Origin: Escherichia phage YX22
Length of the DNA stretch: 64,000 nt
Reading direction: 5' to 3' (one strand)
Sequence record: OR776998
The notes under the pieces are model-generated. The model saw only the letters and a list, made by a program, of their open reading frames with translations, had not been told where the DNA came from and searched no databases. The position numbers were made by a program, and so were the translations under genes. Positions within the stretch are counted from its first letter, which is position 1; each line of letters starts with the position of its first letter. Shown here in pieces: positions 1 to 64,000 of this stretch.

Positions 1-2
1 CA

Positions 3-311
3 GGTCAATTTATCACAGGCACCCCAGTTTATCTGACACAGCTGGCGTCAGACAAGAACTTACCATCGGAGCCGCGATTTGTCCCCCTTGGCTTGATGAC
101 AGGCCTGAAAGTTGGTCTGTATGTTGGCGTTGTGACGTTTGATAACGGCATCGAAGCGAAGGTTCTGCCATTCCAATTGAACAGCGAACAAATGCTGAAG
201 GATACGATCAGTGAACACCTGAACGCACAATGTCTGGCTTCTCTGGACAAATTGTTCGGTGTAGTAACTGATGAAGGCGAGGCCACCCCCGCCTATGTGA
301 ATCAAGATTAA
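3..311 (+). CDS. hypothetical protein, 5' end cut by window edge
   Basis: The frame of ORF 93..311 stays open back to nt 3 with no stop. It converges on the uvsW stop at 308. Confidence 0.4.
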   Translation, partial: GQFITGTPVYLTQLASDKNLPSEPRFVPLGLMTGLKVGLYVGVVTFDNGIEAKVLPFQLNSEQMLKDTISEHLNAQCLASLDKLFGVVTDEGEATPAYVNQD

Positions 312-1816
312 TCGTGATTACCCAGCGCCACCTTCATGAACTCCACAGGGTGGCGCTCTGCCAGGTAAAACTTGTAACGCTCGTGAGAGTGCCTAAGAGC
401 GTGGTTCGTGCTGGCGTTGTACGATGCATCATCCACTAAGTCCCATATCCACGCGACGTCCTTAGAGGAGTGCTGACGCATCAGACGACCCAATGTCTGT
501 ATGACGCGGATATATGACTTGCTCGGGTGTGCCAGTACAAGGTGGTGTAGCTTCTTGATCGACACTCCCTGCTGCATTGTCCCGTATGATGCCAACAGGG
601 TGATGTCCTCTCCATCCTCCATCGCTTTCTGTATGCGGCGGCGGTCTTCGATCTTTACTTCCCCGTTGATGACAAACACGTTGGGCTTGACCGCGCTCAG
701 CATATCATACACGACCATCATGTGACCATCAATACGTTCGAACATGATGGCCACGTTTCCTTTCAGATTCAGTGCCATCTTGGCGATCAGTTCGTTGCGG
801 GACTGGTGTGTGATAAGGTATTCTATTTCCTTGGAATAATCCCCGTCCAGACCAACAGCATCCGCCGGAGTGTGCTTCAGCTGGATCATCTTCACTTTGA
901 TGTCAGTGGCGTACCCGAGATTGATAAGATCGCGAGCCGTGATGATCTTATGGTACGCCCCGAAGTGAGCCACCACCTGAAGCCCGGCAACTTTGGTATT
1001 CGCCAGCGTACCTGTAACCCCCAGGCGCTGGTCGGCATAGATGCAGTTGTTTAGGATGTAAGACAGTTTCTCAGACTTGGAGGTGTGCACTTCATCCACC
1101 ACGATATCACCGAACTGGTGGAACCATTCCTTCGGCTGGTCTTGAATGCCTTGCCATGTACTGATGACGATTGGTTTGCTGATATCCTTTGTCGCGCCCT
1201 CAAAAATCAGCTGGGTGTTAACAACGGGCTTCCAATCACTGCCATGTGCATACTCTTCGAAGTTGTCGTACAGCTGAGTGACTAGGTGGATTGACGGCAC
1301 CACGATAAGCGTCTTCAGAGGACTTTCGAGAGCTTCTCTGCGCCGCCTGTAGTACCGCGCCATGACATACAGAATAAAGGACTTACCGGCACTCGTAGCC
1401 AGTTCACAGACGCATCTGGTTTGACGCATAGCCTTGGCGATGGTGTCGTACTGGTAGTCACGAGTCTCGGCATCGATATATTCGTGATTTTCGGTGCGGA
1501 TCTTTGGATGCAGACTGTCGATGAAGTCACGGATTTCTTCATCTGGGATGTCCTGAATGTACTTCAGTGCCGGATCCAGTTCAATGGTGTATCCGTTGTT
1601 CTTACAGAACTTAAATACCTCAAACAGCAGACCGATATCGATTAGACCAGATGACTTGGTAAATAGGCGGACAACCCCGTCCCATTTAGAAAAGGGGTTG
1701 GGAACGAAGTTCGGGTCTTCGAATTTGAAGTAGTCATTAAGTTCTTCCCTGATAGAAAGATCTGCGATGCAACGCATGCGGACTTCGTTAACCTTAACAA
1801 TCTGAATGTCTGCCAT
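308..1816 (-). CDS. uvsW: UvsW-type SF2 helicase
   Basis: Matches remembered T4 UvsW along its length: WDGvvRL, TSAGKS motif I, TWQ..QPKEWF..DEVH motif II, LHHLVLAH..IQTLGR. The ATG at 1816 (MADIQ) has a GGGAGA SD. The ORF-track TTG start overlaps the upstream gene. Confidence 0.85.
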   Translation of the reverse strand: MADIQIVKVNEVRMRCIADLSIREELNDYFKFEDPNFVPNPFSKWDGVVRLFTKSSGLIDIGLLFEVFKFCKNNGYTIELDPALKYIQDIPDEEIRDFIDSLHPKIRTENHEYIDAETRDYQYDTIAKAMRQTRCVCELATSAGKSFILYVMARYYRRRREALESPLKTLIVVPSIHLVTQLYDNFEEYAHGSDWKPVVNTQLIFEGATKDISKPIVISTWQGIQDQPKEWFHQFGDIVVDEVHTSKSEKLSYILNNCIYADQRLGVTGTLANTKVAGLQVVAHFGAYHKIITARDLINLGYATDIKVKMIQLKHTPADAVGLDGDYSKEIEYLITHQSRNELIAKMALNLKGNVAIMFERIDGHMMVVYDMLSAVKPNVFVINGEVKIEDRRRIQKAMEDGEDITLLASYGTMQQGVSIKKLHHLVLAHPSKSYIRVIQTLGRLMRQHSSKDVAWIWDLVDDASYNASTNHALRHSHERYKFYLAERHPVEFMKVALGNHD

Positions 1817-1841
1817 ACAAAATCTCCCAAGGATTATGGGG

Positions 1842-1848
1842 TATTTAG
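1842..1848 (-). promoter_or_regulatory. late-promoter-like core CTAAATAcccc
   Basis: The minus strand reads CTAAATACCCC about 25 nt upstream of the uvsW ATG. It belongs to an 11-member motif family. Confidence 0.45.
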
Positions 1849-2591
1849 TGATCCGGCCAGACTCCGTTTTGTTCTTTATCCATGCGATGATACAGACGAA
1901 CACGCTCAAACATCTTTGTCAGAATGTCATCACGGTTGAACTCAATGACGGTTGGTAGAGGGGAAGACTCGTTGGCGATCACGTTGATGAGGCGGGTGAT
2001 CTTGACGCCGAACATCTGCTGGAACATGACCGAATATAAGCATAGCTGGATACTGTAATCCTCGATCATGCCCCGCGTCTTCATGGTGTTCGATGTCTTG
2101 AAGTCGATGACAGCAGGTTTACCCTCATAAACCCCGATAAGGTCTACACGACCTGCAAGACCAAGCACCTCGCTATATAATGGGATCTCCTGAGCATAGA
2201 TCTTTGTCATCTTGTTCAGGTAAGGGAACAGCTGCTTGAACATGAACATGTATTCGCCAGCCGCTTCCAACACTTCTTTCATTGGGCGGTTCTTTAGATA
2301 CAGTTCACACGCAAGGTGCAGCTTCTCCCCTCGGTCAGCACAGCGCATGGTCTCAAGGTCAGCGGCCTCTGCGCCCAGCTTCTTCCTCCAAGACTCAAGC
2401 CATTCATGATCTCCAGTGCGTCCCAGCATAGTCGTGACGGATGTCAGTTTTACACCAGACGGTGAAACGTAATGACGACCATTCTCCGTCGTAACACACT
2501 CCAGTTCCTTGTAAGGAAGTTCGTATTGCTGGAATGTGTAATGACGGTTTTCGAAGTCGTTCAGCTTGCGTAGATCTTGGAGGGATGCCAT
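1845..2591 (-). CDS. PD-(D/E)XK (RecB/Cas4-like) nuclease
   Basis: GRVDLIGV...AVIDFKTS fits the D..(D/E)xK catalytic pattern. It sits next to the helicase. Confidence 0.6.
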   Translation of the reverse strand: MASLQDLRKLNDFENRHYTFQQYELPYKELECVTTENGRHYVSPSGVKLTSVTTMLGRTGDHEWLESWRKKLGAEAADLETMRCADRGEKLHLACELYLKNRPMKEVLEAAGEYMFMFKQLFPYLNKMTKIYAQEIPLYSEVLGLAGRVDLIGVYEGKPAVIDFKTSNTMKTRGMIEDYSIQLCLYSVMFQQMFGVKITRLINVIANESSPLPTVIEFNRDDILTKMFERVRLYHRMDKEQNGVWPDH

Positions 2592-2606
2592 TATGTGTGA
2601 TCCTCG

Positions 2607-3059
2607 TTATACACCATCAATATATTTTCTCCACTCAATAGCATTTTTCACTTCGTATCCCAGTTTGTTCAGGCGATCCAAACAAGTCTCTATGAACTTG
2701 ACTTTTGCTTTTTGTTCTTGTAACAGAACAGACAACTCCACATAGTCATCGTCTGCTTTGACCCATGTATCTAGGTCAGACTTCAGGGGGCGAACCTTCA
2801 GGGGGCGCTCTGCGTAGATGTTAGGGGGTAACTCCCCTGCATAGTAGCGGCGCAGATAGAGATCGATCTGGCGGAAGCGCCCGTTGAGAAATTCAAGATA
2901 ACGCCCCTCGCGCAGATAATGCCGCTGTACAGCCATCCAAGAGCGCCCGATTTTCAGTGAGATCTGGTCAAGGTTCATGTCTTCTGGGTCCACTGTGATC
3001 AGCGGCTCCAGTTCGTTCATGATGTCCTCGGTAGCCATTGTCTGTAGTTGTTCTTTCAT
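2607..3059 (-). CDS. hypothetical protein
   Basis: Clean 150-aa ORF in the minus-strand operon. No motif recognised. Confidence 0.6.
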   Translation of the reverse strand: MKEQLQTMATEDIMNELEPLITVDPEDMNLDQISLKIGRSWMAVQRHYLREGRYLEFLNGRFRQIDLYLRRYYAGELPPNIYAERPLKVRPLKSDLDTWVKADDDYVELSVLLQEQKAKVKFIETCLDRLNKLGYEVKNAIEWRKYIDGV

Positions 3060-3089
3060 AAAATATCCCAGCTTGTCAATGTCATAGAA

Positions 3090-3815
3090 TTATACCGCAT
3101 TTCGCGGATTAGAATCAATCGCCTTCCCACCAGATAGTGGAACCAGCTGTTGGAACTTGAAGGTCACTGTCGTCACCAGCTGAGGTACAGCTGCGTCTAC
3201 GTCCACCAGTACGTTGTCCAAAGCAGTCGGGCGGGCTTCCTCCAGCACGAGAGTGAGGCCAATCGGTCGGTTGAGGTTATCCAGCAATTCAATGGTAATG
3301 TCCTTGCTGACAGGCAAATCCTTGCCGACGTTGCTGGTAATCCATTGGTGGATCTGTAACCATGATTTCCAGTCCTCGTCTATAACGAAAGTAAATACGA
3401 CGGGATCATAGGTTAAACGCTCTGAAGGTATAGAAACCAACACGTCACCAGGAGACGGACCATCGATGCCTTCGGAGTACACCCCTGGTATACTGAAGTC
3501 GTGGATGTTACGGGTTAGGAGTACAAGGTCTCCGATAGTCAGACGCCACTTATCGGACGCCGCGAAATTAGGGTTTTCGTTCTTAAATTGTACGTTGGAC
3601 ATAATAGCACCTTTGCTGTGGAGATATTTTGTGACCCTGATGCGCGGGATCAGTAGATTGTTGTTGGCATGCTCGATGCTCTTGTTTACGAGCTGTCGCA
3701 TCTTTGTCACGCCAATAATTTCTGTTTCCGAACTCTGGAACCCAGAAGTGCGCACTGTACCTGTGACGTTGTCGGCCAGCGTTCCCACTTGTAACAAGGG
3801 TATGCTGGACATCAT
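3090..3815 (-). CDS. hypothetical (possibly structural) protein; start uncertain
   Basis: The minus frame looks coding up to about 3815. Alternative starts lie at 3701 and 3602 (MSNVQFKNE). The ORF-track start at 3905 would overlap the plus-strand gene. Confidence 0.5.
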   Translation of the reverse strand: MMSSIPLLQVGTLADNVTGTVRTSGFQSSETEIIGVTKMRQLVNKSIEHANNNLLIPRIRVTKYLHSKGAIMSNVQFKNENPNFAASDKWRLTIGDLVLLTRNIHDFSIPGVYSEGIDGPSPGDVLVSIPSERLTYDPVVFTFVIDEDWKSWLQIHQWITSNVGKDLPVSKDITIELLDNLNRPIGLTLVLEEARPTALDNVLVDVDAAVPQLVTTVTFKFQQLVPLSGGKAIDSNPRNAV

Positions 3816-3873
3816 CGTGCAAGAGTTCCAGCCCTTCCAGAAGCTCGTACCTTTAGGTTGCTTTGATGAGAAC

Positions 3874-4281
3874 ATGAGCACCCTCAAGCCATACTGGAAG
3901 ACCACAATTCCTCTCCTGCGGCATGGCGATGAAGGGAAGATTCCATACCTATCAGCAAGTATTTATTACTCTCAGAATAACAGCATCATTATCACTTTTA
4001 ATCCATCATTCCATGCCAAGCTGAAGCAACACATGGTTGGGCGACTGGATACAACATCAGATATAATCGTGACGTTCAAGATCATGAATGACTCAGATAA
4101 ACCAGTACGAATCGCAACTCAGGGTGTGTTCGTTAACAACGACGCGGTTGGAAATGGGATGAGTATCTTTGAAGTTAACCCAGGGGGAACGATCTTGATC
4201 AGACTGAGTAATGTGGGTGTGAACTCCCTGCTGTTGGATGGCATCGAACCAGTGGGAGTTCTTCCGGCGCGGGAGCACTGA
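3874..4281 (+). CDS. hypothetical protein on the opposite strand
   Basis: Only the C-terminal 135 aa of plus ORF 3466..4281 looks protein-like. No credible minus ORF covers 3906-4281. Its stop abuts the stop of the 4282 gene. Confidence 0.45.
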   Translation: MSTLKPYWKTTIPLLRHGDEGKIPYLSASIYYSQNNSIIITFNPSFHAKLKQHMVGRLDTTSDIIVTFKIMNDSDKPVRIATQGVFVNNDAVGNGMSIFEVNPGGTILIRLSNVGVNSLLLDGIEPVGVLPAREH

Positions 4282-5010
4282 TTACTTCAGCGCGTTCTTC
4301 AGATTATCGGAACCAATGCTGTTGATGACACCTCCGGCGCAGATATCTTTCGCCCACTCTGATATCACGTTGGCAAAAGAGAAGTTAAGACACTTACCAA
4401 CCATGTCTTGGATATGGGCTAACTCTGCTGCAATACCGTTCGTGATGTCTTGAGCAATAGAGGCTACTGATGCGACAGCAGTGTCGATGGCTTGAGTAAC
4501 TTCAGCAGCCAGTGCCCGAATAGCATCAAGACCAGCACTGACACCCTGAGCTACCAACTCAGCCAGCTCATTCATCTTGTTTGTGATAGTTGTGAGAACA
4601 CTTTGCATGGTGTTGATCCACTGTTTGCCGAGGTTCTGAATAACCCCAAATGCATTATTGATCAGATCACAGTTGTTCGGTTCTCGACCTATAGACTTCA
4701 GGGCGGACTTATACGACACAGATGTACCGATGCGGGAATATGCCTCGTTCACTGACTGGTCGCCATAGTTGTTCAAAGTAGTGATGCTGTTGTTGGCTGA
4801 GTTGAACATTGCTGTAGATTCGTTGAGTTTGGCTGTAGTCAACCCACCTGCCGTCAGCGCTTCCTGAATCTGCGCATTTCCGGTGTTAGCCAGTGACGCT
4901 GTAGTCGCCTTACCACTGGTGATTAACCCCTGTGAGGCGCTGCTGAGGGACGGGAGAGGATTGGTAAAGGCGTTGCCCTGTGATAGGGCGTCATAGATCT
5001 GTGCGTTCAT
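4282..5010 (-). CDS. hypothetical late protein
   Basis: The ATG at 5010 (MNAQIY) lies just downstream of a late-promoter motif. The longer ORF-track start runs through that promoter. Confidence 0.6.
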   Translation of the reverse strand: MNAQIYDALSQGNAFTNPLPSLSSASQGLITSGKATTASLANTGNAQIQEALTAGGLTTAKLNESTAMFNSANNSITTLNNYGDQSVNEAYSRIGTSVSYKSALKSIGREPNNCDLINNAFGVIQNLGKQWINTMQSVLTTITNKMNELAELVAQGVSAGLDAIRALAAEVTQAIDTAVASVASIAQDITNGIAAELAHIQDMVGKCLNFSFANVISEWAKDICAGGVINSIGSDNLKNALK

Positions 5011-5038
5011 AAGAAAATACCCCCATGGATGATGGGGG

Positions 5039-5045
5039 TATTTAG
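5039..5045 (-). promoter_or_regulatory. late-promoter-like core CTAAATAccccc
   Basis: The minus strand reads CTAAATACCCCCA. It forms an 11-bp inverted repeat with 5015-5025, next to the start codon. Confidence 0.55.
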
Positions 5046-5048
5046 GGA

Positions 5049-5219
5049 TCATGGTAGTTTGTAAACGAAGTTGGACCAGAACTTACGAACAAACTTCTTG
5101 ACATAAACCATTCGGTTGGCGTATTCCCCATCCTTCAGGTCATTGTAGGTCTCAATCCCTACCGCGCCCAAGAAGTACGCCGTGAAGATGTAACAGAACA
5201 GATTGATGACGACAAACAT
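5049..5219 (-). CDS. small membrane protein (56 aa)
   Basis: Below the ORF-track cutoff. GGAGA SD plus ATG at 5219. Hydrophobic N-terminus MFVVINLFCYIFTAYFLGAV. Confidence 0.45.
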   Translation of the reverse strand: MFVVINLFCYIFTAYFLGAVGIETYNDLKDGEYANRMVYVKKFVRKFWSNFVYKLP

Positions 5220-5260
5220 GATGTATCTCCGCTGTGTATACTCAAATTATTTATGATATG

Positions 5261-5683
5261 TTACAAAAGGCGCTTGGTCTTCGGCTTACCCATTAGAGTG
5301 ATATCCACAGGGAGGCCAGCTTTCTTGCAACGGTTGATCATGTCCAGGGTGCCAGTGGACGAACCATCCCACATCGCAATCGGATACACTTCCAGCTTGG
5401 TCTGCCTGACGAGATCCAATGCCTTGTCTAACATGTCCTGATTGCGTTTGTTGCCCATCCCTTTCCCATACTTTTCATAATAGCTCGGAGGTATTGGCAT
5501 AGGAGTGATATGAACATAATTGATTTCAGCCCAGTCACGGCAAATCTTGTCCACACCAGAGGCTTCACCCTCAATCAGTGTATAGACCTCATGAGGATCG
5601 AGGAGTTCGTCCAGCTTGGCGAATACCTTATCCCGCTCGGTGATTGAGCGGGAACCCGTAATGAGAACGATATACTTCTTCAT
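5261..5683 (-). CDS. DUF2493/SLOG-like Rossmann-fold protein
   Basis: The pattern MKKYIVLITGSRS...EGEASGVDKICRDWA...KRNQDML matches the DUF2493 (DprA/LOG-like) layout as I remember it. Start placed at internal M16. Confidence 0.5.
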   Translation of the reverse strand: MKKYIVLITGSRSITERDKVFAKLDELLDPHEVYTLIEGEASGVDKICRDWAEINYVHITPMPIPPSYYEKYGKGMGNKRNQDMLDKALDLVRQTKLEVYPIAMWDGSSTGTLDMINRCKKAGLPVDITLMGKPKTKRLL

Positions 5684-5688
5684 AGAAC

Positions 5689-6033
5689 TCACAGCGCCCC
5701 AAGATTGCCGATTACGTACAGGGAGCACAGAGGAGTGCCTGACGAACGCGGTTCGATCGTCATCCCGCTCAGGCGGATCAGTTCCAGTAAGCCGTCAGTG
5801 GTCTGATACGCGCGTGTCGAACCGTTCGGTCGATATAGCTCCAGCTCAGTTCGCCCTTCCTTTATTGCATTTCGAATGCGAGTGAACACGCTGTGGTCGC
5901 CGAACTTCTGTTTCAGAAGATCCAGCTTGGTGACCAGGCGGCGCGTTTTGCGTGGCTTGCGCTCACTCGGCTTTTCGAATTTGACGATGTGGGGGATCTC
6001 CACGGATTTGTTCAGTTTGGTGTCTGCTGCCAT
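5689..6033 (-). CDS. hypothetical protein
   Basis: 114-aa ORF with an AGAGGA SD. Confidence 0.6.
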   Translation of the reverse strand: MAADTKLNKSVEIPHIVKFEKPSERKPRKTRRLVTKLDLLKQKFGDHSVFTRIRNAIKEGRTELELYRPNGSTRAYQTTDGLLELIRLSGMTIEPRSSGTPLCSLYVIGNLGAL

Positions 6034-6187
6034 GGTAAAGTCCTCTATTTGTAGGGGATAGGGTATGCGGTTAACATACCCTGTTCAAAGGTTTAGAACA
6101 AATTGCTGCAATGTTACTTTGTAACGAGATTGGTGATAGTCCCTTCATTTCAGAGTCAGTGTTGTGCTGCTTATGGAATGAAGTATA

Positions 6188-6214
6188 CGGGGTTTATTGA
6201 AGAATTAAACCCCG
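6188..6214. terminator. 9-bp stem-loop between genes
   Basis: CGGGGTTTA/TAAACCCCG. The T-rich tail is on the plus side only. Two TTCAAT boxes here have no -10 element. Confidence 0.3.
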
Positions 6215-6235
6215 TTTATTGAATAAATTTAAAAT

Positions 6236-6472
6236 TTATTTGAAGCGATCAGGAAGGGTGTCGTGAACCTCGGCGCTCAGCACCAGAAACTTACCATCCG
6301 TCGTTGGGAAGCAATAGTCTTTCTTGATGTGACGCAAGTGTTCAGCTACAGCTGCCACGCAGTCATCTGTCACGTCGGTCTTCTCACCAACCCACATGCT
6401 GGTTTTGGTGTTCAACCTGCCCTGGAATATAGTACCAGTGAGAGGACTTGCGCCGATCTTTTTGATAATCAT
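6236..6472 (-). CDS. hypothetical protein
   Basis: 78-aa ORF with a GAGG SD. Confidence 0.55.
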   Translation of the reverse strand: MIIKKIGASPLTGTIFQGRLNTKTSMWVGEKTDVTDDCVAAVAEHLRHIKKDYCFPTTDGKFLVLSAEVHDTLPDRFK

Positions 6473-6480
6473 GTTTAACC

Positions 6481-6924
6481 TCAGTTGTTAATGCGGAACA
6501 GTTGTGGATAACCACCTGGATGCCCTTCTCCGGTCACGAAGACCTCGTACCGGGCACCTTTAACCAAACCGGGCAAATTGCCTGAGTCGAGTAGATATCG
6601 GATTTTATCCATAGTGTCCATCCAGGACTTAGCAGGTTCAGCTTCAGCCTCTCCACGATTGAGGACGAGTTCACCTTCAGAATAATACTTCCCGCTGTCC
6701 TTCATGTAGTACAGCTTGATATGGATATACTGAGGGGATGGAACTTCTGTCCAACCCTCATCGTTCAAATCCTGGCGATCATTGTCGAAACTCTGAAAAT
6801 CAACATCACCACATGCCAGGCGATAATCTTTGAATTTACGGAAACCTTCCACCTTGTCCCCAACGGAGCTACGGAAGAACTGTTTCTTGGCGGGACTAAT
6901 GAAAATGAAATTCTTGTTACACAT
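6481..6924 (-). CDS. hypothetical protein
   Basis: ATG at 6924 with an AGGAAGGA SD. The ORF-track start at 6945 is TTG. Confidence 0.6.
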   Translation of the reverse strand: MCNKNFIFISPAKKQFFRSSVGDKVEGFRKFKDYRLACGDVDFQSFDNDRQDLNDEGWTEVPSPQYIHIKLYYMKDSGKYYSEGELVLNRGEAEAEPAKSWMDTMDKIRYLLDSGNLPGLVKGARYEVFVTGEGHPGGYPQLFRINN

Positions 6925-6941
6925 GATATAGATCCTTCCTT

Positions 6942-7166
6942 TCAAAGAATGTTGTGTTCGTCGATATCGGACTGCGTTGCAATCTCCCAGCGGACGACAT
7001 TTTCGGTTGTGACGAAATCACGGTTCAGGTGAGAGGCTGGCACATACACCATCGTGTCGACCATGAAGTAACACTGCTCATTGTTACAAGAATCAACGTA
7101 AACCTCGATGAGGCGCACCTCGGCAACACCGGCTTTCGGCTTCTTCACGATCTTTTTCAAGTACAT
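6942..7166 (-). CDS. hypothetical protein
   Basis: ATG at 7166 (MYLKK) with a GAGGG SD, downstream of the promoter at 7196-7221. Confidence 0.55.
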   Translation of the reverse strand: MYLKKIVKKPKAGVAEVRLIEVYVDSCNNEQCYFMVDTMVYVPASHLNRDFVTTENVVRWEIATQSDIDEHNIL

Positions 7167-7195
7167 GGTACAACCCTCGGATAGTAGACGGGGCA

Positions 7196-7221
7196 ATAAT
7201 ACCTCTCACCCCGTTATTGAA
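7196..7221 (-). promoter_or_regulatory. TTCAAT-N14-TATTAT promoter-like element
   Basis: The minus strand reads TTCAATAACGGGGTGAGAGGTATTAT and points at the 7166 start. Confidence 0.5.
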
Positions 7222-7226
7222 AACTG

Positions 7227-7427
7227 TTATCCTTCTTGTTCTTCCCAACCCCATTCATCTTCCCAAGACTGGCGAGGTGTCTTGCCCGCTTCGTAGTCAT
7301 CACGCCAGGCGTCGGCGTCGGCGGCTGAACCACCCTGGCTTTTCGCGACTTTACATAATACGTCGTGCCACTCACGGAAGGTGGAGTTGGCGACTGTGGT
7401 GTTTACAGAATCTTCTTTCAGGCTCAT
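7227..7427 (-). CDS. hypothetical acidic protein
   Basis: 66-aa ORF with a GAGGA SD. Confidence 0.5.
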   Translation of the reverse strand: MSLKEDSVNTTVANSTFREWHDVLCKVAKSQGGSAADADAWRDDYEAGKTPRQSWEDEWGWEEQEG

Positions 7428-7456
7428 TGCGATTTCCTCGATTAATAGAGAGGGTA

Positions 7457-7482
7457 ATGATACCTTTCGCCCCGTTATTGAA
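7457..7482 (-). promoter_or_regulatory. TTCAAT-N14-TATCAT promoter-like element
   Basis: The minus strand reads TTCAATAACGGGGCGAAAGGTATCAT upstream of the 7427 start. Confidence 0.5.
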
Positions 7483-7490
7483 ATGTTCTT

Positions 7491-8963
7491 TTAGTTCAAG
7501 ACATATTTGATCAGTCCACAATTCCAAATCCTGACCAACCCGGCTTCGGTTGCTAATTGGCTTTCTGTTTTGCCTTCTACGTCATACCCCATGCGAGCAA
7601 ATGAACCTTTTCTGAAACCGAATTTGTGCTCACGCATAAATGTGCCAGGCTTGTGATATTTGTAGTCTGGCTTCTGTACTTCCTCTTCTACGAATCCGTG
7701 GGATAGGTAAATGTTGGACAACCTGCTTACAACACACCTATCCCCAAAGGAATAGATTTTGGTGCCGGTAAATTTTCTTCTGAAGTGTGAAAGAAGTTTA
7801 CTGAATGCCCCGTGGCAATCATTAGAGGCAAATCTGACTAATTCCAGGCCATCTTTCCTTTTAGTGAATAGCATCACGGCTTGTATGGCCCCACTCTTGT
7901 CAATTAACGACAAATGGTGGGTGGAAGAAACGGAACCTTGTATGTGGTGGTTGTCTAAAAACTCCCTCAAGCCGCTTATATTTCCCCAAACGACTTTGTG
8001 TTGGCGAGCATATGACGCAGGCGTTTTAATTCCAAGTTTAGCTTTCAGAAGAGATTTTACCACTTCCTGTTTCTCAACCCATTCATCTTCCCAGATGTGG
8101 ATCAACTGGATACCCTGAGTTTCACATATTTCAGTCTTTTCCAGGTGATAATGTTTCTCTTTAAAAACTTCTGAATGCCAGTACAGGCCATTAAATTCAA
8201 TCGCCAATTTGTGTTCAGGGCAATAGATATCCAGTTGTTTACCGGATAATATACTGTAATCAGAAACAGTGTTTACAACTCCCATTGATGTGAGAAACTC
8301 GGATATTTCCTTTTCATAAGAAGATTTCTTGTTCCTGATAGAACCATTGCTGAACAACGCACGTTTTAGTATGTTCGAATTTTTCATAGGGTTGTCAACA
8401 CCATAACGTTCTTGTAACGTTGCCAACGCCTTCTCCCTCACACCAGGTAATTGTAGTGTGGAGCAGCTTCCGTATTTGGATATATTCGAAGTCTCTATGG
8501 CTTTCCGACCAATCCCACCTTTACACATAGAAACCTGATAACATTCTTCAGAACAATATGTTCTGTAATCTTTATTATTGATGTAAAAGTTGGTTTCCTT
8601 GGAACACACCGGGCATATTTTCACGGTTCTATTGTACAGCCAAGCTGTGACTTTACAAGCCAAATCTTGTAGGGTGTTGTGGGTATTGGCGAACACTAAA
8701 AGGTCTACATTGATGTGCTTCATAAGCAGTTCAGATTTGCATTTTTGGATATCCAATTTGTTGTTCTTGGTAAACATATATTTGTAGAAAAATTGGCGAT
8801 ATGATTCCTCGTCAGACAATTCATTCACTGCTTCAAGGAAACCTTCCGGGAGGTTCTTTAGGGTGTTCGATGCGAAGGTCTTGCAAGCATCTGAACAAAA
8901 TTTCTTATCTTTCCTGGATGCTTTGAACTGTTCATGGCAGACACTACAGATTACCTGATACAT
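7491..8963 (-). CDS. free-standing homing-endonuclease-like protein (zinc ribbons + Vsr/PD-(D/E)XK-like core)
   Basis: Cys-pair ribbons CSVCHEQF..FCSDAC and CPVCSKE..YCSEEC, then LAIEFNGLYWHSE...IQLIHIWEDEW. The gene is A+T-rich and lies after the capsid gene. ATG at 8963 with a GGAGGAG SD. Confidence 0.6.
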   Translation of the reverse strand: MYQVICSVCHEQFKASRKDKKFCSDACKTFASNTLKNLPEGFLEAVNELSDEESYRQFFYKYMFTKNNKLDIQKCKSELLMKHINVDLLVFANTHNTLQDLACKVTAWLYNRTVKICPVCSKETNFYINNKDYRTYCSEECYQVSMCKGGIGRKAIETSNISKYGSCSTLQLPGVREKALATLQERYGVDNPMKNSNILKRALFSNGSIRNKKSSYEKEISEFLTSMGVVNTVSDYSILSGKQLDIYCPEHKLAIEFNGLYWHSEVFKEKHYHLEKTEICETQGIQLIHIWEDEWVEKQEVVKSLLKAKLGIKTPASYARQHKVVWGNISGLREFLDNHHIQGSVSSTHHLSLIDKSGAIQAVMLFTKRKDGLELVRFASNDCHGAFSKLLSHFRRKFTGTKIYSFGDRCVVSRLSNIYLSHGFVEEEVQKPDYKYHKPGTFMREHKFGFRKGSFARMGYDVEGKTESQLATEAGLVRIWNCGLIKYVLN

Positions 8964-8988
8964 AATTATTCTCCTCCATATGGTATCT

Positions 8989-9014
8989 AGTATAACCTGT
9001 TCGATAATATGAAC
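8989..9014 (-). promoter_or_regulatory. variant promoter-like element GTTCAT-N14-TATACT
   Basis: Sits between the capsid terminator and the endonuclease start. Confidence 0.3.
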
Positions 9015-9042
9015 AAATAAAAACCCCGCCGAAGCGGGGTTT
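9014..9042 (-). terminator. rho-independent terminator after the capsid gene
   Basis: AAACCCCGC-cgaa-GCGGGGTTT, followed on the minus strand by TTTTATTT. Confidence 0.7.
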
Positions 9043-9067
9043 GTCAGGGTTAAGGACAACTATTCGA

Positions 9068-10390
9068 TTAGAAAAGTCCTTTAATTAACCCTTTGCGGAA
9101 ATACACGTTGGTGTCCTTGGCGATACCATCCGCAGTCACATAGACCTGTGGATCCTGGTTCGCTGGGATCTGAACGAATGGGTTAGCACAAATCCCGTAG
9201 CGGGTCTTGAACGCCATACGTGGTGCGAAGGTGGTTTCACCCTGGGTGCGGTACATTTCCAGCGGTACATACGGTGCGAAGAAGATACCAGCATCCAGCG
9301 CGGTTGCGCCTTTGTATGCCAGGGTGATGTATTCTGCTACTGCATACGGGTCGATGTAGACACGCATACCGTTAGACAGCACACCAGCGAAGGTCTGGCC
9401 AGTCGGATCAATCGCCAGCTTGGTGTTTTCCTGCAGCGCCGGAGCATAATCCAGCATGCCGGACATCGCCAGAGCGGATGCTACGTTCGGGGAGCACAGA
9501 ACACGGTTGCCTTTACCACGACGGGTGTCAACACCGATGCCGTTCGCTTCGACTTCCAGCATGAAAGTCATGTACTTCCATTTTTCCAGCGCCCAACGAC
9601 CGGAGATGTCAGTGGAGATATCTACGATACCGTTGGTGCCGAATTTTTTGAAGCGTACTGCGCTGAAGTTCATGGTGCGGATAAACTCACGGTTCATCTC
9701 TGCCTGAATTTCAGTTACCATCACGTCGGACAGGATGCTGTCAACGTCTTCGCCGTGGATCGCCATCATGTCCTGGCGCAGTTCGTGGCTGTAGTCAGCG
9801 TACAGGCCGCGAGACTTCGCAGTCACGGTTGCTTTCTGAACGGTGATACCAACACGTGCCCATGGGTTGGTGGTGGTGCCCAGCAGTTCAGCGTCGGAGG
9901 TTGACATGCCTTTACCGATGGTGGTGGTAGCAGCGCCGGAACCTTCGATTTCAGTCTGGGAGAAGCCAGATGGGTCGCCAGCCTGTGCAGTATCGTCACC
10001 GGAGTAACCGGAGTTGGCTTCGTTCATGAACAGCTCAGCGCGGGACTGGGCAGTGTTGGAGCCGTCTGCAACGCCCTGGCGAGCACGCAGTGCGAAGATC
10101 TGACCGTCAGGACCAGACAGCGGCTGAACGCCGAAGAAGTCCATCGCGATGTTGACCGGAGCCAGACGTTTGGCCATGTCGATCAGGACTGGCTGCCATT
10201 TGCCCACAGAGGCGTTCACGGAGCCAGGAGCGTCGGATTCGCCCAGGTTTTTGGCGTTCCACTCAGCCTGGTTTTGCAGCAGACGGACGGCAACGTTTTC
10301 GGCAGAAAGCGGCTGGATGCTTTCAGATTCTTTCTGAAGAACTGGCAGCCACTGCTCGCGCATTTGTTCGGTAACAAGTTTCTTAGCCAT
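9068..10390 (-). CDS. major capsid protein
   Basis: 440 aa. Occupies the T4 gp23 position after protease and scaffold, and has its own promoter-like motif and a strong terminator. ATG at 10390 (MAKKLV). Confidence 0.8.
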   Translation of the reverse strand: MAKKLVTEQMREQWLPVLQKESESIQPLSAENVAVRLLQNQAEWNAKNLGESDAPGSVNASVGKWQPVLIDMAKRLAPVNIAMDFFGVQPLSGPDGQIFALRARQGVADGSNTAQSRAELFMNEANSGYSGDDTAQAGDPSGFSQTEIEGSGAATTTIGKGMSTSDAELLGTTTNPWARVGITVQKATVTAKSRGLYADYSHELRQDMMAIHGEDVDSILSDVMVTEIQAEMNREFIRTMNFSAVRFKKFGTNGIVDISTDISGRWALEKWKYMTFMLEVEANGIGVDTRRGKGNRVLCSPNVASALAMSGMLDYAPALQENTKLAIDPTGQTFAGVLSNGMRVYIDPYAVAEYITLAYKGATALDAGIFFAPYVPLEMYRTQGETTFAPRMAFKTRYGICANPFVQIPANQDPQVYVTADGIAKDTNVYFRKGLIKGLF

Positions 10391-10430
10391 GATGGTCATT
10401 CCTTACATTGATATTCAGTTAAGTTGAAAT

Positions 10431-10437
10431 TACTTAG
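10431..10437 (-). promoter_or_regulatory. late-promoter variant CTAAGTA
   Basis: One mismatch from CTAAATA. It lies between the scaffold terminator and the capsid start. Confidence 0.3.
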
Positions 10438-10440
10438 TAG

Positions 10441-10468
10441 TTCAAAATCAAGCCCCCTTTCGAGGGCT
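10441..10468 (-). terminator. terminator after the scaffold gene
   Basis: Minus-strand RNA forms AGCCCTC-GAAA-GGGGGCT followed by TGATTTTG. Confidence 0.5.
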
Positions 10469-10481
10469 GTGGCTGCTAAAA

Positions 10482-11333
10482 TTAGCCGTTGATGCCGAAG
10501 CGACGATTATAGTCGGCCAACTGACGCTTGATAGATTCTTTCAGCTCTTTGTCTGTTTCATCTTCATCGTCATCTTCATCGCCTTCTTTCTTAGGCTTTT
10601 TGCCTTCGGCTTTAACATCTTTGTTGTCGTCATCGCCGTCTTTTCCGCCGACTTTGTCCTGGAAGTCATCGTCATCGTCATCGCCTTCTTTCTTCACGGA
10701 CTTACCTTCTACCAGGTTGCGGAAGGTGTGTACGCGGGAAGCGAATTCGCTTTCGGTGGTGAACTGCACCGCTTCCAGCAGATTGACAACCGTTGCTTTC
10801 TTGGTATCGACCATACCTTCACAGATACGGGCGATCACAGAGTCACGCAGAGTCGCATTCGCGGCTTCTTTGATTTGACGGTTTTCGCTTTCAGCAGCCG
10901 CAGCGCGTTGTTCTGCTTCGGCCAGGCGGGCAGTCAACGCAGCGATCTGGCCGTTTTCGTCGGTGGCAAAGTTAATACCAGCTTCTTTCAGAACACCAGT
11001 CAGGCCAGTCAGCAGGTTTTCAGCCGCTTCACGTTTGATCTGAGCATCGATTGCAGGAGCGTTCTTGTTAGCCCACTCTTCTACAACAGCATTCAGGAAG
11101 CCATCGACTTTCGTCGCGATTTCCATCAAGTGAGACTCTTTCAGCTGAGCAATCTCAGCCTGATGAGCTTCAACCAGACGCAGGCGCTCAATATTGGCAG
11201 CGTTTTCGGTTTCTTGAATAGCGGTCAGGCGAGCGGCTTCTACTTTAGATTCCAGCAGACCAGACACTTTATCCAAGAAGTCGGTGCTGAGGCCGTTAAC
11301 GCCCTCAAACAGTTTTTGCAATTCAGGTTTCAT
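10482..11333 (-). CDS. prohead scaffold protein
   Basis: Ala/Glu-rich coiled-coil sequence with an acidic DDDDDD / EGDEDDDEDE tail. Occupies the T4 gp22 position. Confidence 0.7.
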   Translation of the reverse strand: MKPELQKLFEGVNGLSTDFLDKVSGLLESKVEAARLTAIQETENAANIERLRLVEAHQAEIAQLKESHLMEIATKVDGFLNAVVEEWANKNAPAIDAQIKREAAENLLTGLTGVLKEAGINFATDENGQIAALTARLAEAEQRAAAAESENRQIKEAANATLRDSVIARICEGMVDTKKATVVNLLEAVQFTTESEFASRVHTFRNLVEGKSVKKEGDDDDDDFQDKVGGKDGDDDNKDVKAEGKKPKKEGDEDDDEDETDKELKESIKRQLADYNRRFGING

Positions 11334-11360
11334 GATTGTTTCCTTCTGAACGATTTTCAG

Positions 11361-11367
11361 TATTTAG
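11361..11367 (-). promoter_or_regulatory. late-promoter-like core CTAAATAct
   Basis: 28 nt upstream of the scaffold ATG. Confidence 0.5.
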
Positions 11368-11378
11368 TGAGGCTGAAT

Positions 11379-12047
11379 TCAGCCCAGATGTTTCAATGCG
11401 ATATCGAGGCGGCGCAGGAAGTCGTCTTCTAACTGAATATTGGTTTTCACCAATGAATCGACCACATGCCCCTTAATGTCCTTAGGAACCCAAATTCCTG
11501 AAGATTCATCAAGCTGCCATTCCACAGATTCGCTCACAGCCTTTACATAACAAACTTGTCCAGAAGGACGGTCGACTGCATCAACAGCAGTGAGCATAAA
11601 GCCGGGTTGAACGTCATCATAGCCGTTCACTGACTTGGTCTCACCAAGGCCACGTGTAGACACGGCCAGGTTGAAGTCTGCTTCAGCCAGAGCACGAATG
11701 ATCTGACCTTTCGGTGTATTCAGGATCCGCGCTCGACCGATAGCGTTGGTGCCTTCCCAGCGCAAAGATTCGGTTTTGAGTGCAGCGTGTTCGATATCGG
11801 GGAAAGGATAATCCGGATGCTTGAGTTCACCGATTGCACGACGATCCTGGATATACTCTTTGTCGTATGCTTCGACAGCAGGGATACCCACCTTTTGGAG
11901 ATCGTAGTTGCGACCATTACGGTTCACCTGGTTACACATCACGAATGGACCTTCGATGTACATGGCCTTGCCGCCAGTAGCCGTGGCCGCTTCACCAATC
12001 TGAAGGTCTTTCCCTATCGCAGTGATCTCACGCAACAGTTTCATCAT
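11379..12047 (-). CDS. prohead core protease (T4 gp21-like)
   Basis: 222 aa. Lies between the core proteins and the scaffold. Contains a GELKHPDY-type segment. Confidence 0.65.
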   Translation of the reverse strand: MMKLLREITAIGKDLQIGEAATATGGKAMYIEGPFVMCNQVNRNGRNYDLQKVGIPAVEAYDKEYIQDRRAIGELKHPDYPFPDIEHAALKTESLRWEGTNAIGRARILNTPKGQIIRALAEADFNLAVSTRGLGETKSVNGYDDVQPGFMLTAVDAVDRPSGQVCYVKAVSESVEWQLDESSGIWVPKDIKGHVVDSLVKTNIQLEDDFLRRLDIALKHLG

Positions 12048-12054
12048 TCGCTCC

Positions 12055-12360
12055 TTAACTCAGCCCCATCATACGACGGAACTTCATTGCTTTTTTCTTA
12101 CGACGCTCGATTTTGCGCTGGTATCCCATACCCATGCGTTTCTTGGCTCGGATCGCCTTGCGGTTGCCCAGCTTGCGAGTACGGCGCTCACTGGCGACCA
12201 TCACTTCACAACGGGAACCATCCGCAGACAGTTTGAAACCAGGAGCACACTGCAGACGGCGACGGCGTTTGCCTTTTGCGTTCACCTTGTCAATGACTTT
12301 CTGCTCATCCATGCGGGAAGCCAGGAAATCAGCGAACGTTGCAACTTCTTCGATTTCCAT
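12055..12360 (-). CDS. very basic prohead core/internal protein (gp68 position)
   Basis: Arg/Lys-rich 101 aa. Called on synteny only. Confidence 0.45.
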   Translation of the reverse strand: MEIEEVATFADFLASRMDEQKVIDKVNAKGKRRRRLQCAPGFKLSADGSRCEVMVASERRTRKLGNRKAIRAKKRMGMGYQRKIERRKKKAMKFRRMMGLS

Positions 12361-12372
12361 GATACATTCCTC

Positions 12373-12549
12373 TTACTGGTCGTCGCCGAAAGGACCCATG
12401 TCTTGGCTCAGGGAGTTCAAGACATATTCAGTACCCTGCTGGACCAGTTCTTGGGCGCGAGCGGATAGCTCCATTTCGCATTCAGCAGCAGCGGCATCAG
12501 TATCACCAGCGATGATTGCTTTTACCAGATCGATAGCGGCCATGTTCAT
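12373..12549 (-). CDS. small acidic prohead core protein (gp67 position)
   Basis: ATG at 12549 with an AGAGGA SD. The ORF-track start overlaps the portal gene. Confidence 0.4.
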   Translation of the reverse strand: MNMAAIDLVKAIIAGDTDAAAAECEMELSARAQELVQQGTEYVLNSLSQDMGPFGDDQ

Positions 12550-12580
12550 ATCCTCTAAATGTTTTCTATACTTAGTCGAA

Positions 12581-14275
12581 TTATTCTTCACCACCAGGAG
12601 GGTTAGTCGCTGGGATGACGTTAGGTCTGAATTTCAGTGGACTGACTTCCCCGCTGCCGAAGCCGCCGGACTCATCTGCCTGTACTTCAGGATATTTGCC
12701 TTCTTTCTTCTCTTTCGCGATCTTCTCTTGCTGGTCTTTGATGTCTTCATCAGACATGCGCAGCAGATTGCGTTGAGCAAAATCGATAGAGAAGAGAGTG
12801 CCGATATATGGTTCGATCTGACCGAGAGCCGCCATACGCTGCGACAAGATTTCGTTCTCTTGTTGTTCACGGATGAAGCTGTCAGAAGTGAATTCGAACT
12901 TGACGAACGGCTTGATCTTCTCATTCCAGTCAGCCTGGTCTGTAATGCCTTTTAATATCAGATGGCGACGCAGAAGTTCCAGGAAGATACCAGAAGAATA
13001 ACGACGGCGCAGGCTCGCACAGAACTTGTTGAAGCGCAATTCTTCCTGCGTAATTTCAGCAAGATTGGAACCACCGATGTTGATGGAACCTTCCTCTTGC
13101 AGGCGGCTCTTAGGGATCATCAGAGCCTCGTAGAGTTTCTCGCGGAAGTATACCACATGATCCATTTGACCCAGTTGGTCGCCACCGCCTACGTTGGAGA
13201 TCTCGGTTGCGTTCTGTCCTTCGCGACGTGGTAGCCAGTAGTCCTCAGCGATACCCATCAAATGAGTGTTACCAGCCACCTTACCAGTGGTGCGATCATA
13301 CGCCAGACGGTTCTTGAATTTGCCCATCATGGCTTGCATGTATTCTTCGGCCGACTTCTTACCCAGCGTACCCACGTCGAGATAGAACGCTCGCTTCTCA
13401 GGAGCACGTGTGATCGCATAGATCACCGTTGCATCTTCAGTTGTAACAAGGTTGTTCAGGGGACGGATAGCTGGGTTCAGCAGGCTTGGTACAACCCCAT
13501 TCGCCAGAGGCTCTTCACCACTGTCCAGATACACTATGCTCTCATCATCAAACACCAGCTCTTGCTGTGACGGTTGGAAGTTCTGAGACGTACCGGACTG
13601 GCCAGTGAATTGGTTGCGGTTGTAGTTCGGGTTGTAGTAGTATTGAAGTTTTACGTCATTGATGACTTCGATACCGTCGCGCATCGCTTTTTGAACGATG
13701 TACACTGGGCGGATACAGCGTGAGTCCATCATGATGAGTTTGGCGATACCCGCTTTCTTGTTCTTCGGGTCCACTACAACGTGGAATGCCTGACGGCCTT
13801 CAATATACCATTTGCGGATCTTCTGATACGCCGTGTTGTCAAAGTCAAGGAGATGCATGATCTCTTTGAATGCGTCAGTGATCTTCTCTTTGACTTCGTC
13901 TGTGATGCCATCTACCTTTTCCAGGTTGATGGTTACAGGAGTCTCTTCCTCTTCACAGGTGACGATGTCGTTGACAATGATATCCACAGCTTTACGAATC
14001 TCAGGCTGCTGAGCCATAGACTGGTACTCTTCGACCAGCTGTTTGACGTTGAGCAACTCATTCTCAACACCAACGAAATTGAATGTGTTCGCGCCGCCCT
14101 GGAGGATGATCGAGCCATCCTGAGAATCGTCCAGCGCAACAACAGTCGCTTTTGAAAGCAACTTCTCTTCTTGGTTCGTGACCATCTTGTCGGTATCAAT
14201 CGGCGCTTCTACTTTGCCGCCTCTACCGAACAGGCCGAAGAACCCATTTCCGAATGCACCATTTCCGAATGCCAT
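12581..14275 (-). CDS. portal protein (T4 gp20-like)
   Basis: 564 aa. Lies between the tube gene and the prohead core genes. GAGGA SD. Confidence 0.8.
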   Translation of the reverse strand: MAFGNGAFGNGFFGLFGRGGKVEAPIDTDKMVTNQEEKLLSKATVVALDDSQDGSIILQGGANTFNFVGVENELLNVKQLVEEYQSMAQQPEIRKAVDIIVNDIVTCEEEETPVTINLEKVDGITDEVKEKITDAFKEIMHLLDFDNTAYQKIRKWYIEGRQAFHVVVDPKNKKAGIAKLIMMDSRCIRPVYIVQKAMRDGIEVINDVKLQYYYNPNYNRNQFTGQSGTSQNFQPSQQELVFDDESIVYLDSGEEPLANGVVPSLLNPAIRPLNNLVTTEDATVIYAITRAPEKRAFYLDVGTLGKKSAEEYMQAMMGKFKNRLAYDRTTGKVAGNTHLMGIAEDYWLPRREGQNATEISNVGGGDQLGQMDHVVYFREKLYEALMIPKSRLQEEGSINIGGSNLAEITQEELRFNKFCASLRRRYSSGIFLELLRRHLILKGITDQADWNEKIKPFVKFEFTSDSFIREQQENEILSQRMAALGQIEPYIGTLFSIDFAQRNLLRMSDEDIKDQQEKIAKEKKEGKYPEVQADESGGFGSGEVSPLKFRPNVIPATNPPGGEE

Positions 14276-14309
14276 GATTAAGTCCTCAACATTTTCTTGT
14301 AATTAGTGA

Positions 14310-14327
14310 GGGGGAATAAGATCCCCC
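14310..14327 (-). terminator. stem-loop between tube and portal genes (attenuator?)
   Basis: GGGGGA-ataaga-TCCCCC with no clear U-tract. Confidence 0.3.
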
Positions 14328-14340
14328 AGCACTGAGGACA

Positions 14341-14874
14341 TTAGAGAGACTTGTCTGAGATGGCCTGGAAGTAACGCAGGTCAACAGTGAACTGAGTATA
14401 AGAGTCCATTGCAGACATGTCCAGTTCCAGCTGACCGAGGTTCTGAGGCCAGGTGCCCTGAAGGGTCCAGGTCTTGGTGACGTTGTCATTCGCATCCAGC
14501 AGTTCCATGATTACATCACGGAAATAATCATCTGGGTTAGCAGACGCACGGTTGTTGTTGCTGCCGTTGATGTACTGCTGCCAGACTTCGAATGCGTTGT
14601 ACGGGGCGTTGTCCACGACGTTGATGAACGTCACAGGCAGCGCCTCGAAACGACGGTCACCTGGGAATGGAAGTTCACGACCACCCCATGGGACGAGTAT
14701 TTCTCCGAGCTGGCCTGTTGGGGTATTTGTGGTCACCGCCAACAGCGAAACATCACGGATAGTATCGCTTCCAGCCACGAAGGAAGGGAAGTTAACAGTC
14801 ACACGCCAACGGTGTTGGCGCTGAACGCCACCCCCGCGTGACATAGCTGCTCTGAATTCATTAACTGTAGCCAT
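14341..14874 (-). CDS. tail tube protein (T4 gp19-like)
   Basis: 177 aa, downstream of the sheath gene. Its size and pattern are typical of tube proteins. Confidence 0.75.
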   Translation of the reverse strand: MATVNEFRAAMSRGGGVQRQHRWRVTVNFPSFVAGSDTIRDVSLLAVTTNTPTGQLGEILVPWGGRELPFPGDRRFEALPVTFINVVDNAPYNAFEVWQQYINGSNNNRASANPDDYFRDVIMELLDANDNVTKTWTLQGTWPQNLGQLELDMSAMDSYTQFTVDLRYFQAISDKSL

Positions 14875-14894
14875 TATAGATTCTCCAGAAAGAG

Positions 14895-15608
14895 TTACAC
14901 AATTCTAATTAGCTGCCAACCCGTCGTGTTCAAACGCTCTGCGGTCGCAGTTTTCCTATGATACACAGACGGTGGTGGAACTGGAATACCCTTGTCGATG
15001 TAATCATAGAGTGCTGAATATTTAAGTCCCAACCTCTCCACATATTCACGACAGTTCCCGTGGATTTCGTGTTCTTCACCGGAAGGAGATACCAATTTGA
15101 ATCGCTTTGCATGACCGTTGTTCTTGCCCTTTCTGATTCCAGTTTCAATGCATTTTCGACTAAATGATAATTTACCTTCTTCTTTCCATTCAACCCCGAT
15201 CCGACAGCTAATGATTTCTCCTGTTTTCCACCGTGGATCATCGCAATCAACTAAACCGAGATGTTCACCAGTAGAAGTCAAAACTGCTCCGTGTTTATTG
15301 GAAAATGTGGACCCGTCTCCACCCCAGGTCTTGTTGTACCCTTTCTGAGTTGACATGTGGGTTCCGTGTTGCTTTATAAGAATGATTTCCAATTCTTTTA
15401 GATCTTCCAGGGATTTGGTCTGGGCTAACACTTGAACAGAAAAGGACTCTTCTCCGTACTTTCTTATTGCTTGGTGAATAAAGTAATCAGATCCCTTCTG
15501 AGCACTATTGCAGTGCTCCCACCACCTTTGCATAGGGTCTCTCGTCGTTATCCCAATATAGGCTTTCTGATTTACTAGATTTGTAATTTTGTAAACACTT
15601 CCGATCAT
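14895..15608 (-). CDS. GIY-YIG homing endonuclease (Seg-like)
   Basis: VYKITNLVNQKAYIGIT..R..EH motif. A+T-rich insert between the sheath and tube genes, with its own promoter-like element. Confidence 0.8.
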   Translation of the reverse strand: MIGSVYKITNLVNQKAYIGITTRDPMQRWWEHCNSAQKGSDYFIHQAIRKYGEESFSVQVLAQTKSLEDLKELEIILIKQHGTHMSTQKGYNKTWGGDGSTFSNKHGAVLTSTGEHLGLVDCDDPRWKTGEIISCRIGVEWKEEGKLSFSRKCIETGIRKGKNNGHAKRFKLVSPSGEEHEIHGNCREYVERLGLKYSALYDYIDKGIPVPPPSVYHRKTATAERLNTTGWQLIRIV

Positions 15609-15636
15609 TTCGATGCTCTCTCAGTAAAATCGTTCC

Positions 15637-15662
15637 ATTTTAACCCGCGAGAGACCATTGAA
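15637..15662 (-). promoter_or_regulatory. TTCAAT-N14-TAAAAT promoter-like element
   Basis: The minus strand reads TTCAATGGTCTCTCGCGGGTTAAAAT upstream of the endonuclease gene. Confidence 0.5.
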
Positions 15663-15682
15663 ATGCCCTCCGAAGAGGGCAT
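15663..15682 (-). terminator. stem-loop after the sheath gene
   Basis: ATGCCCTC-cgaa-GAGGGCAT with a weak U-tract. Confidence 0.45.
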
Positions 15683-15690
15683 GGGGTAAA

Positions 15691-17586
15691 TTAAGAAGCG
15701 GCTACGATACCACCACCGGATTCGATCTCACTGAATTCCATGTCTGGACGCACGGAAGCAAAATCAAGATACACCCAATTTATACTGTATTCTGGTTTCA
15801 GCCAGATACCCGCGACCATGGTGTTGGCTGCGATAACATCAGCGGTGTTGTTGTCCTCGTCACACTTCACCATCCCGTCATAGATCGCGCCCATGTTGGC
15901 CAACTGGCGGATATATGGGCGGACAGCGTTGCTGAACAACCCACGAGTGAATGCATCGTTGTTCTCACCAAGGTAGTATTTGGCGATGGCTGCGATGTTC
16001 TGCTCTGCCATAATGAACAGACCACGAACGTTGATGCGGTCGAACGCAGATGGGCGGGTCAGACCAGTCTTGTCGCCGTACAACACGATGCCTTCGTTGG
16101 AGAAGGTGACGATGCTGTTTATCTGGTTGCGATACAGCACAGCACGCTCATCAGAAGACGCAGACCACGCCATTCGATTATAGTTGTTGTATTTACCACG
16201 GTTGTGGAACGCCGGAGATTTGTAGATACCCGCGATTTCAATGCTTCGCGCCCAAACACCTGCGGTGCCACCACAAGCCGGAATCCAACGCATTTTGTCG
16301 TTGTACTTGTCGTACACATACGCCCAGTTGTCATCCATGAAGAAGTAGGAGGAGTCGCGAACAAGGCTTTCACGCCAGGCCACAACATCATCCATCTCAC
16401 GGCCACGGTTTCCGACGACCGTATCGCGAAGAGGAGACACGAAGGACACTGTGTCTTTACGCTCAGTGGACAGGTCGATCAGTGCCTGCTGCTCAATCAG
16501 TTCTTCACAGAAACCGAACACTGGCTTGGCATCATACGCTTCGGCGTTGTTCAGTGCCTGGATAGCCGCAACACGGTTCCCAGTGTAATCGTCTACACCA
16601 CCTTCGAGTTCAATCACACCAGCAGCCAGGGTAGTGGCGAAGGTGTACACCCAATTTGAGTTGCCGTTGATCACGTCTTTGAAGTACGCATTGGATCCAT
16701 CAGATTTCTTAGAACCCTGAGCGGTCTGCACCAGTTCATACTTCTCGATGATCGTACCGGAAGCACCAACAGTGGTGACGGCAGCGGTAGCAGTCAGACC
16801 ATTCGCGTCTGGAACAATCGCAGTCGCAGCCTGAGGACCGATTGCTTTGTGAGTGACGGTGACGGTGTTGGACTTCACGACAACAGAAGAATACACGTCA
16901 GTCAGAGCCGTCAACGCAGTGCCGATTTTGGTCGCCAGGGTGGCCGGGGTGTCAGTGTCAGTGTACGCCACGTCTTCGCCAGCAACAGAGATTGAGCCTG
17001 CACCAGTAGCCGTACCGGATACAGAGATACGATCAACCTGACCAACAGCACCGGAAGAATCTGTGATGCGACCTACTTTGTCAACGATGGCGATATGGTA
17101 CTCGCCATCCTGCGGAGCATATGCGAAGTTGTTACGGAATTCCCAGGTCGGGAACAGCGCAGCGTCACAGATGTTCACAGCAATGTCGTTACCCAGAGAG
17201 CCAGCATAGCGGCCTGTCCAGGTAATAGACGCAGATGGGGACGCAGTTTCGAAGTCTAGTTTGTTGCGGATAAGGATTGCAGTCTGACCTTTGGTTACAG
17301 CGTTGCGTGCCGCCGGACCGACCACACGGGTCACCCATGCAACAGAGCTGTAAGACAGGAAGTCAGCAATCACCAAGAAGTCGGTGGCAGTTGCATCGTT
17401 TGGCTTGAAGAATTTCTTCACCAGACCAGTTTCGCCACCAGTGACCAACACAGGGAGTTCTGCTTCACCCCATTGGAATTTGCCGACAGTCGCACCCTGA
17501 ACAACAACGGATGGAGACGTCTGAAGCGTGGCATCACGCTCAGTCCACTGTACGGACGGCGCAACGCTGAAGCTTTGAGTTGCCAT
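15691..17586 (-). CDS. tail sheath protein (T4 gp18-like)
   Basis: 631 aa, between the terminase and tube genes. ATG at 17586 (MATQSF) with an AAGGA SD and a late motif upstream. Confidence 0.8.
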   Translation of the reverse strand: MATQSFSVAPSVQWTERDATLQTSPSVVVQGATVGKFQWGEAELPVLVTGGETGLVKKFFKPNDATATDFLVIADFLSYSSVAWVTRVVGPAARNAVTKGQTAILIRNKLDFETASPSASITWTGRYAGSLGNDIAVNICDAALFPTWEFRNNFAYAPQDGEYHIAIVDKVGRITDSSGAVGQVDRISVSGTATGAGSISVAGEDVAYTDTDTPATLATKIGTALTALTDVYSSVVVKSNTVTVTHKAIGPQAATAIVPDANGLTATAAVTTVGASGTIIEKYELVQTAQGSKKSDGSNAYFKDVINGNSNWVYTFATTLAAGVIELEGGVDDYTGNRVAAIQALNNAEAYDAKPVFGFCEELIEQQALIDLSTERKDTVSFVSPLRDTVVGNRGREMDDVVAWRESLVRDSSYFFMDDNWAYVYDKYNDKMRWIPACGGTAGVWARSIEIAGIYKSPAFHNRGKYNNYNRMAWSASSDERAVLYRNQINSIVTFSNEGIVLYGDKTGLTRPSAFDRINVRGLFIMAEQNIAAIAKYYLGENNDAFTRGLFSNAVRPYIRQLANMGAIYDGMVKCDEDNNTADVIAANTMVAGIWLKPEYSINWVYLDFASVRPDMEFSEIESGGGIVAAS

Positions 17587-17628
17587 AATCTTATTCCTTC
17601 TCTGTAGAGTTTCGCTCAATTTGAAAGA

Positions 17629-17635
17629 TATTTAG
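17629..17635 (-). promoter_or_regulatory. late-promoter-like core CTAAATAtc
   Basis: 43 nt upstream of the sheath ATG. Confidence 0.5.
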
Positions 17636-17638
17636 TGA

Positions 17639-19849
17639 TCACCGTCTCAGCCATTCTTCCATAGACATACCAGAGCGTTCATCATAAACCTGAATTCCAC
17701 CGAACCCTGAGATGTTCTCCACAGAGTGAGGATCTGGCGTCGACATCATACCCCCAAATGGTAGCATCTGAGATTCTTCCATCGCAGACAACCGTCCTCT
17801 CATGTCCACAGAGATATTTGAATTGGTGAGATCACTAAACCATTCTTGTTTCACCGCCCATGCATACAACACGAGGGGCATTACACAGTCATCATGACAA
17901 CCATCATCGGCTTCATACCTTGTTCCAGTCCATACGAATGTACTGAGTTCATCTATCGTGTCCTGGTCATCTATCACCAGCATTTCACGTTCAATCAGGG
18001 CTTTCAGGTTGGCACAGCCGTTTGTGCGCACCTTCTTGTTGGTATTGATACCAGGTTCAGGGCGGCGACCACCGATTCTCTTGCCTGTACCCTTGGTATC
18101 TGTTGTGGTGAAGATGATCTCTGGATATTCAATTTCTTGGTATAGAATTGTGATTACCTGACCACCCACGTCGTTGTTGGTCTCGACTAGCATCGGGCAC
18201 GTTCCATACTTCTCACCCATATCGGCGATTGTGTACGCATACATCATTGGAGGTATCGTGTTATTTCGATACTTGGCTGCGATCTTGTGAGGATAGTCTG
18301 TGATGTCGATAATGGTCAGCACAGAATAATCCCCTTCGACACCCTTGCCTGTATCTGCGATACCCATATAGATGCGCTTAGGATCGTAGTCGTGATAAAT
18401 CTTGGTGAACTCGTTCGGCTCCTGATACAGCTTCGAGGTCATCTTGTCCAGACACTTGGCAGGTATCAGTGATCCCACAGAACCACGGAACTTAATGCCA
18501 AATTCTTGATCGAAACGTGCATCACCCAGCTTCGCCCTTTGTTTGGATTCCCAGTCTGGATCTTTGGTGTACGTTGGAACACGATACCATGGGACCTCGG
18601 TGAGTTTGAAGTCGTTGTATTGTGGGTGTTCTGGGTTCGCCTTGGTGACGATGTCGTAGAACAACCCGCGCTGACCTTTCGGCGTACTGGTCAGAATACA
18701 ACGTGAAGTCTCTGCAGATGCAATCGCCGGGAATGTAGACTCCCAGAATTCAAAGTCGTTTTCAATGAACGCCACTTCGTCCACATACAGGAGCGATACA
18801 GATCGACCACGGATGGAGTCGGAAGATGTCGCATAGGCGTAGATCTTTGATCCGTTTTCGAACTCTATCAGCGTGGAACCGAACTTCTCACAACCCTGTT
18901 GGAGGAAGAATGGCAAATCTTGATATGCTTTGCGAATACGATCTAGGATTTCAATCGCCTGCTTCTCTTTGTTCGCCAGTACTGCGATCTCTTTGTCGGA
19001 GTGGAACATCGCATACCAGAGCAGGAACGCTGCCACGACAGTCGTGTTGTGGCTGAGGAAGCCGTTGGTGTAGTAGCGCTGATCACTAGATTTCACCTGT
19101 AGGTCATACATGTGATGCGTCTCACCAGTCTGCCAAACCTCACGGATTTCTTCTGGACCTTCTGACGTCATGATGTATGACCCAGCATTCAGGTCTTTGG
19201 CAAATATCTCCTTCATTTCCGGAGTGAAGAATATATGTTCGTCGGCCACGTTAATTCGCCGCCCAGTAACAGTCACAATAACGAATTCCGCATATTTCTT
19301 CGTCTTATGCGCTGCGATAACCGGAACCCAGCCACTATCGGATTGCACAAAGTAACGTTTGCCGAAGCGGCTGTCCACGAACTTGTCATGGTTGCCAATG
19401 GTATTCAGCGGCACAGCGTGGTTGACGTCCTCGAAGCGGCTGTGAAGCTCCCCTATGGTCAGGAGCAACTGCTCTTGGCTGAGAGTATCGTAAACTGTGA
19501 CAAGCGTGTCACCTTTTACACATTTCCCAGACTGACGAGCCTGGACGACCGCATTGAATCGATAGTCCTGGAAGTCATGGAACAACTGCTTCTGGTAATC
19601 GTGCATGTCAAAGAGGATGAAGCCTTTATCGATGGTCGTGATCTTGTAGTAGTTGGCGGCGAAGTAATGGGCGTCCATCGCACACTCGACGAACTCCGAT
19701 TCTTGTTCGTCGGTTAGCATCAACTCCACACGAGGTGCACGCACAGACGGCTTGCGCATGAACGTTTGGTCCATACGCAGTCTGACGTCTTCTGTCTTAA
19801 ACCCCGTCTTGAGCGGGGCGTATTCTACATCACGCTTCTGATACGCCAT
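17639..19849 (-). CDS. terminase large subunit (T4 gp17-like), intein-containing
   Basis: Once residues 113-271 are removed the Walker A reads QARQSGK|TTVVAAFLL, as in T4 gp17 SRQLGKTTVVAIF. Walker B is LLYVDEVAF. Confidence 0.9.
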   Translation of the reverse strand: MAYQKRDVEYAPLKTGFKTEDVRLRMDQTFMRKPSVRAPRVELMLTDEQESEFVECAMDAHYFAANYYKITTIDKGFILFDMHDYQKQLFHDFQDYRFNAVVQARQSGKCVKGDTLVTVYDTLSQEQLLLTIGELHSRFEDVNHAVPLNTIGNHDKFVDSRFGKRYFVQSDSGWVPVIAAHKTKKYAEFVIVTVTGRRINVADEHIFFTPEMKEIFAKDLNAGSYIMTSEGPEEIREVWQTGETHHMYDLQVKSSDQRYYTNGFLSHNTTVVAAFLLWYAMFHSDKEIAVLANKEKQAIEILDRIRKAYQDLPFFLQQGCEKFGSTLIEFENGSKIYAYATSSDSIRGRSVSLLYVDEVAFIENDFEFWESTFPAIASAETSRCILTSTPKGQRGLFYDIVTKANPEHPQYNDFKLTEVPWYRVPTYTKDPDWESKQRAKLGDARFDQEFGIKFRGSVGSLIPAKCLDKMTSKLYQEPNEFTKIYHDYDPKRIYMGIADTGKGVEGDYSVLTIIDITDYPHKIAAKYRNNTIPPMMYAYTIADMGEKYGTCPMLVETNNDVGGQVITILYQEIEYPEIIFTTTDTKGTGKRIGGRRPEPGINTNKKVRTNGCANLKALIEREMLVIDDQDTIDELSTFVWTGTRYEADDGCHDDCVMPLVLYAWAVKQEWFSDLTNSNISVDMRGRLSAMEESQMLPFGGMMSTPDPHSVENISGFGGIQVYDERSGMSMEEWLRR
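19046..19522 (-). mobile_element. mini-intein (159 aa, no endonuclease domain) in the terminase P-loop
   Basis: Starts with CVKGDTLV and ends with YDLQV...NGFLSHN followed by Thr. Both junction codons were checked in the DNA. Confidence 0.8.
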
Positions 19850-20537
19850 TGTCTTCACCTTCTTCCTTCGGCTGCGGCTCGGCCTGAACGTCGATTACAT
19901 CTTCTTCGGGTTCAGGTCCTTTGGACGCAGCTTTCGCTGCAGCACGTTCTTCAGCACGTTTACGGGCGTCTTCGATGGTCTTCAGTAGATCACGGGAAGA
20001 CCTGGCCTGTTTACCGACGTTGACCGTGGTTGTGCCATCAGGGGACGTGGTGACCTCGACGGTTGTTTCATCTCCAGGAGGTGGCTCTCTGTCGCCCGTG
20101 ACCGCCTTGATAGTTTTCTGGTTCTCCATCAGGTCTTTGTTCAGGCCGCGCATGAGTTCACCCAACTCTTTGAAGACTGTAAAGGCACGGGGTGCTTCAG
20201 TCGTCGTCGCAAGTTTGGCTGCCTGTCCCATCATGAACATCGTGGCTTCCTGCATGGCATAAGTCGTGTCACGGATGCGTTTGTAGTCGGTGGTGGCATC
20301 AGTGTCTTCGAAGTCTGGAACCTTAGACTCCTTGGGCTTCAGCTCTTCTGGGTCCAATGAAGGAGGAAACACCACAGGCTCATACCCCGCAGGCTTTTCA
20401 CCCAACCATTCGCCTGTATCCGGATCGTAATCTTTTCCGGCCATAGGCGAGGTCTTCTCCATGACTTCTTGAGCGACCTCATCCCGCGCTTGGATAGCAC
20501 TGAGGGTGGATAATAGGCGTTCTGACATAGCACTCAT
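19830..20537 (-). CDS. terminase small subunit (gp16 position)
   Basis: Sits just upstream of, and overlapping, the large terminase gene. ATG at 20537 with a GGAGAT SD. Called on synteny only. Confidence 0.5.
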   Translation of the reverse strand: MSAMSERLLSTLSAIQARDEVAQEVMEKTSPMAGKDYDPDTGEWLGEKPAGYEPVVFPPSLDPEELKPKESKVPDFEDTDATTDYKRIRDTTYAMQEATMFMMGQAAKLATTTEAPRAFTVFKELGELMRGLNKDLMENQKTIKAVTGDREPPPGDETTVEVTTSPDGTTTVNVGKQARSSRDLLKTIEDARKRAEERAAAKAASKGPEPEEDVIDVQAEPQPKEEGEDNGVSEA

Positions 20538-20539
20538 AA

Positions 20540-21235
20540 TCAATCTCCAGGATGATGTACACCGTCTTTGTCAACACGGAACCACTCCGGCAGTTCCGTC
20601 CACGGTGTTTTCAAATCATTAGACATTTCGATAATTATCTCTTTGATCCCGTTAGGATCCCCGCCTCCCTCGTTGTCCACCCAATAGTCATACCCGTAGA
20701 TGAAGCCGCTCAGCTGGAACATGAAGGAGCAGTCGACGTGTGGTGAATCAGAAGCATCCCCTTCCCAGTTATCGGACATCTGGTGGCTGACCAGTTGGAT
20801 CTTGATCTTCTGGTCTTGCTGTAGTGTATCGTTGTCCTTGATACCACAGTCTAGAGAGGGAGTGAATACCGAATAAACCTGCTCTAGCACCTGTAACATC
20901 TCAACTAATTTCTTGGTTCGGATATTGTACTCAAAATCGATAATCAGGGGGATTCGCTGCTTCGCCCCTGCTGTTGGTGTCGATTGTCGATTGTGGTACG
21001 TCTTCGTCACCTGTTTGTTGATCTCAAACTGACCAAAAGAGAAGGTCGCAAATGGAAGCATGTTGGACGGCACGTTCCTGTTGAGGTCATTGCGTCTCCC
21101 GATGGCCATGTGTAATGGGACTTCCATAAGACCACGCTCTGTGTTCACCTTCAGATCAGACATAATGGTGGCAAACAGATTGATGTATTTCATCAATGAA
21201 TCATGGTAGAAGTAATTTTCAAATGGTCTGGCCAT
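20540..21235 (-). CDS. tail completion/sheath stabiliser (gp15 position)
   Basis: Called on synteny with T4 genes 13-14-15-16-17. Confidence 0.45.
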   Translation of the reverse strand: MARPFENYFYHDSLMKYINLFATIMSDLKVNTERGLMEVPLHMAIGRRNDLNRNVPSNMLPFATFSFGQFEINKQVTKTYHNRQSTPTAGAKQRIPLIIDFEYNIRTKKLVEMLQVLEQVYSVFTPSLDCGIKDNDTLQQDQKIKIQLVSHQMSDNWEGDASDSPHVDCSFMFQLSGFIYGYDYWVDNEGGGDPNGIKEIIIEMSNDLKTPWTELPEWFRVDKDGVHHPGD

Positions 21236-21237
21236 GA

Positions 21238-21888
21238 TTATTCTCCAAAGTCGATCTTCATATCGTCTGTTGCAAGCCCCTTCTCAAGATCATCTGCTAA
21301 AGCATTGTCAGTCTGTAGAGAAGAATCCTTGTACACGTCCGGTTCGTTCTCTTCGTCCAAGATGGACAGACGTTTGTCGATATCGTCGATCTCCGGAACG
21401 CCCGTATCGAAGTTTTCGTTGCCGTACTGGAACAACGTGCACGGCAGAGAGAACGTATACCATTTGCCAAATTGCATGAAGTCTTCATCGTTGTTCGGGT
21501 TGTTGACCTTGAAGATCTTGTTCGCCAGTGGTAGATAGATCAGGTCACCTTCCTGAGGTTGTTGTTCAATCCCAACACCGTTGCCTATCACCTCGGCAAA
21601 TCGGCGGCGCGAGATAGAGAACGTCACTTCGTCTTGCAATTGGATACCCCCAAACTTCTCCCACATCTGGGTGTTGAAGCCCTGATAATCCTGCATGTAC
21701 GCTTCGATGTCGAACGCCTGGTCGAATCTGTGGTTAGCATCGTTGGTGATAGGAAATTTTTCAACGATGGAACGGGGTATATACTTGATGTCTATCCCGC
21801 GCAACTCAATCATTTCCTGTACCAAATCTTCAATCAGCTTCTGTGTGCCTTGGTGATTGGTGGCGTTGAAATATTTAGAAGTGGCCAT
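21238..21888 (-). CDS. neck protein (gp14 position)
   Basis: Called on synteny. A late motif lies upstream. Confidence 0.45.
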   Translation of the reverse strand: MATSKYFNATNHQGTQKLIEDLVQEMIELRGIDIKYIPRSIVEKFPITNDANHRFDQAFDIEAYMQDYQGFNTQMWEKFGGIQLQDEVTFSISRRRFAEVIGNGVGIEQQPQEGDLIYLPLANKIFKVNNPNNDEDFMQFGKWYTFSLPCTLFQYGNENFDTGVPEIDDIDKRLSILDEENEPDVYKDSSLQTDNALADDLEKGLATDDMKIDFGE

Positions 21889-21911
21889 ATCGATACCCTC
21901 AATTTTGAAGG

Positions 21912-21918
21912 TATTTAG
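21912..21918 (-). promoter_or_regulatory. late-promoter-like core CTAAATAcc
   Basis: 24 nt upstream of the 21888 ATG. Confidence 0.5.
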
Positions 21919-21947
21919 TCGAAGTTTATTCTTTTGAGGAATAGCTC

Positions 21948-22160
21948 ATGCAAGTGGAAGACATCAAAGAAGTTCGCAGCGGTCGTCGCGTCCGAATCAT
22001 CTGTGTGGACGCCAAGATTGGAGGTGGTGATTACGACATCGTCGGTCTGGTGAAAGAAGTAGATGGCACAGACTTCATTGAGTGGTGGAACTCCAAAGAT
22101 AAGACAGAAGACGGTCTGCTGCGTGGTAGTGGCGACGGAAACCTGGATTTGAAAATCTAA
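21948..22160 (+). CDS. hypothetical protein, opposite strand inside the neck module
   Basis: GAGGA SD and a terminator directly after the stop. Confidence 0.5.
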   Translation: MQVEDIKEVRSGRRVRIICVDAKIGGGDYDIVGLVKEVDGTDFIEWWNSKDKTEDGLLRGSGDGNLDLKI

Positions 22161-22163
22161 AAG

Positions 22164-22185
22164 AAGGGCGGGTAATCCCGCCTTT
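22164..22185. terminator. bidirectional terminator
   Basis: AAGGGCGGG-taat-CCCGCCTTT between convergent genes. Confidence 0.65.
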
Positions 22186-22187
22186 CC

Positions 22188-22946
22188 TTATCCCATGTAG
22201 AAGTCGATAGGGTACTGCTGACCAGTACGCAATTCTTCCTCTAAACGCTCGATCTCCGCTTCAGCCTCACTGAACATACTATCGCCATCCAGCTCGATAC
22301 CGCCAGGGAGACGGATGCCTCTTGCCTTCTTGAGCACTTCTGCCCAGCGGCGCTTGACCAACGCAGTTGCATATGCCTTCAGCCACATATCATTCCATGC
22401 TTCTTCATTACCCTCAACCTCTGGGTCGATGTTCTGGAAGCATTTGAACGCCAACACCTCGTCCTTTGTCAGGGCGAATTGTGGGTAGAGTTTGCGCTGG
22501 AATTTCTTGTAAACGAAGGTGCGCTTCACGTTCAGCACACTGGTGATGTCAGACAAACGCTGTTGCATTGAAACATAGTCGACCAAGCGGATGGAAACGA
22601 GGGCGGCCTTTGGTACCAACATGGCTTGGGCCATCTGCCATTGAGGGGTTGCCCAGTTACCGATCGATTCAATCGGAGGGCCAACGATGACTTCAACCAC
22701 GTCGTCGATGTCTTTGGGGAATTCGATGTAACCGTTGGTGATAGTTTCTTCAGTCACCTGGTGAACAAAGAATGCGTCCTGACTGCCATCACGATGATAC
22801 TCCCAAAACTTCTGTAGAGCATCGTCTACAGCATCCGAAACTTGCGTTGGGTCAAGGTTGATCTGAATTACAGGTGCCCCCAATTTCTTGAGAATGTAAT
22901 TCATAAATCCTTTACGATCAACAATAGAATTAACGGCCATTGCCAT
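22188..22946 (-). CDS. neck/head-completion protein (gp13 position)
   Basis: Called on synteny only. Confidence 0.45.
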   Translation of the reverse strand: MAMAVNSIVDRKGFMNYILKKLGAPVIQINLDPTQVSDAVDDALQKFWEYHRDGSQDAFFVHQVTEETITNGYIEFPKDIDDVVEVIVGPPIESIGNWATPQWQMAQAMLVPKAALVSIRLVDYVSMQQRLSDITSVLNVKRTFVYKKFQRKLYPQFALTKDEVLAFKCFQNIDPEVEGNEEAWNDMWLKAYATALVKRRWAEVLKKARGIRLPGGIELDGDSMFSEAEAEIERLEEELRTGQQYPIDFYMG

Positions 22947-23268
22947 TCCCCTTGTTGCTCTGGATATCAGCGACGGTGATACGTAAAGTGCGAACGTCGT
23001 CGGATAGACTGTTGCTATTGAGTTTCAACTCAGCAACGTTCTGCTTGACGTAGTTAACGTCTGTGTTTAACACAGCAATCTTCTCATTCATATCGTTCAC
23101 CTTGGTGAGGATTAGGTCGACCTTGTTGGAGTCACGCTCAACCACATCAAGGCGATTCTCAAATTTACCCATCATCCAAACAACCGAGCCAACAGAGACT
23201 ATCGTCGCCGTCAGCACCCCGGTGAGGATCGCTTTCACATCGATCATAGTGTCAGTTTGGGTTGCCAT
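22930..23268 (-). CDS. membrane-anchored coiled-coil protein
   Basis: Start at MATQTD. One TM segment (ILTGVLTATIVSVGSVVWMM) followed by heptad-like sequence. An i-spanin-like layout is possible but unproven. Confidence 0.45.
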   Translation of the reverse strand: MATQTDTMIDVKAILTGVLTATIVSVGSVVWMMGKFENRLDVVERDSNKVDLILTKVNDMNEKIAVLNTDVNYVKQNVAELKLNSNSLSDDVRTLRITVADIQSNKGNGNGR

Positions 23269-23500
23269 CTTGGCCTCCTGACGGGAGTTCAATCCCGAGG
23301 TGTTCCGCCATGAGTTGTACCATCGCTGTTAGTTGATCTATTTGCGCTGCCTGCGCTGCAATAGTTCTGTCCTTTTCTTCCTGATTTCGACGAGCGTTCA
23401 GTGCTGCCAAACCGGCAGCATTGTCTGTGCAGATGATAGCCCCAGGGCAAGAGCTACTTCTCATCATCGATGCATGCCCTTGTACTTTTACACCACGCAT
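23252..23500 (-). CDS. hypothetical protein
   Basis: 82-aa ORF with an AGAGGA SD. Confidence 0.5.
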   Translation of the reverse strand: MRGVKVQGHASMMRSSSCPGAIICTDNAAGLAALNARRNQEEKDRTIAAQAAQIDQLTAMVQLMAEHLGIELPSGGQDGNPN

Positions 23501-23519
23501 GATAATATCCTCTGTTAAT

Positions 23520-23536
23520 GGCGGGGTTGCCCCGCC
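23520..23536 (-). terminator. stem-loop after the 1612-aa gene
   Basis: GGCGGGG-ttg-CCCCGCC. Confidence 0.4.
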
Positions 23537-23549
23537 TTGTTAATACTAC

Positions 23550-26500
23550 TTATGCCAGAGCAATCAAACGGAAATCTTTGAATGACGGCGGTGCTATACG
23601 GTTGCCTCTGACCAGCAGGCGGATCTTCAGGCCAACGAAAGGATTGGTGCTGTCTACAGTCTTGTCATACTCATATTCGAAGAATGCAGAACCGTCATTG
23701 ACCAGAGGGGATGTCGGTGTCACAGTTTCCCATGCCACATTATCCATCTCCTGACCTGCGCGCAGCAGTTTAACCTGCACAGTCATTGAAGACTGAGAAG
23801 GTAGCATCGCGCCGAAGTATTGCTTCAGAGTGGTGCAAGGGTTATCGAATCCGATATCCTTGGTCACATAGCTGAACACATCTTCAAACGGATCCACACC
23901 GTAGGTGTTGAAGATGATAGTGAAATCATCACCGTCGATCATTGGAGCCGTGTAGACATTACTCTCGTTGCGAGTCATGGTTGCACGAACCTGGAAGTCG
24001 CCCACCTGACGATAGATACCTTCCGTCGGCAGAGACACGTCCGTATCGGATTCGAACTCAACCCAATCAGAGAATGAGTTGGAGGTCGCATCGCGATAGC
24101 GGTATTCCAGTTTCAACACAGATCCTTCCAGGGCTGAATTGGTGACGCTTGCGTAGAACATGTCTACCAAGTAGTTGCCTAGGAAAGAAGCCGCTTCACC
24201 ACCAATCTGACCGTCGGAGTCGGCGTTGGAACTCAGAACGAATTTGAACGTCGTGAACGTCGCATCAGTCACAGTGTGTTGAGCGTTCAGTTGCTCAGGA
24301 GTGAAACCGCAACCACCCGTCAGACCAGACAGAGTAACACTTTCGCCCGCAGTCAGGCCATGCCCCGGAGCGTACACAGTAACAGTTGAAGAACCATTGA
24401 CACATTTCACGGTGTTCAGACCCAGAGGGCGGATCTTCGGACCGACTTTAGCATCGAAGGTCACGATGTTTGAACCAGCGGAGAAGTTACAGCGATACAC
24501 ACGGAACTTCATATCGGCAGTCTGGTTTGGAGTCCAGGTCGTACCATTTGAAGATGTGAAGAACACGCCAGTGTACGGCTGTTTGGCAATGAACTCGTTG
24601 GTCAGCAAGTTCTTCTTGCCCATCTCTGCGATGTATGCGTTGTAGTCCTGAGTGTTGGCCAAGAGAACAATCGCGAACTCAGTCTGCGCCTGCAGATACA
24701 CAGGATAATCAAACTTGAACATCGTCGGCACAGAAGAGTCTGTGGAGACGGAAACTTCTGATGGATTCAAAGTCTTACGAGTGACGACAGTCGTCGCTGG
24801 CAGACCATTGCTCATCTCACGGATTTCCAAAGTGATTGGAATATCGCGAGACTTGGTAGAGAAGAACACTTCGATGCCTTCGATGTATTCGCCGCCGATA
24901 TTGGTGGCAACCATAAAGGACTGGGCGATAGGATCTTTCCACTTCGCGACTTCAACCGTCTCTGTTTTGTTTTCCGTAGACTTGGTCGCAGTGTATCCCA
25001 GGACGCGGGTGTTGACATAAGTCTTCTGGATGCCCTGTTTCTTACCGAAGGACTTATGAACAGCCTCAGCATTGGTCAGGGTATCATCAGCAGACTTGCT
25101 GTCCACAGGACTGTCAGTCAGACGGAAGACATTGTCACCCGTGTTAAACTTGATAGTCTCGTTCTGAGGAACCGCAAACACGCCTTTGATGTTGCCGTTG
25201 GCGTCAGTATTCAACGCACCACCCAGAGCGCCACCGTTTGGGGTACAGTACGCGCTCACATCACGCCCAGAGAAGAACGGATACACACGAGTGAACGGAC
25301 GCAGGCCTGTGGCTTCGAAGTTGATGTTCGTTTTGCGCATGTATGGGATTACCTGCGTTTCAACGATCTGCTCGCCAGTCAGGGTAGTGGTCGTCTTGTC
25401 GGTGTACGTGTACGTGGTGACGTCACGGGTAGACACAGTCGTGCGGTAGCGATAGCCCCACCATACACCACCTGCACCATGCGGTTCCCACACACGCTCA
25501 GACACGGACACAGTACGCCATGTGCCATACACAGAACCTTCTTTGATCGCACCACGGGTGTTGATCGTTTCGTTGATCACACGTGGAGTAACATAGTAGT
25601 TCTCAAACCAGTAATCAGTAGTTGGGTTCAGTTTCAGGAATCCTTCCCAGTTGAACACCGCATACGGGTTCACGTTGATGGTCGTGGTTGCATAGTCCTG
25701 GCGGACAGAGATCTCACGGGTGTAGTTGCATACAACCATGCCATCCTGAACGTTGTTCCAACCGACTGGCGTCAGGTCAATCGCGTTCTGCTGAACAAAC
25801 GGACGCAGACGACCATTATCAGTGTCGATTGAACCCACCCAGTCTGCAGACAAATCGTCGATCAGGCGGAAGTCTTTGAACGGGTCTGCTGCGATACCGT
25901 TCTTGAAGCGCGGGTTGCCAGTAATTGGATCGAACACCTGTTGTGACATCGCCGAGGATTCCAGCTGAGACAGTGAGGTGTAATATTCGACATTGGAGAT
26001 ACGGGTCTCCAGTTTACCGATATCGCGCATCGTGTAGCGGCGGTTGTCGATAGTACGAATCTGGATGTCGTCAATGTTGGCCGTGTAAGGCGGGATCATC
26101 AATTCATACAGGCGCATGCCGTTGTCTGGGATCGCAGGGGAAGCCAGGTTGTTGGAACTCACACCACGAGCAACGTTGAACACACCGTTGTCTGCCAGAT
26201 ACACAGCATCAATACGAGGCAGATAGTACTCTGCATCTAGGATGATCGCGGTGTTCGGGCGAACCATGTCCGTGTCAGACGCTCCGCTGGTGATCTTGGG
26301 ACGGAAGTCCAGACTGTCGGCCAACCCATACACAGTACCAGAACTGGATGAAACATAGTTCGGGATGTCTGGATAGTTGATGGACGAATAGGAGTCCGCT
26401 GTGAAGAAATCACCAGAGCTGTGAGCGAAATACTGATACACCACCGTGAACGTCCCTGAAATGGCTCCAGTGGACGATATGAGGTTAGAAAGGTAGTATG

Positions 26501-28388
26501 CCGCATCGCGTTGACCACCGTCCAGAGTGAAGTTAGAGGTGACGTCAGCGCCATTTGCGTTCTTCACGCTGATCAGCTTGTAACCATCATGGTTCCCAAG
26601 TTGTGCGCTGGCTGTCGCAGTAAACGTCACAGTCTCGGTGGCTTCGGTAACAGTCTTGGTCTTGATCGTCGCTGTGGTGCGGACCATCAATGCCAACAGG
26701 TTGATAGACTGGTTGGCGTACCCCGCGCCCAGGGAAATCTGCAGTGCTGAACCAACCGGAGTACCAGCCAGAGACAGTCCCGAAGAGATATCAAACTGAG
26801 CTGCAGTGCCATCTGCTTTCGCTGCGGAGTACAGTGAAAACTCAGGGCTGAAGCTGTAACCCAGAGGAGCAGAAATTGAGCCTGCACCAGCAGCGTTCAA
26901 CGTGATCTTGTTTGACCGCAGGACAGTGTAGTTGATGTCGATGGTGCCTGTAGGTGCTAGAGTCTTCACACCAAATACAGGCAGAGGGAAGATCAGGTCA
27001 ATTGCTGAACTCTGACTGAACTGATTGGACTCCAGTTCGCAGGAGAACATCGTTGTACCGCTTTCTTCATAAGCGACTTTGGTAACAGTACCCATGTCCC
27101 CAGTCACAACCAGGTCGCGCATATACAGACGGAATTCAGTACCAGAGCGCTCTGCCGAAATCAGCAGGGCGGTGGCCTGCACATCGCTGGATGCGTTCAG
27201 GAACTTGTAGCGGATTGTGCGGGAGACAACCGGAACCCCTTTGGAGTTCTTGGACACCAGATAGTTGCCAGTCGAAACAGCCACAGGGTTGTTGTTCAGG
27301 ATATCAGTGTCACGGGCTTTGTCAATTATGACCAGCTCTTCGCCGAGGTTTTCGATACGACGACCACGAACGTAGGAAATGCCTGGCTTCATAACCGCCA
27401 CGAATTTGCTTTCATCACCACCTTCAGCCGGAGTGTAAACGCCGCCGTTGTTGTTCTGTTTCAGATGTTCGCGCAGGTCGATCTGGTGAGTAGAGACGTT
27501 GTAGTCACCATTGGTCTCATAGGTACGCTGAGCCATGGCGTCTTCGAGGATGTTGTACGTTGACTGGGTGACCATGGACTGAACACGACCGTCTTTCACC
27601 TTCGCCAGTTCAACGAAGTCGGCCACTTCTTCATCATAACCGTAGCGAGACAACACGAGGTCGACGCGCAGGCGATGCGCACCAGGGGCTTTAGAGTTCG
27701 GAGTACCCTGAGCATTGGAGAACAGACTTTCATCTTCTGCTTCGGTCACGATTGTTTCTGTAACTTTGAAGCCAATGCGGTGAGATGTAGAGTTCGATGC
27801 GTTGTCTACGATCAGAGTGGCTGGTTCAACATCCAGGAACATACCACGAACGAAATAAACACCCTTTGTCATGCGAGCGACAATCGAACCGCCAACAGTA
27901 TCGGCCACACCATAGCCGACACGGATGAAGTTATCGTTCACGTCATAGGTGTTGAAATATAGATTGTCGCCAGCTTCGAAACCGTCTGAACTACCACTCT
28001 CAGTCATCTCTAAGATGGCATACATTGTATCTGGCTCAGCCGGATAACGTTCCAAGGACAGGACGCGTGCTTTCGCATTGTTGTCCTTGCCCAGAACATA
28101 GAGTTCGGAGATACCTTCCAGATCAGTGAACTCACTACCACCAGCCAGAGTGAACTTCATGGACACAGCAGTGTTGGTGATCGTTAGGCCGCCGGGGATA
28201 ACCATTGAACCGTCTTTGAACAGATGGTTGCCAAGTTTCTCCAGTTGATCCTGGAAGATGGTCTGCATCTGGTTCAGTTCACGCGTCTGAACTTTGATAG
28301 GTGCCGGACGGAATAGGATGCGCGAAAAACGCTTCTCTGGATTCCAGTCATCCCAATATGGGCGGCGGTTGAGGTTCATTTCTTGCAT
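23550..28388 (-). CDS. very large virion structural protein (baseplate/fibre-associated)
   Basis: 1612 aa from the ATG at 28388 (MQEMNLNRRPYW). The N-terminus RILFRPAPIKVQTRELNQMQTIFQDQLEKLG recalls DUF4815-type phage structural proteins, from memory. Confidence 0.6.
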   Translation of the reverse strand: MQEMNLNRRPYWDDWNPEKRFSRILFRPAPIKVQTRELNQMQTIFQDQLEKLGNHLFKDGSMVIPGGLTITNTAVSMKFTLAGGSEFTDLEGISELYVLGKDNNAKARVLSLERYPAEPDTMYAILEMTESGSSDGFEAGDNLYFNTYDVNDNFIRVGYGVADTVGGSIVARMTKGVYFVRGMFLDVEPATLIVDNASNSTSHRIGFKVTETIVTEAEDESLFSNAQGTPNSKAPGAHRLRVDLVLSRYGYDEEVADFVELAKVKDGRVQSMVTQSTYNILEDAMAQRTYETNGDYNVSTHQIDLREHLKQNNNGGVYTPAEGGDESKFVAVMKPGISYVRGRRIENLGEELVIIDKARDTDILNNNPVAVSTGNYLVSKNSKGVPVVSRTIRYKFLNASSDVQATALLISAERSGTEFRLYMRDLVVTGDMGTVTKVAYEESGTTMFSCELESNQFSQSSAIDLIFPLPVFGVKTLAPTGTIDINYTVLRSNKITLNAAGAGSISAPLGYSFSPEFSLYSAAKADGTAAQFDISSGLSLAGTPVGSALQISLGAGYANQSINLLALMVRTTATIKTKTVTEATETVTFTATASAQLGNHDGYKLISVKNANGADVTSNFTLDGGQRDAAYYLSNLISSTGAISGTFTVVYQYFAHSSGDFFTADSYSSINYPDIPNYVSSSSGTVYGLADSLDFRPKITSGASDTDMVRPNTAIILDAEYYLPRIDAVYLADNGVFNVARGVSSNNLASPAIPDNGMRLYELMIPPYTANIDDIQIRTIDNRRYTMRDIGKLETRISNVEYYTSLSQLESSAMSQQVFDPITGNPRFKNGIAADPFKDFRLIDDLSADWVGSIDTDNGRLRPFVQQNAIDLTPVGWNNVQDGMVVCNYTREISVRQDYATTTINVNPYAVFNWEGFLKLNPTTDYWFENYYVTPRVINETINTRGAIKEGSVYGTWRTVSVSERVWEPHGAGGVWWGYRYRTTVSTRDVTTYTYTDKTTTTLTGEQIVETQVIPYMRKTNINFEATGLRPFTRVYPFFSGRDVSAYCTPNGGALGGALNTDANGNIKGVFAVPQNETIKFNTGDNVFRLTDSPVDSKSADDTLTNAEAVHKSFGKKQGIQKTYVNTRVLGYTATKSTENKTETVEVAKWKDPIAQSFMVATNIGGEYIEGIEVFFSTKSRDIPITLEIREMSNGLPATTVVTRKTLNPSEVSVSTDSSVPTMFKFDYPVYLQAQTEFAIVLLANTQDYNAYIAEMGKKNLLTNEFIAKQPYTGVFFTSSNGTTWTPNQTADMKFRVYRCNFSAGSNIVTFDAKVGPKIRPLGLNTVKCVNGSSTVTVYAPGHGLTAGESVTLSGLTGGCGFTPEQLNAQHTVTDATFTTFKFVLSSNADSDGQIGGEAASFLGNYLVDMFYASVTNSALEGSVLKLEYRYRDATSNSFSDWVEFESDTDVSLPTEGIYRQVGDFQVRATMTRNESNVYTAPMIDGDDFTIIFNTYGVDPFEDVFSYVTKDIGFDNPCTTLKQYFGAMLPSQSSMTVQVKLLRAGQEMDNVAWETVTPTSPLVNDGSAFFEYEYDKTVDSTNPFVGLKIRLLVRGNRIAPPSFKDFRLIALA

Positions 28389-28422
28389 TTTGATGCTCCA
28401 TCGATAGGTGCCATTATAGAGA

Positions 28423-28429
28423 TATTTAG
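28423..28429 (-). promoter_or_regulatory. late-promoter-like core CTAAATAtc
   Basis: 35 nt upstream of the 28388 ATG. Confidence 0.5.
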
Positions 28430-28445
28430 TATACAACCAACCGAG

Positions 28446-28475
28446 GAATAGAAAGAAATAAGCCCGAAGGGGCTT
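28446..28475 (-). terminator. terminator upstream of the late promoter
   Basis: The minus strand forms AAGCCC-cttc-GGGCTT followed by ATTTCTTTCT. Confidence 0.5.
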
Positions 28476-28494
28476 TGATTATCTTTCTGTGGTT

Positions 28495-28626
28495 ATGGTC
28501 ATGGATTCGAGACCTCTGCCATTCATGGTAGATGGTATTCAATTAGGTATGTTTAATATATCAGGTCAGACTATTACCTTAACTGCTGTATCGATTAGGG
28601 TAATGCAAACAGTAAACTCTATATAA
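28495..28626 (+). pseudogene. truncated paralogue of small ORF 33385..33624
   Basis: 43 codons. The last 35 align codon for codon with the 33385 ORF. Confidence 0.4.
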
Positions 28627-28650
28627 AAAGTATTATTAATAAGTAAAAAC
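28522..28650. repeat. 129-bp intergenic repeat, copy A
   Basis: Near-identical to 33520-33648. Confidence 0.85.
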
Positions 28651-28677
28651 AACCCCATAGAAGTGGGGTTGTTTTTA
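28644..28677. terminator. bidirectional terminator
   Basis: AAAAAC-AACCCCA-tagaag-TGGGGTT-GTTTTT. Confidence 0.7.
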
Positions 28678-28689
28678 AGTGATTATTAC

Positions 28690-30603
28690 TTACATAACAA
28701 CTGCGGCAGATATGTATCCTGAATCTTGATACGATCCAGAAAGGTCAAAAACTTCTAAGTTAAAAGAGTCAGGGGATGTACTTACGGCATTAATTACTAA
28801 TTTCCCTCCGCTAGTGGTATTGCCAACACTGCATAAAACAGCATAAGCAGAGGAGGGCATAGTATTAGATAGGTTGACGGTATATTTACCGGTCCCGGTT
28901 TTAGTTACAGTTGCTCCATCCGCATACACTAACGACCCCGAAATTCCATTAAAATTGATCATTGCCCGTGTACATGCACTCGACCTTTTTGCGACGGTAG
29001 ACCCAATAAATGCGTATTCTTGGGCCTTGTTAATATAAATCTTATTAACAGAAGTGTCAGGTACTTGTAAGACGTTGTCTATAACAACATTACAGGCTGT
29101 TGCTCCAGATACGGTAGAGCATCTATCTATCTCATAATTGTCGATATTAATAGCCCTTACAAAACCTATACCCCCAAATGCTGACCAGTTTTGTTTAACA
29201 AGAACACCGGAAATACCGGACAGGAAAATAAGATCGCCTGTCGTATCTTTGCTAAACGTGTTGTTGGTTATTGAAACAGAAGAAGAACGCGGTGAGTGAC
29301 TATCATCTGCAACATATACCCTGGCTAAAGAAGAAGCAGTATTCTCTTCAAAGTAGTTACCATCTACCAGTAACTGCTGTGCACCCCCGGCGACAACACC
29401 TACGTCATAGCCCGTGTTTGCTTCAAATAGAGAGTCTCTGACTATGAAATTTCGTACACTACTTGCAGTACCTGAGTCTCCGATAAGAACACCGTTAACA
29501 CCATCAAAGAAAGTACAATTATCAACTTTAACTACGTTGATATCTACCTTTGACGTTTTTACACCATTTGCACATTTAGCGAAATAGCATGAAGTTAGTT
29601 CAGCTACTCCGGAAAAATAGTCTGGGCTATCGTAATGTAAATAGACCCCATATCGAGCGTTTCTGACAACGCAATCTTGAAGTTTTAAATACCAAGCCCC
29701 ACCGAAATCAAAGCCATCAGATGATGAATCCTGGATATCCAGAAAAAGTCCAGAAATCTTAGCTCCTATCGCACCACCTTGAACCCGAATGGCGGGTGAC
29801 GCTAACCCGGTAAACTTAATTACTGAACCTGTTGTTTGGTCATTAACATGTCCAAAACTATTACCAACAATACATAGACTATCAGTGGCAGTTATGATTA
29901 AAGTAGAGCTTATAAGATAAATACCATCCGGTATGTATAAACTCTTTTTCGAATCTATTGCTGCCTGAAACGCGGCGGTATCATCGGTCACACCGTCGCC
30001 AACAGCCCCGAAGTCCTTGACTGACACCAGGTCTTTATTTTTATCATATAGTGTTCGCTTAATGGAGTTGGCCAGAGGTGACTTAAATCCGACCAGACCA
30101 GCGCCATCATCAGATGCAAGATTGATTCTCAAGGCTGCATCACCAACACTAACCCATTTGCCTAACCCAGTACCACCAGCACTTTCAGGAGTTGAGCCAG
30201 AAGAAACGGTTTTAGGTAACTCGCCATCCCAGCGATACTTACCTGTTGTATGGGTAAGCAATTCATTTTTAACATTAAGTGTAGCACCAGTGTCAAACGA
30301 CCCAGGCAATGTAACGTATTCTTCACGGGATACGGCTAATTCCCCAAGATCTATGGAACCAGCTGAATGTACAAGTACAGCATTAGTACCAAGACTTACA
30401 GCAGTAGTTCCTGCCGGAAGTACAGGTAATGAGTAAGCTCGTTGAGTAGTCTTATCGTAAATGACCTTGTAACCACCTAAGTCTACACCTACAGCAAAGT
30501 AGACTACTTCATTCTGCTTAACACCAAACTTACGGGCAATGGCTTGCTTATTGGTAAGAATACCAGTGGAGCCTTTACCACCTTGGGAGAACATCTCGTT
30601 CAT
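28690..30603 (-). CDS. tailspike, pectate-lyase-type beta-helix depolymerase
   Basis: Shared N-terminal module, then DFGAVGDGVTDDTAAFQAAIDS, the typical start of a pectate_lyase_3 tailspike. A+T-rich. Confidence 0.75.
   Translation of the reverse strand: MNEMFSQGGKGSTGILTNKQAIARKFGVKQNEVVYFAVGVDLGGYKVIYDKTTQRAYSLPVLPAGTTAVSLGTNAVLVHSAGSIDLGELAVSREEYVTLPGSFDTGATLNVKNELLTHTTGKYRWDGELPKTVSSGSTPESAGGTGLGKWVSVGDAALRINLASDDGAGLVGFKSPLANSIKRTLYDKNKDLVSVKDFGAVGDGVTDDTAAFQAAIDSKKSLYIPDGIYLISSTLIITATDSLCIVGNSFGHVNDQTTGSVIKFTGLASPAIRVQGGAIGAKISGLFLDIQDSSSDGFDFGGAWYLKLQDCVVRNARYGVYLHYDSPDYFSGVAELTSCYFAKCANGVKTSKVDINVVKVDNCTFFDGVNGVLIGDSGTASSVRNFIVRDSLFEANTGYDVGVVAGGAQQLLVDGNYFEENTASSLARVYVADDSHSPRSSSVSITNNTFSKDTTGDLIFLSGISGVLVKQNWSAFGGIGFVRAINIDNYEIDRCSTVSGATACNVVIDNVLQVPDTSVNKIYINKAQEYAFIGSTVAKRSSACTRAMINFNGISGSLVYADGATVTKTGTGKYTVNLSNTMPSSAYAVLCSVGNTTSGGKLVINAVSTSPDSFNLEVFDLSGSYQDSGYISAAVVM
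30124..30603. repeat. ~480-bp shared RBP N-module, copy 1
   Basis: Encodes ..YKVIYDKTTQRAYSLP..VSREEYVTLPGSFDTGATLNVKNELLTH..KYRWDGELPKTV... Also similar at DNA level to the other copies. Confidence 0.8.
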
Positions 30604-30660
30604 AACAACCTCTTTGTTTTTCTAGTAAACCACCCCTTATGGGGGTGGGGGAGTAGTTGA

Positions 30661-33324
30661 TTAGCTTAATGGTTTTACTTCCCATCGCTTGTCATAGTAA
30701 TGTGCAAAACCACAGTAGGATACAGACAGATGAACGATTGCATTTACTAGGCTTGCTGTAGGTAATGCAATTCTGACAAATGTTTTACCGTCACGTACCA
30801 GTTTAGTTACTGTTACCCCGGAAAGAGATTTATCACCAGCAATCATATTAGACCAGACTGCACCAGAGGCTACATTTTCCTGTGTGCTACCGGATAGCCC
30901 AAACAGAATACTGCCCCCTGATTCAGTACCAGCCAAACCATTTTTGTTAACTGGAATGATATCTGCACGCCCAGCAACGAAGCAACCATCTGGGATTTTA
31001 GTCTCTTCCCCTACAGCACAGAGAAATATATCCAAAGCCCTGTTCCATGGAACCAGTACAGTAGCTTCCTTGTGGTCAACACTCCGGAAGAACGAACTGC
31101 TATTAGAGTGAATTGCCGACAAAGTAGTGCCTGTATATGAGTTACGACCCTGTACAATATCTTCTCCATATACCCTGCCCCGGTAAAGGTTACCACGGTT
31201 ATATGTAGATATTGTGTAGGAACCATCGCTAACTTTTAAAAATTCAAAATTACTATTTAATGTAACACTACGCCCAATATACTGGTTACTTGGAGAAGTG
31301 GTATTCTCCATCAATTTGATAGCATAGTCAGAGTTAACGTAACCACTGTCAAAGATAATCCTACCAGCCTGGTACTCATTAGTAGGTAACTCAATAAAAT
31401 GAGTTACACCAGTATTCATTTTAGACTGAATCCAACAAGAAACATCTCTGAATACGATTGTTGTTTGTGCAGCAGGGGAAGCTAACTGTGAGAAGTCTAA
31501 TGCCACTGGCCCATTTATCCCTTCAATACCGAAGCCAGAGAATGAGAGGCTACGAATATCTCCATAAAATTTATGAGGTAAAATGCAACCATCTGCTGCA
31601 ATGTTGCTAGTAGCAACATACATGACAGGCAATCCATTACTGACTGGCTCATATGTAGTACGGTTAATGGCAGCTCCCCATAAAAAACCAATGTCACAAT
31701 GGTGTGCCCAAATAGATGACATATCCGTACTAGTGCTTCCATTGATACCAAAACCATAGGTACAGTCATATGCATACAAATTGGTCATAACACTAACAAA
31801 GCAAGCCATAGGCAAAGCGAACTTATAGTGGTAAAAGTCCACATCATGCACATTAAATGTCTTACCGCCACCACCTATGCCATTGCTTAAATCGAATGAA
31901 CTAATAACAAGAGGACTACCTACGTAATCAGAATCAGCATTTCGGAAAGAGAGGCGACCAATAGTAATATTGTGTCCCCATCTGGTAGAGATGAATCCAC
32001 CCTTACCTGATGTATAAATAATACTTTGTCTCTGACCAAGACCCGTAATGGATAGAGATCTGCCAGTCCAACGCTGATTGCTAATATCAATCTGTGTATC
32101 ACCAATATACATTGGTTGGGTAATTTTGATATTCAACCCATTAGCTACAGCATATGAATAGGTTGCTAACAAAGCATCCCCATCATTGTGCACACCAGTC
32201 AGGTCAGCAGCCCCCATACTTGGTGCTTTAGGATACGGACCGCCCTGAATGGTGCTGCCGTCGATATATGGGGCGTCCATCCACGCACCAAACATAGATG
32301 GGGTAACTTCGGTGCTACCACGTAAATCACGTACCCAACGTTTGCCGGATGCAGTAACAATAGTCATACCATTATCATCTGCTGATGTAACAGATGGTTT
32401 ATATACAAAATACCCGCCACCTAAATCACCGGCATTGGTTGCAATCATACCGTCAGTATGGGCTTCTACGTAAATACGTTGTTCAGCATAGGTAGGCTCA
32501 ATTGTTCGCAGTACTGCAATATTGGGGCATGTACCAATCAGCTTACTACCATCAGGCTTGCTCAGGTCTTCTCTGAGACTAGCACCAGAATTTGGGACTT
32601 CCATCAAATCTACGGTAATGTTACCTGGACTGTAGGTTAACTGACCATTAGACACAGAACTAATATAGACATTGGTCGGTAATGAAGGCAGGCCATAAAT
32701 TTTCTGAGCAGCTGCATCGAAGATAACTTTCTTGTTATCGAGTACTTGAGATGTATCCGTATTAAGAATTACCTCAGAATCTTTTACATTAGCTGAACGA
32801 GCGATTTCTTGAATACTTCGGTCAAACAACGGACTGATATTCGGTTGTTTAACAGACATTTCAGCGACTACCCAAACGCCTGCAGTCAGCGCAGTTTGTA
32901 AAGACACTTTCCCTGTCGTGCTGTCATAGGAATATTCAATTTCTGGTGTTTTGTACTCACCACCGATATAAAGAGATTGGACTCCATAAGATGTGTAATC
33001 AGGAGTGAACTCGGTTTCACCTCCTATAGCCTGAAACTTATAGATTCGAATCCCGGTTTTATAATCTTCTGGAGACAGAATCTTATCAAACAGACAGAAC
33101 ACAACGTCACCTTTGGATAATGCACACCCGAGATTCAACGTATTTCCATCGATTTCAAAGTTGTCTAACGGAACTTGCATACCACCGTTGATTGTGACTA
33201 TACCCGTGACAGGGTAGAAAGGGAGGGAGATAAACTTCTCTCCGCCCGTTGCTGTGTAAGTGTATGGAATCTGGTGCGGAGCTGTTACGACCGCTCCAAA
33301 GATGCTCTCGACGTTTCTGGTCAT
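30661..33324 (-). CDS. tailspike/receptor-binding protein with N-terminal docking domains
   Basis: 887 aa from the ATG at 33324 (MTRNVESIF). Ig-like N-terminal repeats, a weak copy of the shared module, and a large C-terminal domain. A+T-rich. Confidence 0.6.
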   Translation of the reverse strand: MTRNVESIFGAVVTAPHQIPYTYTATGGEKFISLPFYPVTGIVTINGGMQVPLDNFEIDGNTLNLGCALSKGDVVFCLFDKILSPEDYKTGIRIYKFQAIGGETEFTPDYTSYGVQSLYIGGEYKTPEIEYSYDSTTGKVSLQTALTAGVWVVAEMSVKQPNISPLFDRSIQEIARSANVKDSEVILNTDTSQVLDNKKVIFDAAAQKIYGLPSLPTNVYISSVSNGQLTYSPGNITVDLMEVPNSGASLREDLSKPDGSKLIGTCPNIAVLRTIEPTYAEQRIYVEAHTDGMIATNAGDLGGGYFVYKPSVTSADDNGMTIVTASGKRWVRDLRGSTEVTPSMFGAWMDAPYIDGSTIQGGPYPKAPSMGAADLTGVHNDGDALLATYSYAVANGLNIKITQPMYIGDTQIDISNQRWTGRSLSITGLGQRQSIIYTSGKGGFISTRWGHNITIGRLSFRNADSDYVGSPLVISSFDLSNGIGGGGKTFNVHDVDFYHYKFALPMACFVSVMTNLYAYDCTYGFGINGSTSTDMSSIWAHHCDIGFLWGAAINRTTYEPVSNGLPVMYVATSNIAADGCILPHKFYGDIRSLSFSGFGIEGINGPVALDFSQLASPAAQTTIVFRDVSCWIQSKMNTGVTHFIELPTNEYQAGRIIFDSGYVNSDYAIKLMENTTSPSNQYIGRSVTLNSNFEFLKVSDGSYTISTYNRGNLYRGRVYGEDIVQGRNSYTGTTLSAIHSNSSSFFRSVDHKEATVLVPWNRALDIFLCAVGEETKIPDGCFVAGRADIIPVNKNGLAGTESGGSILFGLSGSTQENVASGAVWSNMIAGDKSLSGVTVTKLVRDGKTFVRIALPTASLVNAIVHLSVSYCGFAHYYDKRWEVKPLS

Positions 33325-33330
33325 TTGAAG

Positions 33331-33404
33331 ATACCCCATAGAGGATTTGCCAATATGGGGTATTTAGTCTGAACTAATAAATTTATGAACAAAGGTATAA
33401 CAAG
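33331..33404. repeat. ~74-bp promoter/leader repeat, copy A
   Basis: Matches 36708-36780 with a 1-nt indel. It includes the late motif and the first 20 nt of the small plus-strand ORF. Confidence 0.8.
33361..33367 (-). promoter_or_regulatory. late-promoter-like core CTAAATAcccc
   Basis: Forms a 10-bp inverted repeat (33331-40 with 33354-63) that spans the promoter and the RBS. Confidence 0.55.
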
Positions 33405-33624
33405 GAGAACCAATGGAACTACAATAGTAGGTTCAGATGCCAGTACCAAAGTTCAGGGTGTAGATATAGCCAACAGGGATAACGTTTTAGCTACTTACAC
33501 ACTAGGTTCAGCAGACCCTTTCATGGTGGATGGTATACAGTTAGGTATGTTCAACATATCAGGTCAGACTATTACCTTAACTGCTGTATCAGTAAGGGTA
33601 ATGCAAACAGTAAACTCTATATAA
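33385..33624 (+). CDS. small conserved protein antisense to the tailspike operon
   Basis: 79 aa. Against the partial copy at 28522-28626, 7 codons differ and 6 of those are synonymous third-position changes in this frame. Confidence 0.6.
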   Translation: MNKGITRRTNGTTIVGSDASTKVQGVDIANRDNVLATYTLGSADPFMVDGIQLGMFNISGQTITLTAVSVRVMQTVNSI

Positions 33625-33648
33625 AAAGTATTATTAATAAGTAAAAAC
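33520..33648. repeat. 129-bp intergenic repeat, copy B
   Basis: Near-identical to 28522-28650. Confidence 0.85.
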
Positions 33649-33676
33649 TAACCCCGCCGAAGCGGGGTTTTGTTTA
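33643..33676. terminator. bidirectional terminator
   Basis: AACCCCGC-cgaa-GCGGGGTT with A- and T-tracts on either side. Confidence 0.7.
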
Positions 33677-36600
33677 TTACTTCTGTTCAAGAGCAGAAAG
33701 TCTGGCTTCGATTCTTTCCAGTTTTCTTCGCTGATAAGCAGCTTCAGCAAAGAAAATTCCGTCAGGCCGCACGCCCCACTCCTCACCCTCTTCGTGAATA
33801 ACCACCTCAGTGAATACAGGCTCTTCCGTGGTGGTGACATTACCCTCCTCGTCAGTGTGTTCAACGATTTCATTGTGCGAAAATACCATATCGGTCATCC
33901 GTGGATACTTGTCATAGCACAGAACGGCATAACGACAATCCGTACTGTTTTCGTCCATCAGACCATGTGCAATGAATACATCACGAATTTGCTGAGCAAT
34001 AACCCCGAAGTGAATACGAGCTTCATTGCCTTTCAGTTGAACAGCATCTAACCACTGGTACATGATGTAGTGAACGTCACCCCAGGCATCCAGGAAAGCA
34101 TCATCAAAAACTACCGGCTCCGTTTTCTTCTCTCCGTTAGAAGTAACAATAGGGTTGCTTCCGAGGTATGCAGTGGTGAAACGGTTGCTGGGCCCACCAA
34201 GAGCAATAGCGTTATCGTTATAAGGCTTAACATCAGCAGTCTGGAACAGGTGCTCAGCTCCGTTGTAAACTATCCTGCGAGAAGCTGTGTTATTCGCACC
34301 GTAAAGCGTAATCTGTGCACCAGTAGAAGAACTGGTTCCTTCTCCACCGCAAAATATGGTGCGCTGTCCTGCTGGGTTATTAGTAGGTACAGATTTCCCA
34401 ATAAACCCATACTCGCCTTCCAGTAGCATTTCAGAGCGAATGTTATTACTGGTGCTGGCCCTAAGGGTCACATGACCTAAACCCAAATCTCCTGTAAATT
34501 CCATTGGCGCAGGGACAGTGCGAACCCCATTCGTATCAAAAAACACGGGAACAGCTCTGTCAGGTACAGCACCATATCTGAAATCCCTGGAAACACGATT
34601 GTCTGGGCCAATCTTCATTTTGTAGCAATACAAATCTGAGGGATGACCATCTGATTTGAATGGGTCTTTCGCTGAGTTATCTCCATATGTCCAGGGGTTC
34701 AGATGGTCTTCCCCACCGAACATGTAATAGATATAACTATCCTTAACAACCACTGAGCCAACACCGACTCCAGAGTTGACAATACCGCCCTGATAAATCT
34801 GGTCAGTGATATTCACCCACTGAGTATTATCCAGGTTCCAGGTGTCTAGGTTCACTCGCGTGTAGAACGTTCGTGGATAAGAAGTAAAGTATCGTTGATC
34901 AGGTACATTGGCTTCCCATTCGTTATCAGCACGCTCTGTGGCGAAAATGATTAGTTCATTACCGACTTTAGCGAACGGCAACGTAGAGTGGTGAACATTA
35001 TTAGGAAATCTGAGTGATTCCCAAGTCATGCCCAAATCATGACTACGATGCAACGAACTCCCCAAACGATCTGAACGAGTACCACGAGTTAAGACATAAA
35101 GAACGCCATCAAAATATTTAACGCAAGGCTCTGCCGCATCAGGTTCATAATCAGCAGGAATACGACGTTTTTGGTATAAACCCGGGTTATTAAACGCATC
35201 CGGGAAATACAACATGCCAACTTCACGAGGAGCAACATCACCTTGGTGATACCCCATCATGAATGAATCATTATTGATGGCGGTAAAACTATGAACTTCA
35301 GTCACCATTGGGATTAACCCAAGGCTGGTTTTACGCCACGGCGACTCATGGAACGATGTACCCATATGCCAACGGCTGGTAGAATTATTTTGGTCAAACG
35401 CCTGTTGATTTGGCGTGGTAACTGTGAAAGTGTTGCGGTCAATAACTGAAGTTACAGTCATATTCCCTGAAACTCCAGTCACCCCAGAGTTTGAGAAGTT
35501 AACAAAATCCCCAGCAAAAAGACCGTGTTCAGGGATAGTAATTACAGCCACAGGCTGGTTGGCGGCTTTAGTGATACCGCCTGTCGGATGGTAGTTACGG
35601 GACATGGGGCGATCCCACAACTCACAGGTTACCAGTGCGTTAGATGCCAATGTACGGGTCTCAATCATCGCAAAGAGACGATTACGCATCACCCCCATAC
35701 TCATGCAGTGGTAGTTAACTGTCGGATAGTCAGGATGTAGGTCGGTTAACCACTCCGGGGTTGTCCAGGTCTGTCCGTCATCCCCTGAACGAACCCAGGA
35801 TACATGCAGCCTGCTAACCCCATGTCTATCACTAGCCATGAACGGACAGTAAATAACATCGTCGTAAACGAACGCTTTATCTTGTGGCCACGCATTGTAA
35901 TAAGGGGTGTCCGTTATTTTGAACAGCTCGCCCTGAACAAATTCTTCAGAGGCATAATAAAGCGGCTGACCAGGAATACGCTCATAAACAAAACGAGTGT
36001 TGACGAATCGACTAATGTCAGGCAAGGATGTGACCTTATATGTCTTCCCATTGCCATTAATTTTCTGACCAACTGGTGCGGCGTTTAATACGCCATTAAG
36101 CGCTGAGGTGTCATCGGTGACCCCATCACCTTTTGCATTCCACCCGCGCGGGTCGAATGTGTCTCTCCATCTTGCGATCTGCAAATCTGGATATTTTGTT
36201 GCGCCATCAGGGTCAGAAAGCTGGCTTCTTAATGAAGCATCACCAACACTAACCCATGCACCAGTTCCAGTGCCACCAGTACTCCCAGGAGTTGAACCAG
36301 CTGGAACTGTTTTAGGGAATTCACCCTCCCAACGATACTTACCCGCTACATGAGTAAGGAGTTCATTTTTAACATTAAGTGTAGCACCAGTATCAAACGA
36401 CCCAGGTAAAGTCACATATTCTTCGCGACTTACGGCTAACTCCCCAAGGTCTACAGAACCAGCCGAATGAGCGAGGATTGCCTGTTCGTTCAGACTAACA
36501 GCAGTCGTTCCTGAAACAATACCTGAAGGAAGAGAATAAGCCCGTTGGGTAGACTCATCATAAATTACTTTAAATCCACTGAGATCAATACCAGCAGTGA

Positions 36601-36703
36601 AATAAACGACTTCGTCTTCTTTGACACCGAAATTTCGAGCGATAGATTGTTTGTTAACTTCTATGGAAGTGGAGCCGCGTGGTTGATTGAATTGAGAAAT
36701 CAT
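33677..36703 (-). CDS. endosialidase tailspike (endo-N-acylneuraminidase) with C-terminal intramolecular chaperone
   Basis: Long stretches match K1F endoNF as I remember it: HGVSRLHVSW..SGDDGQTW, GTRSDRLGSSLHRS, YLGSNPIVTSNGEKKTEPVVFDDAFLDAWGDVHYIMYQWLDAVQLKG, ..RKLERIEARLSALEQK. Confidence 0.9.
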   Translation of the reverse strand: MISQFNQPRGSTSIEVNKQSIARNFGVKEDEVVYFTAGIDLSGFKVIYDESTQRAYSLPSGIVSGTTAVSLNEQAILAHSAGSVDLGELAVSREEYVTLPGSFDTGATLNVKNELLTHVAGKYRWEGEFPKTVPAGSTPGSTGGTGTGAWVSVGDASLRSQLSDPDGATKYPDLQIARWRDTFDPRGWNAKGDGVTDDTSALNGVLNAAPVGQKINGNGKTYKVTSLPDISRFVNTRFVYERIPGQPLYYASEEFVQGELFKITDTPYYNAWPQDKAFVYDDVIYCPFMASDRHGVSRLHVSWVRSGDDGQTWTTPEWLTDLHPDYPTVNYHCMSMGVMRNRLFAMIETRTLASNALVTCELWDRPMSRNYHPTGGITKAANQPVAVITIPEHGLFAGDFVNFSNSGVTGVSGNMTVTSVIDRNTFTVTTPNQQAFDQNNSTSRWHMGTSFHESPWRKTSLGLIPMVTEVHSFTAINNDSFMMGYHQGDVAPREVGMLYFPDAFNNPGLYQKRRIPADYEPDAAEPCVKYFDGVLYVLTRGTRSDRLGSSLHRSHDLGMTWESLRFPNNVHHSTLPFAKVGNELIIFATERADNEWEANVPDQRYFTSYPRTFYTRVNLDTWNLDNTQWVNITDQIYQGGIVNSGVGVGSVVVKDSYIYYMFGGEDHLNPWTYGDNSAKDPFKSDGHPSDLYCYKMKIGPDNRVSRDFRYGAVPDRAVPVFFDTNGVRTVPAPMEFTGDLGLGHVTLRASTSNNIRSEMLLEGEYGFIGKSVPTNNPAGQRTIFCGGEGTSSSTGAQITLYGANNTASRRIVYNGAEHLFQTADVKPYNDNAIALGGPSNRFTTAYLGSNPIVTSNGEKKTEPVVFDDAFLDAWGDVHYIMYQWLDAVQLKGNEARIHFGVIAQQIRDVFIAHGLMDENSTDCRYAVLCYDKYPRMTDMVFSHNEIVEHTDEEGNVTTTEEPVFTEVVIHEEGEEWGVRPDGIFFAEAAYQRRKLERIEARLSALEQK
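36224..36703. repeat. shared RBP N-module, copy 2
   Basis: Same module as 30124-30603. Confidence 0.8.
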
Positions 36704-36707
36704 GATA

Positions 36708-36780
36708 ATACCCCATAAAGGATGACCAATATGGGGTATTTAGGCTGAACTAATAAATTTATGAACAAAGGTATAACAAG
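36708..36780. repeat. promoter/leader repeat, copy B
   Basis: Matches 33331-33404. Only the first 20 nt of the small plus-strand ORF survive here. Confidence 0.8.
36737..36743 (-). promoter_or_regulatory. late-promoter-like core CTAAATAcccc
   Basis: Forms an 11-bp inverted repeat (36707-17 with 36730-40). Confidence 0.55.
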
Positions 36781-36801
36781 AACCCTGCCGAAGAGGGGGT
36801 T
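36781..36801 (-). terminator. degenerate stem-loop after the 993-aa gene
   Basis: AACCC...GGGTT, at the position where the other cassettes have terminators. Confidence 0.35.
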
Positions 36802-36805
36802 AGTT

Positions 36806-39787
36806 TTACGGGTAAGCACTCTCGAACTTACAGAACCAAGTCGTTCCTCCATCAGTTGTTGACAACCTAAAAACTTGTGTTCCAGCTGCTGTCAAAGATG
36901 GGGTACTACTTGCTAATATAACATTTGCACCAAATGTTATTGTTTTAGATGTTGTTGAATAGACAGCCAAAAGAACCTCAACATAACCAATTAGTGTATT
37001 TGTTAATACTGCTGGAGTTATTGTTACATCTCCTGTAACTGTAGCTGCGATGTAAGATGCGTCTGAAAAGTCAGGCGCATAACTTGCTGTTGGCGTCTCG
37101 AACTTTGGATTTCTTACCAATACAGGAACTCCAACATTTTTCCTGAAAATTGTACTATTGCAAACCATATCATACTCTATACCAACAAAATTCTTAGCTG
37201 CGAGTATGTTAGTAAATGTCTGGTCCGCAGAGTAAATATGAGTTATCAGCCTTGCCACCCATGCTGGTGAGTTTGAGTTTTCACACTCAATGAATGAGCA
37301 GTTGGTACTACCAACAGCGAATGGCATTAATGATGCCGTATATGAAGATAGCCCTGCGTCATTGAATGCATTCATATTCACAAAAGTCTGGCATTGAGAG
37401 AACGTATTACCGGTGGCTCCACCATCAATAAAAAAGCCAATCCCGCCGTTAATATAACCATCTACAGGATCTAAATTAGCTTTCGTGTAGTCCCATTTTG
37501 ATGGAGAATCTGCAAAACATTGATTGAAGGAATTGTTTATTGAGTTCTGTACAACAAAGCAGCATTTCATCCTTGAGTTCTGGTCAGTGACTGTATCGTC
37601 ATACATGCCCCAGTTGTGCACCTTACCAATTCTGTTATTACCACCACCACGAACCCAGGTACCAAATCGGAAATAACGACCTTCACCCATGCTAACCTGA
37701 TGATCGCTACCTTCAACAATGTGGGCTGTGCTGAGCGGATTAGTTGGTTTTAATACACCAACAGCATAAAACTTCAATAGGTGCACACCCATACCGCCAG
37801 CAATATGGATGCCATGACCATCAACGTTGGCTACGTAAATGCCTTCTAACTTGTTAGCATAGCCATCGGATATCTTAAACCCATTAACAGTTTTTGCACG
37901 GGCATCAATTAATAAGTTGCTGATATGCCCAGCGTATTGATTACCCGTCCCTTTATCGCATTTAACAGCATAGCCAGAGGAGTCTGCAACGAAGTCATCG
38001 GTGAGGTACACCCCACCGAAACCAGCATCAATGCTAACATCTCCGTGAATGTGTAGTGTCGTACTGATAGGATATTTCTTCCCATTCAGCCTGATAACTT
38101 TGCTTACAGTGTTAGGTTGTAGCCAGTCAGGATGGTTAGCAGCACTACTTGGTGCATGTTCTAAACCTGTTAAAGCTGCCGCAGCATCAATCGCATCCTG
38201 TAATGATGGATACATATCCGGGTTGACATTTATAATTTTCTTAAGCGCATTGCCAACAGTACCAGTTTCGTAATCAATTGACTTATCAAAACCTGAAAAA
38301 CCTGCTCCTGTAGGTTTAGCCAATTCTGACTTCAATGAAGCATCACCAACACTAATCCATGCGCCAACACCAACGCCGCCTGTTGTCATAAGAGTTGAGC
38401 CAGGAGCAACGGTTTTAGGAAGTGTACCATCCCAACGATACTTTCCATCAGTATGGGTGAGTAATTCATTTTTAACATTGATGACAGCACCAGAATCAAA
38501 TGTCCCAGACAATGTAACATATTCTTCACGAGATACAGCCAATTCCCCGAGATCTACAGAACCCGCTGAATGCACAAGTACAGCGGAAGAACTAAGACTG
38601 ACAGCAGTAGTACCAGGGACAATATCAGCAGGCAAGGGATAAGCCCTTTGCGTCTCCTTGTCATAAATAACTTTATACCCACTTAACGCAGCACCAACAC
38701 TAAAATAAACGACCTCTGTATCTTTAACATTGGTTACACGAGCAACTTCCCGCAAAGTATAATCAATTTGATTATAGATGTTTGGTGTTCCATTGATAAT
38801 TACAACAACTTCATCCTCTGGTTCCAGTTCTTGCGCAAGAGTGATTTTACTGGTTAATGGATCGAATGTGAATCCCAGATTTTTATACTGGCGACTTCCG
38901 TTTATATCAATGGCCGGAACATCATCAACAACGACGTCCAACGTGATTTCGGTTTCACCGCCAATCGCTGAACCCCCATTATAGACCCAGGTAATCGTAG
39001 AAGAACTAGAACCACCGCCATTACCCAATTGAATAGGAGTATATTCAATCACCTGAAGTTCTGTGTTGGCTGGCAAAGAAGGGCTGAAAGTGATTACATT
39101 CCCATCTAGTGAATATTTGGATTCCGCAAGACGTTTTCCGTCAGCATACACGTCCACGATTGTTGGTGGGGTATTGAGAGCGACAGTACTTGTTTCAGAC
39201 GCCAAAATTTTTGTAAAGATTTCACGACTGTAGACGCGACCTTGGCCAAGACCGACGCCGGATGTAATAATCCAACCTTGTTCAGGTCCAGACCAAGTGA
39301 ACGTTGCTGATACGTTATCAGTTGTTATAGCCATGTCTTCAGTGGAGCCATACAAATTATTTCCAGAAGGAGACACAGTCAATGGGTAAGTGGCAAATTT
39401 CCCATAAGCATCACAAATAGTAACGGAATCCCCAATACGCGTAGGGGAAGGGAGAACCACTGTAGATGCCCCTGTGGTATTATTAATGAGATAGCCTCGC
39501 CCTTCAGTGAGCGTTGCCGTAGAGGCATGCGGAAGGACTTCCCAGCGGATACCACCGCCACCCAGCGGCAACCATCCACCATTTTCATAGAAGCCCTCAA
39601 ATTCGTCGGAGTCGGCATTGTAGCGAACGGAAGACGGGAGTCCTGCGCTGGCATTACCCTCGGGTAAAGTCAGGACAGCATCTGGTCCATGCTCAATCGT
39701 ACCCGTGTTGAGGAGACCAGCCAAAGTAGACTGCTCTTCAGCCGCCAGACCGAGAGGGAAAACAGGCTGTGTTGGTTTATTAGCCAT
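36806..39787 (-). CDS. tailspike/branching receptor-binding protein
   Basis: 993 aa from the ATG at 39787 (MANKPTQP). Fibre-type N-terminus (VRYNADSDEFEGFYENGGW), Ig-like repeats, an internal copy of the shared module, and a C-terminal enzyme-like domain. Confidence 0.7.
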   Translation of the reverse strand: MANKPTQPVFPLGLAAEEQSTLAGLLNTGTIEHGPDAVLTLPEGNASAGLPSSVRYNADSDEFEGFYENGGWLPLGGGGIRWEVLPHASTATLTEGRGYLINNTTGASTVVLPSPTRIGDSVTICDAYGKFATYPLTVSPSGNNLYGSTEDMAITTDNVSATFTWSGPEQGWIITSGVGLGQGRVYSREIFTKILASETSTVALNTPPTIVDVYADGKRLAESKYSLDGNVITFSPSLPANTELQVIEYTPIQLGNGGGSSSSTITWVYNGGSAIGGETEITLDVVVDDVPAIDINGSRQYKNLGFTFDPLTSKITLAQELEPEDEVVVIINGTPNIYNQIDYTLREVARVTNVKDTEVVYFSVGAALSGYKVIYDKETQRAYPLPADIVPGTTAVSLSSSAVLVHSAGSVDLGELAVSREEYVTLSGTFDSGAVINVKNELLTHTDGKYRWDGTLPKTVAPGSTLMTTGGVGVGAWISVGDASLKSELAKPTGAGFSGFDKSIDYETGTVGNALKKIINVNPDMYPSLQDAIDAAAALTGLEHAPSSAANHPDWLQPNTVSKVIRLNGKKYPISTTLHIHGDVSIDAGFGGVYLTDDFVADSSGYAVKCDKGTGNQYAGHISNLLIDARAKTVNGFKISDGYANKLEGIYVANVDGHGIHIAGGMGVHLLKFYAVGVLKPTNPLSTAHIVEGSDHQVSMGEGRYFRFGTWVRGGGNNRIGKVHNWGMYDDTVTDQNSRMKCCFVVQNSINNSFNQCFADSPSKWDYTKANLDPVDGYINGGIGFFIDGGATGNTFSQCQTFVNMNAFNDAGLSSYTASLMPFAVGSTNCSFIECENSNSPAWVARLITHIYSADQTFTNILAAKNFVGIEYDMVCNSTIFRKNVGVPVLVRNPKFETPTASYAPDFSDASYIAATVTGDVTITPAVLTNTLIGYVEVLLAVYSTTSKTITFGANVILASSTPSLTAAGTQVFRLSTTDGGTTWFCKFESAYP
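38327..38755. repeat. shared RBP module, copy 3 (internal)
   Basis: Residues ~355-497 of the ORF: ..YKVIYDKETQRAYPLP..VSREEYVTLSGTFDSGAVINVKNELLTH..KYRWDGTLPKTV.. Confidence 0.8.
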
Positions 39788-39824
39788 TTCAAATACCCCT
39801 AAATGTGTTCGTTTCATCTAGGGG

Positions 39825-39831
39825 TATTTAG
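39825..39831 (-). promoter_or_regulatory. late-promoter-like core CTAAATAcccc
   Basis: Forms an 11-bp perfect inverted repeat (39791-801 with 39819-29). Confidence 0.55.
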
Positions 39832-39839
39832 TTTTCACT

Positions 39840-41030
39840 TTAGAAAGAAGCTACAATAGAATAATCGACCGAACAAGCAGTTGTTGTATTCGCATTAACA
39901 ACGGAAATTCTCAATTTACCGCCCACCACAGCCCCTGTGAACGTCACTGTACCGCTCGTACTTTTCTGAACCAACAACTCCGATTTGATCGTTCCGTCGC
40001 GAGTTATAGTTACTCGATATGTATCAACAACGTCACCTGTTCCCCATTGCGCGGTCACCAGTATTTGACAAAGGTTCACCAAATCAAAATCTGGAAGAGC
40101 CGTCGTCCCAGAAGCCGAAACCGTGTAAGAAGACAAATTCGTTTTGGTACGATAAACGGCGTTCCCTAAACTATTGTCGACAGAGGTCATCTTGGCATTA
40201 TACGTTGATACATTAACTTTATCACTGGAAAGAGAACTGATGCTGTTATCCAGAGATGTCATCTTCGTGTTGTACGTGCTGACCTCGACTTTATTACCCA
40301 GAGACGTATTGATATTGGAGATACTCAAATCCAACGATGCCATCTTAGTGTTGTAAGTCGATGTGTTGACTTTCCCGTTCAACGACGTGTTGATGCCATT
40401 AATCTGGGACTCTAGACTCAGCATATCTGCGTCATACGCTGTCGTTGTCACATATCCACCAAATCGGTTATCTGCAAACAACGCATCAAAAAATGCAGTC
40501 ATTGTCCAATAACGCGCTCCAGAATCTGTTTGTACTGGAATTGAAGTCGGCAGTGTTGATCCGGTATACGCAGACAATCTGGTGAAGTCCAAATTGAATT
40601 TGTAATATCCGGATGCCAACAACTCCCCAGCCAAACCAGAACCAGGTGGGGTAGTGTCTTCACTGACACCATGCTTTCTCAGCATGCTCAGGTTAACACC
40701 ATCTGTCGCTACCACAGGCTCATCCACGATAGACAGTTTCTTTCCAGCCGGAACAGTCAGGCCGCCGTTGGCTGTCAACAACGCAGCAAAAGTCTTGTTC
40801 CCGTTGATCGTTTGTTCACCACCGTCGGTGCGGATCACTTTGTTTTCCAGTGTGTCGTAGATATTATCCACAGAACGCTTCAGCTCGTATGTCAAATGAG
40901 CTGAAGGAGGGAACAACGGATCATCAACAGCGAAATCGTTGACAACATCAGTCTTGCTTATTTTATCGTCAACAGAAGAAAGGATTGCATCAATCTGCTG
41001 ACCTGTGTATCGACTCAGAAAATCGGCCAT
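39840..41030 (-). CDS. tail fibre protein
   Basis: Fibre-like N-terminus (..EQTINGNKTF..LTANGGLTVPAGKKLSI..) and VSTYNxKMxSLDxS repeats. Confidence 0.7.
   Translation of the reverse strand: MADFLSRYTGQQIDAILSSVDDKISKTDVVNDFAVDDPLFPPSAHLTYELKRSVDNIYDTLENKVIRTDGGEQTINGNKTFAALLTANGGLTVPAGKKLSIVDEPVVATDGVNLSMLRKHGVSEDTTPPGSGLAGELLASGYYKFNLDFTRLSAYTGSTLPTSIPVQTDSGARYWTMTAFFDALFADNRFGGYVTTTAYDADMLSLESQINGINTSLNGKVNTSTYNTKMASLDLSISNINTSLGNKVEVSTYNTKMTSLDNSISSLSSDKVNVSTYNAKMTSVDNSLGNAVYRTKTNLSSYTVSASGTTALPDFDLVNLCQILVTAQWGTGDVVDTYRVTITRDGTIKSELLVQKSTSGTVTFTGAVVGGKLRISVVNANTTTACSVDYSIVASF
40170..40400. repeat. three degenerate tandem repeats (~72-81 bp) inside the fibre gene
   Basis: Units begin near 40188, 40260 and 40341 (catcttNgNgttgtaNgt...). 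They encode V(N/E)xSTYN(T/A)KM(A/T)S(L/V)D. Confidence 0.6.
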
Positions 41031-41032
41031 TT

Positions 41033-41887
41033 TTAACTCCTTGAACTTTCTAGGAATACAGTAAACCCAGCAGGATGGAAATGCTGACGGAAGACGCGGT
41101 CAAACACACCTTCAAAATCAGATACGTTGCCAGGAACTCTTATCACATACGTGAATTCATCATAGTAGTAATCGTCACGCATTCCTGTCGCGCCGTCACA
41201 TTCAAAGTTGTCATCCAGGCCACCAATTGCTTCCTTGGGATAATACACACTCACTGGGCAACCAAAGTAAATCCAGAAGAACAATTCAATCGCTTTCTTC
41301 GTCCCGCGAATGCGATAAATGTGTTTAAGTAACTTCAACCAGCGTACATGGTCCAGTGTCCGGCGTTCAGTTCCCTCGACATACACAGAGAGTGTGTCTC
41401 CGTCTGAAGTCACCAAACTGTCCGAACCAACTGGCACAAACTTCCCGAACTCCAGGAAGGACTTATCAACCGTTCTCTGGAATCCAAAATCAGCATACCA
41501 ATCGTCGATGCGTTCGTTCTTGTCTTCCATTGAGATTAATGGTCGACCGTCCACGTCCAGCAAATCTTCGAAGTCTAGCGCCATCATGTTCTCAAACGTG
41601 CGCGTCAGGAACTTGTCTTCCAAGAAGTCTTTGGCCTCAGTACCTGGCGTCTTGCGCTTCTTGATGTCAATCAACTGCTCAATAGGAGACTGATCCGTAT
41701 TTGGGTTCACCCAACCACCAGTGTCTGCCAGATACGCCAAGATCTCCTCTTCGGTGAATCCCTGCTGGCGATACAACCAGTTGAAGAACGTATCCATAAA
41801 CTCGATGAATACTGGGAATTCATTCTGGTAAAACAATGGGGTTTCATATTTCACCCCATTGTGTCCGTTATTAAGATCTTTGGACAT
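41033..41887 (-). CDS. baseplate wedge protein (P2 gpI-like)
   Basis: Lies between the gpJ-like gene and the fibre gene. Contains an IYRIRGTKKAIELFFWIYFG-type motif. Confidence 0.55.
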   Translation of the reverse strand: MSKDLNNGHNGVKYETPLFYQNEFPVFIEFMDTFFNWLYRQQGFTEEEILAYLADTGGWVNPNTDQSPIEQLIDIKKRKTPGTEAKDFLEDKFLTRTFENMMALDFEDLLDVDGRPLISMEDKNERIDDWYADFGFQRTVDKSFLEFGKFVPVGSDSLVTSDGDTLSVYVEGTERRTLDHVRWLKLLKHIYRIRGTKKAIELFFWIYFGCPVSVYYPKEAIGGLDDNFECDGATGMRDDYYYDEFTYVIRVPGNVSDFEGVFDRVFRQHFHPAGFTVFLESSRS

Positions 41888-43649
41888 AACGCACCTCCGG
41901 CTCCACAGTTACAGCACCGATGCGGAGCACCTGATTCTGTGTGGCCTGAATGTTCTGGTCAAGACCGTCTGGAGACACAATTATTGTCACACCCTCAGTG
42001 TTGTAGTTGGATACTATGATACGCTGGAGTTCAACAACGCCAGTCGCATAATCAACCTTTCCAACAGCTTGTACCAGATATTCCTTGGTCGTGTCTGTTG
42101 TACTCACCTTGTACATATTCAGGACACCACTGACGTCGCGTATGTAGTAAGTGAATTCGACCTCGGCCGGAAGCGGCTTAAACCCACTGATACGCACAGA
42201 ACCAGACGCAATCGAGCGCCCATAATCGAACGTGAAGCTGTCCAGTACCCCATAGTCTGGCTTGAAATGGCGCTTATACTTCACAGAAGTGATGTTTGAC
42301 ACTATCGATCTGTCCATGTCGGTGATTGCCGACTGTAACTGCTCTTTATCGAACAGTTCGTCGAATCCTTCTAGATTCCCCAAGCCCCAGTTGACAACAC
42401 CGTTCTTCACGACTGTCTTCAACTGCTCTTCGGTATAGGACGTGGAAGTCGGATCCCAGAACACGCGGGTGATGACATCAACATAAGTCAGTTCAGCGTC
42501 GACAATCTTGGGTGTGATCGTGCCCACATTGTACTTGTCTAACGTCGCCACGATATCTGCCTTCTCAGCGTCCGAGAGCGCCTCACCAACAGAAGGTATC
42601 ACAGCAATGTAAACGTATCCGGAGTCGGGCGGAGAGAGCGTGTCGCCGCCATATGCTTTGGCGCGGGAGACGTTAGAGAACAGACGCTCGGTCAACACAG
42701 CATAATCGACTTCGGCCACTGCCGCACCCTCAGCCTGATAAGCCAGCGGAGCAAGACGCTTGATGTCCTCAATGCTCTCTGGGTCCTTACCACCGGAAGA
42801 ACGTTCTGACACCAGCTCAACATCTACAAGGTTGAATCCCCCGATGGAAGACGCGGAGGACAAGGCAGTGATGTCATTGCCGTCTGCACCAGCTGTCTCC
42901 AGATACTGGAGGTACACGATGTTCCCGTCTTCTACTCGCTTACAGATATACCCATCACCGAATTCGAACGTGTACATCCCGTCCAACCCCAGCTCAACGA
43001 AGTAGAGTTGCGCATACTGGCTCAAATCGAACGGGCTGACATATCGTGAGAAGGTAGACCGCACGTCAGATGTCTCAGATTCCTGCACCTGCACCACCAT
43101 ATGGTCGATGTCCACGGAAGAAGATGGGATCACATAGGTAGAGATCGCGCTGCCTTCCACATCATAGGACTTGTACAGCCAGTTACCCTGTATGAGTTTG
43201 ATGTTCTCGAACTTGTAAGAGCCGTCTACAAGAGAGGCACTCACAGGTTGGTCAACCGTGAAGTTATAGGATTTTCCATCCTTCACCCCAATGAACATCG
43301 CGCGGCGATCCATCACAATCGTGTCTGGAGCCGTGCTGGCGTCATATGGAGTGACTGTGACGTTTGCGTACAGGTACGCTGCCTGGTAGTTGTGAGGGGT
43401 GTAAGATAAGAACCCCGCCGCCAGACCGACATTAGAACGCTGTTGAGCAGAGTGAAGATGGCTTTCGCCATTCAACATGTTCTGCATGAACCCGATAGAG
43501 TTGGCATCCGAGGCCAAGATACGCACGATTGCACTGAGACCAGAACCTTCAAAGTCATAATCCTTGAAAGTTGGATCAGCTTTCATGCGCTTCTTGATAA
43601 GATACTCGAAAGCCCTGACATCGAGTGAAGGGACTGTTTGCGTGGCCAT
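41871..43649 (-). CDS. baseplate wedge protein (gpJ / T4 gp6-like)
   Basis: 593 aa from the ATG at 43649 (MATQTV) with a GGAGAT SD. It is the first gene behind a late motif. Confidence 0.55.
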   Translation of the reverse strand: MATQTVPSLDVRAFEYLIKKRMKADPTFKDYDFEGSGLSAIVRILASDANSIGFMQNMLNGESHLHSAQQRSNVGLAAGFLSYTPHNYQAAYLYANVTVTPYDASTAPDTIVMDRRAMFIGVKDGKSYNFTVDQPVSASLVDGSYKFENIKLIQGNWLYKSYDVEGSAISTYVIPSSSVDIDHMVVQVQESETSDVRSTFSRYVSPFDLSQYAQLYFVELGLDGMYTFEFGDGYICKRVEDGNIVYLQYLETAGADGNDITALSSASSIGGFNLVDVELVSERSSGGKDPESIEDIKRLAPLAYQAEGAAVAEVDYAVLTERLFSNVSRAKAYGGDTLSPPDSGYVYIAVIPSVGEALSDAEKADIVATLDKYNVGTITPKIVDAELTYVDVITRVFWDPTSTSYTEEQLKTVVKNGVVNWGLGNLEGFDELFDKEQLQSAITDMDRSIVSNITSVKYKRHFKPDYGVLDSFTFDYGRSIASGSVRISGFKPLPAEVEFTYYIRDVSGVLNMYKVSTTDTTKEYLVQAVGKVDYATGVVELQRIIVSNYNTEGVTIIVSPDGLDQNIQATQNQVLRIGAVTVEPEVRYVQRS

Positions 43650-43688
43650 GATAATCTCCATCACCTGAGTTTGAATATGGTGTTGAAG

Positions 43689-43695
43689 ATATTTA
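43689..43695 (-). promoter_or_regulatory. late-promoter-like core CTAAATAtc
   Basis: 40 nt upstream of the 43649 ATG. Confidence 0.5.
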
Positions 43696-43708
43696 GCCAA
43701 CGGGAATC

Positions 43709-43726
43709 AAAACGCTCGCGCGCGTT
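43709..43726. terminator. stem-loop at the divergence point
   Basis: AAACGC-tcgcgc-GCGTTT. A TTTTG run follows on the minus strand. Confidence 0.3.
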
Positions 43727-43951
43727 TAATTTATTCGAATATAACTCGCAAGGGGGCTGACGCCCTCGCTCGTAACACCGCCCTATGCGGGCAGCACCAT
43801 TCCACAGCCATGGAGGCTGCTTCTCGTTGTTCGTTAACACTCACAACTCGAAGGGCACTGCGTTAGGATACAGTTTCTTGATGTTGTAGAAAAGTAGTTT
43901 TTGCCTATTAATAATCACTGTCATTGTTTTATTGGCCATTCCTGTGTTTAT

Positions 43952-43977
43952 ATTCAATAAACATACTCCCAATATAA
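43952..43977 (+). promoter_or_regulatory. TTCAAT-N14-TATAAT promoter-like element
   Basis: TTCAATAAACATACTCCCAATATAAT, 38 nt before the 44015 ATG. Confidence 0.6.
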
Positions 43978-44014
43978 TAACGGAGACATTTAATCAATCC
44001 AGTGAGGCTCCGGA

Positions 44015-44584
44015 ATGCACATTAACACAGCAATCATGAAACACATTATTCCTTTGTTAGCAAAATACGAAGGGGAACGCGCCACGAAAATCCCTTTTGG
44101 AACAATCACCGATGAAGTGAAACGCCTGACAGGTAAAAGTATCAATTTCCGTCGCGTTATTGAATCTGCGTTAGAGTTGGCCCGTTCTGATTTACGAAAT
44201 CCAACATTTTCATTTAATATTGACATAACTTCTTCACTTCGACAAGAAATGGAAGAATCATCACAAGCGCGGCGCAATCGTTTCCGTCATTTATATGTTC
44301 GTAACGAATTCTCTGAAGGTCGTGTTGGTATGAAACTGGAGTCTATTCGTTCTGACATTTGCTTCACTGTCAACTATGTTTTAGAGCCAGAAAGCGGGCG
44401 CATTTATTTTGGTGCGATTATCGGTTTCTATGGGAACTCTATTAATGGTTGGGCAGAACGTGTTGGATTAAAAGAAACCCAGAACACTCATTCCACACCT
44501 TCTACCCATTATATGACGCATGAAGCTGCTGGCGAATATGTTTACCTTCTGCGTCGTATTGTGAAGTTAGAAGTGTTAAAATAA
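44015..44584 (+). CDS. hypothetical protein, first gene of the RNA/tRNA unit
   Basis: 189-aa ORF. No motif recognised. Confidence 0.6.
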   Translation: MHINTAIMKHIIPLLAKYEGERATKIPFGTITDEVKRLTGKSINFRRVIESALELARSDLRNPTFSFNIDITSSLRQEMEESSQARRNRFRHLYVRNEFSEGRVGMKLESIRSDICFTVNYVLEPESGRIYFGAIIGFYGNSINGWAERVGLKETQNTHSTPSTHYMTHEAAGEYVYLLRRIVKLEVLK

Positions 44585-44591
44585 CGCTTTA

Positions 44592-44615
44592 TTCAATAAA
44601 GAATTGCAGTAAAGT
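44592..44615 (+). promoter_or_regulatory. weak TTCAAT-N12-TAAAGT element
   Basis: The box is perfect, but the spacing and the -10 element are off-consensus. Confidence 0.25.
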
Positions 44616-44641
44616 TAGTTGCATGGAAGGGAGGGAACACT

Positions 44642-44788
44642 ATGTTTTACATGATGTTACTCCTCATCCTCCTGATCGGGATTACCTTTACTCTCCTGGG
44701 TCTACCCGATCAGTCTGGTAAACAGACGCCCACTTCGGCGCATCCGGTTTTGAGTGAAGGTTCGTCCGCACTGCTGTGGGCAGTGTAG
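44642..44788 (+). CDS. small membrane peptide (48 aa)
   Basis: Below the ORF-track cutoff. Strong GGGAGGG SD. MFYMMLLLILLIGITFTLLGL is a TM helix. Confidence 0.5.
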   Translation: MFYMMLLLILLIGITFTLLGLPDQSGKQTPTSAHPVLSEGSSALLWAV

Positions 44789-44989
44789 CTCAAAGAGGAG
44801 AGGATTTTTCAAATTAGCTGGGCTGTAGTAAAGTATTAAACACGAGGCGAATAGCGCGGTGGTAGTAGGGCTGGAACCCGAAACCAGGAAAGCCCAGTCT
44901 CAGGGCACCGTGACGAATAGAGGCGTAATATCAACCTCGCTGGTGTCGGTGGACGCACTGACCGTCGGAGAACGAAACCCCCTGTTGTA

Positions 44990-45079
44990 GCGTGATTAGC
45001 TCAGATGCTTGAGAGCGCCCCGTTGGCGAGTCGACACCAACATATAGGGGAGGACGGATCTGCCAGGTTCCATCACGCC
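44990..45079 (+). ncRNA. tRNA-like module (aberrant anticodon and T arms)
   Basis: Perfect 7-bp acceptor GCGTGAT/ATCACGC and a D arm TA-GCTC..GAGC. The anticodon arm is replaced by a 9-bp arm with a 10-nt loop. Confidence 0.35.
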
Positions 45080-45765
45080 GACAACATTATGAGTCTTCGT
45101 AGAGGGTTCATAATGTTGCGTCAAAGGGCAACACAGGCTCCTGTTGGTAGAATTAACTTGATTCATAGTTCCTGCTGATCTTCCCGGATTCGAAGGAGCA
45201 CCAACAGGCGAGGCCGGATGCGTAAGTTCCGGCAAAACGATGGTGGCACCCTCGCCAACAAAATAAAAGGTTTTATCAATAACGGGTTACAAAGTATAGT
45301 TAACCCACTGAACGGCAAGCTGTTTGAGTCCTGGTCACTCATAGCGTTGTGAACTAAGACAGGTACGTTTAGGACTCAAACAGGTTTTCGTTGTGCGTGA
45401 CTTTGCGGGTTTTTAGAAACTGACCAAGCAAATAAATGCTAATGATTCCGAAGTTCTGATGGCGGCGTAATAGCCTATAAGTCAGCGGGGTATTCCAGTT
45501 CCCTGTAACAGAATCTGGCGCATCGCGGCCCTGAGATGTGATTAATAAGTCAGGGCATACAATGACAATTCATTCACATGATAACTTGTCAGCAATCTGT
45601 GAAATTGTTTGTAGGCATACGAACAAGAGGTAATTCGAGGGAGAATCGGCTCCTACCGTGTAACAGACCAAGTGACGTACCACTAAACCGTCCCGGGCGG
45701 TCGAAATGTGGGGAGATGAGAGTGGTCCCCTGAAGTTATCAGTTGAATGAATTGTTAAATAAAAT

Positions 45766-45891
45766 GCCGTTACATCTGACTGTCCAAAGGGGATAATCTC
45801 CTGAGTAAGCAGAGGTGGGTTGCCTAAGTCAGATGGGATGTAAGGTCAACGCTGGCCGAACATTTGGGTTCGACTCCCTAAAACGGCACCA
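45766..45891 (+). ncRNA. 126-nt tRNA-like RNA ending in ACCA
   Basis: GCCGTT/AACGGC acceptor, GGGTTCGACTCCC T arm, and an encoded A-CCA. The core is expanded by a 9-bp helix (45773-81 with 45827-35). Confidence 0.4.
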
Positions 45892-46804
45892 CATCTTTGA
45901 GGATATTCTCACGAGTATCTTGAAAGATGTGAGCGAAGTCTTGCCATCAGCCCTGATCCCTGGCAGGTGAAGGGCACACAAATCGAAGTGCCTTGACAAT
46001 TTATCTTAAACCCAAAGGTTGATCTACAAATTGGGCGGCCAATCCGGTGGACGATAACAGCATATTGGGCCATACTGTTGAGTCAGGGCACTTCGATTTG
46101 TGAACTTGAGAGAGCATTGGGTGAAATAGACCATGCCTTGCAGATTGCGATGCCTACACATTCCGGACACTGGTGGGCACCAAGAAGAACTCAGTAGCAG
46201 ACGAGCCATCAGGGTTAGCTACCCGGCGCGGCGAGGACTGGGAGGCCGAACTAAGGGGAAACCCGAGACAGGCGTAGTATTCTCAAGTTCACAAAATGAA
46301 GAGCATTTAAAGAGTTCGATTCTCTTTCAGGCCATTCGTGGTGTGATGTGAGTCATGAATGTTCTTCATCTTTGGGTGATTTTATGTTGCCGGGCTATCA
46401 ACCCATGCTTGCTGGAGCAACCAGCGGCTCTGAATCAACCAGCCAGCCTCGTTTGGTCCGAGCGTTAGAGGACAAGTTGCTTCTACATAGAAGCTGCGAG
46501 TTTTAACATTTGGTTGCAACTTTGATGGCTCTGGATTTTATAAACCATGTCTATGGGTGACGCGGGATCTTTAGTACCAGAGCTATCAAAGTTGTGTCCA
46601 ACCCGATCTTGCAAGCCCGTATCCCTGTATGGTTAAGACTTGCAAGTGGAAAGCCCTGGAAAAATAAACGCCTGTGGCGAGGCTATGGTGCAAGCCAAAG
46701 ACCCACAGAAGCGCATGCCGTGAGGCGCACAAACAGGCATGCATGAACTGATCATGCACAAACGGGATAAAGGGTTGACAGTCCTTGGTTGGTCACAATA
46801 ATTT

Positions 46805-46881
46805 GGTCCTGTAGCTCAGTCGGTTAGAGCAGTGAACTCATAATTCATTGGTCGTTGGTTCAAATCCAACCAGGATCACCA
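46805..46881 (+). tRNA. tRNA with CAU anticodon (Met by anticodon; ileX-like, so possibly Ile2 reading AUA)
   Basis: Full cloverleaf: GGTCCTG/CAGGATC acceptor, GCTC..GAGC D arm, GTGAA-CTCATAA-TTCAT, GTTGG-TTCAAAT-CCAAC, encoded CCA. The variable loop TTGGTCG matches E. coli ileX. Confidence 0.9.
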
Positions 46882-47134
46882 TGTTAAGGGGTGTGAAACA
46901 TAACACTCCGACAAACACAGTAAGCGTTGCAGCCAGCTGTGTATAAAATGGGGATGACTCCGCATCGGAAACGATGCCCCAACTTCCAGAAATGGTCGGG
47001 CGCAAAGCCTGTAAAGTTCCAGGAGATCGAACCAGAAGGCACTGGTCGCCAGTTAACCAATCGGCGCTGAGAAGCGCGGGGAGTTGGGCTACGGCAGATC
47101 AAATGCTCAATCGGGTGTGAAGCCCGTCCAAATT

Positions 47135-47223
47135 GGAAGGTTGCCCGAGAGGTTTAAGGGACTCGACTGCTAATCGAGTGGGGCTTTTAGCCCCCGAAGG
47201 TTCGAATCCTTCACCTTCCGCCA
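47135..47223 (+). tRNA. tRNA-Ser (GCU)
   Basis: Class II cloverleaf: GGAAGGT/ACCTTCC, CTCGA-CTGCTAA-TCGAG, long variable arm GGGGC-tttta-GCCCC, GAAGG-TTCGAAT-CCTTC, G-CCA. Confidence 0.9.
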
Positions 47224-47442
47224 AATTACGGGCGTGACTTCCTGAAGAGTTAGAAGATGTGCATGTCGACTCTCTCTCGTAATCGGGGTGTTTAGGAAGT
47301 TAAGAAAATCGCGGCGAGGATAGTGAAATGCAAATAGCTTTCTCTACGTCGACGACTTCAGGTTCGACTCCTGACGCGCTCTCCCATAGGGTAGTACCAG
47401 TGCAAGCGTGTAGTCTTTCAACCCATCCCATCGATGTGGTGT

Positions 47443-47471
47443 AGCCGGATATCCTATCCGGCTTTCTTTTT
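47443..47471 (+). terminator. rho-independent terminator ending the RNA/tRNA unit
   Basis: AGCCGGATA-tcc-TATCCGGCT followed by TTCTTTTT. Confidence 0.75.
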
Positions 47472-47528
47472 ATCCCTGTCTTATTATCTTCTTATCGACC
47501 CAAGCATGTTCTCCTTTATCGTAGTTTG

Positions 47529-47555
47529 TTCAATGATACAAAGGGGGTTTAAAAT
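47529..47555 (+). promoter_or_regulatory. TTCAAT-N15-TAAAAT promoter-like element
   Basis: Upstream of the 47597 gene. It overlaps the GGGGGTT/AACCCCC hairpin. Confidence 0.4.
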
Positions 47556-47596
47556 TTAACCGTTAACCCCCCTATCATAGATTTGAGGATACACTA

Positions 47597-48259
47597 ATGC
47601 GTAATGTTTCTATCTGGGAATTGAACGAAGTGATTTCCCATGACACCCCTCCAATTGTCAGACTCTTCCAATACAAGGGTGTCAAGCGCACTCTGAATGA
47701 GTTCCTGTCGCCTGTTTACGTCTACCGTGATGGCGGGTTCTTCCGCCGCGATAAAAACATCCCGAACCTTGGTATGACGTTTGATTTGAGTATCAAAGGC
47801 CAGGTTGTATTGATGGGTTATGGTAGCCTAGAACAATCTGAGAAAGGCCAGGGCGCTCCACTTATGGTCTTCGGTTCGTTTGAACAAGCCGTGCACTGGC
47901 TGATCAGAAACGGATATGATTTCTATGGCGAAGAAAGCGCCAATTGGCGTCGTCGCAAGGTCAAGTCTGTTAATCTGGTGGATTTGAATCTGATGTACCA
48001 GGCCATGGCTCGCGAGTACGAAAAGAATCTCGTCAAGCCTGTCGCCCAGGAGAACAATAACAATGTTGTTAACGACGCAACTGAGTCTTCTCATCATGAC
48101 GTGAACATCGTTCCAGCCTGTGAAACGAAAGCGCCGACACCGCCCACTCCTCCGGCCAGTCGTGTTCTGAATGATCAGGGCGCTCCGGTAAAACAAAAGG
48201 TCAAGAAGCCGACTTTCATGGAAAACATGATGAAGTTCCTTCGTCTGTTCAAGAAATAA
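47597..48259 (+). CDS. hypothetical protein
   Basis: 220-aa ORF with a GAGGA SD. Confidence 0.65.
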   Translation: MRNVSIWELNEVISHDTPPIVRLFQYKGVKRTLNEFLSPVYVYRDGGFFRRDKNIPNLGMTFDLSIKGQVVLMGYGSLEQSEKGQGAPLMVFGSFEQAVHWLIRNGYDFYGEESANWRRRKVKSVNLVDLNLMYQAMAREYEKNLVKPVAQENNNNVVNDATESSHHDVNIVPACETKAPTPPTPPASRVLNDQGAPVKQKVKKPTFMENMMKFLRLFKK

Positions 48260-48283
48260 GCCGAGATTCTCCTTTTCTATATT

Positions 48284-48319
48284 CCTGTAGATACGCTATG
48301 ATAAGCCAATGTCTACAGG
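48284..48319 (+). promoter_or_regulatory. hairpin overlapping the SD of the PLP-enzyme gene
   Basis: CCTGTAGA/TCTACAGG (8 bp). The 3' arm runs into the AGGAG SD, 10 nt before the ATG. Confidence 0.35.
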
Positions 48320-48328
48320 AGAAATAGA

Positions 48329-49522
48329 ATGAACAAGACCATCTTCGATATCCTTTCCCTCGACCGCAACCTGGTCCATTGGGAAGATTATCTCTACAAG
48401 CACACCCCGTGCGAACTTGTCGTCAACCCAGAAACCAACCAGCAGGTCTGGTTCAAGCGTGAAGATTATTTTGCGCCGCTGTCTAACTATGCCAACGCCA
48501 AGCAGGGCATCAATGGCAGCAAACTCCGCCAGGCCATCTGGTTGATGGTTGAGCACCTCAAGGCCGGAGGCTCCCCTGACATCATCCATGGTACTGTCGT
48601 TGGTAGTCCGCAGTCCCCTATGGCGACGGCAGTCTCTCGGCACTTCGGCGGCAAGACAACCACTGTACTCGGAGCGACCAAACCCACCACCTGTATGAAC
48701 CACGACATGGTGGCAATGTCAGCCTGGTTTGGTAGTGAGTTCAACTTCGTCGGCTCGGGTTACAACAGCACGATCCAGCCGCGCTGTAAGAAGTTGATCG
48801 AACAACAGAATCCAAAGGCGTATTATCTGGAATATGGTATCACCCTCGACCATACAGCGCATTCTCCTGAGCGCATCGCTGGCTTCCATATGCTGGGTGG
48901 CGAGCAGGTTGCCAACATCCCTGACCATATTACCGATCTGATTATCCCAGCCGGATCGTGCAACTCTTGCACAAGTATCCTGACCGGGCTGGCAATGCAT
49001 CCGAAGCCTAATCTGAAGCGTGTGTATCTGATTGGCATCGGTCCGAACCGCCTGGACTTTATCGAGAGCCGTCTGCGCATCATCGGCAAACATGCCAATC
49101 TGCCGCACATTGTCGACTTCACCCGTCGCTATCACGACAACCCAGACTATGTACACGGCAAGAAGGAGCTTCAGCATGCCTCTAAGAGCGTTTCGCTGGC
49201 TGGCCTCCTGAGTGGTATCAGACATAAGGAAGAGCCAGAGGTCGTGCTTCCTCGCTTTGAGGTACACCATTGGGATCTTCATACCACTAATTGGGTTCGT
49301 TACAATGACCTGATGGAATATCAGTGGGGTGATATTGAGTTGCACCCTCGCTATGAAGGCAAGGTCATGACCTGGATCCAGCAGAACAAGCCAGAGGTGC
49401 TCAATGAGAACACTCTGTTCTGGATTGTGGGTAGCAAGCCATACATCGATCCGATGAAGGCAGCATGCCCTGAGCTGGCTATCCCTGAAACAGTTCCTGT
49501 AAACGAATTCACCCCTTCCTGA
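48329..49522 (+). CDS. PLP-dependent enzyme, ACC deaminase / D-cysteine desulfhydrase family (fold type II)
   Basis: FKREDY...NGSKLRQ (PLP lysine), IPAGSCNSCTSILTG (phosphate loop) and HPRYEGKVM, compared with the family motifs KRED..GGNKxRKL, GSxxG and DPVYEGK. Confidence 0.7.
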   Translation: MNKTIFDILSLDRNLVHWEDYLYKHTPCELVVNPETNQQVWFKREDYFAPLSNYANAKQGINGSKLRQAIWLMVEHLKAGGSPDIIHGTVVGSPQSPMATAVSRHFGGKTTTVLGATKPTTCMNHDMVAMSAWFGSEFNFVGSGYNSTIQPRCKKLIEQQNPKAYYLEYGITLDHTAHSPERIAGFHMLGGEQVANIPDHITDLIIPAGSCNSCTSILTGLAMHPKPNLKRVYLIGIGPNRLDFIESRLRIIGKHANLPHIVDFTRRYHDNPDYVHGKKELQHASKSVSLAGLLSGIRHKEEPEVVLPRFEVHHWDLHTTNWVRYNDLMEYQWGDIELHPRYEGKVMTWIQQNKPEVLNENTLFWIVGSKPYIDPMKAACPELAIPETVPVNEFTPS

Positions 49523-49617
49523 CCCTCCTGAACACCCCATACAATCCGTGTGGGGTATCTATGAAAACCTTCCTCCAATATTTCCGAGAGGCGTCCTGTA
49601 CAAACCAGACCTGGCAC

Positions 49618-49624
49618 CTAAATA
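49618..49624 (+). promoter_or_regulatory. late-promoter-like core CTAAATAccccc (plus strand)
   Basis: 34 nt upstream of the 49658 ATG. It is the only plus-strand member. Confidence 0.5.
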
Positions 49625-49657
49625 CCCCCATATGGCTAACCCACTGAGGAACCCAAC

Positions 49658-50116
49658 ATGCCAACCTCCAAATTGTTTGAATCAGAATACACCAATGACA
49701 TCCCTGTATGGACTGGTGTTCAAGACGGTATCACGATTGAGCTGTTTGATCGTGAAGAGACAGGCGCGGAAGAGATCTATGCAGGCGTTGAAGGCACTGA
49801 TGTTGTCCGCGCCGCCGTAGCACTTGCCACCTTCCTGGAAGATGCACCGATTGATGGCGTGCCGTTCGAGGCGCACGTAGATCCTAAGGATCCGACCTCT
49901 ATCATCATTACAGTGAATGGGGTGCCATACACTTCGTACAGCATCGAGACGGACGAAGAGGGCAGCGGAGCGCTGTATATTGCCACCGACCTGCAGCTGG
50001 AAGACGATGAGATGGATTATCTGATTCAGAACGGGGTGCTGCCACCGTTTACCGATGAAGAACTGGACACGGAACTGGCTGCTGTCGGGGACGACGAAGA
50101 CTTCTGGGAAGAATAA
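49658..50116 (+). CDS. acidic hypothetical protein
   Basis: 152-aa ORF with a GAGGA SD. Confidence 0.6.
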   Translation: MPTSKLFESEYTNDIPVWTGVQDGITIELFDREETGAEEIYAGVEGTDVVRAAVALATFLEDAPIDGVPFEAHVDPKDPTSIIITVNGVPYTSYSIETDEEGSGALYIATDLQLEDDEMDYLIQNGVLPPFTDEELDTELAAVGDDEDFWEE

Positions 50117-50118
50117 GA

Positions 50119-50139
50119 AAAGGGGCGTTAAGCCCCTTT
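50119..50139. terminator. bidirectional terminator
   Basis: AAAGGGGC-gttaa-GCCCCTTT between convergent genes. Confidence 0.65.
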
Positions 50140-50141
50140 CT

Positions 50142-50693
50142 TCATTTCACCTTGCGAGTTGGATATTGGTTAAAGAGTTTGCCCAGCTTAGACACGTTGA
50201 TGATCGTCTGGGTCTTCCAGCGCTGGATCCCTTCCGGGGTAGTCACGGTCAGGATTGAATGCCCCCAAATGTGAGAACCGTCCAGCACAGCCGCGCTGTG
50301 GCTACCAATCTTGTCTTCCAGTTTGCAAATGAAAGATTCATACTGATGGGCAGCGTTGCAACGGGCTTCTTTGATGAACAGACGCTGGCGCTCTGGATCA
50401 GACTTGACGATGTTAGGCGCACCCACTTGATAAGAGCGGTTCGGCGGGTTATTGTCGGCGGTCAGGCTCATATACAAAGACTGCTTTGCCTTCATGTGTT
50501 GGTAATCGTGGTGATCCATTCTGATGCCAACAGTTGATGGCCAAGGAGCGCACTTCTGAATATCCCAGCCGTTGGCGGCTAGATCGTCCATCACGTTCTT
50601 GATGATTTTGTTCGCGTACTGCTCGGCAGCTTCTTCGGCTTGCGACAACAGAGGCTCAACAGCGATACGGACAGCAGTTTTTGGTATTGTCAT
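50142..50693 (-). CDS. hypothetical protein
   Basis: ATG at 50693 (MTIPKT) with a GAAGGG SD. Confidence 0.6.
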   Translation of the reverse strand: MTIPKTAVRIAVEPLLSQAEEAAEQYANKIIKNVMDDLAANGWDIQKCAPWPSTVGIRMDHHDYQHMKAKQSLYMSLTADNNPPNRSYQVGAPNIVKSDPERQRLFIKEARCNAAHQYESFICKLEDKIGSHSAAVLDGSHIWGHSILTVTTPEGIQRWKTQTIINVSKLGKLFNQYPTRKVK

Positions 50694-50739
50694 GATATAG
50701 CCCTTCAGTTCAAAGTAAGCCCCCGGAGGGGCTTTGTAA

Positions 50740-51048
50740 TTAGACAAAGATGAATTTAGAATCTTTGAATGTCAAGCGGGAGCAAACTTCTTCAACCGCG
50801 TCAACCACCATAAAATCGTTGAATGCTTTGTGTAGGGCTTTCAGGAAGGAAGCCGGAACCAGCCCACACGCTGGGTTGTCAAACAAAGCCGAAGAGACGA
50901 CAGAGTTGAAAGTTGAGTCTGGAGTACAAGACTGGGCAATCATAAGCGCTTCTGCGTTTCTCACTGCGTGGAACTTAAAGGTAGCAACAACGGTTTCTTT
51001 GTTATATTTAGCCAGTTGTGCTTCAAATTGTTCTTTTGTGATTGCCAT
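50740..51048 (-). CDS. hypothetical protein
   Basis: ATG at 51048 (MAITKEQ) with an AAGGA SD. Confidence 0.55.
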   Translation of the reverse strand: MAITKEQFEAQLAKYNKETVVATFKFHAVRNAEALMIAQSCTPDSTFNSVVSSALFDNPACGLVPASFLKALHKAFNDFMVVDAVEEVCSRLTFKDSKFIFV

Positions 51049-51091
51049 GATGTATTTCCTTCTCTTCAGATTGTTGTTTGTTCGTACTACA

Positions 51092-51117
51092 ATTAGAAGT
51101 ATACGCCAGTTATTGAA
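51092..51117 (-). promoter_or_regulatory. TTCAAT-N14-TCTAAT promoter-like element
   Basis: The minus strand reads TTCAATAACTGGCGTATACTTCTAAT upstream of the 51048 start. Confidence 0.4.
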
Positions 51118-51143
51118 GAAGTAAACTTTATTCAATAAATATT

Positions 51144-51356
51144 TTAATAAATTTTGAACTCTGCTCCTTTATACACAGCCGACCCTCGTTCTATGAGACC
51201 GTCAGGGACAATTACCTTTGTTGGCCAACCACCATCTGGAGCCTTAACAGTCAGGCGCGTCTTATGATCGCCCAGCTGTGTTTGTTCATATATCCTTCCG
51301 CGCACTATCGTCGCCCCGCCTTGGGTGACGAGCAATCTCTTGTTTACCACATTCAT
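51144..51356 (-). CDS. hypothetical protein
   Basis: 70-aa ORF. Confidence 0.5.
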   Translation of the reverse strand: MNVVNKRLLVTQGGATIVRGRIYEQTQLGDHKTRLTVKAPDGGWPTKVIVPDGLIERGSAVYKGAEFKIY

Positions 51357-51375
51357 TCCCTAAACACCAAAAGAA

Positions 51376-51393
51376 AGGGGAGTTTCCTCCCCT
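51376..51393 (-). terminator. terminator
   Basis: AGGGGAG-tttc-CTCCCCT. TTTCTTTTGG follows on the minus strand. Confidence 0.6.
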
Positions 51394-51398
51394 TGAAC

Positions 51399-51971
51399 TT
51401 ATTTCTTCAGATCAGGCCACGCACCAGAGGTCGCAGTAGACCCAGCTGGGGGAGCAGACTCAAGATCGGGAGAACCCGACTGAGTAACAACAGTGGGATC
51501 TTTCTGTACGACCCGAACCCCAAATTGCTTGAGAGCATCCATAGCTTGGGCTTTTCGCCTGTTGCTTTTGTAGTGGTTGTAGCCTTTGATACCGAATGAT
51601 GCACTAATTGCTGTCAATAACGAATAGGTATACCATTCAGGTGCGGTATCTAGTGCCTGAAGGCCACCGATTACTGCTTTGATGAAATCCCCTTTATGAT
51701 ACTCACCAGGGAACAGAATCAGTTCCACAACCGGAGCAGTCATGACGAGGATGGCGGGTATGGCCAACACGATAGTCCAGAATTCGTCTTTCCAAGACCC
51801 GCCGACTTCGGTAATCTTAGACAGCTCCCAATCTGAGGAGGACTTGATGGCCTCCAGCTTGACGTCGTGTTTGGCCTGTACAACTTCCCGCTTATATTGG
51901 ATCAAATCAGTCCCGAGGTTCCAGAGTTGCTTGAGCACCCCTGGGATCATACCAACGAGGGGGATTGCCAT
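51399..51971 (-). CDS. membrane protein (possible holin-like)
   Basis: ATG at 51971 with an AAGGAG SD. TM segments FWTIVLAIPAILVMTAPVVELILF and YSLLTAISASFGI. The holin idea is speculative. Confidence 0.5.
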   Translation of the reverse strand: MAIPLVGMIPGVLKQLWNLGTDLIQYKREVVQAKHDVKLEAIKSSSDWELSKITEVGGSWKDEFWTIVLAIPAILVMTAPVVELILFPGEYHKGDFIKAVIGGLQALDTAPEWYTYSLLTAISASFGIKGYNHYKSNRRKAQAMDALKQFGVRVVQKDPTVVTQSGSPDLESAPPAGSTATSGAWPDLKK

Positions 51972-52050
51972 AATAAACTCCTTGGTCAATGAATGGCTCT
52001 ATGGTTAAATATGCCCACGTGCTAACGGCACGGATAACCTGGAGAATTAC

Positions 52051-55050
52051 ATGACCGTTTTCTATACGAACGTTGCCCGCAGGGGCAATGACCTGTTGAT
52101 TCGAATTGCAGATGACATGGGTAATCGCCGTCTGTTGAAAAAGAAATTCGAACCCACTCTCTATTTACCCACGGCTGACTATTCAAATGTTGAAAAGGTC
52201 GGCCTTCTCAATGAACCCCTGGTAGCCAAGCAGTTCCCTTCCATGCGTGACGCTGATAACTATCTTGAAGAGTACAAGGAAGTCCAGGGTGCTGCCATTT
52301 ACGGGCAGACCGATTATGCATACCAGTTCATTGCCCATAGCTTTCCTGGAAAGATTGAGCCGGATTATTCCAACATCCATATTGCTAACCTCGATATCGA
52401 AGTGTTCTCCGCCGGGTGGAAAGATGGAAAGATGACCAAAGGTCCATTCCCTCACCCAACCATTGAGCAGCAGACGTTCAAAGGAAATGAGGCGCGCATT
52501 CGCCGCTTCCATAAACAAGTGCTGGCCAACCATGACTTCATCCGTGAGCACTTCCCTGGTTCTTTCATCAGCAACAACGTCACTGATCAGTTCCCTATCA
52601 TTGACAGCAACGGCAAGATCACCCAAGACATGAATGCGGCGTTCCCTATCACGCTTATCCAGCTTCAGGACATGGCGACCAATAAGTTCATGGTGTGGGG
52701 TATGCCGTGCGCGAAGGATCGTGCGAAGTTCAGATACGATCCAGAAGACGCGGAGATCGGTGGACTTGAGGTTGTCTATCAGGAGTTCACTACTGAACAA
52801 GATCTGCTGCGCTCTTTCCTGGACTTCTGGTCGGAGCGTCAGTTTGATGGCTGGACAGGCTGGAACATTGAAACGTTCGATAGCCCGTATCTTGTTGAGC
52901 GCATGAATCAGGTTCTGGGTGAGGCTGAAACGTCGCGCCTCAGTCCTTGGGGTATCATTAAGAAGCGTATCATTCGCGATAAGAAGGGCGATATCACGAC
53001 GTATCAGTTCGTGGGTTGCCCTATGCTCGATTATATGCAGATCTACAAGAAACACACGTACACCACCCGTGAACGCTACTCTCTTGACTGGATTGCGTAT
53101 TGTGAGCTGGGTGAGAAGAAGATGGACTACAGTGAGAGCAAGTCACTCTTTGATCTGTACTTCAACGACTACTGCAAACACACCCGATATGGTATCAAAG
53201 ACGTTAAGCTGGTATGGCGACTTGAACAGAAGCTGCGCCTGCTCCAGCTGATGTTCGTCCTGGCCTACCGCACCAAGTCCAACTATGAAGACGGTCTGGG
53301 CACTGTGGCTCCGTGGCTGGCCATGTGCTACTATCGTCTGTATGAGAAGGGGATAGTGCCTAAGATCCAGCGTGTATACGATGGTCCGACCGACTTTGAG
53401 GGTGCATACGTCATGGATGTGACACCAGGAATCTACTTCTGGGTCTTCTCGGAAGATTTGAACTCCCTGTATCCTCACATCATTCAGCAGTACAACCTCG
53501 GTCCAGAGACTATCGTTGGCGACAAACACCAGCGCCGTGAGATTATTGAGGCTATGTGTGAAGAGCTGGCTGCTCAGATGAATAACATGGCAACGCCGAT
53601 GCACAAACGTCGGTTGATGAAAGCCCTTCACGACAAGCTGTTGCGTGCGGTTGACGAACGCCTGCAGGTTGTTGATGAGTTGGTTGCCCTGGGTGAGTTC
53701 CACTTTGAAACCCTGCGCCGTTACAACGTGTCGTTCACGCCGAACGTTCAATTCTTCAGCAACGAGAAGATGTCGTTCCTGTCTGAAATCATGCGCGGTA
53801 TCTACAGCGACCGTAAAGTAGAGAAGGCCAAGGGTCTGAAGTATGAGCAGTGGGCTGGCTGGTGTAAAGAGATGTCGAAGGGTGACTTCCATCTTGAGTC
53901 TGCCATGAAGTCTCGCTACTATGACCCAGAGTGGTATGAAGAGCACAAGAACATTGATCTTGATGCCCTGACCGAAGTGATGAAGAAGTGGGAAGACCTG
54001 GGCGTCGCTCAAGATACCCTACAGCAAGGTCTGAAGATCTTGATGAACGCAGGTTATGGCGCTATCTCGAACGTCTGGTTCAAAGAGTACTTCAACCTCA
54101 ACATTGCCGAAGCCATCACCACATCCGGTCAGCTGATCAACAAGTGGAATAAGCGTTACACTGATGACTATCTGAACAAGCTGTGTGGTACAACAGGCCA
54201 GGACTTCGTCATCGCAGGGGATACCGACTCCAACTACATCTGCATTGAGCGTCTTGTCAAGCAGTTGTGGCCTGATGTTACTGACCATCATGCTATGGTT
54301 GATAATATCGACCAATGGATCAAAGACAACTACCAGCCGAAGACCAATGAGTGGGCACAGCTTCTGTGTAACACCATGAACGGATTTGAACAGCGCATGG
54401 TGTGGGAGCGTGAGGTCATTGCGTCAGCCGCTGTCTGGCGAGCCAAGAAGATGTATGCCATGGCCGTGTACGACAGTGAGGGTATCAAGTACGAGAAGCC
54501 GAAGATCAAGTTCAAAGGTCTGGAAGCCCGCAAGTCCACCACGCCGGAATGGTGTCGTGAACGCCTTGTCAAGTGCTATGAGAAGATCCTACTCGGCACC
54601 GAAGAGGAAGTACAGACGCTCATCTCCCAGTACAAAGAGGAGTACATGAAACTCTCTGTAGACGATATCGCCAAGGCTTCCGGCGTGTCCGACATAGAGA
54701 AGTGTGTGGCTGCTGACGGATCGTTCATCTCTGGTGCTCATTTTGCTGCAAAGGCTTGTGTGGGTTACAACCGTCTGGTTGAGAAGAACGAAGATCTGGG
54801 TCTACCGATGATCGAGTCGGGTGATAAGGTACAGATGGTGTTGTTGAAGCCAGGCAACCCATTCGGCCAGAATTACTTTGCATATCCTGAGTTCTTCCCC
54901 GAGGAGCTTGGTCTGGGTAAATGGGTGGATTATCAGGCGGCCTTTGAGAAGTCCTTCATTGATCCGATTCAGTCTATCCTCGACGTGGTCGGCTGGTCAC
55001 ACAAGCGCCGTGTGAACCTTCTTGCCATGATGCAAAAGAAGAAAGGTTGA
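52051..55050 (+). CDS. family B DNA polymerase (T4 gp43-like)
   Basis: ExoI LDIEVF, motif A DLNSLYPHII, motif B KILMNAGYG, motif C IAGDTDSNY. Confidence 0.95.
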   Translation: MTVFYTNVARRGNDLLIRIADDMGNRRLLKKKFEPTLYLPTADYSNVEKVGLLNEPLVAKQFPSMRDADNYLEEYKEVQGAAIYGQTDYAYQFIAHSFPGKIEPDYSNIHIANLDIEVFSAGWKDGKMTKGPFPHPTIEQQTFKGNEARIRRFHKQVLANHDFIREHFPGSFISNNVTDQFPIIDSNGKITQDMNAAFPITLIQLQDMATNKFMVWGMPCAKDRAKFRYDPEDAEIGGLEVVYQEFTTEQDLLRSFLDFWSERQFDGWTGWNIETFDSPYLVERMNQVLGEAETSRLSPWGIIKKRIIRDKKGDITTYQFVGCPMLDYMQIYKKHTYTTRERYSLDWIAYCELGEKKMDYSESKSLFDLYFNDYCKHTRYGIKDVKLVWRLEQKLRLLQLMFVLAYRTKSNYEDGLGTVAPWLAMCYYRLYEKGIVPKIQRVYDGPTDFEGAYVMDVTPGIYFWVFSEDLNSLYPHIIQQYNLGPETIVGDKHQRREIIEAMCEELAAQMNNMATPMHKRRLMKALHDKLLRAVDERLQVVDELVALGEFHFETLRRYNVSFTPNVQFFSNEKMSFLSEIMRGIYSDRKVEKAKGLKYEQWAGWCKEMSKGDFHLESAMKSRYYDPEWYEEHKNIDLDALTEVMKKWEDLGVAQDTLQQGLKILMNAGYGAISNVWFKEYFNLNIAEAITTSGQLINKWNKRYTDDYLNKLCGTTGQDFVIAGDTDSNYICIERLVKQLWPDVTDHHAMVDNIDQWIKDNYQPKTNEWAQLLCNTMNGFEQRMVWEREVIASAAVWRAKKMYAMAVYDSEGIKYEKPKIKFKGLEARKSTTPEWCRERLVKCYEKILLGTEEEVQTLISQYKEEYMKLSVDDIAKASGVSDIEKCVAADGSFISGAHFAAKACVGYNRLVEKNEDLGLPMIESGDKVQMVLLKPGNPFGQNYFAYPEFFPEELGLGKWVDYQAAFEKSFIDPIQSILDVVGWSHKRRVNLLAMMQKKKG

Positions 55051-55076
55051 TTCAATAAACCAAAGGGGGATATAAT
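55051..55076 (+). promoter_or_regulatory. TTCAAT-N14-TATAAT promoter-like element
   Basis: TTCAATAAACCAAAGGGGGATATAAT directly after the polymerase stop. Confidence 0.55.
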
Positions 55077-55112
55077 TCCCCCTGTTAACCCTTTGACAAA
55101 CAGGTGATTGAA

Positions 55113-55454
55113 ATGAAACTCAATAAGATTCTTCTGGTGTGCGCTCTGGCTTTCTCTACCACTGCGTGCTCCACCCTTCTGGACGTTGCGTCTACTGTAG
55201 ACCTTGACGCGCCGACGTTCACCAATGAGCAGGCTGTGTCCAAGATGGAAGACACCATCAAGGCGCATGCGGCGTTGGATAACGCCACCCCAGGTCCGCT
55301 CCAAACTGTCTGCAACTATGACGATTCCATCCAGGAAGACGAAACTTACCACTGCATCACCTACGTGAAGCAGGCCTCCGTCGTTCTGTATGCAGATTGT
55401 ACCGAAGAACAGTGTGTTGCTACAGGCTACGATAAAGTTGAGGAAGACAAATGA
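55113..55454 (+). CDS. putative lipoprotein
   Basis: MKLNKILLVCALAFSTTAC is a signal peptide with a lipobox-like TTAC. AGGTGA SD. Confidence 0.55.
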   Translation: MKLNKILLVCALAFSTTACSTLLDVASTVDLDAPTFTNEQAVSKMEDTIKAHAALDNATPGPLQTVCNYDDSIQEDETYHCITYVKQASVVLYADCTEEQCVATGYDKVEEDK

Positions 55455-56230
55455 ACAACCTGGTTTGTATCTATGATATGAAATCAAAGGTCGGTGGTCT
55501 GTATCGCGTCCTCGTGGATGTTGACCTGACGTTGGTCGACAGCCTCTCCCCTTGGGTGCAGTGGTTCAATGAAGAGAACATCGCCGCCGCTGCTATCGCT
55601 ACGGGGGAACATAAGTCATACCAGTTCCAGCCGATTACTAAAGAGTGTTATATGTCCCATGCTGGCGACCTGGCTATTCTGATGCGTGAACGTGCGCATC
55701 CGGCGTGGCTATACCATGAAGTCCAATTGGGGATGCACAAACAACGTGTGCCAAGCGGTAACGATCCTATGGACTGGTGGCGTCGCCCTGACTTGTACGC
55801 CAAGATGAACCCGCTCCCCGGCGCTTACGAGTTCCTGGTAAATCTGAAGGATATCTTGCTTGAAGATTTCGACAATGTTGAATTCATCGCGGTGTCGAAG
55901 TGCGAGCCGGAACACGAGCGCAGCAAGCGCCAGTTTGTCTATGACAAGTTCCCTGGTATCTTCAACGGGTTTGTCAGCACCGACGAAAAGCATCTGCTGG
56001 CTGGCGATGTCCTGATTGATGACAATCCGAAGTATGTCGAGCCATGCGGCCTGAACAACATCTTTGTCATCTTTGTTCCTCAGGGCAATTATGAAAAACT
56101 GGATCTTTCGAACTCGGAAGATATGCTTTATATTAAACCAGTAGAAGGCCAGAACCACTTCGACTTCCTGAATCACAATATTATTGAAGTGGTCAATCGC
56201 CTGATTAGTCATTATCAATACGTCCGATAG
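55451..56230 (+). CDS. HAD-superfamily 5'(3')-deoxyribonucleotidase-like protein
   Basis: DVDLTLVD (DxDxT motif I) and a late VLIDDNP (DD motif). Confidence 0.55.
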   Translation: MNNLVCIYDMKSKVGGLYRVLVDVDLTLVDSLSPWVQWFNEENIAAAAIATGEHKSYQFQPITKECYMSHAGDLAILMRERAHPAWLYHEVQLGMHKQRVPSGNDPMDWWRRPDLYAKMNPLPGAYEFLVNLKDILLEDFDNVEFIAVSKCEPEHERSKRQFVYDKFPGIFNGFVSTDEKHLLAGDVLIDDNPKYVEPCGLNNIFVIFVPQGNYEKLDLSNSEDMLYIKPVEGQNHFDFLNHNIIEVVNRLISHYQYVR

Positions 56231-56239
56231 GAGGACATC

Positions 56240-56545
56240 GTGCAAGAACAATCCAAGTTTGGGGAAACCCCAGACAAGCGTTCCGGTGATAGCGACATGG
56301 ATAGCGTGATTAACCATGTGAACAACTTCATTCGTCAGCAGGAGACTCCAACTCCTATCGGTGCAGCCAAGGCTCTTCATGATGTACTGGTGAAGATCGG
56401 CCAGCGCTCTGAAGCGGATGAAATCTTCTATAACTTTGAAGACCAGTATAAAGTGAAGTTTGAAGAAAACGGTCGTCCGCAGGTTGCTGTGTTCTGGGCA
56501 CCTTGGCTGGGCGGCGTGAGCTGGCGTATTGAGGATGCTGTGTGA
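56240..56545 (+). CDS. hypothetical protein (GTG start)
   Basis: AGGAGG SD 6 nt before the GTG. Confidence 0.5.
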   Translation: MQEQSKFGETPDKRSGDSDMDSVINHVNNFIRQQETPTPIGAAKALHDVLVKIGQRSEADEIFYNFEDQYKVKFEENGRPQVAVFWAPWLGGVSWRIEDAV

Positions 56546-58143
56546 TGTCTCGCTACCATTACACATATAGGATAACCCATGTCCCAACTGGTAGATTCTA
56601 CGTCGGGATTCGGTCTTGTTCATGCACCCCCGAACAAGATCCCTATATGGGTTCTGGTGTGATCATCAAAAGGTTGTTGGAATCTCACCCCGCTTCTGAA
56701 TTCTTAAAGACGATAATAGAAAAGTTTGAAACCAGGTTGGAAGCATCCGACCTGGAGTCTATTATTGTTACGGAAGAGTTACTGTTGGACCCATTATGCC
56801 TGAACCTGAAATTGGGAGGAGACAATTCTATCATCCCAAACCAATTTAAGGCGGCGTTGGCTAGGACTGGCAAGAAATACAAATCTGGTATAAATCCTTG
56901 GGATGATCCAGAATACCGGGAACGTGTAATAAAATCAATAAAGGAGAACAGGGGTAATTCTCCCTACCCATTCATGGTTTCAAATGGTTATTGGTGGGTT
57001 TGGAAGGACGCCTGTAGGATCTATGATAGATGGGTGAACAACGGTGGTACTGTGAATCCTACCTGTATGCCAAAACGAGGATGTGGTTACAAATCTATCG
57101 GATTGTGGTATTCTAAACTACTGGACACAGAGTATCGTAATCTAAAGGGCGATGAGAGCGTCTTTCGTAATATGATCGCCATGTTTAAAGATGGTTGGAT
57201 TCCCAAAGAGGACAAACGTTTTATGACTATGATAAATTCTAGCGTGACGCCGGGTATTGTCGTTATTCGCGGGACAAGTGGAACGGGAAAGGGGACTCGT
57301 GTCGTTCAATTCCTTGAGTGGTTGAGAACCAAATATGAGCCAGAACTCATAGAATACGAATTCGACAAGAAGATGATCCAGGTTGGGTTTTGGTTCAAGG
57401 AAATCAATCTGGTGTTCATCGGCAAGTATACAGTGTCCAACAAATCAGGTCTAGCATCATGGACTTCCATGGATTTCATACACTCCACTCTCAAGTCTTC
57501 TGAGATGGCCAATTCGTTGTTGAAGTATCTCAAAATAAAGTTCAAAGATGCAACTATCATCTTGGAGGGGGAACCTATGATGCAGAGCCATCGTTGGCGT
57601 CCCGAGTTCGTACACCAGGACTTGGGGTTCAACAACATGGCATTCATCTCCTTTATTTACCAAGCGCGGGAAGATTACGACAAACGTATCATCGGTCGTT
57701 CTGGTAAGGCGGCGAAGGACACTGGCTGGGGAAGAAATGAACAATACACCAAGGATCACGTCAAGATCATGGGTGAGTACGCTTCCATCGGATACGAACT
57801 TGAACCAGACTCTCAGAATGAGTTGTTCATTGCAAAGGCAGCGAATGAAAATGGTGTAAAGGCAGTTGGTTGGAATATACTGAAATTCTTCGATGCCCCT
57901 CTCCACTTTATTGGTAGTTTTATTATAGATTTTGTTGGATTGAGAGGGTTGTCCAAAGAAGAGTTTCAAAAATATTGCGACACCACACCAATGTTGCGCA
58001 AGATTAAGGGTAGCAACCCTTTGGCGCACAGAGTCCCTGAGAAGCCGCAGAAGGCATCCAAAACTAAAACCAAGGCGAGCGCCCAGCCAGAAGCAACGAA
58101 GGCAGCGTCGCGCTCTCTCCTTGACCTGATGAAGAAGGGGTGA
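56545..58143 (+). CDS. GIY-YIG nuclease domain fused to a P-loop NTPase/kinase-like domain
   Basis: The N-terminus YTYRITHVPTGRFYVGIRS..DPYMGSG is GIY-YIG. From about residue 240, VVIRGTSGTGKGT is a Walker A and TIILEGEP is Walker-B-like. It is one uninterrupted frame and is A+T-rich. Confidence 0.65.
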   Translation: MSRYHYTYRITHVPTGRFYVGIRSCSCTPEQDPYMGSGVIIKRLLESHPASEFLKTIIEKFETRLEASDLESIIVTEELLLDPLCLNLKLGGDNSIIPNQFKAALARTGKKYKSGINPWDDPEYRERVIKSIKENRGNSPYPFMVSNGYWWVWKDACRIYDRWVNNGGTVNPTCMPKRGCGYKSIGLWYSKLLDTEYRNLKGDESVFRNMIAMFKDGWIPKEDKRFMTMINSSVTPGIVVIRGTSGTGKGTRVVQFLEWLRTKYEPELIEYEFDKKMIQVGFWFKEINLVFIGKYTVSNKSGLASWTSMDFIHSTLKSSEMANSLLKYLKIKFKDATIILEGEPMMQSHRWRPEFVHQDLGFNNMAFISFIYQAREDYDKRIIGRSGKAAKDTGWGRNEQYTKDHVKIMGEYASIGYELEPDSQNELFIAKAANENGVKAVGWNILKFFDAPLHFIGSFIIDFVGLRGLSKEEFQKYCDTTPMLRKIKGSNPLAHRVPEKPQKASKTKTKASAQPEATKAASRSLLDLMKKG

Positions 58144-58145
58144 TC

Positions 58146-58343
58146 ATGAAACGGTTGTCTAATTATCTGTTGTTCATTGGTCTGGTTATGGCAGCCGTTT
58201 CAATGTGTACTGCCCTAGCCTATCATTTCACCCCTCTGGACTTAACAACCTCAGAGAAGTTGAACGTGACTGTGATGTACTGTATTGGCGCGGTGATGTC
58301 TATCGGCGCTGCTGGTTACAAAATATTCAAGGAACCAAAATGA
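58146..58343 (+). CDS. small membrane protein (2 TM)
   Basis: LLFIGLVMAAVSMCTALAY and VMYCIGAVMSIGAAGY. Confidence 0.5.
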   Translation: MKRLSNYLLFIGLVMAAVSMCTALAYHFTPLDLTTSEKLNVTVMYCIGAVMSIGAAGYKIFKEPK

Positions 58344-58717
58344 AAATTCAAATCCCTCGCGATGCTGTGGCTGTTGCGATTGACTACACCGGAAACGCCA
58401 AGCACATTACTGCCGTGCGCCTGATTCCTGAAAAGAACTGCGTCATCCCTCAGTTCCAGCTGAATGCTAATCCGTCGTCCAAAGACTTCGGCAAGTGGTT
58501 GCAGGCTGCTCCGTTCCGTACCCAGACGAATGCTCAGATGTTCATCTCGGGTAAGACCCAAACTGCAGCCCGTCTGTGGTTCGTGACCGCTGACCGTCGC
58601 TTTGTCGATATGTGGGAACGTCCGATGGGGTTCGTGAAGCCGGAAGATATTCAGCTGGATCCTGAGCCTGAAGCTGTGGCTCCTGAAGAGGAAGCGAAAG
58701 ATGCATCATTTATCTAA
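58340..58717 (+). CDS. hypothetical protein
   Basis: The ATG at 58340 overlaps the previous stop (ATGA). The earlier part of the ORF-track frame is discounted. Confidence 0.5.
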   Translation: MKIQIPRDAVAVAIDYTGNAKHITAVRLIPEKNCVIPQFQLNANPSSKDFGKWLQAAPFRTQTNAQMFISGKTQTAARLWFVTADRRFVDMWERPMGFVKPEDIQLDPEPEAVAPEEEAKDASFI

Positions 58718-59936
58718 AATGCCGACGGGCTATACGCCTCCGGCTGAATGGAAGTACCCGATTGACCTGGCTGTTGATTATCGCAAGCCTGAGAATCGCA
58801 TGTACCTGCTCAAGGCTTGGGTGGAGGCGCTGTCCTACACAGAAGAGCACAACCAGCAGATGCGTCTGATGGACTATGCGATCGAAGTCACTGAAGGCAT
58901 CAGCCTCGAACAGAAAGTCGAGCGCAAGATCTGGATGGCATTCCTGTGGGGTTGTTGCTATAACGCTGTCGGACCGTGGACAATCTACAGTGAGTTCCCT
59001 GTACCACCCCAGTCCAAAGAAGAGATGCAGCGCTTCTCAGACTGGTACAACCTGAACTTTGAACGCATGCGATTCGATACCGACTGTCGCTACCGCAAGT
59101 CCAAGATGATTCCGTGTGTTCAGTCCTATATTGACTGGCTGGCTGGCCGTACTCAATATGACGCTTTCCGTGGGATGTTGGTGTGCATCGATAAGACAGA
59201 ACAATTCACCCAGCTGTGGGACACGGCGATGTCCTGGAAATACTTCGGTCGCCTGAGCGCCTGGAACTTCCTGGAAGCCCTGAACATGGTCTTCGGGAAC
59301 GAATACACCATTGACGTCCCTGGGTTCATGTTGCGTGACCGTGATGGAAGCGAGTCCAACCGTAATGGCGCGGCGTTCTTGTCCAACCGTGACGATTGGG
59401 TGACTAAACACGGGAAGAAAAAGATCAACGGTTGTCCTATCACGGATGAAGAGTGTGACATCCTTGAGGCCGACCTTGAGCAGGCGTTCCAGGATTGTGT
59501 GGCTGAGTTCGGGCACCTGACGTTCATCAACCGCCTGAACTTTGAAACCTCCGGTGCTTGTTGGCTGAAGAAATTCTTCCGACTGAAGAATACCCGTTAC
59601 ATCGGGTGGGACGCAGAGCGTACCTGGGATGAGATAGACTACATGGAACGCGTCTGGCCTGAATACTCCTGCGCAGCGCTCTGGGAAGCCCGTTCTCTCT
59701 GGCTGCCAGATACCCTGTTGTGTGAAAAGGCTCCTGCAGGGCACGTTCCAGGCGTCCAGAAGTGGAAGATGCCTGTGTTCTTTGAGACTGGTGTTCCTCT
59801 GCATATCTGGCACCTGCAAAGGGGTACGCGCTGGGAACCGTCCGAGGTATGTACGAACCTGAAGATGCCTGTGCGCAAGGTTGAGGACAAGCCGAAGTCC
59901 AGCAGCGTCAACCTCATGACACTCTTGAAACGCTGA
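58701..59936 (+). CDS. hypothetical 411-aa protein, Trp/Cys-rich
   Basis: GAGGA SD. No motif that I can name with confidence. Confidence 0.6.
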   Translation: MHHLSKMPTGYTPPAEWKYPIDLAVDYRKPENRMYLLKAWVEALSYTEEHNQQMRLMDYAIEVTEGISLEQKVERKIWMAFLWGCCYNAVGPWTIYSEFPVPPQSKEEMQRFSDWYNLNFERMRFDTDCRYRKSKMIPCVQSYIDWLAGRTQYDAFRGMLVCIDKTEQFTQLWDTAMSWKYFGRLSAWNFLEALNMVFGNEYTIDVPGFMLRDRDGSESNRNGAAFLSNRDDWVTKHGKKKINGCPITDEECDILEADLEQAFQDCVAEFGHLTFINRLNFETSGACWLKKFFRLKNTRYIGWDAERTWDEIDYMERVWPEYSCAALWEARSLWLPDTLLCEKAPAGHVPGVQKWKMPVFFETGVPLHIWHLQRGTRWEPSEVCTNLKMPVRKVEDKPKSSSVNLMTLLKR

Positions 59937-59941
59937 TATAA

Positions 59942-59968
59942 ATATCCTCGCCTATAAAGCGAGGATAT
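59942..59968 (+). promoter_or_regulatory. 10-bp hairpin sequestering the SD of the next ORF
   Basis: ATATCCTCGC-cctataaa... pairs with GCGAGGATAT. The GAGGA SD of the 59973 ORF lies in the 3' arm. Confidence 0.35.
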
Positions 59969-59972
59969 TATC

Positions 59973-60140
59973 ATGTTACAAGATCTGCTGGTTTATGCGC
60001 TTCCTGGCGCGGTTGTCGGCTTCATCGCTGGTGCTCTGGTCTTCCGTAAACACGCGCAAGATGGTGAAGTGATTGTTCAGAAAGGCAAAGAGATTCTGGA
60101 CCAGATCGAAGCCAAACTGGAAGAGCTGAAGAAAAAGTAA
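59973..60140 (+). CDS. small membrane protein (55 aa)
   Basis: Below the ORF-track cutoff. TM segment LLVYALPGAVVGFIAGALVF, then a charged helix. Confidence 0.45.
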   Translation: MLQDLLVYALPGAVVGFIAGALVFRKHAQDGEVIVQKGKEILDQIEAKLEELKKK

Positions 60141-60159
60141 TCTGACTGGGGTTGCTTCC

Positions 60160-60185
60160 TTCAATAAAGGGGAATGGGTTATTAT
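60160..60185 (+). promoter_or_regulatory. TTCAAT-N14-TATTAT promoter-like element
   Basis: The -10 element sits in the loop of the terminator hairpin. Confidence 0.4.
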
Positions 60186-60207
60186 TAGCCCGTTCCCCTT
60201 TCTTTTT
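60169..60207 (+). terminator. rho-independent terminator
   Basis: GGGGAATGGG/CCCGTTCCCC (10 bp, one G.U) followed by TTTCTTTTT. Confidence 0.7.
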
Positions 60208-60308
60208 GCAAGAATATACATCATGGCAATGCAACGAATTGAAGATATGTCTCTACTCAACATGGAAGCGACTTTTGGCGCTTCCGTTATCGTCATGGGA
60301 GAATCCAA

Positions 60309-60527
60309 ATGATCAAGAATACCCGAACAATGAAGCGCGCAATCGCTCACTGTGTCCATTCAGTGGCAACTATTATGTTCCGCCACCACATCACATTTGA
60401 TGAAGCACTGGACCCACAGTACCATGAAGAGCGTTGGGATTTGTTGTTAAAGAACGGTGCCAATCCTGAGCATAAAGATCAACTCCTTGGGATGACCAAG
60501 GCGCAGCTCGTCGGTGAATCCAAATGA
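60309..60527 (+). CDS. hypothetical protein
   Basis: 72-aa ORF with a GGGAGA SD. Confidence 0.5.
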   Translation: MIKNTRTMKRAIAHCVHSVATIMFRHHITFDEALDPQYHEERWDLLLKNGANPEHKDQLLGMTKAQLVGESK

Positions 60528-61636
60528 TCTACCTCCTGTTTGGTGTGCCATTGGTACTGGCTATCCTGTTTGTGATCTACCACCGCAAGACCCATGAGCC
60601 GAAAGAGACTCTGATAGCGACCGCGATTGTAGTGGTGCTATCCTGTCTGATTCAGGCGGGGACTTATGCTGCGTTCTCCCTTGGCAGTTCAGGGGATGTT
60701 GAGATCCTGAACGGGTACGTCACTGCAAAGGAGCGGAATGAGGTGAGCTGTGAGCATTCATATGAATGCAACTGTTACTACACCACATCGTGCTCCGGCT
60801 CCGGCAGCAGCAAGTCCTGTACCCGCACTCGCCATTGCAGTACATGTTATGAGCATTCATATGACGTGGACTGGGATGTGTTGACGACTGTCGGTAATCT
60901 GACGATTGACCGCATTGATCGTCGCGGCCTTGGTCAGCCCCCGCGCTGGGCGCAGGTTCAGATCGGCGAACCCGCAGCCCGTGAGCATTCCTACATGAAC
61001 TATGTGCTGGGTAACAAGGACTCTCTGTTCTCTCGTTCAGACCAGCAGTTTGCTGAGCGCTTCAAAGACAAGATTCCGAAGTATCCCGAAGTCTATGACT
61101 ACTATCGCGTCACTCGTGTACTGAATGTGTCTGGTCTGGCGTTACCGACCACATACTGGAACGATTATCTGAACAATACTCTGAAAACATTAGGTGCTTC
61201 ACGTCAGGTCAATATCGTCTGGGTTGTGACATCCGGTCAGCCAGTTGAATACTTCCAGGGCTTGGTCTATGCTTGGGATGGTGGTAAAAAGAACGACGTT
61301 ATCGTCGTGACCGACATCAGCAAAGATCTGAAGATCAACTGGGGTAAGAGCACTTCGTTCGCTGATGGTATGCATAACCGTGAACTCCATTCTCGTAATG
61401 GCATGGCTCTCACAGGTCACGACATGGGCGTCGGTGTCATGGCTGATGTTGTCGCTAACATCACCAAAGGCTACAACCGCGTTGAGATGAAGGAAATGGA
61501 GTACCTGAAGTGGCGGGAACTCAAGACCTGGGAAGTTGTGGTTGTTGTTCTGCTGGGCTGCTTACCATTCACCGCAATTTTCATATTGCAGCGAATGGAG
61601 TACAATGGTGGTCGTCGTTATCCGTTTAATTTTTAA
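60524..61636 (+). CDS. Cys-rich membrane protein
   Basis: Two N-terminal TM segments and one C-terminal TM. CEHSYECNCYYTTSC..CTRTRHCSTCYEHSY cluster, with the EHSY motif occurring three times. Confidence 0.6.
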   Translation: MIYLLFGVPLVLAILFVIYHRKTHEPKETLIATAIVVVLSCLIQAGTYAAFSLGSSGDVEILNGYVTAKERNEVSCEHSYECNCYYTTSCSGSGSSKSCTRTRHCSTCYEHSYDVDWDVLTTVGNLTIDRIDRRGLGQPPRWAQVQIGEPAAREHSYMNYVLGNKDSLFSRSDQQFAERFKDKIPKYPEVYDYYRVTRVLNVSGLALPTTYWNDYLNNTLKTLGASRQVNIVWVVTSGQPVEYFQGLVYAWDGGKKNDVIVVTDISKDLKINWGKSTSFADGMHNRELHSRNGMALTGHDMGVGVMADVVANITKGYNRVEMKEMEYLKWRELKTWEVVVVVLLGCLPFTAIFILQRMEYNGGRRYPFNF

Positions 61637-61654
61637 TCAAAAGAGGAAGTAAGA

Positions 61655-62224
61655 ATGTCTCAATCTAAGGGTATTGCAACAGGTTGGATAGTTGGTTTGG
61701 CTTTGCTGGGTGTAGTGATTCTCGGCATCGGTACAGTCATCAGCTACTTCAACGACTTCAACCGCACTGAGCAGCAGGTCAAGAAGTTCAACAAAGACTC
61801 CGAGAACTACCTGAGCAACTACACGCTCAAAGTTCAAGAGACGGCGCAGATTCCTGACATGTATAAAGACGGCCTGAAGGAAGTGATCAAAGGCACGTTC
61901 GAAGGACGTTATGGCGCTGATGGTTCCAAGGCCGTCATGCAGTGGATCCAAGAGCAGAATATTCAGTTCGATTCCAGCCTGTACAAAGAGATCCAGGTGG
62001 TGATCAGTTCTGGGCGTGATGAATTCCGCATCAGCCAGACCAAGAAGCTGGATATCTGCACAATATACGAAACCAAGCTGGCTCAGTTCCCTGGTTCGTT
62101 GATTGCTGGCATGTTCGGCTACCCGCGTATCGACCTTGACAAGACCTGTCAGGTGGTGAGTGATACCCGTACCCAGGCCGCGTTCGACGCTGGTATTCAG
62201 AAACCGATTAACTTCAAAGGCTGA
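61655..62224 (+). CDS. LemA-like membrane protein
   Basis: N-terminal TM, then a C-terminal ..IYETKLAQFPGSLIAGMFGY.. that matches the LemA ending YN..I..FPxNLxAxxFGF. Confidence 0.6.
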   Translation: MSQSKGIATGWIVGLALLGVVILGIGTVISYFNDFNRTEQQVKKFNKDSENYLSNYTLKVQETAQIPDMYKDGLKEVIKGTFEGRYGADGSKAVMQWIQEQNIQFDSSLYKEIQVVISSGRDEFRISQTKKLDICTIYETKLAQFPGSLIAGMFGYPRIDLDKTCQVVSDTRTQAAFDAGIQKPINFKG

Positions 62225-62228
62225 TGTC

Positions 62229-62642
62229 ATGAGCGTGAAACTCACTGAATCCCTGACACTGGACCAACAGCAGGCTCTGTTGGATGAAGTAGTGATCTCT
62301 GCTATCAAGCAAGGGATTATCAAAGACGACTTGTTGATTGACCGCCCCGAGATGATCCATCATCTGGTGGTGTGCCTGGGTGAGGCCAGCAACCCTCGCA
62401 AGAAGATCGTGCTGTTTACTGATGGTGTGATCCTTCCGAGCGGGAAATGTGCGTTCTTGGATGTGGTTGAACATCCGAACACGAAAGGCAAAGAGGTCAA
62501 GACTTCTGTTCCGGTGACTCCATACACCGAGGGTGTTGACCAGCTGTCTTGGTTTGAGACAATCAACACCATTTATGTGATGACACCGGACGGTAAACCA
62601 GTTCGGGATCTACGAGGCGGCAAAGTAGAATCTGAAGACTAA
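62229..62642 (+). CDS. hypothetical protein
   Basis: The ATG at 62229 (MSVKLTE) follows the LemA stop. Confidence 0.5.
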   Translation: MSVKLTESLTLDQQQALLDEVVISAIKQGIIKDDLLIDRPEMIHHLVVCLGEASNPRKKIVLFTDGVILPSGKCAFLDVVEHPNTKGKEVKTSVPVTPYTEGVDQLSWFETINTIYVMTPDGKPVRDLRGGKVESED

Positions 62643-62648
62643 TCGTTC

Positions 62649-62674
62649 TTCAATAAAAGGGGATAGGGTATTAT
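62649..62674 (+). promoter_or_regulatory. TTCAAT-N14-TATTAT promoter-like element
   Basis: TTCAATAAAAGGGGATAGGGTATTAT. Confidence 0.4.
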
Positions 62675-62690
62675 TGCTCTATCCCCTTTT
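62659..62690 (+). terminator. rho-independent terminator
   Basis: GGGGATAG...CTATCCCC followed by TTTT. Confidence 0.6.
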
Positions 62691-62753
62691 CATGGACAGG
62701 AACATGACAGACAAGCCAAGAAAGATGAAGAACAAACGCCGGAGCAAACGCTG

Positions 62754-63209
62754 ATGACTACCAAACCAACTTATGAAGAACTGGCACAGACCGTTCTGAC
62801 CTTTGACAGCACCCTGAAGAATCTTTACAAGGTGCTGGGAAATAACCCGACTTCAGAGTCAGGAGAAACAGTTAATCTTCTGTTACTGATGAACCCTCTG
62901 TGGGATATTGATGCCACTGTTGCTGCCCTGAAAGATCCTGAGGCACAGGAGCCGGAGCCAACCCCTGTATCCACTGGGATTCAGAAATACCTGGAGAACT
63001 TTGACGAGTACTCCTTCACCGATCTGCTCCTGCGTGATATGATCAACGCAGAACGCCGTCGCCAGGGGAAGAACTGTCCTGTGGTCCAGTCTGATGAAGA
63101 AATCGAGCAGAGTGTTCGAGAAGATCTGAACAACACCTACTCGCCGATCGATCTGGCTGTAATGATTGTTCAGGCGCTGTCCTATGCTGCCAAGGGGGAA
63201 ACGAAATGA
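62754..63209 (+). CDS. hypothetical protein
   Basis: 151-aa ORF with a GGAG SD. Confidence 0.55.
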   Translation: MTTKPTYEELAQTVLTFDSTLKNLYKVLGNNPTSESGETVNLLLLMNPLWDIDATVAALKDPEAQEPEPTPVSTGIQKYLENFDEYSFTDLLLRDMINAERRRQGKNCPVVQSDEEIEQSVREDLNNTYSPIDLAVMIVQALSYAAKGETK

Positions 63210-63406
63210 AGAAATCATCTGCGGCTGTTGCTGCTATGCTAGCGCTGTCAGAAATGGAAATCGTCGCCGCGCATCGTGGTGATGACATGTGGGGGCGTCG
63301 TTACACTCAGGGTGGCACACCCGGCGAACCGGGACATGGTCGCCCGTCTGTAACCCGCAAGAAGAAGGCGAAGACCAATGGAAAGAACAAGCGCAAACGT
63401 AAGTGA
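63206..63406 (+). CDS. small basic protein
   Basis: ATGA overlap with the previous gene. Lys/Arg-rich tail. Confidence 0.45.
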   Translation: MKKSSAAVAAMLALSEMEIVAAHRGDDMWGRRYTQGGTPGEPGHGRPSVTRKKKAKTNGKNKRKRK

Positions 63407-63468
63407 GGAGTGCCTGAAGGATCTTTCTGCAGGCACTCCAAAGTTGGCCAGATCATGGGTGATGTTTG

Positions 63469-63894
63469 ATGACCGACGAGATAATCTTCCTTCGAGCAGA
63501 GGTCGCTCGATTAAGTAAAACCGAACCCAAAAGTAGAGGATATGTTATGAGTTCTATTGAACAGCTGATCACCCCACAGTATGTGTACTCCAACATTGTT
63601 GAGCACCTGCGCTCACAGTTGAACGTGGGAACCCTGAGCAGCACTGACCTGAAAGATCTACAAATCGTTGAAGTCGAAGTGGCGGCCTTTGGTTCTCGCT
63701 ATCACTTCAATGTGGAATACACGCGTGTAGAAGAGCAGCAGTCCTCTATCATCGCGCTGGCTACTCCAGTCAACCCACGCAAAGAGCCTGTGTCGGTCAC
63801 TCGCACCATCATCGGCTATCTGGAAGAGAAGTTGGAACCTGGTGCCCAGCGCCCAACATTCGACTTCCAGGCGCGATTTGCCACCGAAGATTGA
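63469..63894 (+). CDS. hypothetical protein
   Basis: ATG at 63469. A terminator follows. Confidence 0.55.
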   Translation: MTDEIIFLRAEVARLSKTEPKSRGYVMSSIEQLITPQYVYSNIVEHLRSQLNVGTLSSTDLKDLQIVEVEVAAFGSRYHFNVEYTRVEEQQSSIIALATPVNPRKEPVSVTRTIIGYLEEKLEPGAQRPTFDFQARFATED

Positions 63895-63902
63895 TCTGAA
63901 CA

Positions 63903-63925
63903 AAGCCCTCAGTCGAGGGCTTTTT
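63903..63925 (+). terminator. rho-independent terminator
   Basis: AAGCCCTC-agtc-GAGGGCTT followed by TTT. Confidence 0.7.
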
Positions 63926-63950
63926 CAATTGAAGACACCCACCGTATTAT
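63924..63950 (+). promoter_or_regulatory. TTCAAT-N15-TATTAT promoter-like element
   Basis: Directly after the terminator, pointing out of the window. Confidence 0.35.
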
Positions 63951-64000
63951 ACCCACTCAACCAATATGTTTCCCTTTGACATTGATAGGATTTCTATACT

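Follow-up and report, generated by a model that had tools for sequence, protein, structure and literature searches.

Results

Structured RNAs are clustered in the ORF-free stretch beside the tRNA genes

The window analysed here is a stretch of 64,000 nucleotides from Escherichia phage YX22 (OR776998). As a preliminary description of this DNA had proposed, positions 44789-46804 hold no credible ORF, the largest ORF on either strand having at most 79 aa, and the seven longest small ORFs (including five in 44789-46804 and one at 46884-47102) matched no PHROG family except for one 25-residue partial match. The stretch is conserved throughout the Ackermannviridae, and the annotations of its counterparts in relatives consist of tiny ORFs that are inconsistent between genomes, or of none. 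Searches with tRNA and Rfam models returned tRNA-Met and tRNA-Ser as the only canonical tRNAs; the Trp, Asn and Tyr tRNAs that lie between these two in relatives are absent from the window. No Rfam match to GOLLD, ROOL or other large phage RNA models was obtained up to E=10 in 43700-47700. We conclude that structured RNAs cluster in the gene-free ~2 kb beside the tRNA genes, forming a phage stable-RNA island (Table 1) in which everything outside a core at 45384-45556 is a mixture of tRNA-like relics and bracket-helix modules.

The region had been described as a single unit running from promoter-like elements at 43952 and 44592 to a terminator. Both elements were absent from the output of a consensus scan, which found a conserved promoter at 45273-45300 and a near-consensus promoter, TTGACA-16-AATAAT, at 46775-46802, immediately 5' of tRNA-Met. 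Because these two sigma70-type promoters are internal, they contradict a single unit and point to several transcription units. The terminator itself was recovered, as 47443-47463 plus the T-run.

Table 1. Features of the stable-RNA island and its surroundings
Feature	Position	Strand	Details
tRNA-like relic	44990-45078	+	7-bp acceptor GCGUGAU/AUCACGC, D-arm-like GCUC/GAGC; sequence and alignment fold
17-bp hairpin	45082-45119	+	Alignment fold; invariant in all relatives
tRNA-like relic	45207-45256	+	GGCGAGG...CCUCGCC-A; SJ2 comparison and alignment
Promoter for tmRNA-like RNA	45273-45300	+	Sigma70-type TTATCA-16-TATAGT; kept in all Ackermannviridae examined, including Limestonevirus
5' stem-loop	45319-45383	+	13-bp helix 45320-32/45371-83; two sequence types
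Antisense arm	45384-45425	+	Invariant; complementary to E. coli tmRNA nt 57-105
Spacer, tag frame and stops	45426-45473	+	12-nt A-rich spacer, AUA at -6 to -4
Post-frame structure	45456-45556	+	Helix 5 analogue, H-type pseudoknot, invariant GGCGCA 45517-22, hairpin
Helix 5 analogue	45456-59/45482-85	+	CUGA/UCAG; covariation
H-type pseudoknot	S1 45486-90/45501-05; S2 45495-98/45515-18	+	Covariation
Hairpin	45529-34/45550-55	+	Invariant loop UGUGAUUAAUAA; stem in at least 5 different sequences
Lineage-variable insertion	45557-45765	+	Self-contained long hairpin
tRNA-like module E	45766-45891	+	Acceptor GCCGUU/AACGGC; no D arm; A73; CCA 45889-91
Trailer hairpin	45892-45931	+	Directly 3' of CCA end, no U-run
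Bracket-helix module	45977-46102	+	21-bp helix 45977-97/46082-102; Ackermannviridae only
Bracket helix	46297-46368	+	UGAAGAGCAUU/GAAUGUUCUUCA; encloses T-arm-like hairpin AAAGAG-UUCGAUU-CUCUUU
Hairpin module	46517-46594	+	18-bp stem
Leader	46595-46802	+	~80-97% identity across relatives, 92.5% to Limestonevirus; ends in TTGACA-16-AATAAT
tRNA-Met(CAU)	46805-46881	+	tRNA models
tRNA-Ser(GCU)	47135-47223	+	tRNA models
Intrinsic terminator	47443-47471	+	9-bp stem, 5 GC pairs, T-run

Compensatory changes were found in three of the four long helices to which the preliminary description had drawn attention. The 13-bp helix of the 5' stem-loop exists, and its inner pairs covary between the types AGUCCU/AGGACU and GGCAU/GUGCU; the 21-bp bracket helix shows several compensatory changes in the SeKF_19/SJ2 type and the 18-bp stem several in SKML-39, CBA120 and L106. 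The fourth, the hairpin at 45890-45931, is present and is invariant in its few homologues. The bracket helix at 46297-46368 resembles the GGUAAGAGCAUU...AGUGCUCUUUCC brackets of lambdoid late-leader regions in a comparison by eye.

The relic at 44990-45078 has an aberrantly long 'anticodon' arm, lacks a T loop and CCA, and received no ARAGORN or Rfam call. In the relic at 45207-45256 the T arm GUGUGGUUCGAUUCCACAC, kept in relatives such as SJ2, is deleted; the SeKF_19 annotation lists a 'tRNA-Ala' near the counterpart of this relic, its position being estimated from BLAST coordinates. A canonical tRNA array was rejected, since only Met and Ser pass and a D arm or an anticodon arm is missing from module E and from the relics, and so was a 'tRNA-Leu' called by ARAGORN at an 80% threshold, which has two unpaired positions and a G-U pair in its 7-position acceptor stem.

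The core contains a tmRNA-like tag frame followed by covarying structure

The tmRNA-like tag gene is the main content of the stretch and was absent from the preliminary description. Its resume codon is GCU at 45438-40, and the frame 45438-45467 (GCU AAU GAU UCC GAA GUU CUG AUG GCG GCG UAA UAG) has the look of a translated frame, encodes the putative degradation tag ANDSEVLMAA and is followed by the stops TAA TAG at 45468-73. In the window sequence, UAG occurs in frame 8 codons 5' of the resume codon, and none of the starts AUG, GUG and UUG lies in frame; 45438-45473 has the make-up of a tmRNA frame: a frame from a resume codon without start codon or Shine-Dalgarno sequence, a hydrophobic end and an in-frame stop. 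The frame was detected in 126 of 133 pattern matches and has 10 codons in every one; the detected frames encode 18 distinct peptides that fit AN[DE]xxx..[AV]A, and they also vary synonymously. The AUA at -6 to -4 is kept in most lineages, and the A at -4 is retained even in variants. In E. coli tmRNA both A86 and the upstream AUA act as frame determinants.

The structure after the frame is conserved by covariation in the core alignment. Pseudoknot stem S1 is 98% paired and includes three doubly changed pairs, the figures for S2 being 100% and two; the covariation score of the pseudoknot plus helix 5 was reached by 0 of 500 shuffles, and 90% of cells pair as opposed to 35-57% when the pairing is slid. 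No PK1-like pseudoknot was found 5' of the resume codon, the candidate hairpin there being 78% paired with no double changes. At relaxed thresholds ARAGORN recognises the 'resume consensus' and tag, and it assigns 45326-52 as a tmRNA 5' tRNA domain; at default settings (-m) it reports no tmRNA in the window or in 134 loci. The Rfam tmRNA families gave weak matches confined to the coding part (10.5-24 bits against gathering scores of 47-50), the best being to the coding parts of the two-piece families (RF01849-51, RF04321), and the global similarity of the core to E. coli ssrA is not significant. Based on these sequence comparisons, we infer that the core (~175 nt) is a tmRNA-derived 'tag template' and the functional centre of the island.

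An invariant arm of the core is complementary to host tmRNA

The arm that opens the core is complementary to a host region comprising the 3' half of PK1, A86, the resume codon and tag codons 2-6. Five blocks contribute: GGUUUUCGUUGU faces host tmRNA nt 94-105 (tag codons 2-6), GUGACU faces nt 86-91 (A86 to the resume codon), UUGCGG nt 75-80, UUUUUA nt 68-73 (PK1 3' half) and CUGACC nt 57-62. The predicted duplex has 37 pairs, spanning host nt 57-104, and an energy of -45.7 kcal/mol, a value attained by one of 400 shuffles of the query and by none of 200 shuffles of the host sequence, and the same host site (nt 54/56-105) is matched by 33 of 38 diverse cores. Block 1 forms 9-12 contiguous bp in nearly every lineage, with lineage-specific ends; lambdoid block 1, UAGUUUUCGUC, pairs perfectly over 11 bp with host nt 96-106. 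Substitutions within GCGACUUUGCGG are C-to-U or A-to-G, so that pairing is kept by wobble, and breaks are confined to the block ends. The variant group L022, L077 and L080 retains blocks 1 and 3 alone against the E. coli sequence. Pairing of the arm with the phage's own tag region is much weaker (-18 versus -35 kcal/mol). The complementarity is extended, conserved, non-random and directed at a defined host site, as in an antisense RNA, with the caveat that in a sliding scan over 10 kb of the window the arm ranks third of 1667 sites by energy, behind two unrelated coding segments (~-49 kcal/mol). One portion of the complementarity, UUGCGG to CCGCAA, could be left over from a homologous 5' strand of PK1.

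Ackermannviridae carry a CCA-ended tRNA-like module downstream of the core

Modules with tRNA-type acceptor, T-arm or CCA ends had been proposed for this region, and one with all three is real at 45766-45891. The long arm of this module E is CAUCUGACU/AGUCAGAUG, its variable-arm hairpin GGUCA/UGGCC and its T-arm loop UUCGACU. It is 92-96% identical between genera, and the same architecture occurs with other acceptors in the N4-like L042 (UCCAGGA/UCCUGGA) and in LIMEstone1 and SJ2 (GUUCCC/GGGAAC). The insertion preceding it is missing in vB_CECAV_050 and SeKF_19 and is replaced by other modules in PhaxI, CBA120, SJ2 and fGh-Ecl02. Two 5' strands are candidates for the acceptor stem next to the T arm and ACCA (45866-45891): the proximal 45766-71 and the distal 45319-25, whose sequence GCUGUUU could alternatively be an acceptor strand of a one-piece tmRNA. 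ARAGORN accepts the distal strand only at thresholds of 85% or below and only in relatives, and neither strand gives the alanine identity pair G3:U70 (distal, U3-G70; proximal, C3-G70). The 5' stem-loop beginning at the distal strand carries the apical motif CGAUGUGA..ACC.AGACAGG in relatives and CGUUGUGA...GACAGG in the window.

The core is spread over unrelated enterobacterial phages

Besides the Ackermannviridae, the core is present, unannotated, in T1-like, N4-like, GJ1-like, lambdoid and P1-like phages. Enterobacterial phages of at least six unrelated groups thus carry it, in most cases with no tRNA-like domain. It was found in 656 of 5426 complete E. coli genomes (~12%), and true matches were restricted to Enterobacterales among the first 120 genome-contig matches listed; its locations include P1-like plasmids, lambdoid late-leader regions and T1-, N4- and Vi1-like phages. 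In T1-like phages, L116 and L122, conserved -35/-10 boxes place the RNA start at the first bases of the core, and in the P1-like, Pollock and SKML-39 copies a CCA-ended domain is absent nearby.

Discussion

The core shares with bacterial tmRNA (ssrA, RF00023) the A-rich context with AUA at -6 to -4, a resume codon of the form GCN, an AN[DE]...AA tag that is 10 codons long and closed by one or more stops, a helix surrounding the end of the frame, an H-type pseudoknot beyond it and, in Ackermannviridae, a T arm and CCA end downstream. Unlike bacterial tmRNA, the phage RNA has no recognisable PK1, a single pseudoknot, no P2 helix and no G3:U70, most copies lack a tRNA-like domain, and it carries an arm antisense to host tmRNA. 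In the two-piece tmRNAs of alpha- and beta-proteobacteria and cyanobacteria (RF01849-51, RF04321), a separate coding RNA is base-paired to an acceptor part, as we propose here; these natural examples establish that covalent closure of the coding part onto the tRNA-like domain is unnecessary. There, however, both pieces come from one gene in one genome and the coding piece gives the 5' acceptor strand, whereas the partner proposed here is an intact one-piece host tmRNA paired at PK1 and the tag region. A permuted two-piece tmRNA was rejected: the CCA-ended module lies 3' of the frame, whereas an acceptor piece should lie upstream, the permuted tmRNA called by ARAGORN at a 70% threshold has implausible tRNA domains, and the T1-like RNAs begin at the core, without an acceptor strand.

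The stable RNAs 'species 1 and 2' of the T4 tRNA cluster, GOLLD and ROOL are structured RNAs near phage tRNAs whose function was long unknown. The island resembles them as structured non-coding RNA co-located and co-transcribed with phage tRNA genes and differs from them in showing no sequence or model match; to our knowledge, none of them encodes a tag frame. AgvB and AsxR of E. coli O157 are reportedly prophage base-pairing 'anti-sRNAs' from lambdoid prophage non-coding regions. The pairing of a phage RNA with a host non-coding RNA to alter its activity, as proposed here, is similar, but AgvB and AsxR are sponges for Hfq-dependent sRNAs without a replacement functional domain. Genes derived from ssrA also occur in the genomes of the mycobacteriophage Bxz1 group and Bacillus phage G. 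In the text of PMC4131195 and PMC11915505, phage tmRNAs are canonical or consist of the tRNA-like domain only and are found by ARAGORN, the DS6A type is a partial tmRNA able to act on the host system, and none of the phages named there is a coliphage. The DS6A RNA is a tRNA-like domain only; the element described here is the opposite fragment, a coding domain without a tRNA-like domain.

As the best explanation of these observations we propose, at somewhat less than an even chance, that the phage RNA, docked on host tmRNA, puts its own tag template in place of the host's. Specifically, the invariant 5' arm would pair with host tmRNA from the PK1 3' half through A86 and the resume codon into tag codons 2-6, and this pairing would hide the host tag template. 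The intermolecular helix would take the place of PK1, with the phage resume codon 12 nt from the end of the arm (native spacing, 11 nt). Host Ala-tmRNA and SmpB would then deliver the phage frame to stalled ribosomes, placing a phage tag on rescued proteins; the hybrid would in effect be a two-piece tmRNA, its acceptor part from the host and its coding part from the phage, and the virus would need neither a tRNA-like domain nor an SmpB of its own to change what ribosome rescue produces. It counts against docking that it would require invasion of the host PK1 pseudoknot and that swapping one hydrophobic degron for another has no evident selective advantage. The flanking modules (5' hairpin, module E, bracket-helix modules and tRNA relics) would be co-resident stable RNAs or processing structures. 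With similar reserve, and with the balance slightly against it, we suppose that the core is a portable module, consisting of the tmRNA coding domain only, which in at least six lineages anneals to host tmRNA, masks its resume codon and tag and substitutes a phage frame.

The main rival, which we regard as rather unlikely, is a self-contained one-piece phage tmRNA at 45319-45891 that would use the downstream CCA-ended module. RNase P would cut before G45319, GCUGUUU would pair with AAACGGC (45881-87) as an acceptor stem beside the T arm and ACCA, and the RNA, once aminoacylated, would function together with host SmpB as ssrA does; silencing the host competitor would be the sole role of the antisense arm. 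Such an RNA could exist here because a CCA-ended module follows the core and because ARAGORN makes an 85% call in SeKF_19; with these ends it reports a standard tmRNA in SeKF_19 (381 nt) and CBA120 at 85% and in vB_CECAV_050 at 70%. A conserved promoter and short leader lie immediately 5', the 7-bp distal acceptor pairing is found in 12 of 12 Ackermannviridae loci with module E, the T arm and CCA are conserved, and the length of 381 nt in relatives without the insertion is near the 363 nt of E. coli ssrA. The distal stem also forms unaided in the minimum-free-energy fold of the vB_CECAV_050 version, and fGh-Ecl02 has the distal strand and the 3' half without the proximal strand. However, position 3:70 is U-G whereas alanylation needs G3:U70, GCUGUUU is also the outer part of a far more stable 13-bp local hairpin with covarying inner pairs, and a 7-mer match with G-U allowed within ~150 nt has a chance expectation of ~15%. 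Moreover, E-type modules close on a covarying proximal strand (GCCGUU/AACGGC, GUUCCC/GGGAAC, UCCAGGA/UCCUGGA), the core is intact without such a domain in SKML-39 and five other phage groups, and the candidate fails ARAGORN default settings and the Rfam gathering score.

The same complementarity data would apply to a pure anti-tmRNA that acts as antisense inhibitor or sponge to block tagging by the host and in which the tag-like frame is an untranslated relic or mimic, and phage interference with tmRNA has a precedent because an RNA of the mycobacteriophage DS6A type, consisting of the tRNA-like domain only, is reported to inhibit tmRNA (PMC4131195). We consider this improbable, because a relic would not hold 10 sense codons, a stop, an AN[DE] start and an [AV]A end across 18 peptides with third-position variation, nor retain the AUA frame-setting context in most lineages, and because the downstream pseudoknot and hairpin are unnecessary for antisense action, yet covary. 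Of the three readings in the preliminary description, a processed multi-domain ncRNA comes closest, the stretch being a conserved, covarying array of RNA modules. Another, a decaying tRNA array, holds for the two relics and the missing tRNAs and fails for the remainder. As an account of the whole, a functionless tRNA/tmRNA gene array maintained only through linkage to tRNA genes is very improbable: the varying completeness of the relics among relatives, the loss of Trp, Asn and Tyr tRNAs and the mosaic nature of the region, with insertions and homing endonucleases in relatives, would fit it, but the core is conserved with covariation in unrelated phage families, module E is 92-96% identical between genera, the bracket helices carry compensatory changes and the region has its own conserved promoter. 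Phage tRNAs have been proposed to counter tRNA-targeting defences (PMC10264068), and the acceptor/T-arm shapes of several modules at a locus among phage tRNA genes would suit a role as mimics or decoys that capture anticodon nucleases of the host or other such defences. This reading, also made earlier, found no support and has only a very slight chance of being correct: anticodon stem-loops, the known targets, are missing from the tRNA-like modules, what is conserved is the tag frame, the pseudoknot and the complementarity to host tmRNA rather than anticodon-loop mimicry, and no test result pointed to nuclease recognition.

Ribosome rescue by tmRNA is regarded as a host-owned, one-RNA system. 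Because an unannotated tag-template RNA is found in classic phage groups and ~12% of complete E. coli genomes, it would be a widespread gene so far missing from annotations. Its self-encoded degradation tag, together with an arm complementary to host tmRNA, suggests reprogramming of host ribosome rescue by many enterobacterial phages. If docking on host tmRNA is true, no earlier example would exist of trans-translation being reprogrammed in trans by a virus, and nature would have furnished proof that a separate molecule can supply the mRNA-like domain. It would also show that 'ORF-free' gaps beside phage tRNAs contain RNA genes with a function, in places where annotation pipelines put spurious small ORFs. 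It would give a direct handle on resume-codon choice, suggest a route to tagging rescued proteins at will and may account for phage growth that depends on, or interferes with, ssrA.

A tag core related to tmRNA

At default settings, ARAGORN and Rfam found two tRNAs in the window and no tmRNA either there or among 134 loci compared, and GOLLD, ROOL, YrlA and other Rfam families gave no match at E-values up to 10. An Rfam search at permissive E-values returned weak matches at 45327-45522 to tmRNA models of the permuted and the alphaproteobacterial form. Because relaxed ARAGORN yields many false 'tmRNAp' calls, we used only calls whose ends matched independent features. We refer to the tmRNA-derived element as the core; it contains the sequence AAUAAAU GCU AAU GAU UCC GAA GUU CUG AUG GCG GCG UAA UAG, which encodes the tag ANDSEVLMAA followed by two stops, just as the E. 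coli tmRNA tag ANDENYALAA is followed by two stops.

In a sensitive BLAST search with the 2 kb, only 45384-45562 matched unannotated gaps in unrelated phages, including Shigella phage DS8, Pollock (N4-like), phiEcoM-GJ1, Klebsiella KP13-27 and many more. A pattern made from the 3' part of the core matched at least 120 viral contigs, among them many lambdoid prophages, in which the element lies directly 3' of the late-promoter terminator. The tag frame was found at 126 of the 133 pattern matches and is exactly 10 codons long in all 126; it occurs in 18 peptide versions (including ANDDVVLMAA, ANEEMYLAVA, ANDEQFLAVA, ANDDLMLMAA and ANDNYALAAA) with third-position variation. Because the frame bears the marks of peptide-level selection, it is probably translated; as it lacks a start codon and has a resume context of the tmRNA type, it should be read by trans-translation.

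The core is present in 656 of 5426 complete E. coli genomes, at 704 places of which 554 are plasmid-borne; the plasmids among the matches listed are ~80-136 kb, and beneath the E. coli matches listed RefSeq has no annotation in almost all cases and a hypothetical protein in two. The sole plasmid examined, p1540-3 (~116 kb; locus L255, 1490-1760), which we take to be P1-like, has a divergent core with the tag ANDDLMMVAA and GUCG/CGAC as pseudoknot stem 2, located between a dam methyltransferase gene (dmt) and tRNA-Asn/Thr. A scan of 596 Gb of genome contigs with an 18-base pattern gave mostly chance matches; among the first 120 matches listed, the true matches were from Enterobacterales only, with the tag frame in just five Enterobacterales loci. 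The core is often the first gene of a tRNA operon with Ser-GCU, Arg-UCU, Met-CAU, Gly or Asn.

Covariation was analyzed in an alignment of 38 core sequences that are at most 94% identical. The observed covariation score was reached by none of 500 shuffles, and pairing was 90% in register and 35-57% once the partners were slid. The terminal hairpin occurs with at least five different stems, all capped by the loop UGUGAUUAAUAA, and the frame-setting context is AUA at -6 to -4 in most lineages, with A at -4 even in the variants. On this alignment, no pseudoknot upstream of the resume codon was supported.

Features of the RNA region in window coordinates, with the pairing partners of the antisense arm
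Feature	Position	Partner or detail
tRNA-like relics	44990-45078, 45207-45256	Within 44789-45262
Invariant 17-bp hairpin		Within 44789-45262
Promoter	45273-45300	TTATCA-16-TATAGT; kept in every relative including Dickeya phage LIMEstone1
Core	45384-45556 (+)	Antisense arm, resume codon, tag frame, pseudoknot, hairpin
Arm block 1, GGUUUUCGUUGU	45383-94	Host tmRNA nt 94-105; tag codons 2-6
Arm block GUGACU	45397-402	Host tmRNA nt 86-91; A86 (frame determinant) to resume codon
Arm block UUGCGG	45403-08	Host tmRNA nt 75-80; PK1 3' half
Arm block UUUUUA	45410-15	Host tmRNA nt 68-73; PK1 3' half
Arm block CUGACC	45420-25	Host tmRNA nt 57-62; PK1 5' side
Helix around frame end	CUGA 45456-59 / UCAG 45482-85	Alternates with CUGG/CCAG, 18 to 17
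Pseudoknot stem 1	45486-90 / 45501-05	98% paired; UA/CG 20:18, GC/AU 26:9
Pseudoknot stem 2	45495-98 / 45515-18	100% paired; GC/AU 25:13, AU/GC 29:9
Module E	45766-45891 (+)	
Module E acceptor stem		GCCGUU/AACGGC
Module E arms		No D arm; long arm and variable-arm hairpin
Module E T arm		UUCGACU loop
Module E 3' end		CCA; discriminator base variable
Modules closed by long covarying bracket helices	45977-46102, 46517-46594	
Bracket helix around T-arm-like hairpin	46297-46368	
Conserved stretch	46595-46802	~80-97% across relatives, 92.5% to Limestonevirus; ends in tRNA promoter
Promoter	46775-46802	TTGACA-16-AATAAT; directly 5' of tRNA-Met
tRNA-Met	46805-46881	
tRNA-Ser	47135-47223	
Terminator	47443-47471	

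The 5' arm of the core is complementary to host tmRNA

The 5' arm is the most invariant part of the core and is complementary to E. coli ssrA nt 57-105 in four to five collinear blocks that reach into PK1, the pseudoknot upstream of the host resume codon. The predicted duplex between arm and host tmRNA has 37 pairs and -45.7 kcal/mol, an energy equalled by 1 of 400 query shuffles and 0 of 200 host shuffles. The same host site was found by 33 of 38 diverse cores; one variant group of cores matches the E. coli sequence in part only. When 10 kb of the window were scanned in sliding steps, the arm site came only third of 1667 by energy, and cofolding gave a net -15 kcal/mol, with PK1 stability lying outside the model.

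Block 1 has 9-12 contiguous pairs in nearly all lineages, the side of its extension and its sequence being lineage-specific: the lambdoid version UAGUUUUCGUC forms 11 perfect pairs with host nt 96-106, the T1-like version is UAGUUUUCGU, and GUAGUUUUC of GJ1 pairs with host nt 99-107. Substitutions inside GCGACUUUGCGG are C-to-U and A-to-G and keep wobble pairing, breaks occurring at block ends only. With the phage's own tag region the arm pairs poorly (-18 vs -35 kcal/mol). From the end of the arm to the phage resume codon there are 12 nt, compared with 11 nt between PK1 and the resume codon in E. coli tmRNA. The PK1-pairing block might itself be left over from homology.

Possible source of the tRNA-like domain and a model for docking

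Module E, a CCA-ended tRNA-like module downstream of the core, directly abuts the core in vB_CECAV_050 and SeKF_19, and in the window a 200-nt hairpin insertion separates the two. An alternative 5' strand, GCUGUUU at 45319-25 just 3' of the promoter, would yield canonical tmRNA topology with the 3' half of module E, and in SeKF_19 ARAGORN at an 85% threshold calls a standard 381-nt tmRNA with ends exactly as in this distal-strand topology. We nevertheless consider it unlikely that Ackermannviridae encode a self-contained one-piece tmRNA. Position 3:70 is U-G and not G3:U70, GCUGUUU belongs to a stronger, covarying local hairpin, and the same tRNA-like architecture closes elsewhere on the proximal strand of very different sequences, namely UCCAGGA/UCCUGGA in an N4-like contig and GUUCCC/GGGAAC in LIMEstone1, where the locus has no core, and in SJ2, where it forms a second copy downstream of tRNA-Met. 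Moreover, SKML-39 has the core without module E, no CCA-ended domain lies near the P1-like and several N4-like copies, and in T1-like phages and two further lineages the RNA is predicted to start at the first bases of the core, from invariant -35/-10 boxes with a variable spacer. We therefore conclude that the core is an autonomous unit. In a global alignment with E. coli ssrA, the 381-nt relative scored inside the shuffle range (z ~2.4).

Several other candidate pairings were discarded. The T1-like upstream acceptor strand UGUGGUG is part of a promoter spacer, whose variation does not follow that of the downstream strand. In DS8-like phages, a tRNA-like candidate with G3:U70 proved to be a normal tRNA matched by chance upstream. 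Pairing of a leader AACGGCA with the proximal strand is absent from the second sequence type, and RNAduplex runs of the whole core against module E gave full-length duplexes that were uninformative. More CCA-ended, D-arm-less paralogues of the module occur in LIMEstone1 (L013, 3785-3976), SJ2 (L011, ~3795-3990) and PhaxI (L004, ~5877-5997), with the acceptors GUUCCC/GGGAAC and GUCUGUU/AACGGAC; the window has a single module copy.

Because most core copies lack a tRNA-like domain, this domain must be supplied from elsewhere, and because the arm is a specific tether to the sole cellular RNA having one, we tentatively favour a model in which the phage RNA docks on host tmRNA and substitutes its own tag frame. 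The phage RNA would anneal to the single-stranded linker and tag codons of host tmRNA and then invade PK1; the host resume codon would be masked, and the phage resume codon would be shown at native spacing from the helix standing in for PK1. Host Ala-tmRNA-SmpB would then carry the phage frame to delivery. Beyond the complementarity itself, we infer all of these docking steps. Natural two-piece tmRNAs illustrate that a non-covalent arrangement of coding and acceptor parts can work. Two-piece forms of the tmRNA gene are covered in a survey (PMC11915505). A purely anti-tmRNA role of the elements is improbable, it is very unlikely that they are relics, and we give hardly any credence to their being decoys.

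Mosaic organization of the surrounding RNA region

The 3.1 kb around the core region share 96% identity with Escherichia phages PC3 and PH4, and genomes of Kuttervirus, Agtrevirus and Taipeivirus align collinearly with the locus; the relatives are Ackermannviridae (Vi1/CBA120-like) instead of the rV5/phi92-type phages suggested in the preliminary description. In all collinear relatives, ~1.6-2.9 kb lie between a conserved 48-aa ORF and tRNA-Met, and annotations leave this interval blank or fill it with inconsistent small ORFs on both strands. In GenBank, several relatives, including L001 (vB_CECAV_050; 2121-3560) and locus L003 (1564-3609), have between 5 and 11 'hypothetical proteins' (30-130 aa, either strand) annotated across the RNA region. 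These calls overlap the tag core and covarying helices and are most likely spurious. In the window, 44789-46804 indeed has no credible ORF, the longest being 79 aa, and the small ORFs tested against PHROG matched no family, except that 25 residues of one aligned partially with a family of 43 aa. Neighbouring ORFs of 189, 48 and 220 aa lack Pfam matches, and their PHROGs are all of unknown function; the idea that they encode SmpB-like or other translation factors was dropped. A 397-aa ORF further downstream (48329-49522) scores 30 bits against PF00291, the family of PLP-dependent enzymes, which is under the cut-off of 35, and is annotated as threonine dehydratase in relatives.

In the window, tRNA-Met and tRNA-Ser are the only canonical tRNAs (ARAGORN and Rfam, curated thresholds), and the four long helices are present at the positions claimed in the preliminary description. 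Helix 45320-32/45371-83 has two sequence versions among relatives, with compensatory changes of the inner pairs, and 45977-97/46082-102 and 46517-34/46577-94 have several compensatory substitutions apiece; the hairpin at 45890-45931 is there but is invariant in its few homologues. Scans recovered the proposed terminator and did not return the promoter-like elements at 43952 and 44592, and the notion of a single promoter-to-terminator unit fails on the two internal promoters. Between their tRNA-Met and tRNA-Ser, relatives carry tRNAs for Trp, Asn, Tyr or Ile that the window lacks: relative to vB_CECAV_050 (L001, 3700-4130), ~420 bp with tRNA-Trp, tRNA-Asn and tRNA-Tyr are missing from 46882-47134, and the remaining 46912-47134 is non-coding and 93-98% conserved. 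The tRNA-like element after tRNA-Ser, at 47313-47381, is degenerate: it has the T arm UCAGG-UUCGACU-CCUGA but no CCA end, and ARAGORN calls it at an 80% threshold only, with undefined anticodon; in PhaxI and SeKF_19 a 'tRNA-OTHER' is annotated right after tRNA-Ser.

Recombination has made the region a mosaic. In relatives, the slot between core and module E is empty or holds a hairpin of 200 nt, a T-arm module of 100 nt or modules of lambdoid type, and homing endonuclease genes, absent from the window, interrupt the region in PhaxI, CBA120 and PMBT18. HNH genes adjoin tRNA-Met upstream and overlap its start in PhaxI (L004, 4124-4765) and CBA120 (L012, 3371-3784). The relic at 45207-45256 still has its T arm in SJ2. 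In the Kuttervirus fGh-Ecl02, an Enterobacter phage (L002, 2560-2720), the 5' half of the tRNA-like module is swapped for modules otherwise known from lambdoid and DS8-like phages, which is direct evidence of RNA-module exchange between unrelated phage families.

The bracket at 46297-46368 resembles the GGUAAGAGCAUU/AGUGCUCUUUCC brackets of lambdoid late-leader regions, which flank the core and other inserts. In five lambdoid prophage late-leader loci (L027, L016, L131, L019 and L026), a long bracket helix ACAGGUAAGAGCAUU ... CAGUGCUCUUUCCGU recurs around the core and around further inserts, some of which contain T-arm-like hairpins, and 3' of it lies a terminal tRNA-like module GUUGUGGUG...CACCACAAC that covaries to GUUGUGCUG...CAGCACAAC. 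One such bracket is presumably present in phage lambda, downstream of tR'. The long bracket helices look like candidate processing sites of the RNase III type. In phiEcoM-GJ1 (L007, ~1798 and ~2150), the acceptor 5' strand GGACGAG of a 95-nt, 'intron-containing' tRNA-Arg is duplicated ~110 nt past the core, and comparable duplicated acceptor strands on either side of the core occur in Ackermannviridae and lambdoid phages; these duplications hint that the core spreads by inserting into tRNA-like genes.

Relation to known tmRNAs

We predict that the core acts as the mRNA-like domain does in tmRNA. It does not qualify as a canonical tmRNA, however: it lacks G3:U70 and a recognisable PK1 and scores under curated thresholds, and most copies lack closure of the domain. 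In the tmRNA surveys consulted, the phage tmRNAs named are from mycobacteriophages and Bacillus phage G only (PMC4131195), and a later survey reports 79 phage sequences found by ARAGORN and BLAST with a CCA-equivalent end required (PMC11915505). Our literature search, whose coverage was incomplete so that an earlier description is possible, returned no tmRNA described for lambdoid phages or Ackermannviridae, and no tmRNA-like element, tmRNA mimic or anti-tmRNA described for coliphages. If the docking mechanism is confirmed, the core would be categorically new.

Follow-up and report, generated by a model that had tools for sequence, protein, structure and literature searches.

A conserved tRNA-shaped cloverleaf with closed ends in a predicted noncoding RNA of Ackermannviridae phages

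The locus

The window, by which is meant the whole 64-kb stretch of DNA analysed here (64,000 nucleotides), comes from an Ackermannviridae phage whose nearest records are the Escherichia phages PC3 and PH4, with 96% identity over positions 44500-47700. On its plus strand lies a tract of about 3 kb that is poor in open reading frames (ORFs; 44585-47596). On one side this tract is flanked by a conserved 189-aa ORF and, after it, a hydrophobic ORF of 48 aa; on the other side come the next protein genes. A tRNA-Met (46805-46881) and a tRNA-Ser (47135-47223) are the sole matches of ARAGORN and Rfam within it. A consensus scan places promoter-like sites at 45273-45300 and 46775-46802, and the one terminator-like hairpin of this tRNA island (47443-47473) stands at its end. 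The subject of the present analysis is a 90-nt cloverleaf in the same tract, at 44990-45079. Phage records almost always leave it unannotated, and a few carry a 'hypothetical protein' annotation across it. Searches of Pfam and PHROGs with the proteins neighbouring the cloverleaf were uninformative.

Architecture of the cloverleaf

The cloverleaf opens with an acceptor-type stem in which the 5' strand GCGUGAU (44990-44996) pairs over 7 bp with the 3' strand AUCACGC (45072-45078). It is followed by a tRNA-type D arm (44997-45017) consisting of the equivalents of U8 and A9 (TA, 44997-44998), a near-invariant stem of GCTC (44999-45002) and GAGC (45013-45016) around the loop AGATGCTTGA (45003-45012; AGAUGCUUGA as RNA), and a nucleotide at position 26. 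The place of the anticodon arm is taken by an elongated arm at 45018-45050. Here, an outer stem CCCC/GGGG (45018-45021 with 45047-45050) is set off from an inner stem GUUGG/CCAAC (45022-45026 with 45037-45041) by a 3' bulge, AUAUA (45042-45046), and the inner stem is capped by a 10-nt apical loop, CGAGTCGACA (45027-45036; RNA CGAGUCGACA), that reads CGA-GUCGAC-A. All of these parts had been put forward in a preliminary description of the sequence, which claimed a perfect 7-bp GCGTGAT/ATCACGC acceptor stem, a likeness of TA-GCTC-...-GAGC to tRNA positions 8-25, a CCCC+GTTGG/CCAAC+GGGG arm of 9 bp with a 5-nt bulge, and a 10-nt loop containing GTCGAC. A reading of the sequence bears these claims out, the D-arm likeness base for base at 44997-45016. 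The same description was right that a canonical T loop and CCA are absent: there is no GTTCRANYC, and the acceptor 3' strand is succeeded by a C in the discriminator position (the two together spanning 45072-45079) and then by GAC.

Two helices had been overlooked. The first follows a variable-loop equivalent, AGGAC (45051-45055; AGGUC in most relatives), which is conserved in all lineages and corresponds to tRNA positions 44-48. It is a stem of only 3-4 bp where tRNA has its T arm (45056-45071), formed by GGAU/UUCC (45056-45059 with 45068-45071) and closing a non-T loop of 8-10 nt, CUGCCAGG or GCGCUAAU. The second is a leader-trailer helix that extends the acceptor stem, with the leader strand UGUUG (44983-44987) pairing with the trailer strand CAACA (45082-45086). 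Both RNAalifold and covariation in the alignment support this helix, four of its five pairs being double-changed. In Serratia phages (CAUUUGAC/GUUGAAUG) and in an Erwinia phage (UCUGAA/UUCAGA), the leader-trailer helix runs uninterrupted into the acceptor stem to give 13-15 bp. In Kuttervirus-type phages a 2x3 internal loop lies between the two, and cleavage may take place there.

Folded as a single sequence, the element has a minimum free energy of -28.9 kcal/mol and a z-score of -0.99 against shuffles. Since the single sequence is not unusually stable, the evidence that the cloverleaf amounts to more than chance is comparative.

Two other accounts of the element were tried and rejected. An archaeal-type intron with a bulge-helix-bulge motif was set aside because the 5' strand of the long arm has no bulge, and coding potential because 1-nt indels among close relatives disrupt the overlapping ORFs.

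Distribution, conservation and covariation

The cloverleaf and its flanks were found in about 249 Ackermannviridae phage records at 70-96% identity. From about 27 fetched loci, which included the divergent relatives EspM4VN, SFP10, KpS110, IME250, PhaxI, cp16 and SKML-39 together with IMG/VR and metagenome loci, 21 distinct orthologous sequences were read. A covariance model of the cloverleaf plus the leader-trailer helix, termed R1, was built from 19 orthologs, with PhaxI and one near-identical sequence left out. With this model, exactly one copy per genome is found in Kuttervirus, Agtrevirus, Taipeivirus, Miltonvirus and Nezavisimistyvirus. Close relatives score 87-125 bits, the Serratia phages 2050H1, 3M and Kevin (Miltonvirus) 38-51 bits, and the Erwinia phage phiEa2809 (Nezavisimistyvirus) 50 bits; the copies in the latter two genera were missed by blastn with the window element and recovered by R1. 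As a control for specificity, 80 loci with ordinary tRNAs scored at most 33.6 bits, the top ones being archaeal intron-containing tRNAs. A scan of GTDB genomes for the cloverleaf returned ordinary tRNAs only and was used as a control, and a search of IMG/VR returned the same set of about 18 contigs with no added diversity. A blastn search of 5,426 E. coli genomes with the 90-mer found no similarity at E<=10, and R1 run with filters off gave nothing above 6 bits in Dickeya phage LIMEstone1, the sole Limestonevirus examined. Across the five genera in which the cloverleaf persists, the flanking intergenic sequence is otherwise unalignable.

The strongest evidence for the cloverleaf is free of any alignment. 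In every lineage, the 7 bases directly 5' of UAGCUCAG are perfectly complementary to the 7 bases directly 3' of the short stem, and in three deep lineages the acceptor sequences are wholly different yet complementary. The acceptor pairs read across lineages are GCGUGAU/AUCACGC, GUGUGAU/AUCACAC, AUGGUUG/CAACCAU, AUGGUUG/CAGCCAU and UGACCUG/CAGGUCA, and all seven positions covary. Of the cells in the model-fitted alignment, 97.4% are paired, and double changes are found in 17 of the 29 pairs, counts that draw on 24 aligned rows from only 4-5 deep lineages. This level was reached in none of 500 shuffles, and controls in which the 3' partner was slid gave 2-4 double-changed pairs. Both stems of the long arm covary, the outer one through the variants UCCC/GGGA, CUC/GAG and UCCU/AGGA and the inner one through GCGG/CCGC, GAUGG/CCAUC and GCCGG/CCGGU. 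The short stem in the T-arm position alternates between G-C and A-U at one pair and among G.U, A-U and G-C at another, with G.U in 12 sequences at one pair; the many G.U pairs identify the plus strand as the RNA strand. Altogether, five of the six helices contain compensatory changes. Mismatched at one pair in 1 of the 24 aligned rows and otherwise invariant, the D stem GCUC/GAGC does not vary and so lies outside the reach of covariation. RNAalifold recovers the same cloverleaf independently.

An intact tRNA at the same site in a related phage, with the window copy simply mutated and its new arm unconserved, had been named beforehand as the observation that would count against a maintained, altered element. 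No intact tRNA is present in the 21 distinct orthologs, and the altered arm is common to all orthologs read. A metagenome scan for 80-110 nt between the conserved flanks likewise returned the same altered element (loci L032 and L034) along with two chance matches, and no intact tRNA. The preliminary description had left the choice between a pseudo-tRNA and a deliberately altered tRNA. The second part of that proposal is supported, with the core kept and the long arm conserved and covarying, and the first part is not. The alignments indicate that the cloverleaf is not a decaying pseudogene but a tRNA-shaped fold kept by selection across five genera.

Relationship to tRNA

What the cloverleaf shares with canonical tRNA (RF00005) is the 7-bp acceptor stem, the overall cloverleaf order with a G-rich stem 5' of the acceptor 3' strand, the GCUC/GAGC D stem, and the nucleotides U8, A9, A14, G15 and A21. 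These five nucleotides are kept across lineages, as is the 5-nt variable loop AGGUC. In tRNA, the L shape is fixed by core nucleotides of this kind, through base triples and the tertiary pairs 8-14 and 15-48. In contrast, G18G19, the T-psi-C loop, the 7-nt anticodon loop and CCA are lost in all lineages. The D arm thus retains its stem, U8, A14 and A21 but not G18G19. Where tRNA has a 5-bp anticodon stem and a 7-nt loop with U33, the cloverleaf has a bulged arm of 4+5 bp whose loop, CRAGUCGACA, is 9-10 nt long. Where tRNA has a 5-bp T stem with a GTTCRANYC loop, there is a stem of only 3-4 bp, and the free 3' end of tRNA is replaced by an acceptor with no encoded CCA that is shut by pairing of the trailer with the leader. 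The D loop is variable and carries structured inserts of about 20-50 nt in Klebsiella, Serratia and Erwinia phages, a tolerance that is expected if the elbow is unused.

The tRNA-finding tools pass over the element. ARAGORN makes no call at the cloverleaf, and the Rfam tRNA model has no match there even at E<=10 over 6 kb. In Rfam 15, no family overlaps 44800-45260 at E<=10 or at gathering scores, ROOL, GOLLD and YrlA included. The traits of the tRNA-like domain of tmRNA (G3.U70, a T arm and an ACCA end) are missing as well, position 3:70 being G-C or A-U.

The ends of the cloverleaf are equally unlike those of a tRNA precursor. Positions -1 (A/C), +1 (G/A/U) and 73 (C/G/U) are not conserved, there is no RCCA, and in Serratia and Erwinia phages the base after the acceptor 3' strand (C, G or U) is itself base-paired. 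Leader-trailer pairing leaves no free CCA end, and judging by its sequence the cloverleaf does not look like a substrate of the tRNA end-processing or charging pathway.

In a direct alignment, the cloverleaf closely matches E. coli tRNA-Val(UAC), with which it has a 5-nt variable loop in common (AGGUC here, GGGUC there). The match is suggestive of descent from a class-I, tRNA-Val-like gene, and no more than suggestive given how freely the acceptor sequence changes in other genera.

The apical loop of the long arm

In four genera the apical loop reads C-R-A-GUCGAC-A. One Kuttervirus has GUUGAC instead, for which self-pairing is still possible through G.U. The Miltonvirus loops, A-GUCAUGAC or A-GUCAUGAA, carry the same palindrome with a central AU insertion, so that the core UCAUGA is again palindromic. 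The long arm displays the sequence traits of a kissing hairpin, namely a 6-nt self-complementary core within a loop of about 9-10 nt and flanking unpaired purines. With about four independent loop states, and with a central dinucleotide insertion keeping a palindrome 1 time in 4 by chance, the loops offer thin evidence for selection on palindromy. GTCGAC occurs at 15 sites in the 64-kb window, which is the chance expectation and no enrichment, and a second conserved GUCGAC partner was not found in the island. On these two grounds, a homotypic loop-loop contact is the simplest reading at the RNA level. A dimeric protein, or another GUCGAC-containing RNA, would fit the loop equally well as a partner. 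The loop is probably used for RNA-RNA kissing.

RNA-A and the downstream modules

As read from the alignments, the cloverleaf is not a free-standing gene but a domain within a conserved RNA, here called RNA-A (about 44845 to at least 45090), that measures 250 nt or more. A putative promoter of RNA-A, placed by conservation, is formed by TTTTCA, a 17-nt spacer and TAAAGT (44806-44834); the motif GCAGTATAGT/TAAAGT is conserved ahead of both RNA units at the locus and lies under the threshold of the consensus scan. At its 5' side, RNAalifold predicts a three-way-junction domain (44855-44912) with AAUAG flanks, in which a closing helix CGCGG/CCGUG encloses two hairpins. The closing helix covaries through CGCGG/CCGUG, ACACAG/CUUGUGU, CCUGC/GCAGG and CCCGC/GCGGG. 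The domain is followed by the hairpin GUCGGUG-GACG-CACUGAC (44944-44961), whose GACG loop is invariant in five genera and whose stem covaries (GUG/CAC, CCGGG/CCUGG, AGGG/CCCU), and by a hairpin with a conserved ACGAAAC loop (44967-44981) on stems of GGAG/CUCC, AAGGA/UCCUU or GAGAU/AUCUC, with one A.C mismatch in the window. These three upstream elements are conserved with covariation from Kuttervirus through Nezavisimistyvirus.

Past the cloverleaf, RNAalifold places two hairpins, AUUAUGA...UCAUAAU and UGUUGC...GCAACA (45086-45133). Neither varies within the clade of Kuttervirus, Agtrevirus and Taipeivirus, which puts them beyond a test by covariation, and they are missing from the Serratia and Erwinia phages. 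In the same clade, the alignments then reveal a stem-loop CCUGUUGGU...ACCAACAGG (45139-45209) and a truncated second tRNA-like module, GGCGAGG...CCUCGCC-A, the pair spanning 45139-45256. The T arm of this second module, GUGUGGUUCGAUUCCGCAC, is kept in SFP10, SKML-39 and the Serratia phages and lost in the window. ARAGORN calls the Serratia ortholog of the module a tRNA-Cys(aca), and the module is absent from EspM4VN. The preliminary description did not recognise the cloverleaf as part of a longer RNA.

RNA-B, a linked tmRNA-like unit

Downstream of RNA-A lies a second predicted and so far unannotated unit, RNA-B (45308-45555). A sub-threshold Rfam match, a tag and covariation point to a tmRNA-like coding RNA without a tRNA-like domain. 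It is preceded by a sigma-70-like promoter, TTATCA-16-TATAGT (45273-45300), which was found by consensus scan and is conserved in the alignments. The tag frame, GCU AAU GAU..., encodes ANDSEVLMAA (45438-45467) and runs into the stops TAA TAG (45468-45473); it has no in-frame start codon, and a stop lies 8 codons upstream. Orthologs have the tags ANDDVVLMAA, ANDNTFLAVA, ANDNAYLAVA, ANDNAYLMVA, ANDNAFLMAA and ANDNEFKVAA, with synonymous changes, and tags differ codon by codon in 12 phages. Covariation extends to the helix enclosing the stop codons, to a pseudoknot stem and to the terminal hairpin.

The nearest known relative of this unit in form is the circularly permuted two-piece tmRNA (RF04321). 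Both have a long P2-like hairpin, an A/U-rich stretch upstream, a resume context of AUAAAU, then GCA AAC GAU, and a tag that ends in AA or VA before the stops. RNA-B differs in that the Rfam tmRNA_permuted model aligns its resume region and tag with 24-33.5 bits, short of the gathering score (47), and in that the tip of its 12-bp hairpin holds only about 40 nt where permuted tmRNA has its T arm, acceptor and CCA, none of which is present inside the hairpin. ARAGORN finds no tmRNA in any locus scanned.

In all of the approximately 12 cloverleaf-bearing phages checked, from five genera, the distance from the cloverleaf to the downstream tag is 290-350 nt. Both the cloverleaf and the tmRNA-like unit are missing from LIMEstone1, the one Limestonevirus examined. 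A candidate for conserved pairing between RNA-A and RNA-B, GAGAACGAAA/UUUCGUUCUC, was dropped, being perfect in SKML-39 and KpS110 but not in the window or in the Serratia and Erwinia phages.

Interpretation

The sequence comparisons establish a predicted structure, its conservation, its tRNA-like core, its closed ends and its linkage to a tmRNA-like unit. The explanation that we favour, and hold tentatively, is that of a repurposed, non-decoding tRNA fold that serves as a rigid four-way junction within a longer phage noncoding RNA and presents a self-complementary loop. Selection would keep the tRNA core (U8, A9, the D stem, A14, G15, A21 and the 5-nt variable loop) that fixes an L-shaped four-way junction. 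The elbow of D loop and T loop would have been lost, the anticodon stem-loop swapped for the 9-bp bulged arm, and the acceptor end shut by the leader-trailer helix. From the lost elbow, the replaced anticodon and the closed acceptor, we infer that the module is not cut out, CCA-tailed or aminoacylated. It would instead stay an internal junction of RNA-A, at the head of an island of tRNAs and noncoding RNAs. Its job would be architectural, holding the long arm at a fixed angle and displaying a 6-8-nt self-complementary loop (GUCGAC, A-flanked). That loop may form a kissing duplex with the identical loop on a second RNA, as at the HIV-1 dimerization site and in the bridges of ROOL and GOLLD.

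A different role for the cloverleaf would be that of a tRNA-like processing signal, its ends cut by RNase P and RNase Z/BN or by RNase E to free the flanking RNAs. Precedents for such processing exist in the T4 tRNA cluster and in MALAT1/mascRNA. Several promoter-like sites and a single terminator-like site (47443-47473) in the island make long precursors in need of processing plausible, the same island contains genuine tRNAs as well as further tRNA-like modules that have T arms, and the acceptor and short stem stack to about 11 bp. However, the T loop and elbow, the main element recognised by RNase P and RNase Z, are missing, and the leader and trailer are paired and covarying, in two deep lineages continuously with the acceptor; such pairing is expected to hinder RNase P. 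Positions -1, +1 and 73 vary and RCCA is lacking. Paired ends, a missing T loop and unconserved nucleotides at the cleavage sites place a pure processing signal below the repurposed fold, and we consider it unlikely. Somewhat more doubtful is a tRNA-mimic decoy, the core and long arm of which would titrate a host factor that binds the tRNA body without offering it a cleavable anticodon loop. Candidate targets would be a defence-system anticodon nuclease, toxins and modification enzymes. Sequence constraint on the tRNA core is strong and the stems vary freely, as a decoy would have it, and the loop is constant (C-R-A-GUCGAC-A in four genera). The island tRNAs are Met, Ser, Asn, Tyr, Trp, Gln, Arg and Lys, and some of these isoacceptors are known targets of anticodon nucleases. 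On the other side, no candidate partner was found, the neighbouring proteins are uninformative in Pfam and PHROGs, the loop is unlike any anticodon loop, and a decoy leaves the loop palindromy and the closed ends unexplained.

The linkage to RNA-B raises the idea of the cloverleaf as the tRNA-shaped partner in a split phage device for trans-translation or ribosome rescue. The two co-occur at a spacing of 290-350 nt in five genera and are both missing from LIMEstone1, and RNA-B possesses a tmRNA tag, a stop-codon helix and a pseudoknot with only about 40 nt left for a tRNA-like domain. This arrangement is nonetheless improbable: the cloverleaf has no G3.U70, T arm or CCA, its ends are closed, its freely varying acceptor sequence implies that there is no aminoacylation identity, and complementarity between RNA-A and RNA-B is not conserved in all lineages. 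It would likewise be a long shot to regard RNA-A and RNA-B more broadly as halves of one phage system, whether a split rescue and tagging device or an inhibitor of host trans-translation. In such a system the place of the tRNA-like domain in tmRNA would be taken by an uncharged tRNA-shaped domain, possibly multimerised through the palindromic loop. Strongly disfavoured, finally, is the view that the element has no RNA function and is either a tRNA pseudogene in decay or a feature at the level of DNA or protein coding; to this we give hardly any credence. Neighbouring tRNA-like modules do decay, as seen in the second module with its T arm lost in the window and its absence from EspM4VN, and the few annotations of a hypothetical protein over the cloverleaf could be taken to suggest a coding feature. 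Yet compensatory changes in five of six helices, G.U pairs specific to the plus strand and the persistence of the element in five genera amid unalignable flanks all speak against such an origin, and 1-nt bulge indels among close relatives would break any reading frame.

Significance and comparison with known systems

No published report of the cloverleaf, of the tag peptides or of any Ackermannviridae tmRNA came up in a search of the literature. In phage tRNA islands, annotation usually extends no further than the calls of tRNA finders, with the remainder left blank or given over to spurious 'hypothetical proteins'. Here, about 2 kb of unannotated island harbours predicted RNA structures under clear selection. 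The cloverleaf would be a natural case of a tRNA fold kept for its shape and not for decoding, preserving the half with the D arm and core that other mimics discard. The phage family that hosts it is widely used in biocontrol of Salmonella, E. coli O157 and Klebsiella. If RNA-A and RNA-B do cooperate, they would constitute a new viral route to interfere with or replace ribosome rescue; even without such cooperation, the cloverleaf defines a new RNA family that is ready for covariance-model searches.

Among large phage RNAs, ROOL and GOLLD are multi-domain molecules found beside tRNA islands; they use kissing loops for assembly, and tRNAs can be embedded in GOLLD (PMC12286853). RNA-A is also phage-encoded and beside a tRNA island, but its sequence and secondary structure are unrelated to theirs and it has no Rfam match at E<=10. 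With respect to the loop, the closest parallel is the dimerization initiation site of HIV-1, whose loop is AA-GCGCGC-A. The two have in common a 6-nt palindrome in a 9-10-nt loop with flanking A's (AA-GUCGAC-A here). The HIV-1 site is a free stem-loop, whereas the phage loop sits on the long arm of a tRNA-type junction.

A tRNA-derived, non-decoding fold is something that the cloverleaf shares with T4 species 1 and 2 (RNA C and D), mascRNA, the YrlA domain and the tmRNA domain. T4 species 1 and 2 are stable RNAs encoded inside a phage tRNA cluster, and all of these RNAs and domains keep the acceptor/T-arm half of tRNA and are processed by tRNA enzymes. In contrast, the cloverleaf keeps the opposite half, the D arm and core, with the T loop lost and the ends closed. 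Non-decoding RNAs derived from tRNA and large RNAs beside phage tRNA islands are both known; what sets the Ackermannviridae element apart is the half of the tRNA that is kept, the closed ends and the palindromic loop.

A tmRNA-like coding RNA

Downstream of the cloverleaf, the window carries an unannotated tmRNA-like coding RNA, RNA-B (45308-45555), whose tag is encoded at 45438-45467 and followed by stop codons at 45468-45473. Orthologs of RNA-B are present in related phages and include those at L002:6542, L003:6626, L007:6536, L027:7362, L028:8475, L157:1190 and L158:1596 (locus, then position within it). The tags, which lack a start codon, vary codon by codon and comprise ANDSEVLMAA, ANDDVVLMAA, ANDNTFLAVA, ANDNAYLAVA, ANDNAYLMVA, ANDNAFLMAA and ANDNEFKVAA. 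Covariation is seen in the stop-codon helix, the pseudoknot stem and the terminal hairpin. Within 45308-45555 no tRNA-like domain is recognisable. RNA-B scores 24-33.5 bits with the Rfam model tmRNA_permuted, against a gathering score of 47, and ARAGORN did not call it in any phage.

tRNA-like modules of the non-coding island

Two further tRNA-like modules flank RNA-B. The second tRNA-like module (GGCGAGG...CCUCGCC-A; window 45208-45256, L002 ~6215-6340, L027:7080-7171) has lost its T arm to a deletion in the window and is absent from EspM4VN. SFP10, PhaxI and SKML-39 carry an intact copy with the T arm UGUGG-UUCGAUU-CCGCA, and ARAGORN calls the ortholog of a Serratia phage as tRNA-Cys(aca). 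The third module, 126 nt in length (GCCGUUA...GGGUUCGACUCCC-UAAAACGGC-ACCA; window 45768-45893), is found in only some relatives and was called by no tool. A T arm is present, and the CCA is encoded and conserved behind a discriminator that varies (A/U/C). A long hairpin, CAUCUGACU/AGUCAGAUG, takes the place of the D and anticodon region. Farther along the island lie two T-arm modules, AAGAG-UUCGAUU-CUCUU then UCAGGCC at 46230-46345 and UCAGG-UUCGACU-CCUGA then CGCGCUC at 47230-47390. Neither is called as a tRNA; the ortholog of the latter is annotated as 'tRNA-OTHER' (pseudo) in the SFP10 and PhaxI records.

Compared with every other Kuttervirus copy, the cloverleaf of Escherichia phage PhaxI (L005, 5980-6110) is missing single bases at many places, and these deletions look like sequencing errors in the PhaxI record rather than true variation. 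Vibrio phage K476 has a tRNA-like sequence (L029:7961-8074), not called as a tRNA, with canonical D and T arms but an insert of ~40 nt at the anticodon-loop position. Its match to R1, the covariance model of the cloverleaf and its leader-trailer helix, is weak (13 bits), and homology to the cloverleaf is unlikely.

Other features of the island

Directly upstream of the island is a conserved hydrophobic ORF of 48 amino acids (MFYMMLLLILLIG..., phrog_8415; 44642-44788). Between RNA-B and tRNA-Met, a long inverted repeat of ~20 bp (ACAAAUCGAAGUGCCUUGACA ... GUCAGGGCACUUCGAUUUGU; 45978-46106), conserved in relatives, is more structured RNA. Rfam STnc100 has no match in the window at E<=10. Two Klebsiella phages, KpS110 (L003:7582-7795) and P01 (L036:2542-2756), have an STnc100 match of 48.7 bits (gathering score 47) within the same non-coding island, and the P01 record annotates the matching stretch as an sRNA.

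Follow-up and report, generated by a model that had tools for sequence, protein, structure and literature searches.

A tRNA-like RNA next to a tmRNA-like tag module in Escherichia phage YX22 and related Ackermannviridae

Genomic Setting of the Locus

The window, i.e., the whole stretch of DNA analysed here, comprises 64,000 nucleotides of Escherichia phage YX22 (record OR776998) and harbors a 126-nt candidate tRNA-like RNA in a non-coding stretch with a baseplate gene on one side and a tRNA cluster on the other. A tRNA-Met (46805-46881) and a tRNA-Ser (47135-47223) are the only ARAGORN or Rfam calls in the whole window. About 330 nt upstream of the candidate, on the same plus strand and unannotated, a tmRNA-like tag template was recognized. 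No terminator-like site was found between this module and the candidate, the first one on the plus strand being located at 47443. The locus features the following elements, with the basis of each assignment in brackets.

45273-45300, plus strand: putative sigma-70-like promoter TTATCA-16-TATAGT (consensus scan only)
45317-45386, plus strand: long 5' hairpin H1, AAGCUGUUUGAGUCCU with AGGACUCAAACAGGUU (compensatory changes)
45386-45437, plus strand: tag-RNA leader, antisense to host tmRNA nt 24-103, mainly 57-103 (RNAduplex, alignment)
45438-45470, plus strand: tag frame GCU AAU GAU UCC GAA GUU CUG AUG GCG GCG UAA, i.e., ANDSEVLMAA*
45456-45485, plus strand: hairpin P5 around the stop codon, CUGA with UCAG and GGC with GCC (covariation)
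45486-45518, plus strand: pseudoknot PK2, stem CGGGG/CCCUG, loop CCAG with downstream CUGG (covariation)
45527-45561, plus strand: PK3 around the invariant GUGAUUAAUAA, stem GCCCUGA/UCAGGGC (first stem only)
45562-45765, plus strand: lineage-specific spacer from PK3 to the candidate (comparison of architectures)
45766-45891, plus strand: candidate tRNA-like RNA, 126 nt (fold, conservation, covariation, covariance model)
45890-45931, plus strand: hairpin H3, CACAUCUUU with AAAGAUGUG (stem begins inside the CCA of the candidate)

The sequence of the promoter-like site, with its predicted start near 45307, is kept in all Ackermannviridae homologues compared. The spacer is absent from the loci L008 and L014, and EP75-type phages feature other tRNA-like units instead. 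In the latter phages, the stem of H3 is found around an insert that features a canonical T arm, and hairpin H3 is the remnant of such an extended-stem tRNA-like module. Besides H3, tRNA-like scars nearby comprise the stretch 45242-45257 and a chimera in phage fGh-Ecl02.

A database sequence search with 801 bases around the candidate matched 444 phage records, with the Escherichia phages PC3 and PH4 (Ackermannviridae, Aglimvirinae) as best matches at 96.9% identity, followed by Kuttervirus and Taipeivirus genomes. The 151 bases around the candidate retrieved 198 phage genomes, of which 195 match at least 80% of the query and 193 show 90-99% identity. In kutterviruses, the match sets in at query base 14-15, i.e., 2-3 nt before the 5' G of the candidate. 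Likewise, 16 distinct homologues revealed the candidate behind at least four different upstream sequences, and its flanks are replaced between subfamilies while the candidate itself is 90-99% conserved.

Fold and Conservation of the Candidate RNA

The candidate combines the ends of a tRNA with an expanded core and consists of the following parts.

45766-45771 with 45882-45887, plus strand: acceptor stem, GCCGTT with AACGGC
45888, plus strand: discriminator A, followed by the encoded CCA at 45889-45891
45773-45781 with 45827-45835, plus strand: helix A, 9 bp, CATCTGACT with AGTCAGATG
45789-45801 and 45813-45825, plus strand: two inner hairpins within helix A
45836-45865, plus strand: bipartite helix B, 6 + 5 bp
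45866-45878, plus strand: T arm with loop TTCGACT

A preliminary description of this DNA had already drawn the acceptor stem followed by A-CCA as well as the 9-bp helix with its two enclosed hairpins, all of which are present exactly there. It further described a near-canonical T arm, and the loop agrees with this, but the supposed 5-bp stem is made up of three G-C pairs (45866-68 with 45876-78), to which a U.U and a U-A may be added, both in competition with the neighbouring helix. Similarly, the pairing regarded as a variable-arm-like hairpin at 45844-57 does exist, but forms the inner part of the longer helix B. The picture of a core that takes the place of the D and anticodon arms holds insofar as the expanded core is conserved and covaries, but the replacement is looser than was proposed.

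The minimum free energy of the candidate amounts to -45.1 kcal/mol (z = -2.61, with 4/200 shuffles as stable), and the layout of this minimum equals the fold given above. In an alignment of 12 distinct homologues, 99.3% of the cells pair and seven pairs are changed on both sides, nearly all of these changes stemming from one diverged homologue, Salmonella phage GEC_vB_N6. The covariation score was reached by 0 of 500 shuffles, and slid controls scored 0-2. In GEC_vB_N6, a U-A pair of the acceptor stem is converted to C-G, two pairs of helix A are changed, an A-U of helix B is replaced by G-C and all three pairs of inner hairpin 2 differ, whereas the other homologues contribute wobble-compatible single changes. 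Compensatory or wobble-compatible substitutions are thereby present in all four main helices. The segment 45782-45812 is almost invariant, GEC_vB_N6 included. A covariance model built from the homologues, as had been suggested, scores 154.8 bits on the candidate itself and finds a 66-nt mini tRNA-like element in N4-like loci (E = 0.004 and 0.017), where it sits a little further downstream of PK3.

The earlier proposal of a discrete tRNA-like RNA with an expanded core is thus borne out by conservation in about 198 genomes and by covarying helices. A recent disruption of an ordinary tRNA gene by the insertion, considered as a counter-explanation from the outset, does not fit, as the expansion itself is conserved and covaries. 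Judged from these comparisons, the candidate is very probably a genuine, selected, structured tRNA-shaped RNA of Vi1-like (Ackermannviridae) phages.

Class Assignment of the Candidate RNA

ARAGORN, its tmRNA mode included, gave no call on the candidate, and tRNA (RF00005), tmRNA, YrlA and any other Rfam family remained unmatched on 45766-45891 even at E <= 10. The YrlA model in particular showed no match in the window region at E <= 10, nor in EP75 at E <= 5. YrlA, miRNA-like and other Rfam families were rejected as identity since their matches are at chance level only. In comparison with nt 294-363 of Escherichia coli tmRNA, short colinear blocks appear with a local score of 29, while shuffles reach a mean of 24.5 (sd 4.3, maximum 44). 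These blocks are suggestive of homology to the tmRNA 3' end, but the alignment is not significant. The candidate is neither a decoding tRNA nor a complete tmRNA.

The alanine identity pair G3:U70 defines tmRNA. As pair 3:70 is C:G in all 12 candidate homologues, the candidate is devoid of this pair. At the discriminator, the window carries A, most phages carry U and PC3 lacks the base; the 'CA' of the CCA is shared with the stem of hairpin 45890-45931. Due to this sharing, conservation of the CCA alone is no proof of CCA function, and the overlap together with the variable discriminator renders a role in aminoacylation doubtful.

The minimal substrate of RNase P and the CCA enzyme comprises a coaxial stack of acceptor and T arm of ~12 bp, a T loop UUCRANY and a 3' N-CCA. 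By sequence and covariation, the candidate offers these features with a 6-bp acceptor stem plus A.A, a T stem of 3-5 bp, the loop UUCGACU and A-CCA. The possibility raised previously, that it may be a substrate of either enzyme, therefore has its sequence prerequisites in place.

The Upstream tmRNA-Like Tag Module

The frame encoding ANDSEVLMAA is preceded by AAAUAAAU and lacks a start codon; an in-frame UAG occurs eight codons upstream. Features of the mRNA-like domain of tmRNA are present in the module, namely the start-less frame, a hydrophobic tag end, U(-5)A(-4), a hairpin at the stop codon and pseudoknots. The 5' part of this phage 'ssrA-like' unit (45386-45561) is most likely a tmRNA-type tag template. 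Aside from an alignment of the module to the RF00023 consensus, Rfam provided sub-threshold matches, i.e., RF04321 on 45327-45522 with 24 bits (E = 0.037; gathering 47) and RF01849 on the tag module with 19.3 bits (E = 0.005; gathering 50). ARAGORN and Rfam at its thresholds gave no call for the module in six loci (window, EP75, PC3, KFS-SE2, IME11 and HK620).

The tag module was matched in 434 phage records, unrelated families included. In the P22-like HK620 it is located between pR'/qut and the late terminator, and it also occurs in the N4-like IME11, in Skatevirus KFS-SE2 and in T1-like phages. A copy of the HK620 type was detected in 157 of 5426 complete E. coli genomes; among 25 sampled E. 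coli matches, no annotation lies under the module, with the single exception of a partial hit that overlaps a hypothetical protein. A pattern scan of IMG/VR for the module yielded 76 loci, 74 of which were used for tag comparison. These feature 29 nucleotide versions and 14 peptides, always with 10 codons plus stop, among them ANDDVVLMAA, ANEEMYLAVA, ANDNTFLAVA, ANDEQFLAVA and ANDDLMLMAA. Codons 1, 2, 7 and 10 vary synonymously over the 74 loci, and the constancy of codons 1-3 is partly imposed since the filter demanded GCN AAY GA.

The structural elements of the module are preserved by covariation. The two Ackermannviridae versions of H1, UUGAGUCCU/AGGACUCAA and UUGGGCAC/GGUGCUCAA, show compensatory differences, and lineages outside the Ackermannviridae possess either an equivalent helix or a promoter in its place. 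In a comparison of 63 sequences, the closing pair of P5 covaries between G-C and A-U (32:31) and its outer stem is paired to 100%. PK2, given in this comparison with the stem CAAGG/CCUUG and the loop CCGA with UCGG, displays three both-side pair changes per stem, with 99.4% and 95.2% of the cells pairing. The stem of PK3 has at least 4 bp in 63/63 sequences, realized by 19 different stem sequences.

A tRNA-like domain of its own was not found in the tag RNA. SmpB is not encoded by these phages and G3:U70 is absent from every phage tRNA-like element compared, which together fit a tRNA-like domain supplied by the host. A one-piece tmRNA over 45300-45891 was rejected, as the stretch before the tag offers no 5' strand that could pair with AAAACGGC; GCCGTT has its single occurrence in the region at 45766. 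The tag frame precedes both acceptor strands of the candidate, an order which is not that of a circular permutation. A permuted tmRNA with an upstream acceptor piece was likewise discarded, given that AACGGC at 45311-16 is not conserved in relatives and that the 'hairpin' GGGTTA...TAACCC coincides with the conserved promoter-like site. In T1-like loci, a hairpin plus AACUAUC abuts helix H1, and it was dismissed as acceptor piece because Skatevirus, Roufvirus and L107 loci have a promoter exactly there; a downstream partner for the 5' GAUAGUU was looked for and not found. For the tag-RNA 5' end, neither the upstream nor the downstream sequence revealed a conserved acceptor partner.

Complementarity of the Leader to Host tmRNA

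The tag RNA has a conserved leader of ~50 nt, which is complementary to host tmRNA. Against E. coli ssrA, which may not be that of the window phage's own host, leader 45386-45434 forms 41 bp (37 Watson-Crick and 4 G.U) over tmRNA positions 24-103 at -43.6 kcal/mol, with z = -5.3 and 0/200 shuffles as good, whereby all RNAduplex energies leave out the cost of opening PK1. Comparable duplexes are formed by the leaders of HK620 (37 bp, -40.7 kcal/mol, positions 54-106), the lambdoid L027 (41 bp, -47.3 kcal/mol, positions 54-106) and the N4-like L113 (37 bp, -41.5 kcal/mol, positions 56-108). Across 38 distinct leaders, z ranges from -1.9 to -6.5 versus 200 dinucleotide shuffles; for 23 of them 0/200 shuffles were as good, and the worst leader had 9/200. 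Shuffled tmRNA gave a mean of -30.3 kcal/mol (sd 2.3, best -38.2). Gapped alignment of the leaders to the reverse complement of ssrA nt 68-105 resulted in z = 4.5-10.3 (window 6.1), with same-sense control alignments at background scores. BLAST did not detect this antisense match to tmRNA owing to bulges and G.U pairs, so the claim rests on RNAduplex and gapped alignment with shuffles.

The leader is not complementary to its own tag region or downstream RNA (z = -0.17), and host tmRNA is the better partner in 30/31 leaders with a mean margin of 12.4 kcal/mol. Intramolecular pairing of the leader with the phage tag region was rejected on these grounds. A pseudoknot 1 inside the phage leader was rejected as well, since no covariation was found for it and the host target accounts better for the conservation of the leader. 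The core motif G(C/U)G(A/G)(C/U)U(U/A)UG(C/U)GG can be read such that all substitutions are transitions which would still pair with G or U of the fixed host target, and the N4-like variant GCGAUUAUGCGG as pairing with host tmRNA in a shifted register. The leader energy is strongest with Escherichia-type tmRNA (-43), followed by Pasteurellales and Aeromonadaceae (-33) and Yersinia (-29). Among Enterobacterales the target hardly varies, which makes host-phage covariation uninformative, and the leader of the one 'Aeromonas' phage is of the ordinary kind. In Skatevirus, Roufvirus and L107, a promoter TTGACA-17-TAGATT is positioned such that transcription is predicted to start precisely with the first leader base. 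The pairing between leader and host tmRNA is probably functional.

The candidate itself and the stretch 45470-45765 showed no significant antisense pairing with host tmRNA (z = -0.3 and -0.6). Complementarity between the candidate and the tag-RNA leader yielded z = -1.6 with 19/300 shuffles as good, and the candidate was rejected as a docking partner of the tag RNA on this result.

Arrangement of the Candidate and the Tag Module

The tag template and the anti-host-tmRNA leader upstream had been missed in the preliminary description. It is this locus context that most likely gives the candidate its meaning. In two loci of Kuttervirus, L008 and L014, the candidate sets in 7-8 nt after PK3 (...CUCCCGUCGACAAU, then GCCGUU). 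EP75-type phages carry an extra T-arm element in between, ending with CUCCAAU-C-CCA two bases before the candidate, and the window and PC3 feature a spacer of 204 nt. A true tRNA (57.7 bits) directly follows PK3 in L073, and in HK620 and T1-like phages a local cloverleaf UGUGGUG...[GCCGG-loop-CCGGC]CACCACA-N-(CCA) takes this position. The fact that unrelated families place a tRNA or tRNA-like element right after PK3 argues for a link.

The link is not obligatory, as Kuttervirus L055 has kept the tag RNA in the absence of the candidate. In Enterobacter phage fGh-Ecl02, a deletion has joined the candidate's 3' half to the end of a KFS-SE2-like unit, and the 5' acceptor strand is missing. Records of Klebsiella phages number 24 in the candidate search vs. 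107 in the tag search, the latter including non-Ackermannviridae. A -10-like hexamer abuts the 5' end of the candidate and, in combination with the 204-nt distance, implies that the candidate could be expressed separately. Moreover, the adjacency might be coincidental, because tRNA-like relics are to be expected in a tRNA gene cluster.

Proposed Function and Alternative Explanations

The most probable role of the candidate, with a probability of roughly one half, is that of the tRNA-like 3' module of a unit with the tag RNA, to which it would be functionally tied, i.e., part of a phage anti-tmRNA transcription unit. The unit would be transcribed from about 45307, and host RNase P is predicted, from established substrate rules, to cut 5' of G45766, since acceptor/T-arm stack, UUCGACU loop and N-CCA represent a minimal substrate. 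This cut and 3' trimming of the tRNA type would generate a tag RNA with a defined 3' end and, in the same processing, a stable tRNA-like RNA of ~126 nt as a by-product possibly having its own function; the near-invariant segment 45782-45812 may point to a further binding function. The tRNA and tRNA-like elements flanking the tag RNA, candidate included, would then act as RNase P punctuation that sets its 3' end. By means of its leader, the tag RNA may dock on host tmRNA at nt ~57-105, where the complementarity was found, and the duplex would extend from the 3' part of PK1 across the linker and the resume codon through the first five codons, thus masking the template of the host tag.

The resume codon of the phage retains U(-5)A(-4) and is situated ~12 nt past the duplex, compared to 11 nt from PK1 to the resume codon in E. 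coli tmRNA. Given this native-like spacing and the retained U(-5)A(-4), the ribosome might be passed on by the host tRNA-like domain to the phage tag. Tentatively, the locus could hence serve to reprogram host trans-translation, with the trans-acting tag RNA (45386-45561) docking via its leader of ~40 bp and swapping the tag. The duplex would replace pseudoknot 1 and bury the host resume codon and tag, and rescued proteins would receive ANDSEVLMAA and its relatives, not ANDENYALAA. Such a device would amount to a natural 'two-piece tmRNA' of a host piece and a virus piece, shared by Ackermannviridae, N4-like, T1-like and Skatevirus phages and by lambdoid prophages (pR' late leader).

Among the alternatives, the candidate could be a stand-alone stable tRNA-like RNA, comparable to T4 species 1 and 2, which acts as a decoy or ligand for a tRNA-binding factor (e.g., SmpB, EF-Tu, a modification enzyme or a tRNA-targeting defence nuclease) and is adjacent to the tag RNA only incidentally. 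This is rather unlikely, although the inner 30 nt are nearly invariant even in GEC_vB_N6, the candidate recurs as a discrete cassette behind at least four different upstream sequences and L055 retains the tag RNA without it. The -10-like hexamer immediately upstream of the candidate suits independent expression as well, but the predicted -10 would start transcription within the candidate. A precedent is provided by TLD-only RNAs reported to inhibit tmRNA, perhaps by titrating SmpB (PMC4131195), whereas no partner or target of the candidate was found and the recurrence of tRNA or tRNA-like elements right after PK3 in unrelated phage families runs counter to an incidental position.

It is improbable that the candidate is the phage's own aminoacylated tRNA-like domain and constitutes a self-contained two-piece phage tmRNA along with the tag RNA. 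Acceptor stem, T arm and encoded N-CCA would suit this role, the tag RNA is devoid of any such domain, and base-paired two-piece tmRNAs, phage-encoded ones too, are known (PMC11915505, PMC9004378). Nevertheless, 3:70 is C:G instead of G:U, the discriminator is A, U or absent, the complementarity between candidate and tag RNA is not significant (z = -1.6), the leader is complementary to host tmRNA instead, and some phages retain the tag RNA although their candidate is absent or broken.

A decaying, functionless relic of a tRNA or tmRNA gene is already disfavoured and very hard to reconcile with the compensatory and wobble-compatible changes in all four main helices and with 90-99% conservation across subfamilies despite replaced flanks, even though the neighbourhood is rich in tRNA-like scars and the blocks CUGAGUAAGCA and GGAUGUAAGG plus the T arm are colinear with the E. 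coli tmRNA 3' end. A small protein-coding gene, which ORFs of 51 and 56 aa overlapping the candidate and 'hypothetical protein' features in GenBank under some matches could suggest, is excluded by one-base indels among the homologues, and the substitutions track base pairing, not codons.

Implications

The candidate represents a well-supported, unannotated structured RNA family in phages of therapeutic and biocontrol use (Kuttervirus, Taipeivirus and Agtrevirus relatives) and illustrates that 'odd tRNA-like' sequences of phage tRNA clusters can be under selection. Phage tag templates antisense to host tmRNA are the more novel part compared to the candidate itself. Phage tmRNAs detected by ARAGORN are known in other phage groups (PMC9004378, PMC4131195, PMC11915505). 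In the literature searched, neither tmRNA-like genes of these phages nor the tags nor antisense RNAs to tmRNA were found to be described, and the text supplements of the tmRNA database paper contain no phage entries. If the pairing is functional, several unrelated phage families would inhibit or re-program ribosome rescue and protein tagging, a mode of host takeover for which no description was found in that literature. This bears on the question why some phages depend on, or interfere with, trans-translation, and it reveals an annotation gap for safety screens in phage therapy that state 'no tmRNA'.

Comparison with Known Systems

The RNA species 1 and 2 of phage T4 (rnaC, rnaD) are encoded in a tRNA cluster, measure about 120-140 nt and have RNase P-processed tRNA-like ends with CCA. 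The candidate may resemble them, whereas no tmRNA-like tag template is known to be associated with the T4 RNAs.

TLD-only or CDS-less tmRNAs, known from mycobacteriophage DS6A and some plastid and mitochondrial forms, are similar to the candidate in being phage-borne, in featuring little beyond acceptor stem, T arm and closing helix, and in lacking an internal tag frame. Inhibition of tmRNA has been reported for such molecules, perhaps via SmpB titration (PMC4131195, PMC11915505). Unlike these, the candidate is devoid of G3:U70 and shows no significant similarity to tmRNA by sequence or covariance model. It further differs by its 9-bp helix with two inner hairpins, its long bipartite arm and its position next to a separate tag-template RNA.

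In two-piece, circularly permuted tmRNAs of Alpha- and Betaproteobacteria, cyanobacteria and some marine phages, a coding RNA has to pair with a separate tRNA-like RNA, and the precursor is cut by tRNA-processing enzymes (PMC11915505). Both traits would be shared by the phage unit as proposed here. The only Rfam hits of the tag module, with 24-33 bits vs. a gathering threshold of 47, belong to this class. In contrast to it, the phage order is not permuted, with the tag upstream and both candidate acceptor strands downstream, and the phage coding RNA apparently pairs with host tmRNA, not with a phage acceptor piece.

With the ssrA of Enterobacterales, the module has in common a hairpin at the stop codon, pseudoknots downstream of the tag, U(-5)A(-4) and the tag logic AN[DE]x...L[AM][AV]A; in the case of the candidate, the common features are the T loop and ACCA. 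Neither of the two passes the ARAGORN or Rfam thresholds, and the 5' and 3' ends around the phage tag do not combine to a tRNA-like domain. Instead, the 5' part of the module corresponds to the reverse complement of ssrA nt 68-105.

Elements surrounding the tRNA-like candidate

The vicinity of the 126-nt tRNA-like candidate (45766-45891) features further elements (window coordinates):

44993-45079, 87-nt element with a 7-bp acceptor-like closing helix (GCGTGAT/ATCACGC)
45242-45257, GGTG joined to GCACCCTCGCCA, the scar left by a mini tRNA-like element (67 nt)
45386-45561, tmRNA-like tag template (tag ANDSEVLMAA), without annotation
45760-45765 and 46797-46802, A/T-rich -10-like hexamers, at the candidate and at tRNA-Met, respectively
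45890-45931, hairpin CACAUCUUU/AAAGAUGUG, which shares bases with the candidate's CCA
45966-46100 and 46508-46607, one long near-perfect hairpin each

The 87-nt element includes a D-arm-like TAGCTCAG..GAG, a T arm is absent, and neither ARAGORN nor Rfam gave a call on it. It is kept in the phages EP75 and fGh-Ecl02. The mini tRNA-like element, the interior of which is exactly deleted in the window, is whole in EP75, where it is labelled 'tRNA-Ala' and features U3.G70 as well as a canonical T arm, without an anticodon arm. In EP75-type phages, the stem of the hairpin at the candidate's 3' end comprises 14-15 bp and surrounds an insert that carries a canonical T arm; this arrangement forms an 'extended-acceptor' tRNA-like module. 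Other phage families have similar modules bordering their tag RNA. The two long hairpins are kept in EP75 and further relatives, and their matches to miRNA models were weak and at chance level only. Each hexamer stops 1-3 nt short of the 5' end of its RNA (the candidate or tRNA-Met), a gap too small for sigma-70 transcription to begin at the mature 5' terminus, and may represent a phage-specific promoter or processing context.

In Enterobacter phage fGh-Ecl02 (800-964 of its locus), a deletion chimera joins the end of a tRNA-like unit like that of the Skatevirus KFS-SE2 (..GAGATGGTGCG) to the candidate's 3' half. As the fusion runs through a GTGGGTT...AGATGG segment common to both units, its sequence implies that the KFS-SE2-like unit and the candidate type are paralogous.

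Distribution of the tag template and relation to host tmRNA

The tag template was also found in L003-L005 and about 70 IMG/VR loci, with Ackermannviridae, N4-like, T1-like, Skatevirus and lambdoid phages or prophages among its carriers. In Salmonella phage Se-G, an HNH endonuclease gene interrupts the tag-module region, and the match falls into two pieces. In lambdoid phages, as in HK620 (L005, 1310-1900), tag module and tRNA-like tail occupy the interval from pR'/qut to the late terminator tQ and thus would form a late-leader RNA transcribed from pR'. Of 5426 complete E. coli genomes, 157 carry an HK620-type copy, with O26:H11 STEC represented; among the E. coli matches listed, these copies lack annotation, apart from one partial match overlapping a hypothetical protein.

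The leader of the tag template is complementary (antisense) to nt ~57-105 of host tmRNA. When seven loci (L004, L050, L064, L087, L089, L113, and L130) were compared with a host tmRNA panel, the leader variant CUGACC matched the pseudoknot 1 variant GGUUGG, and CGAACC matched GGUUUG. This fit to the panel tmRNAs may reflect tuning to the host.
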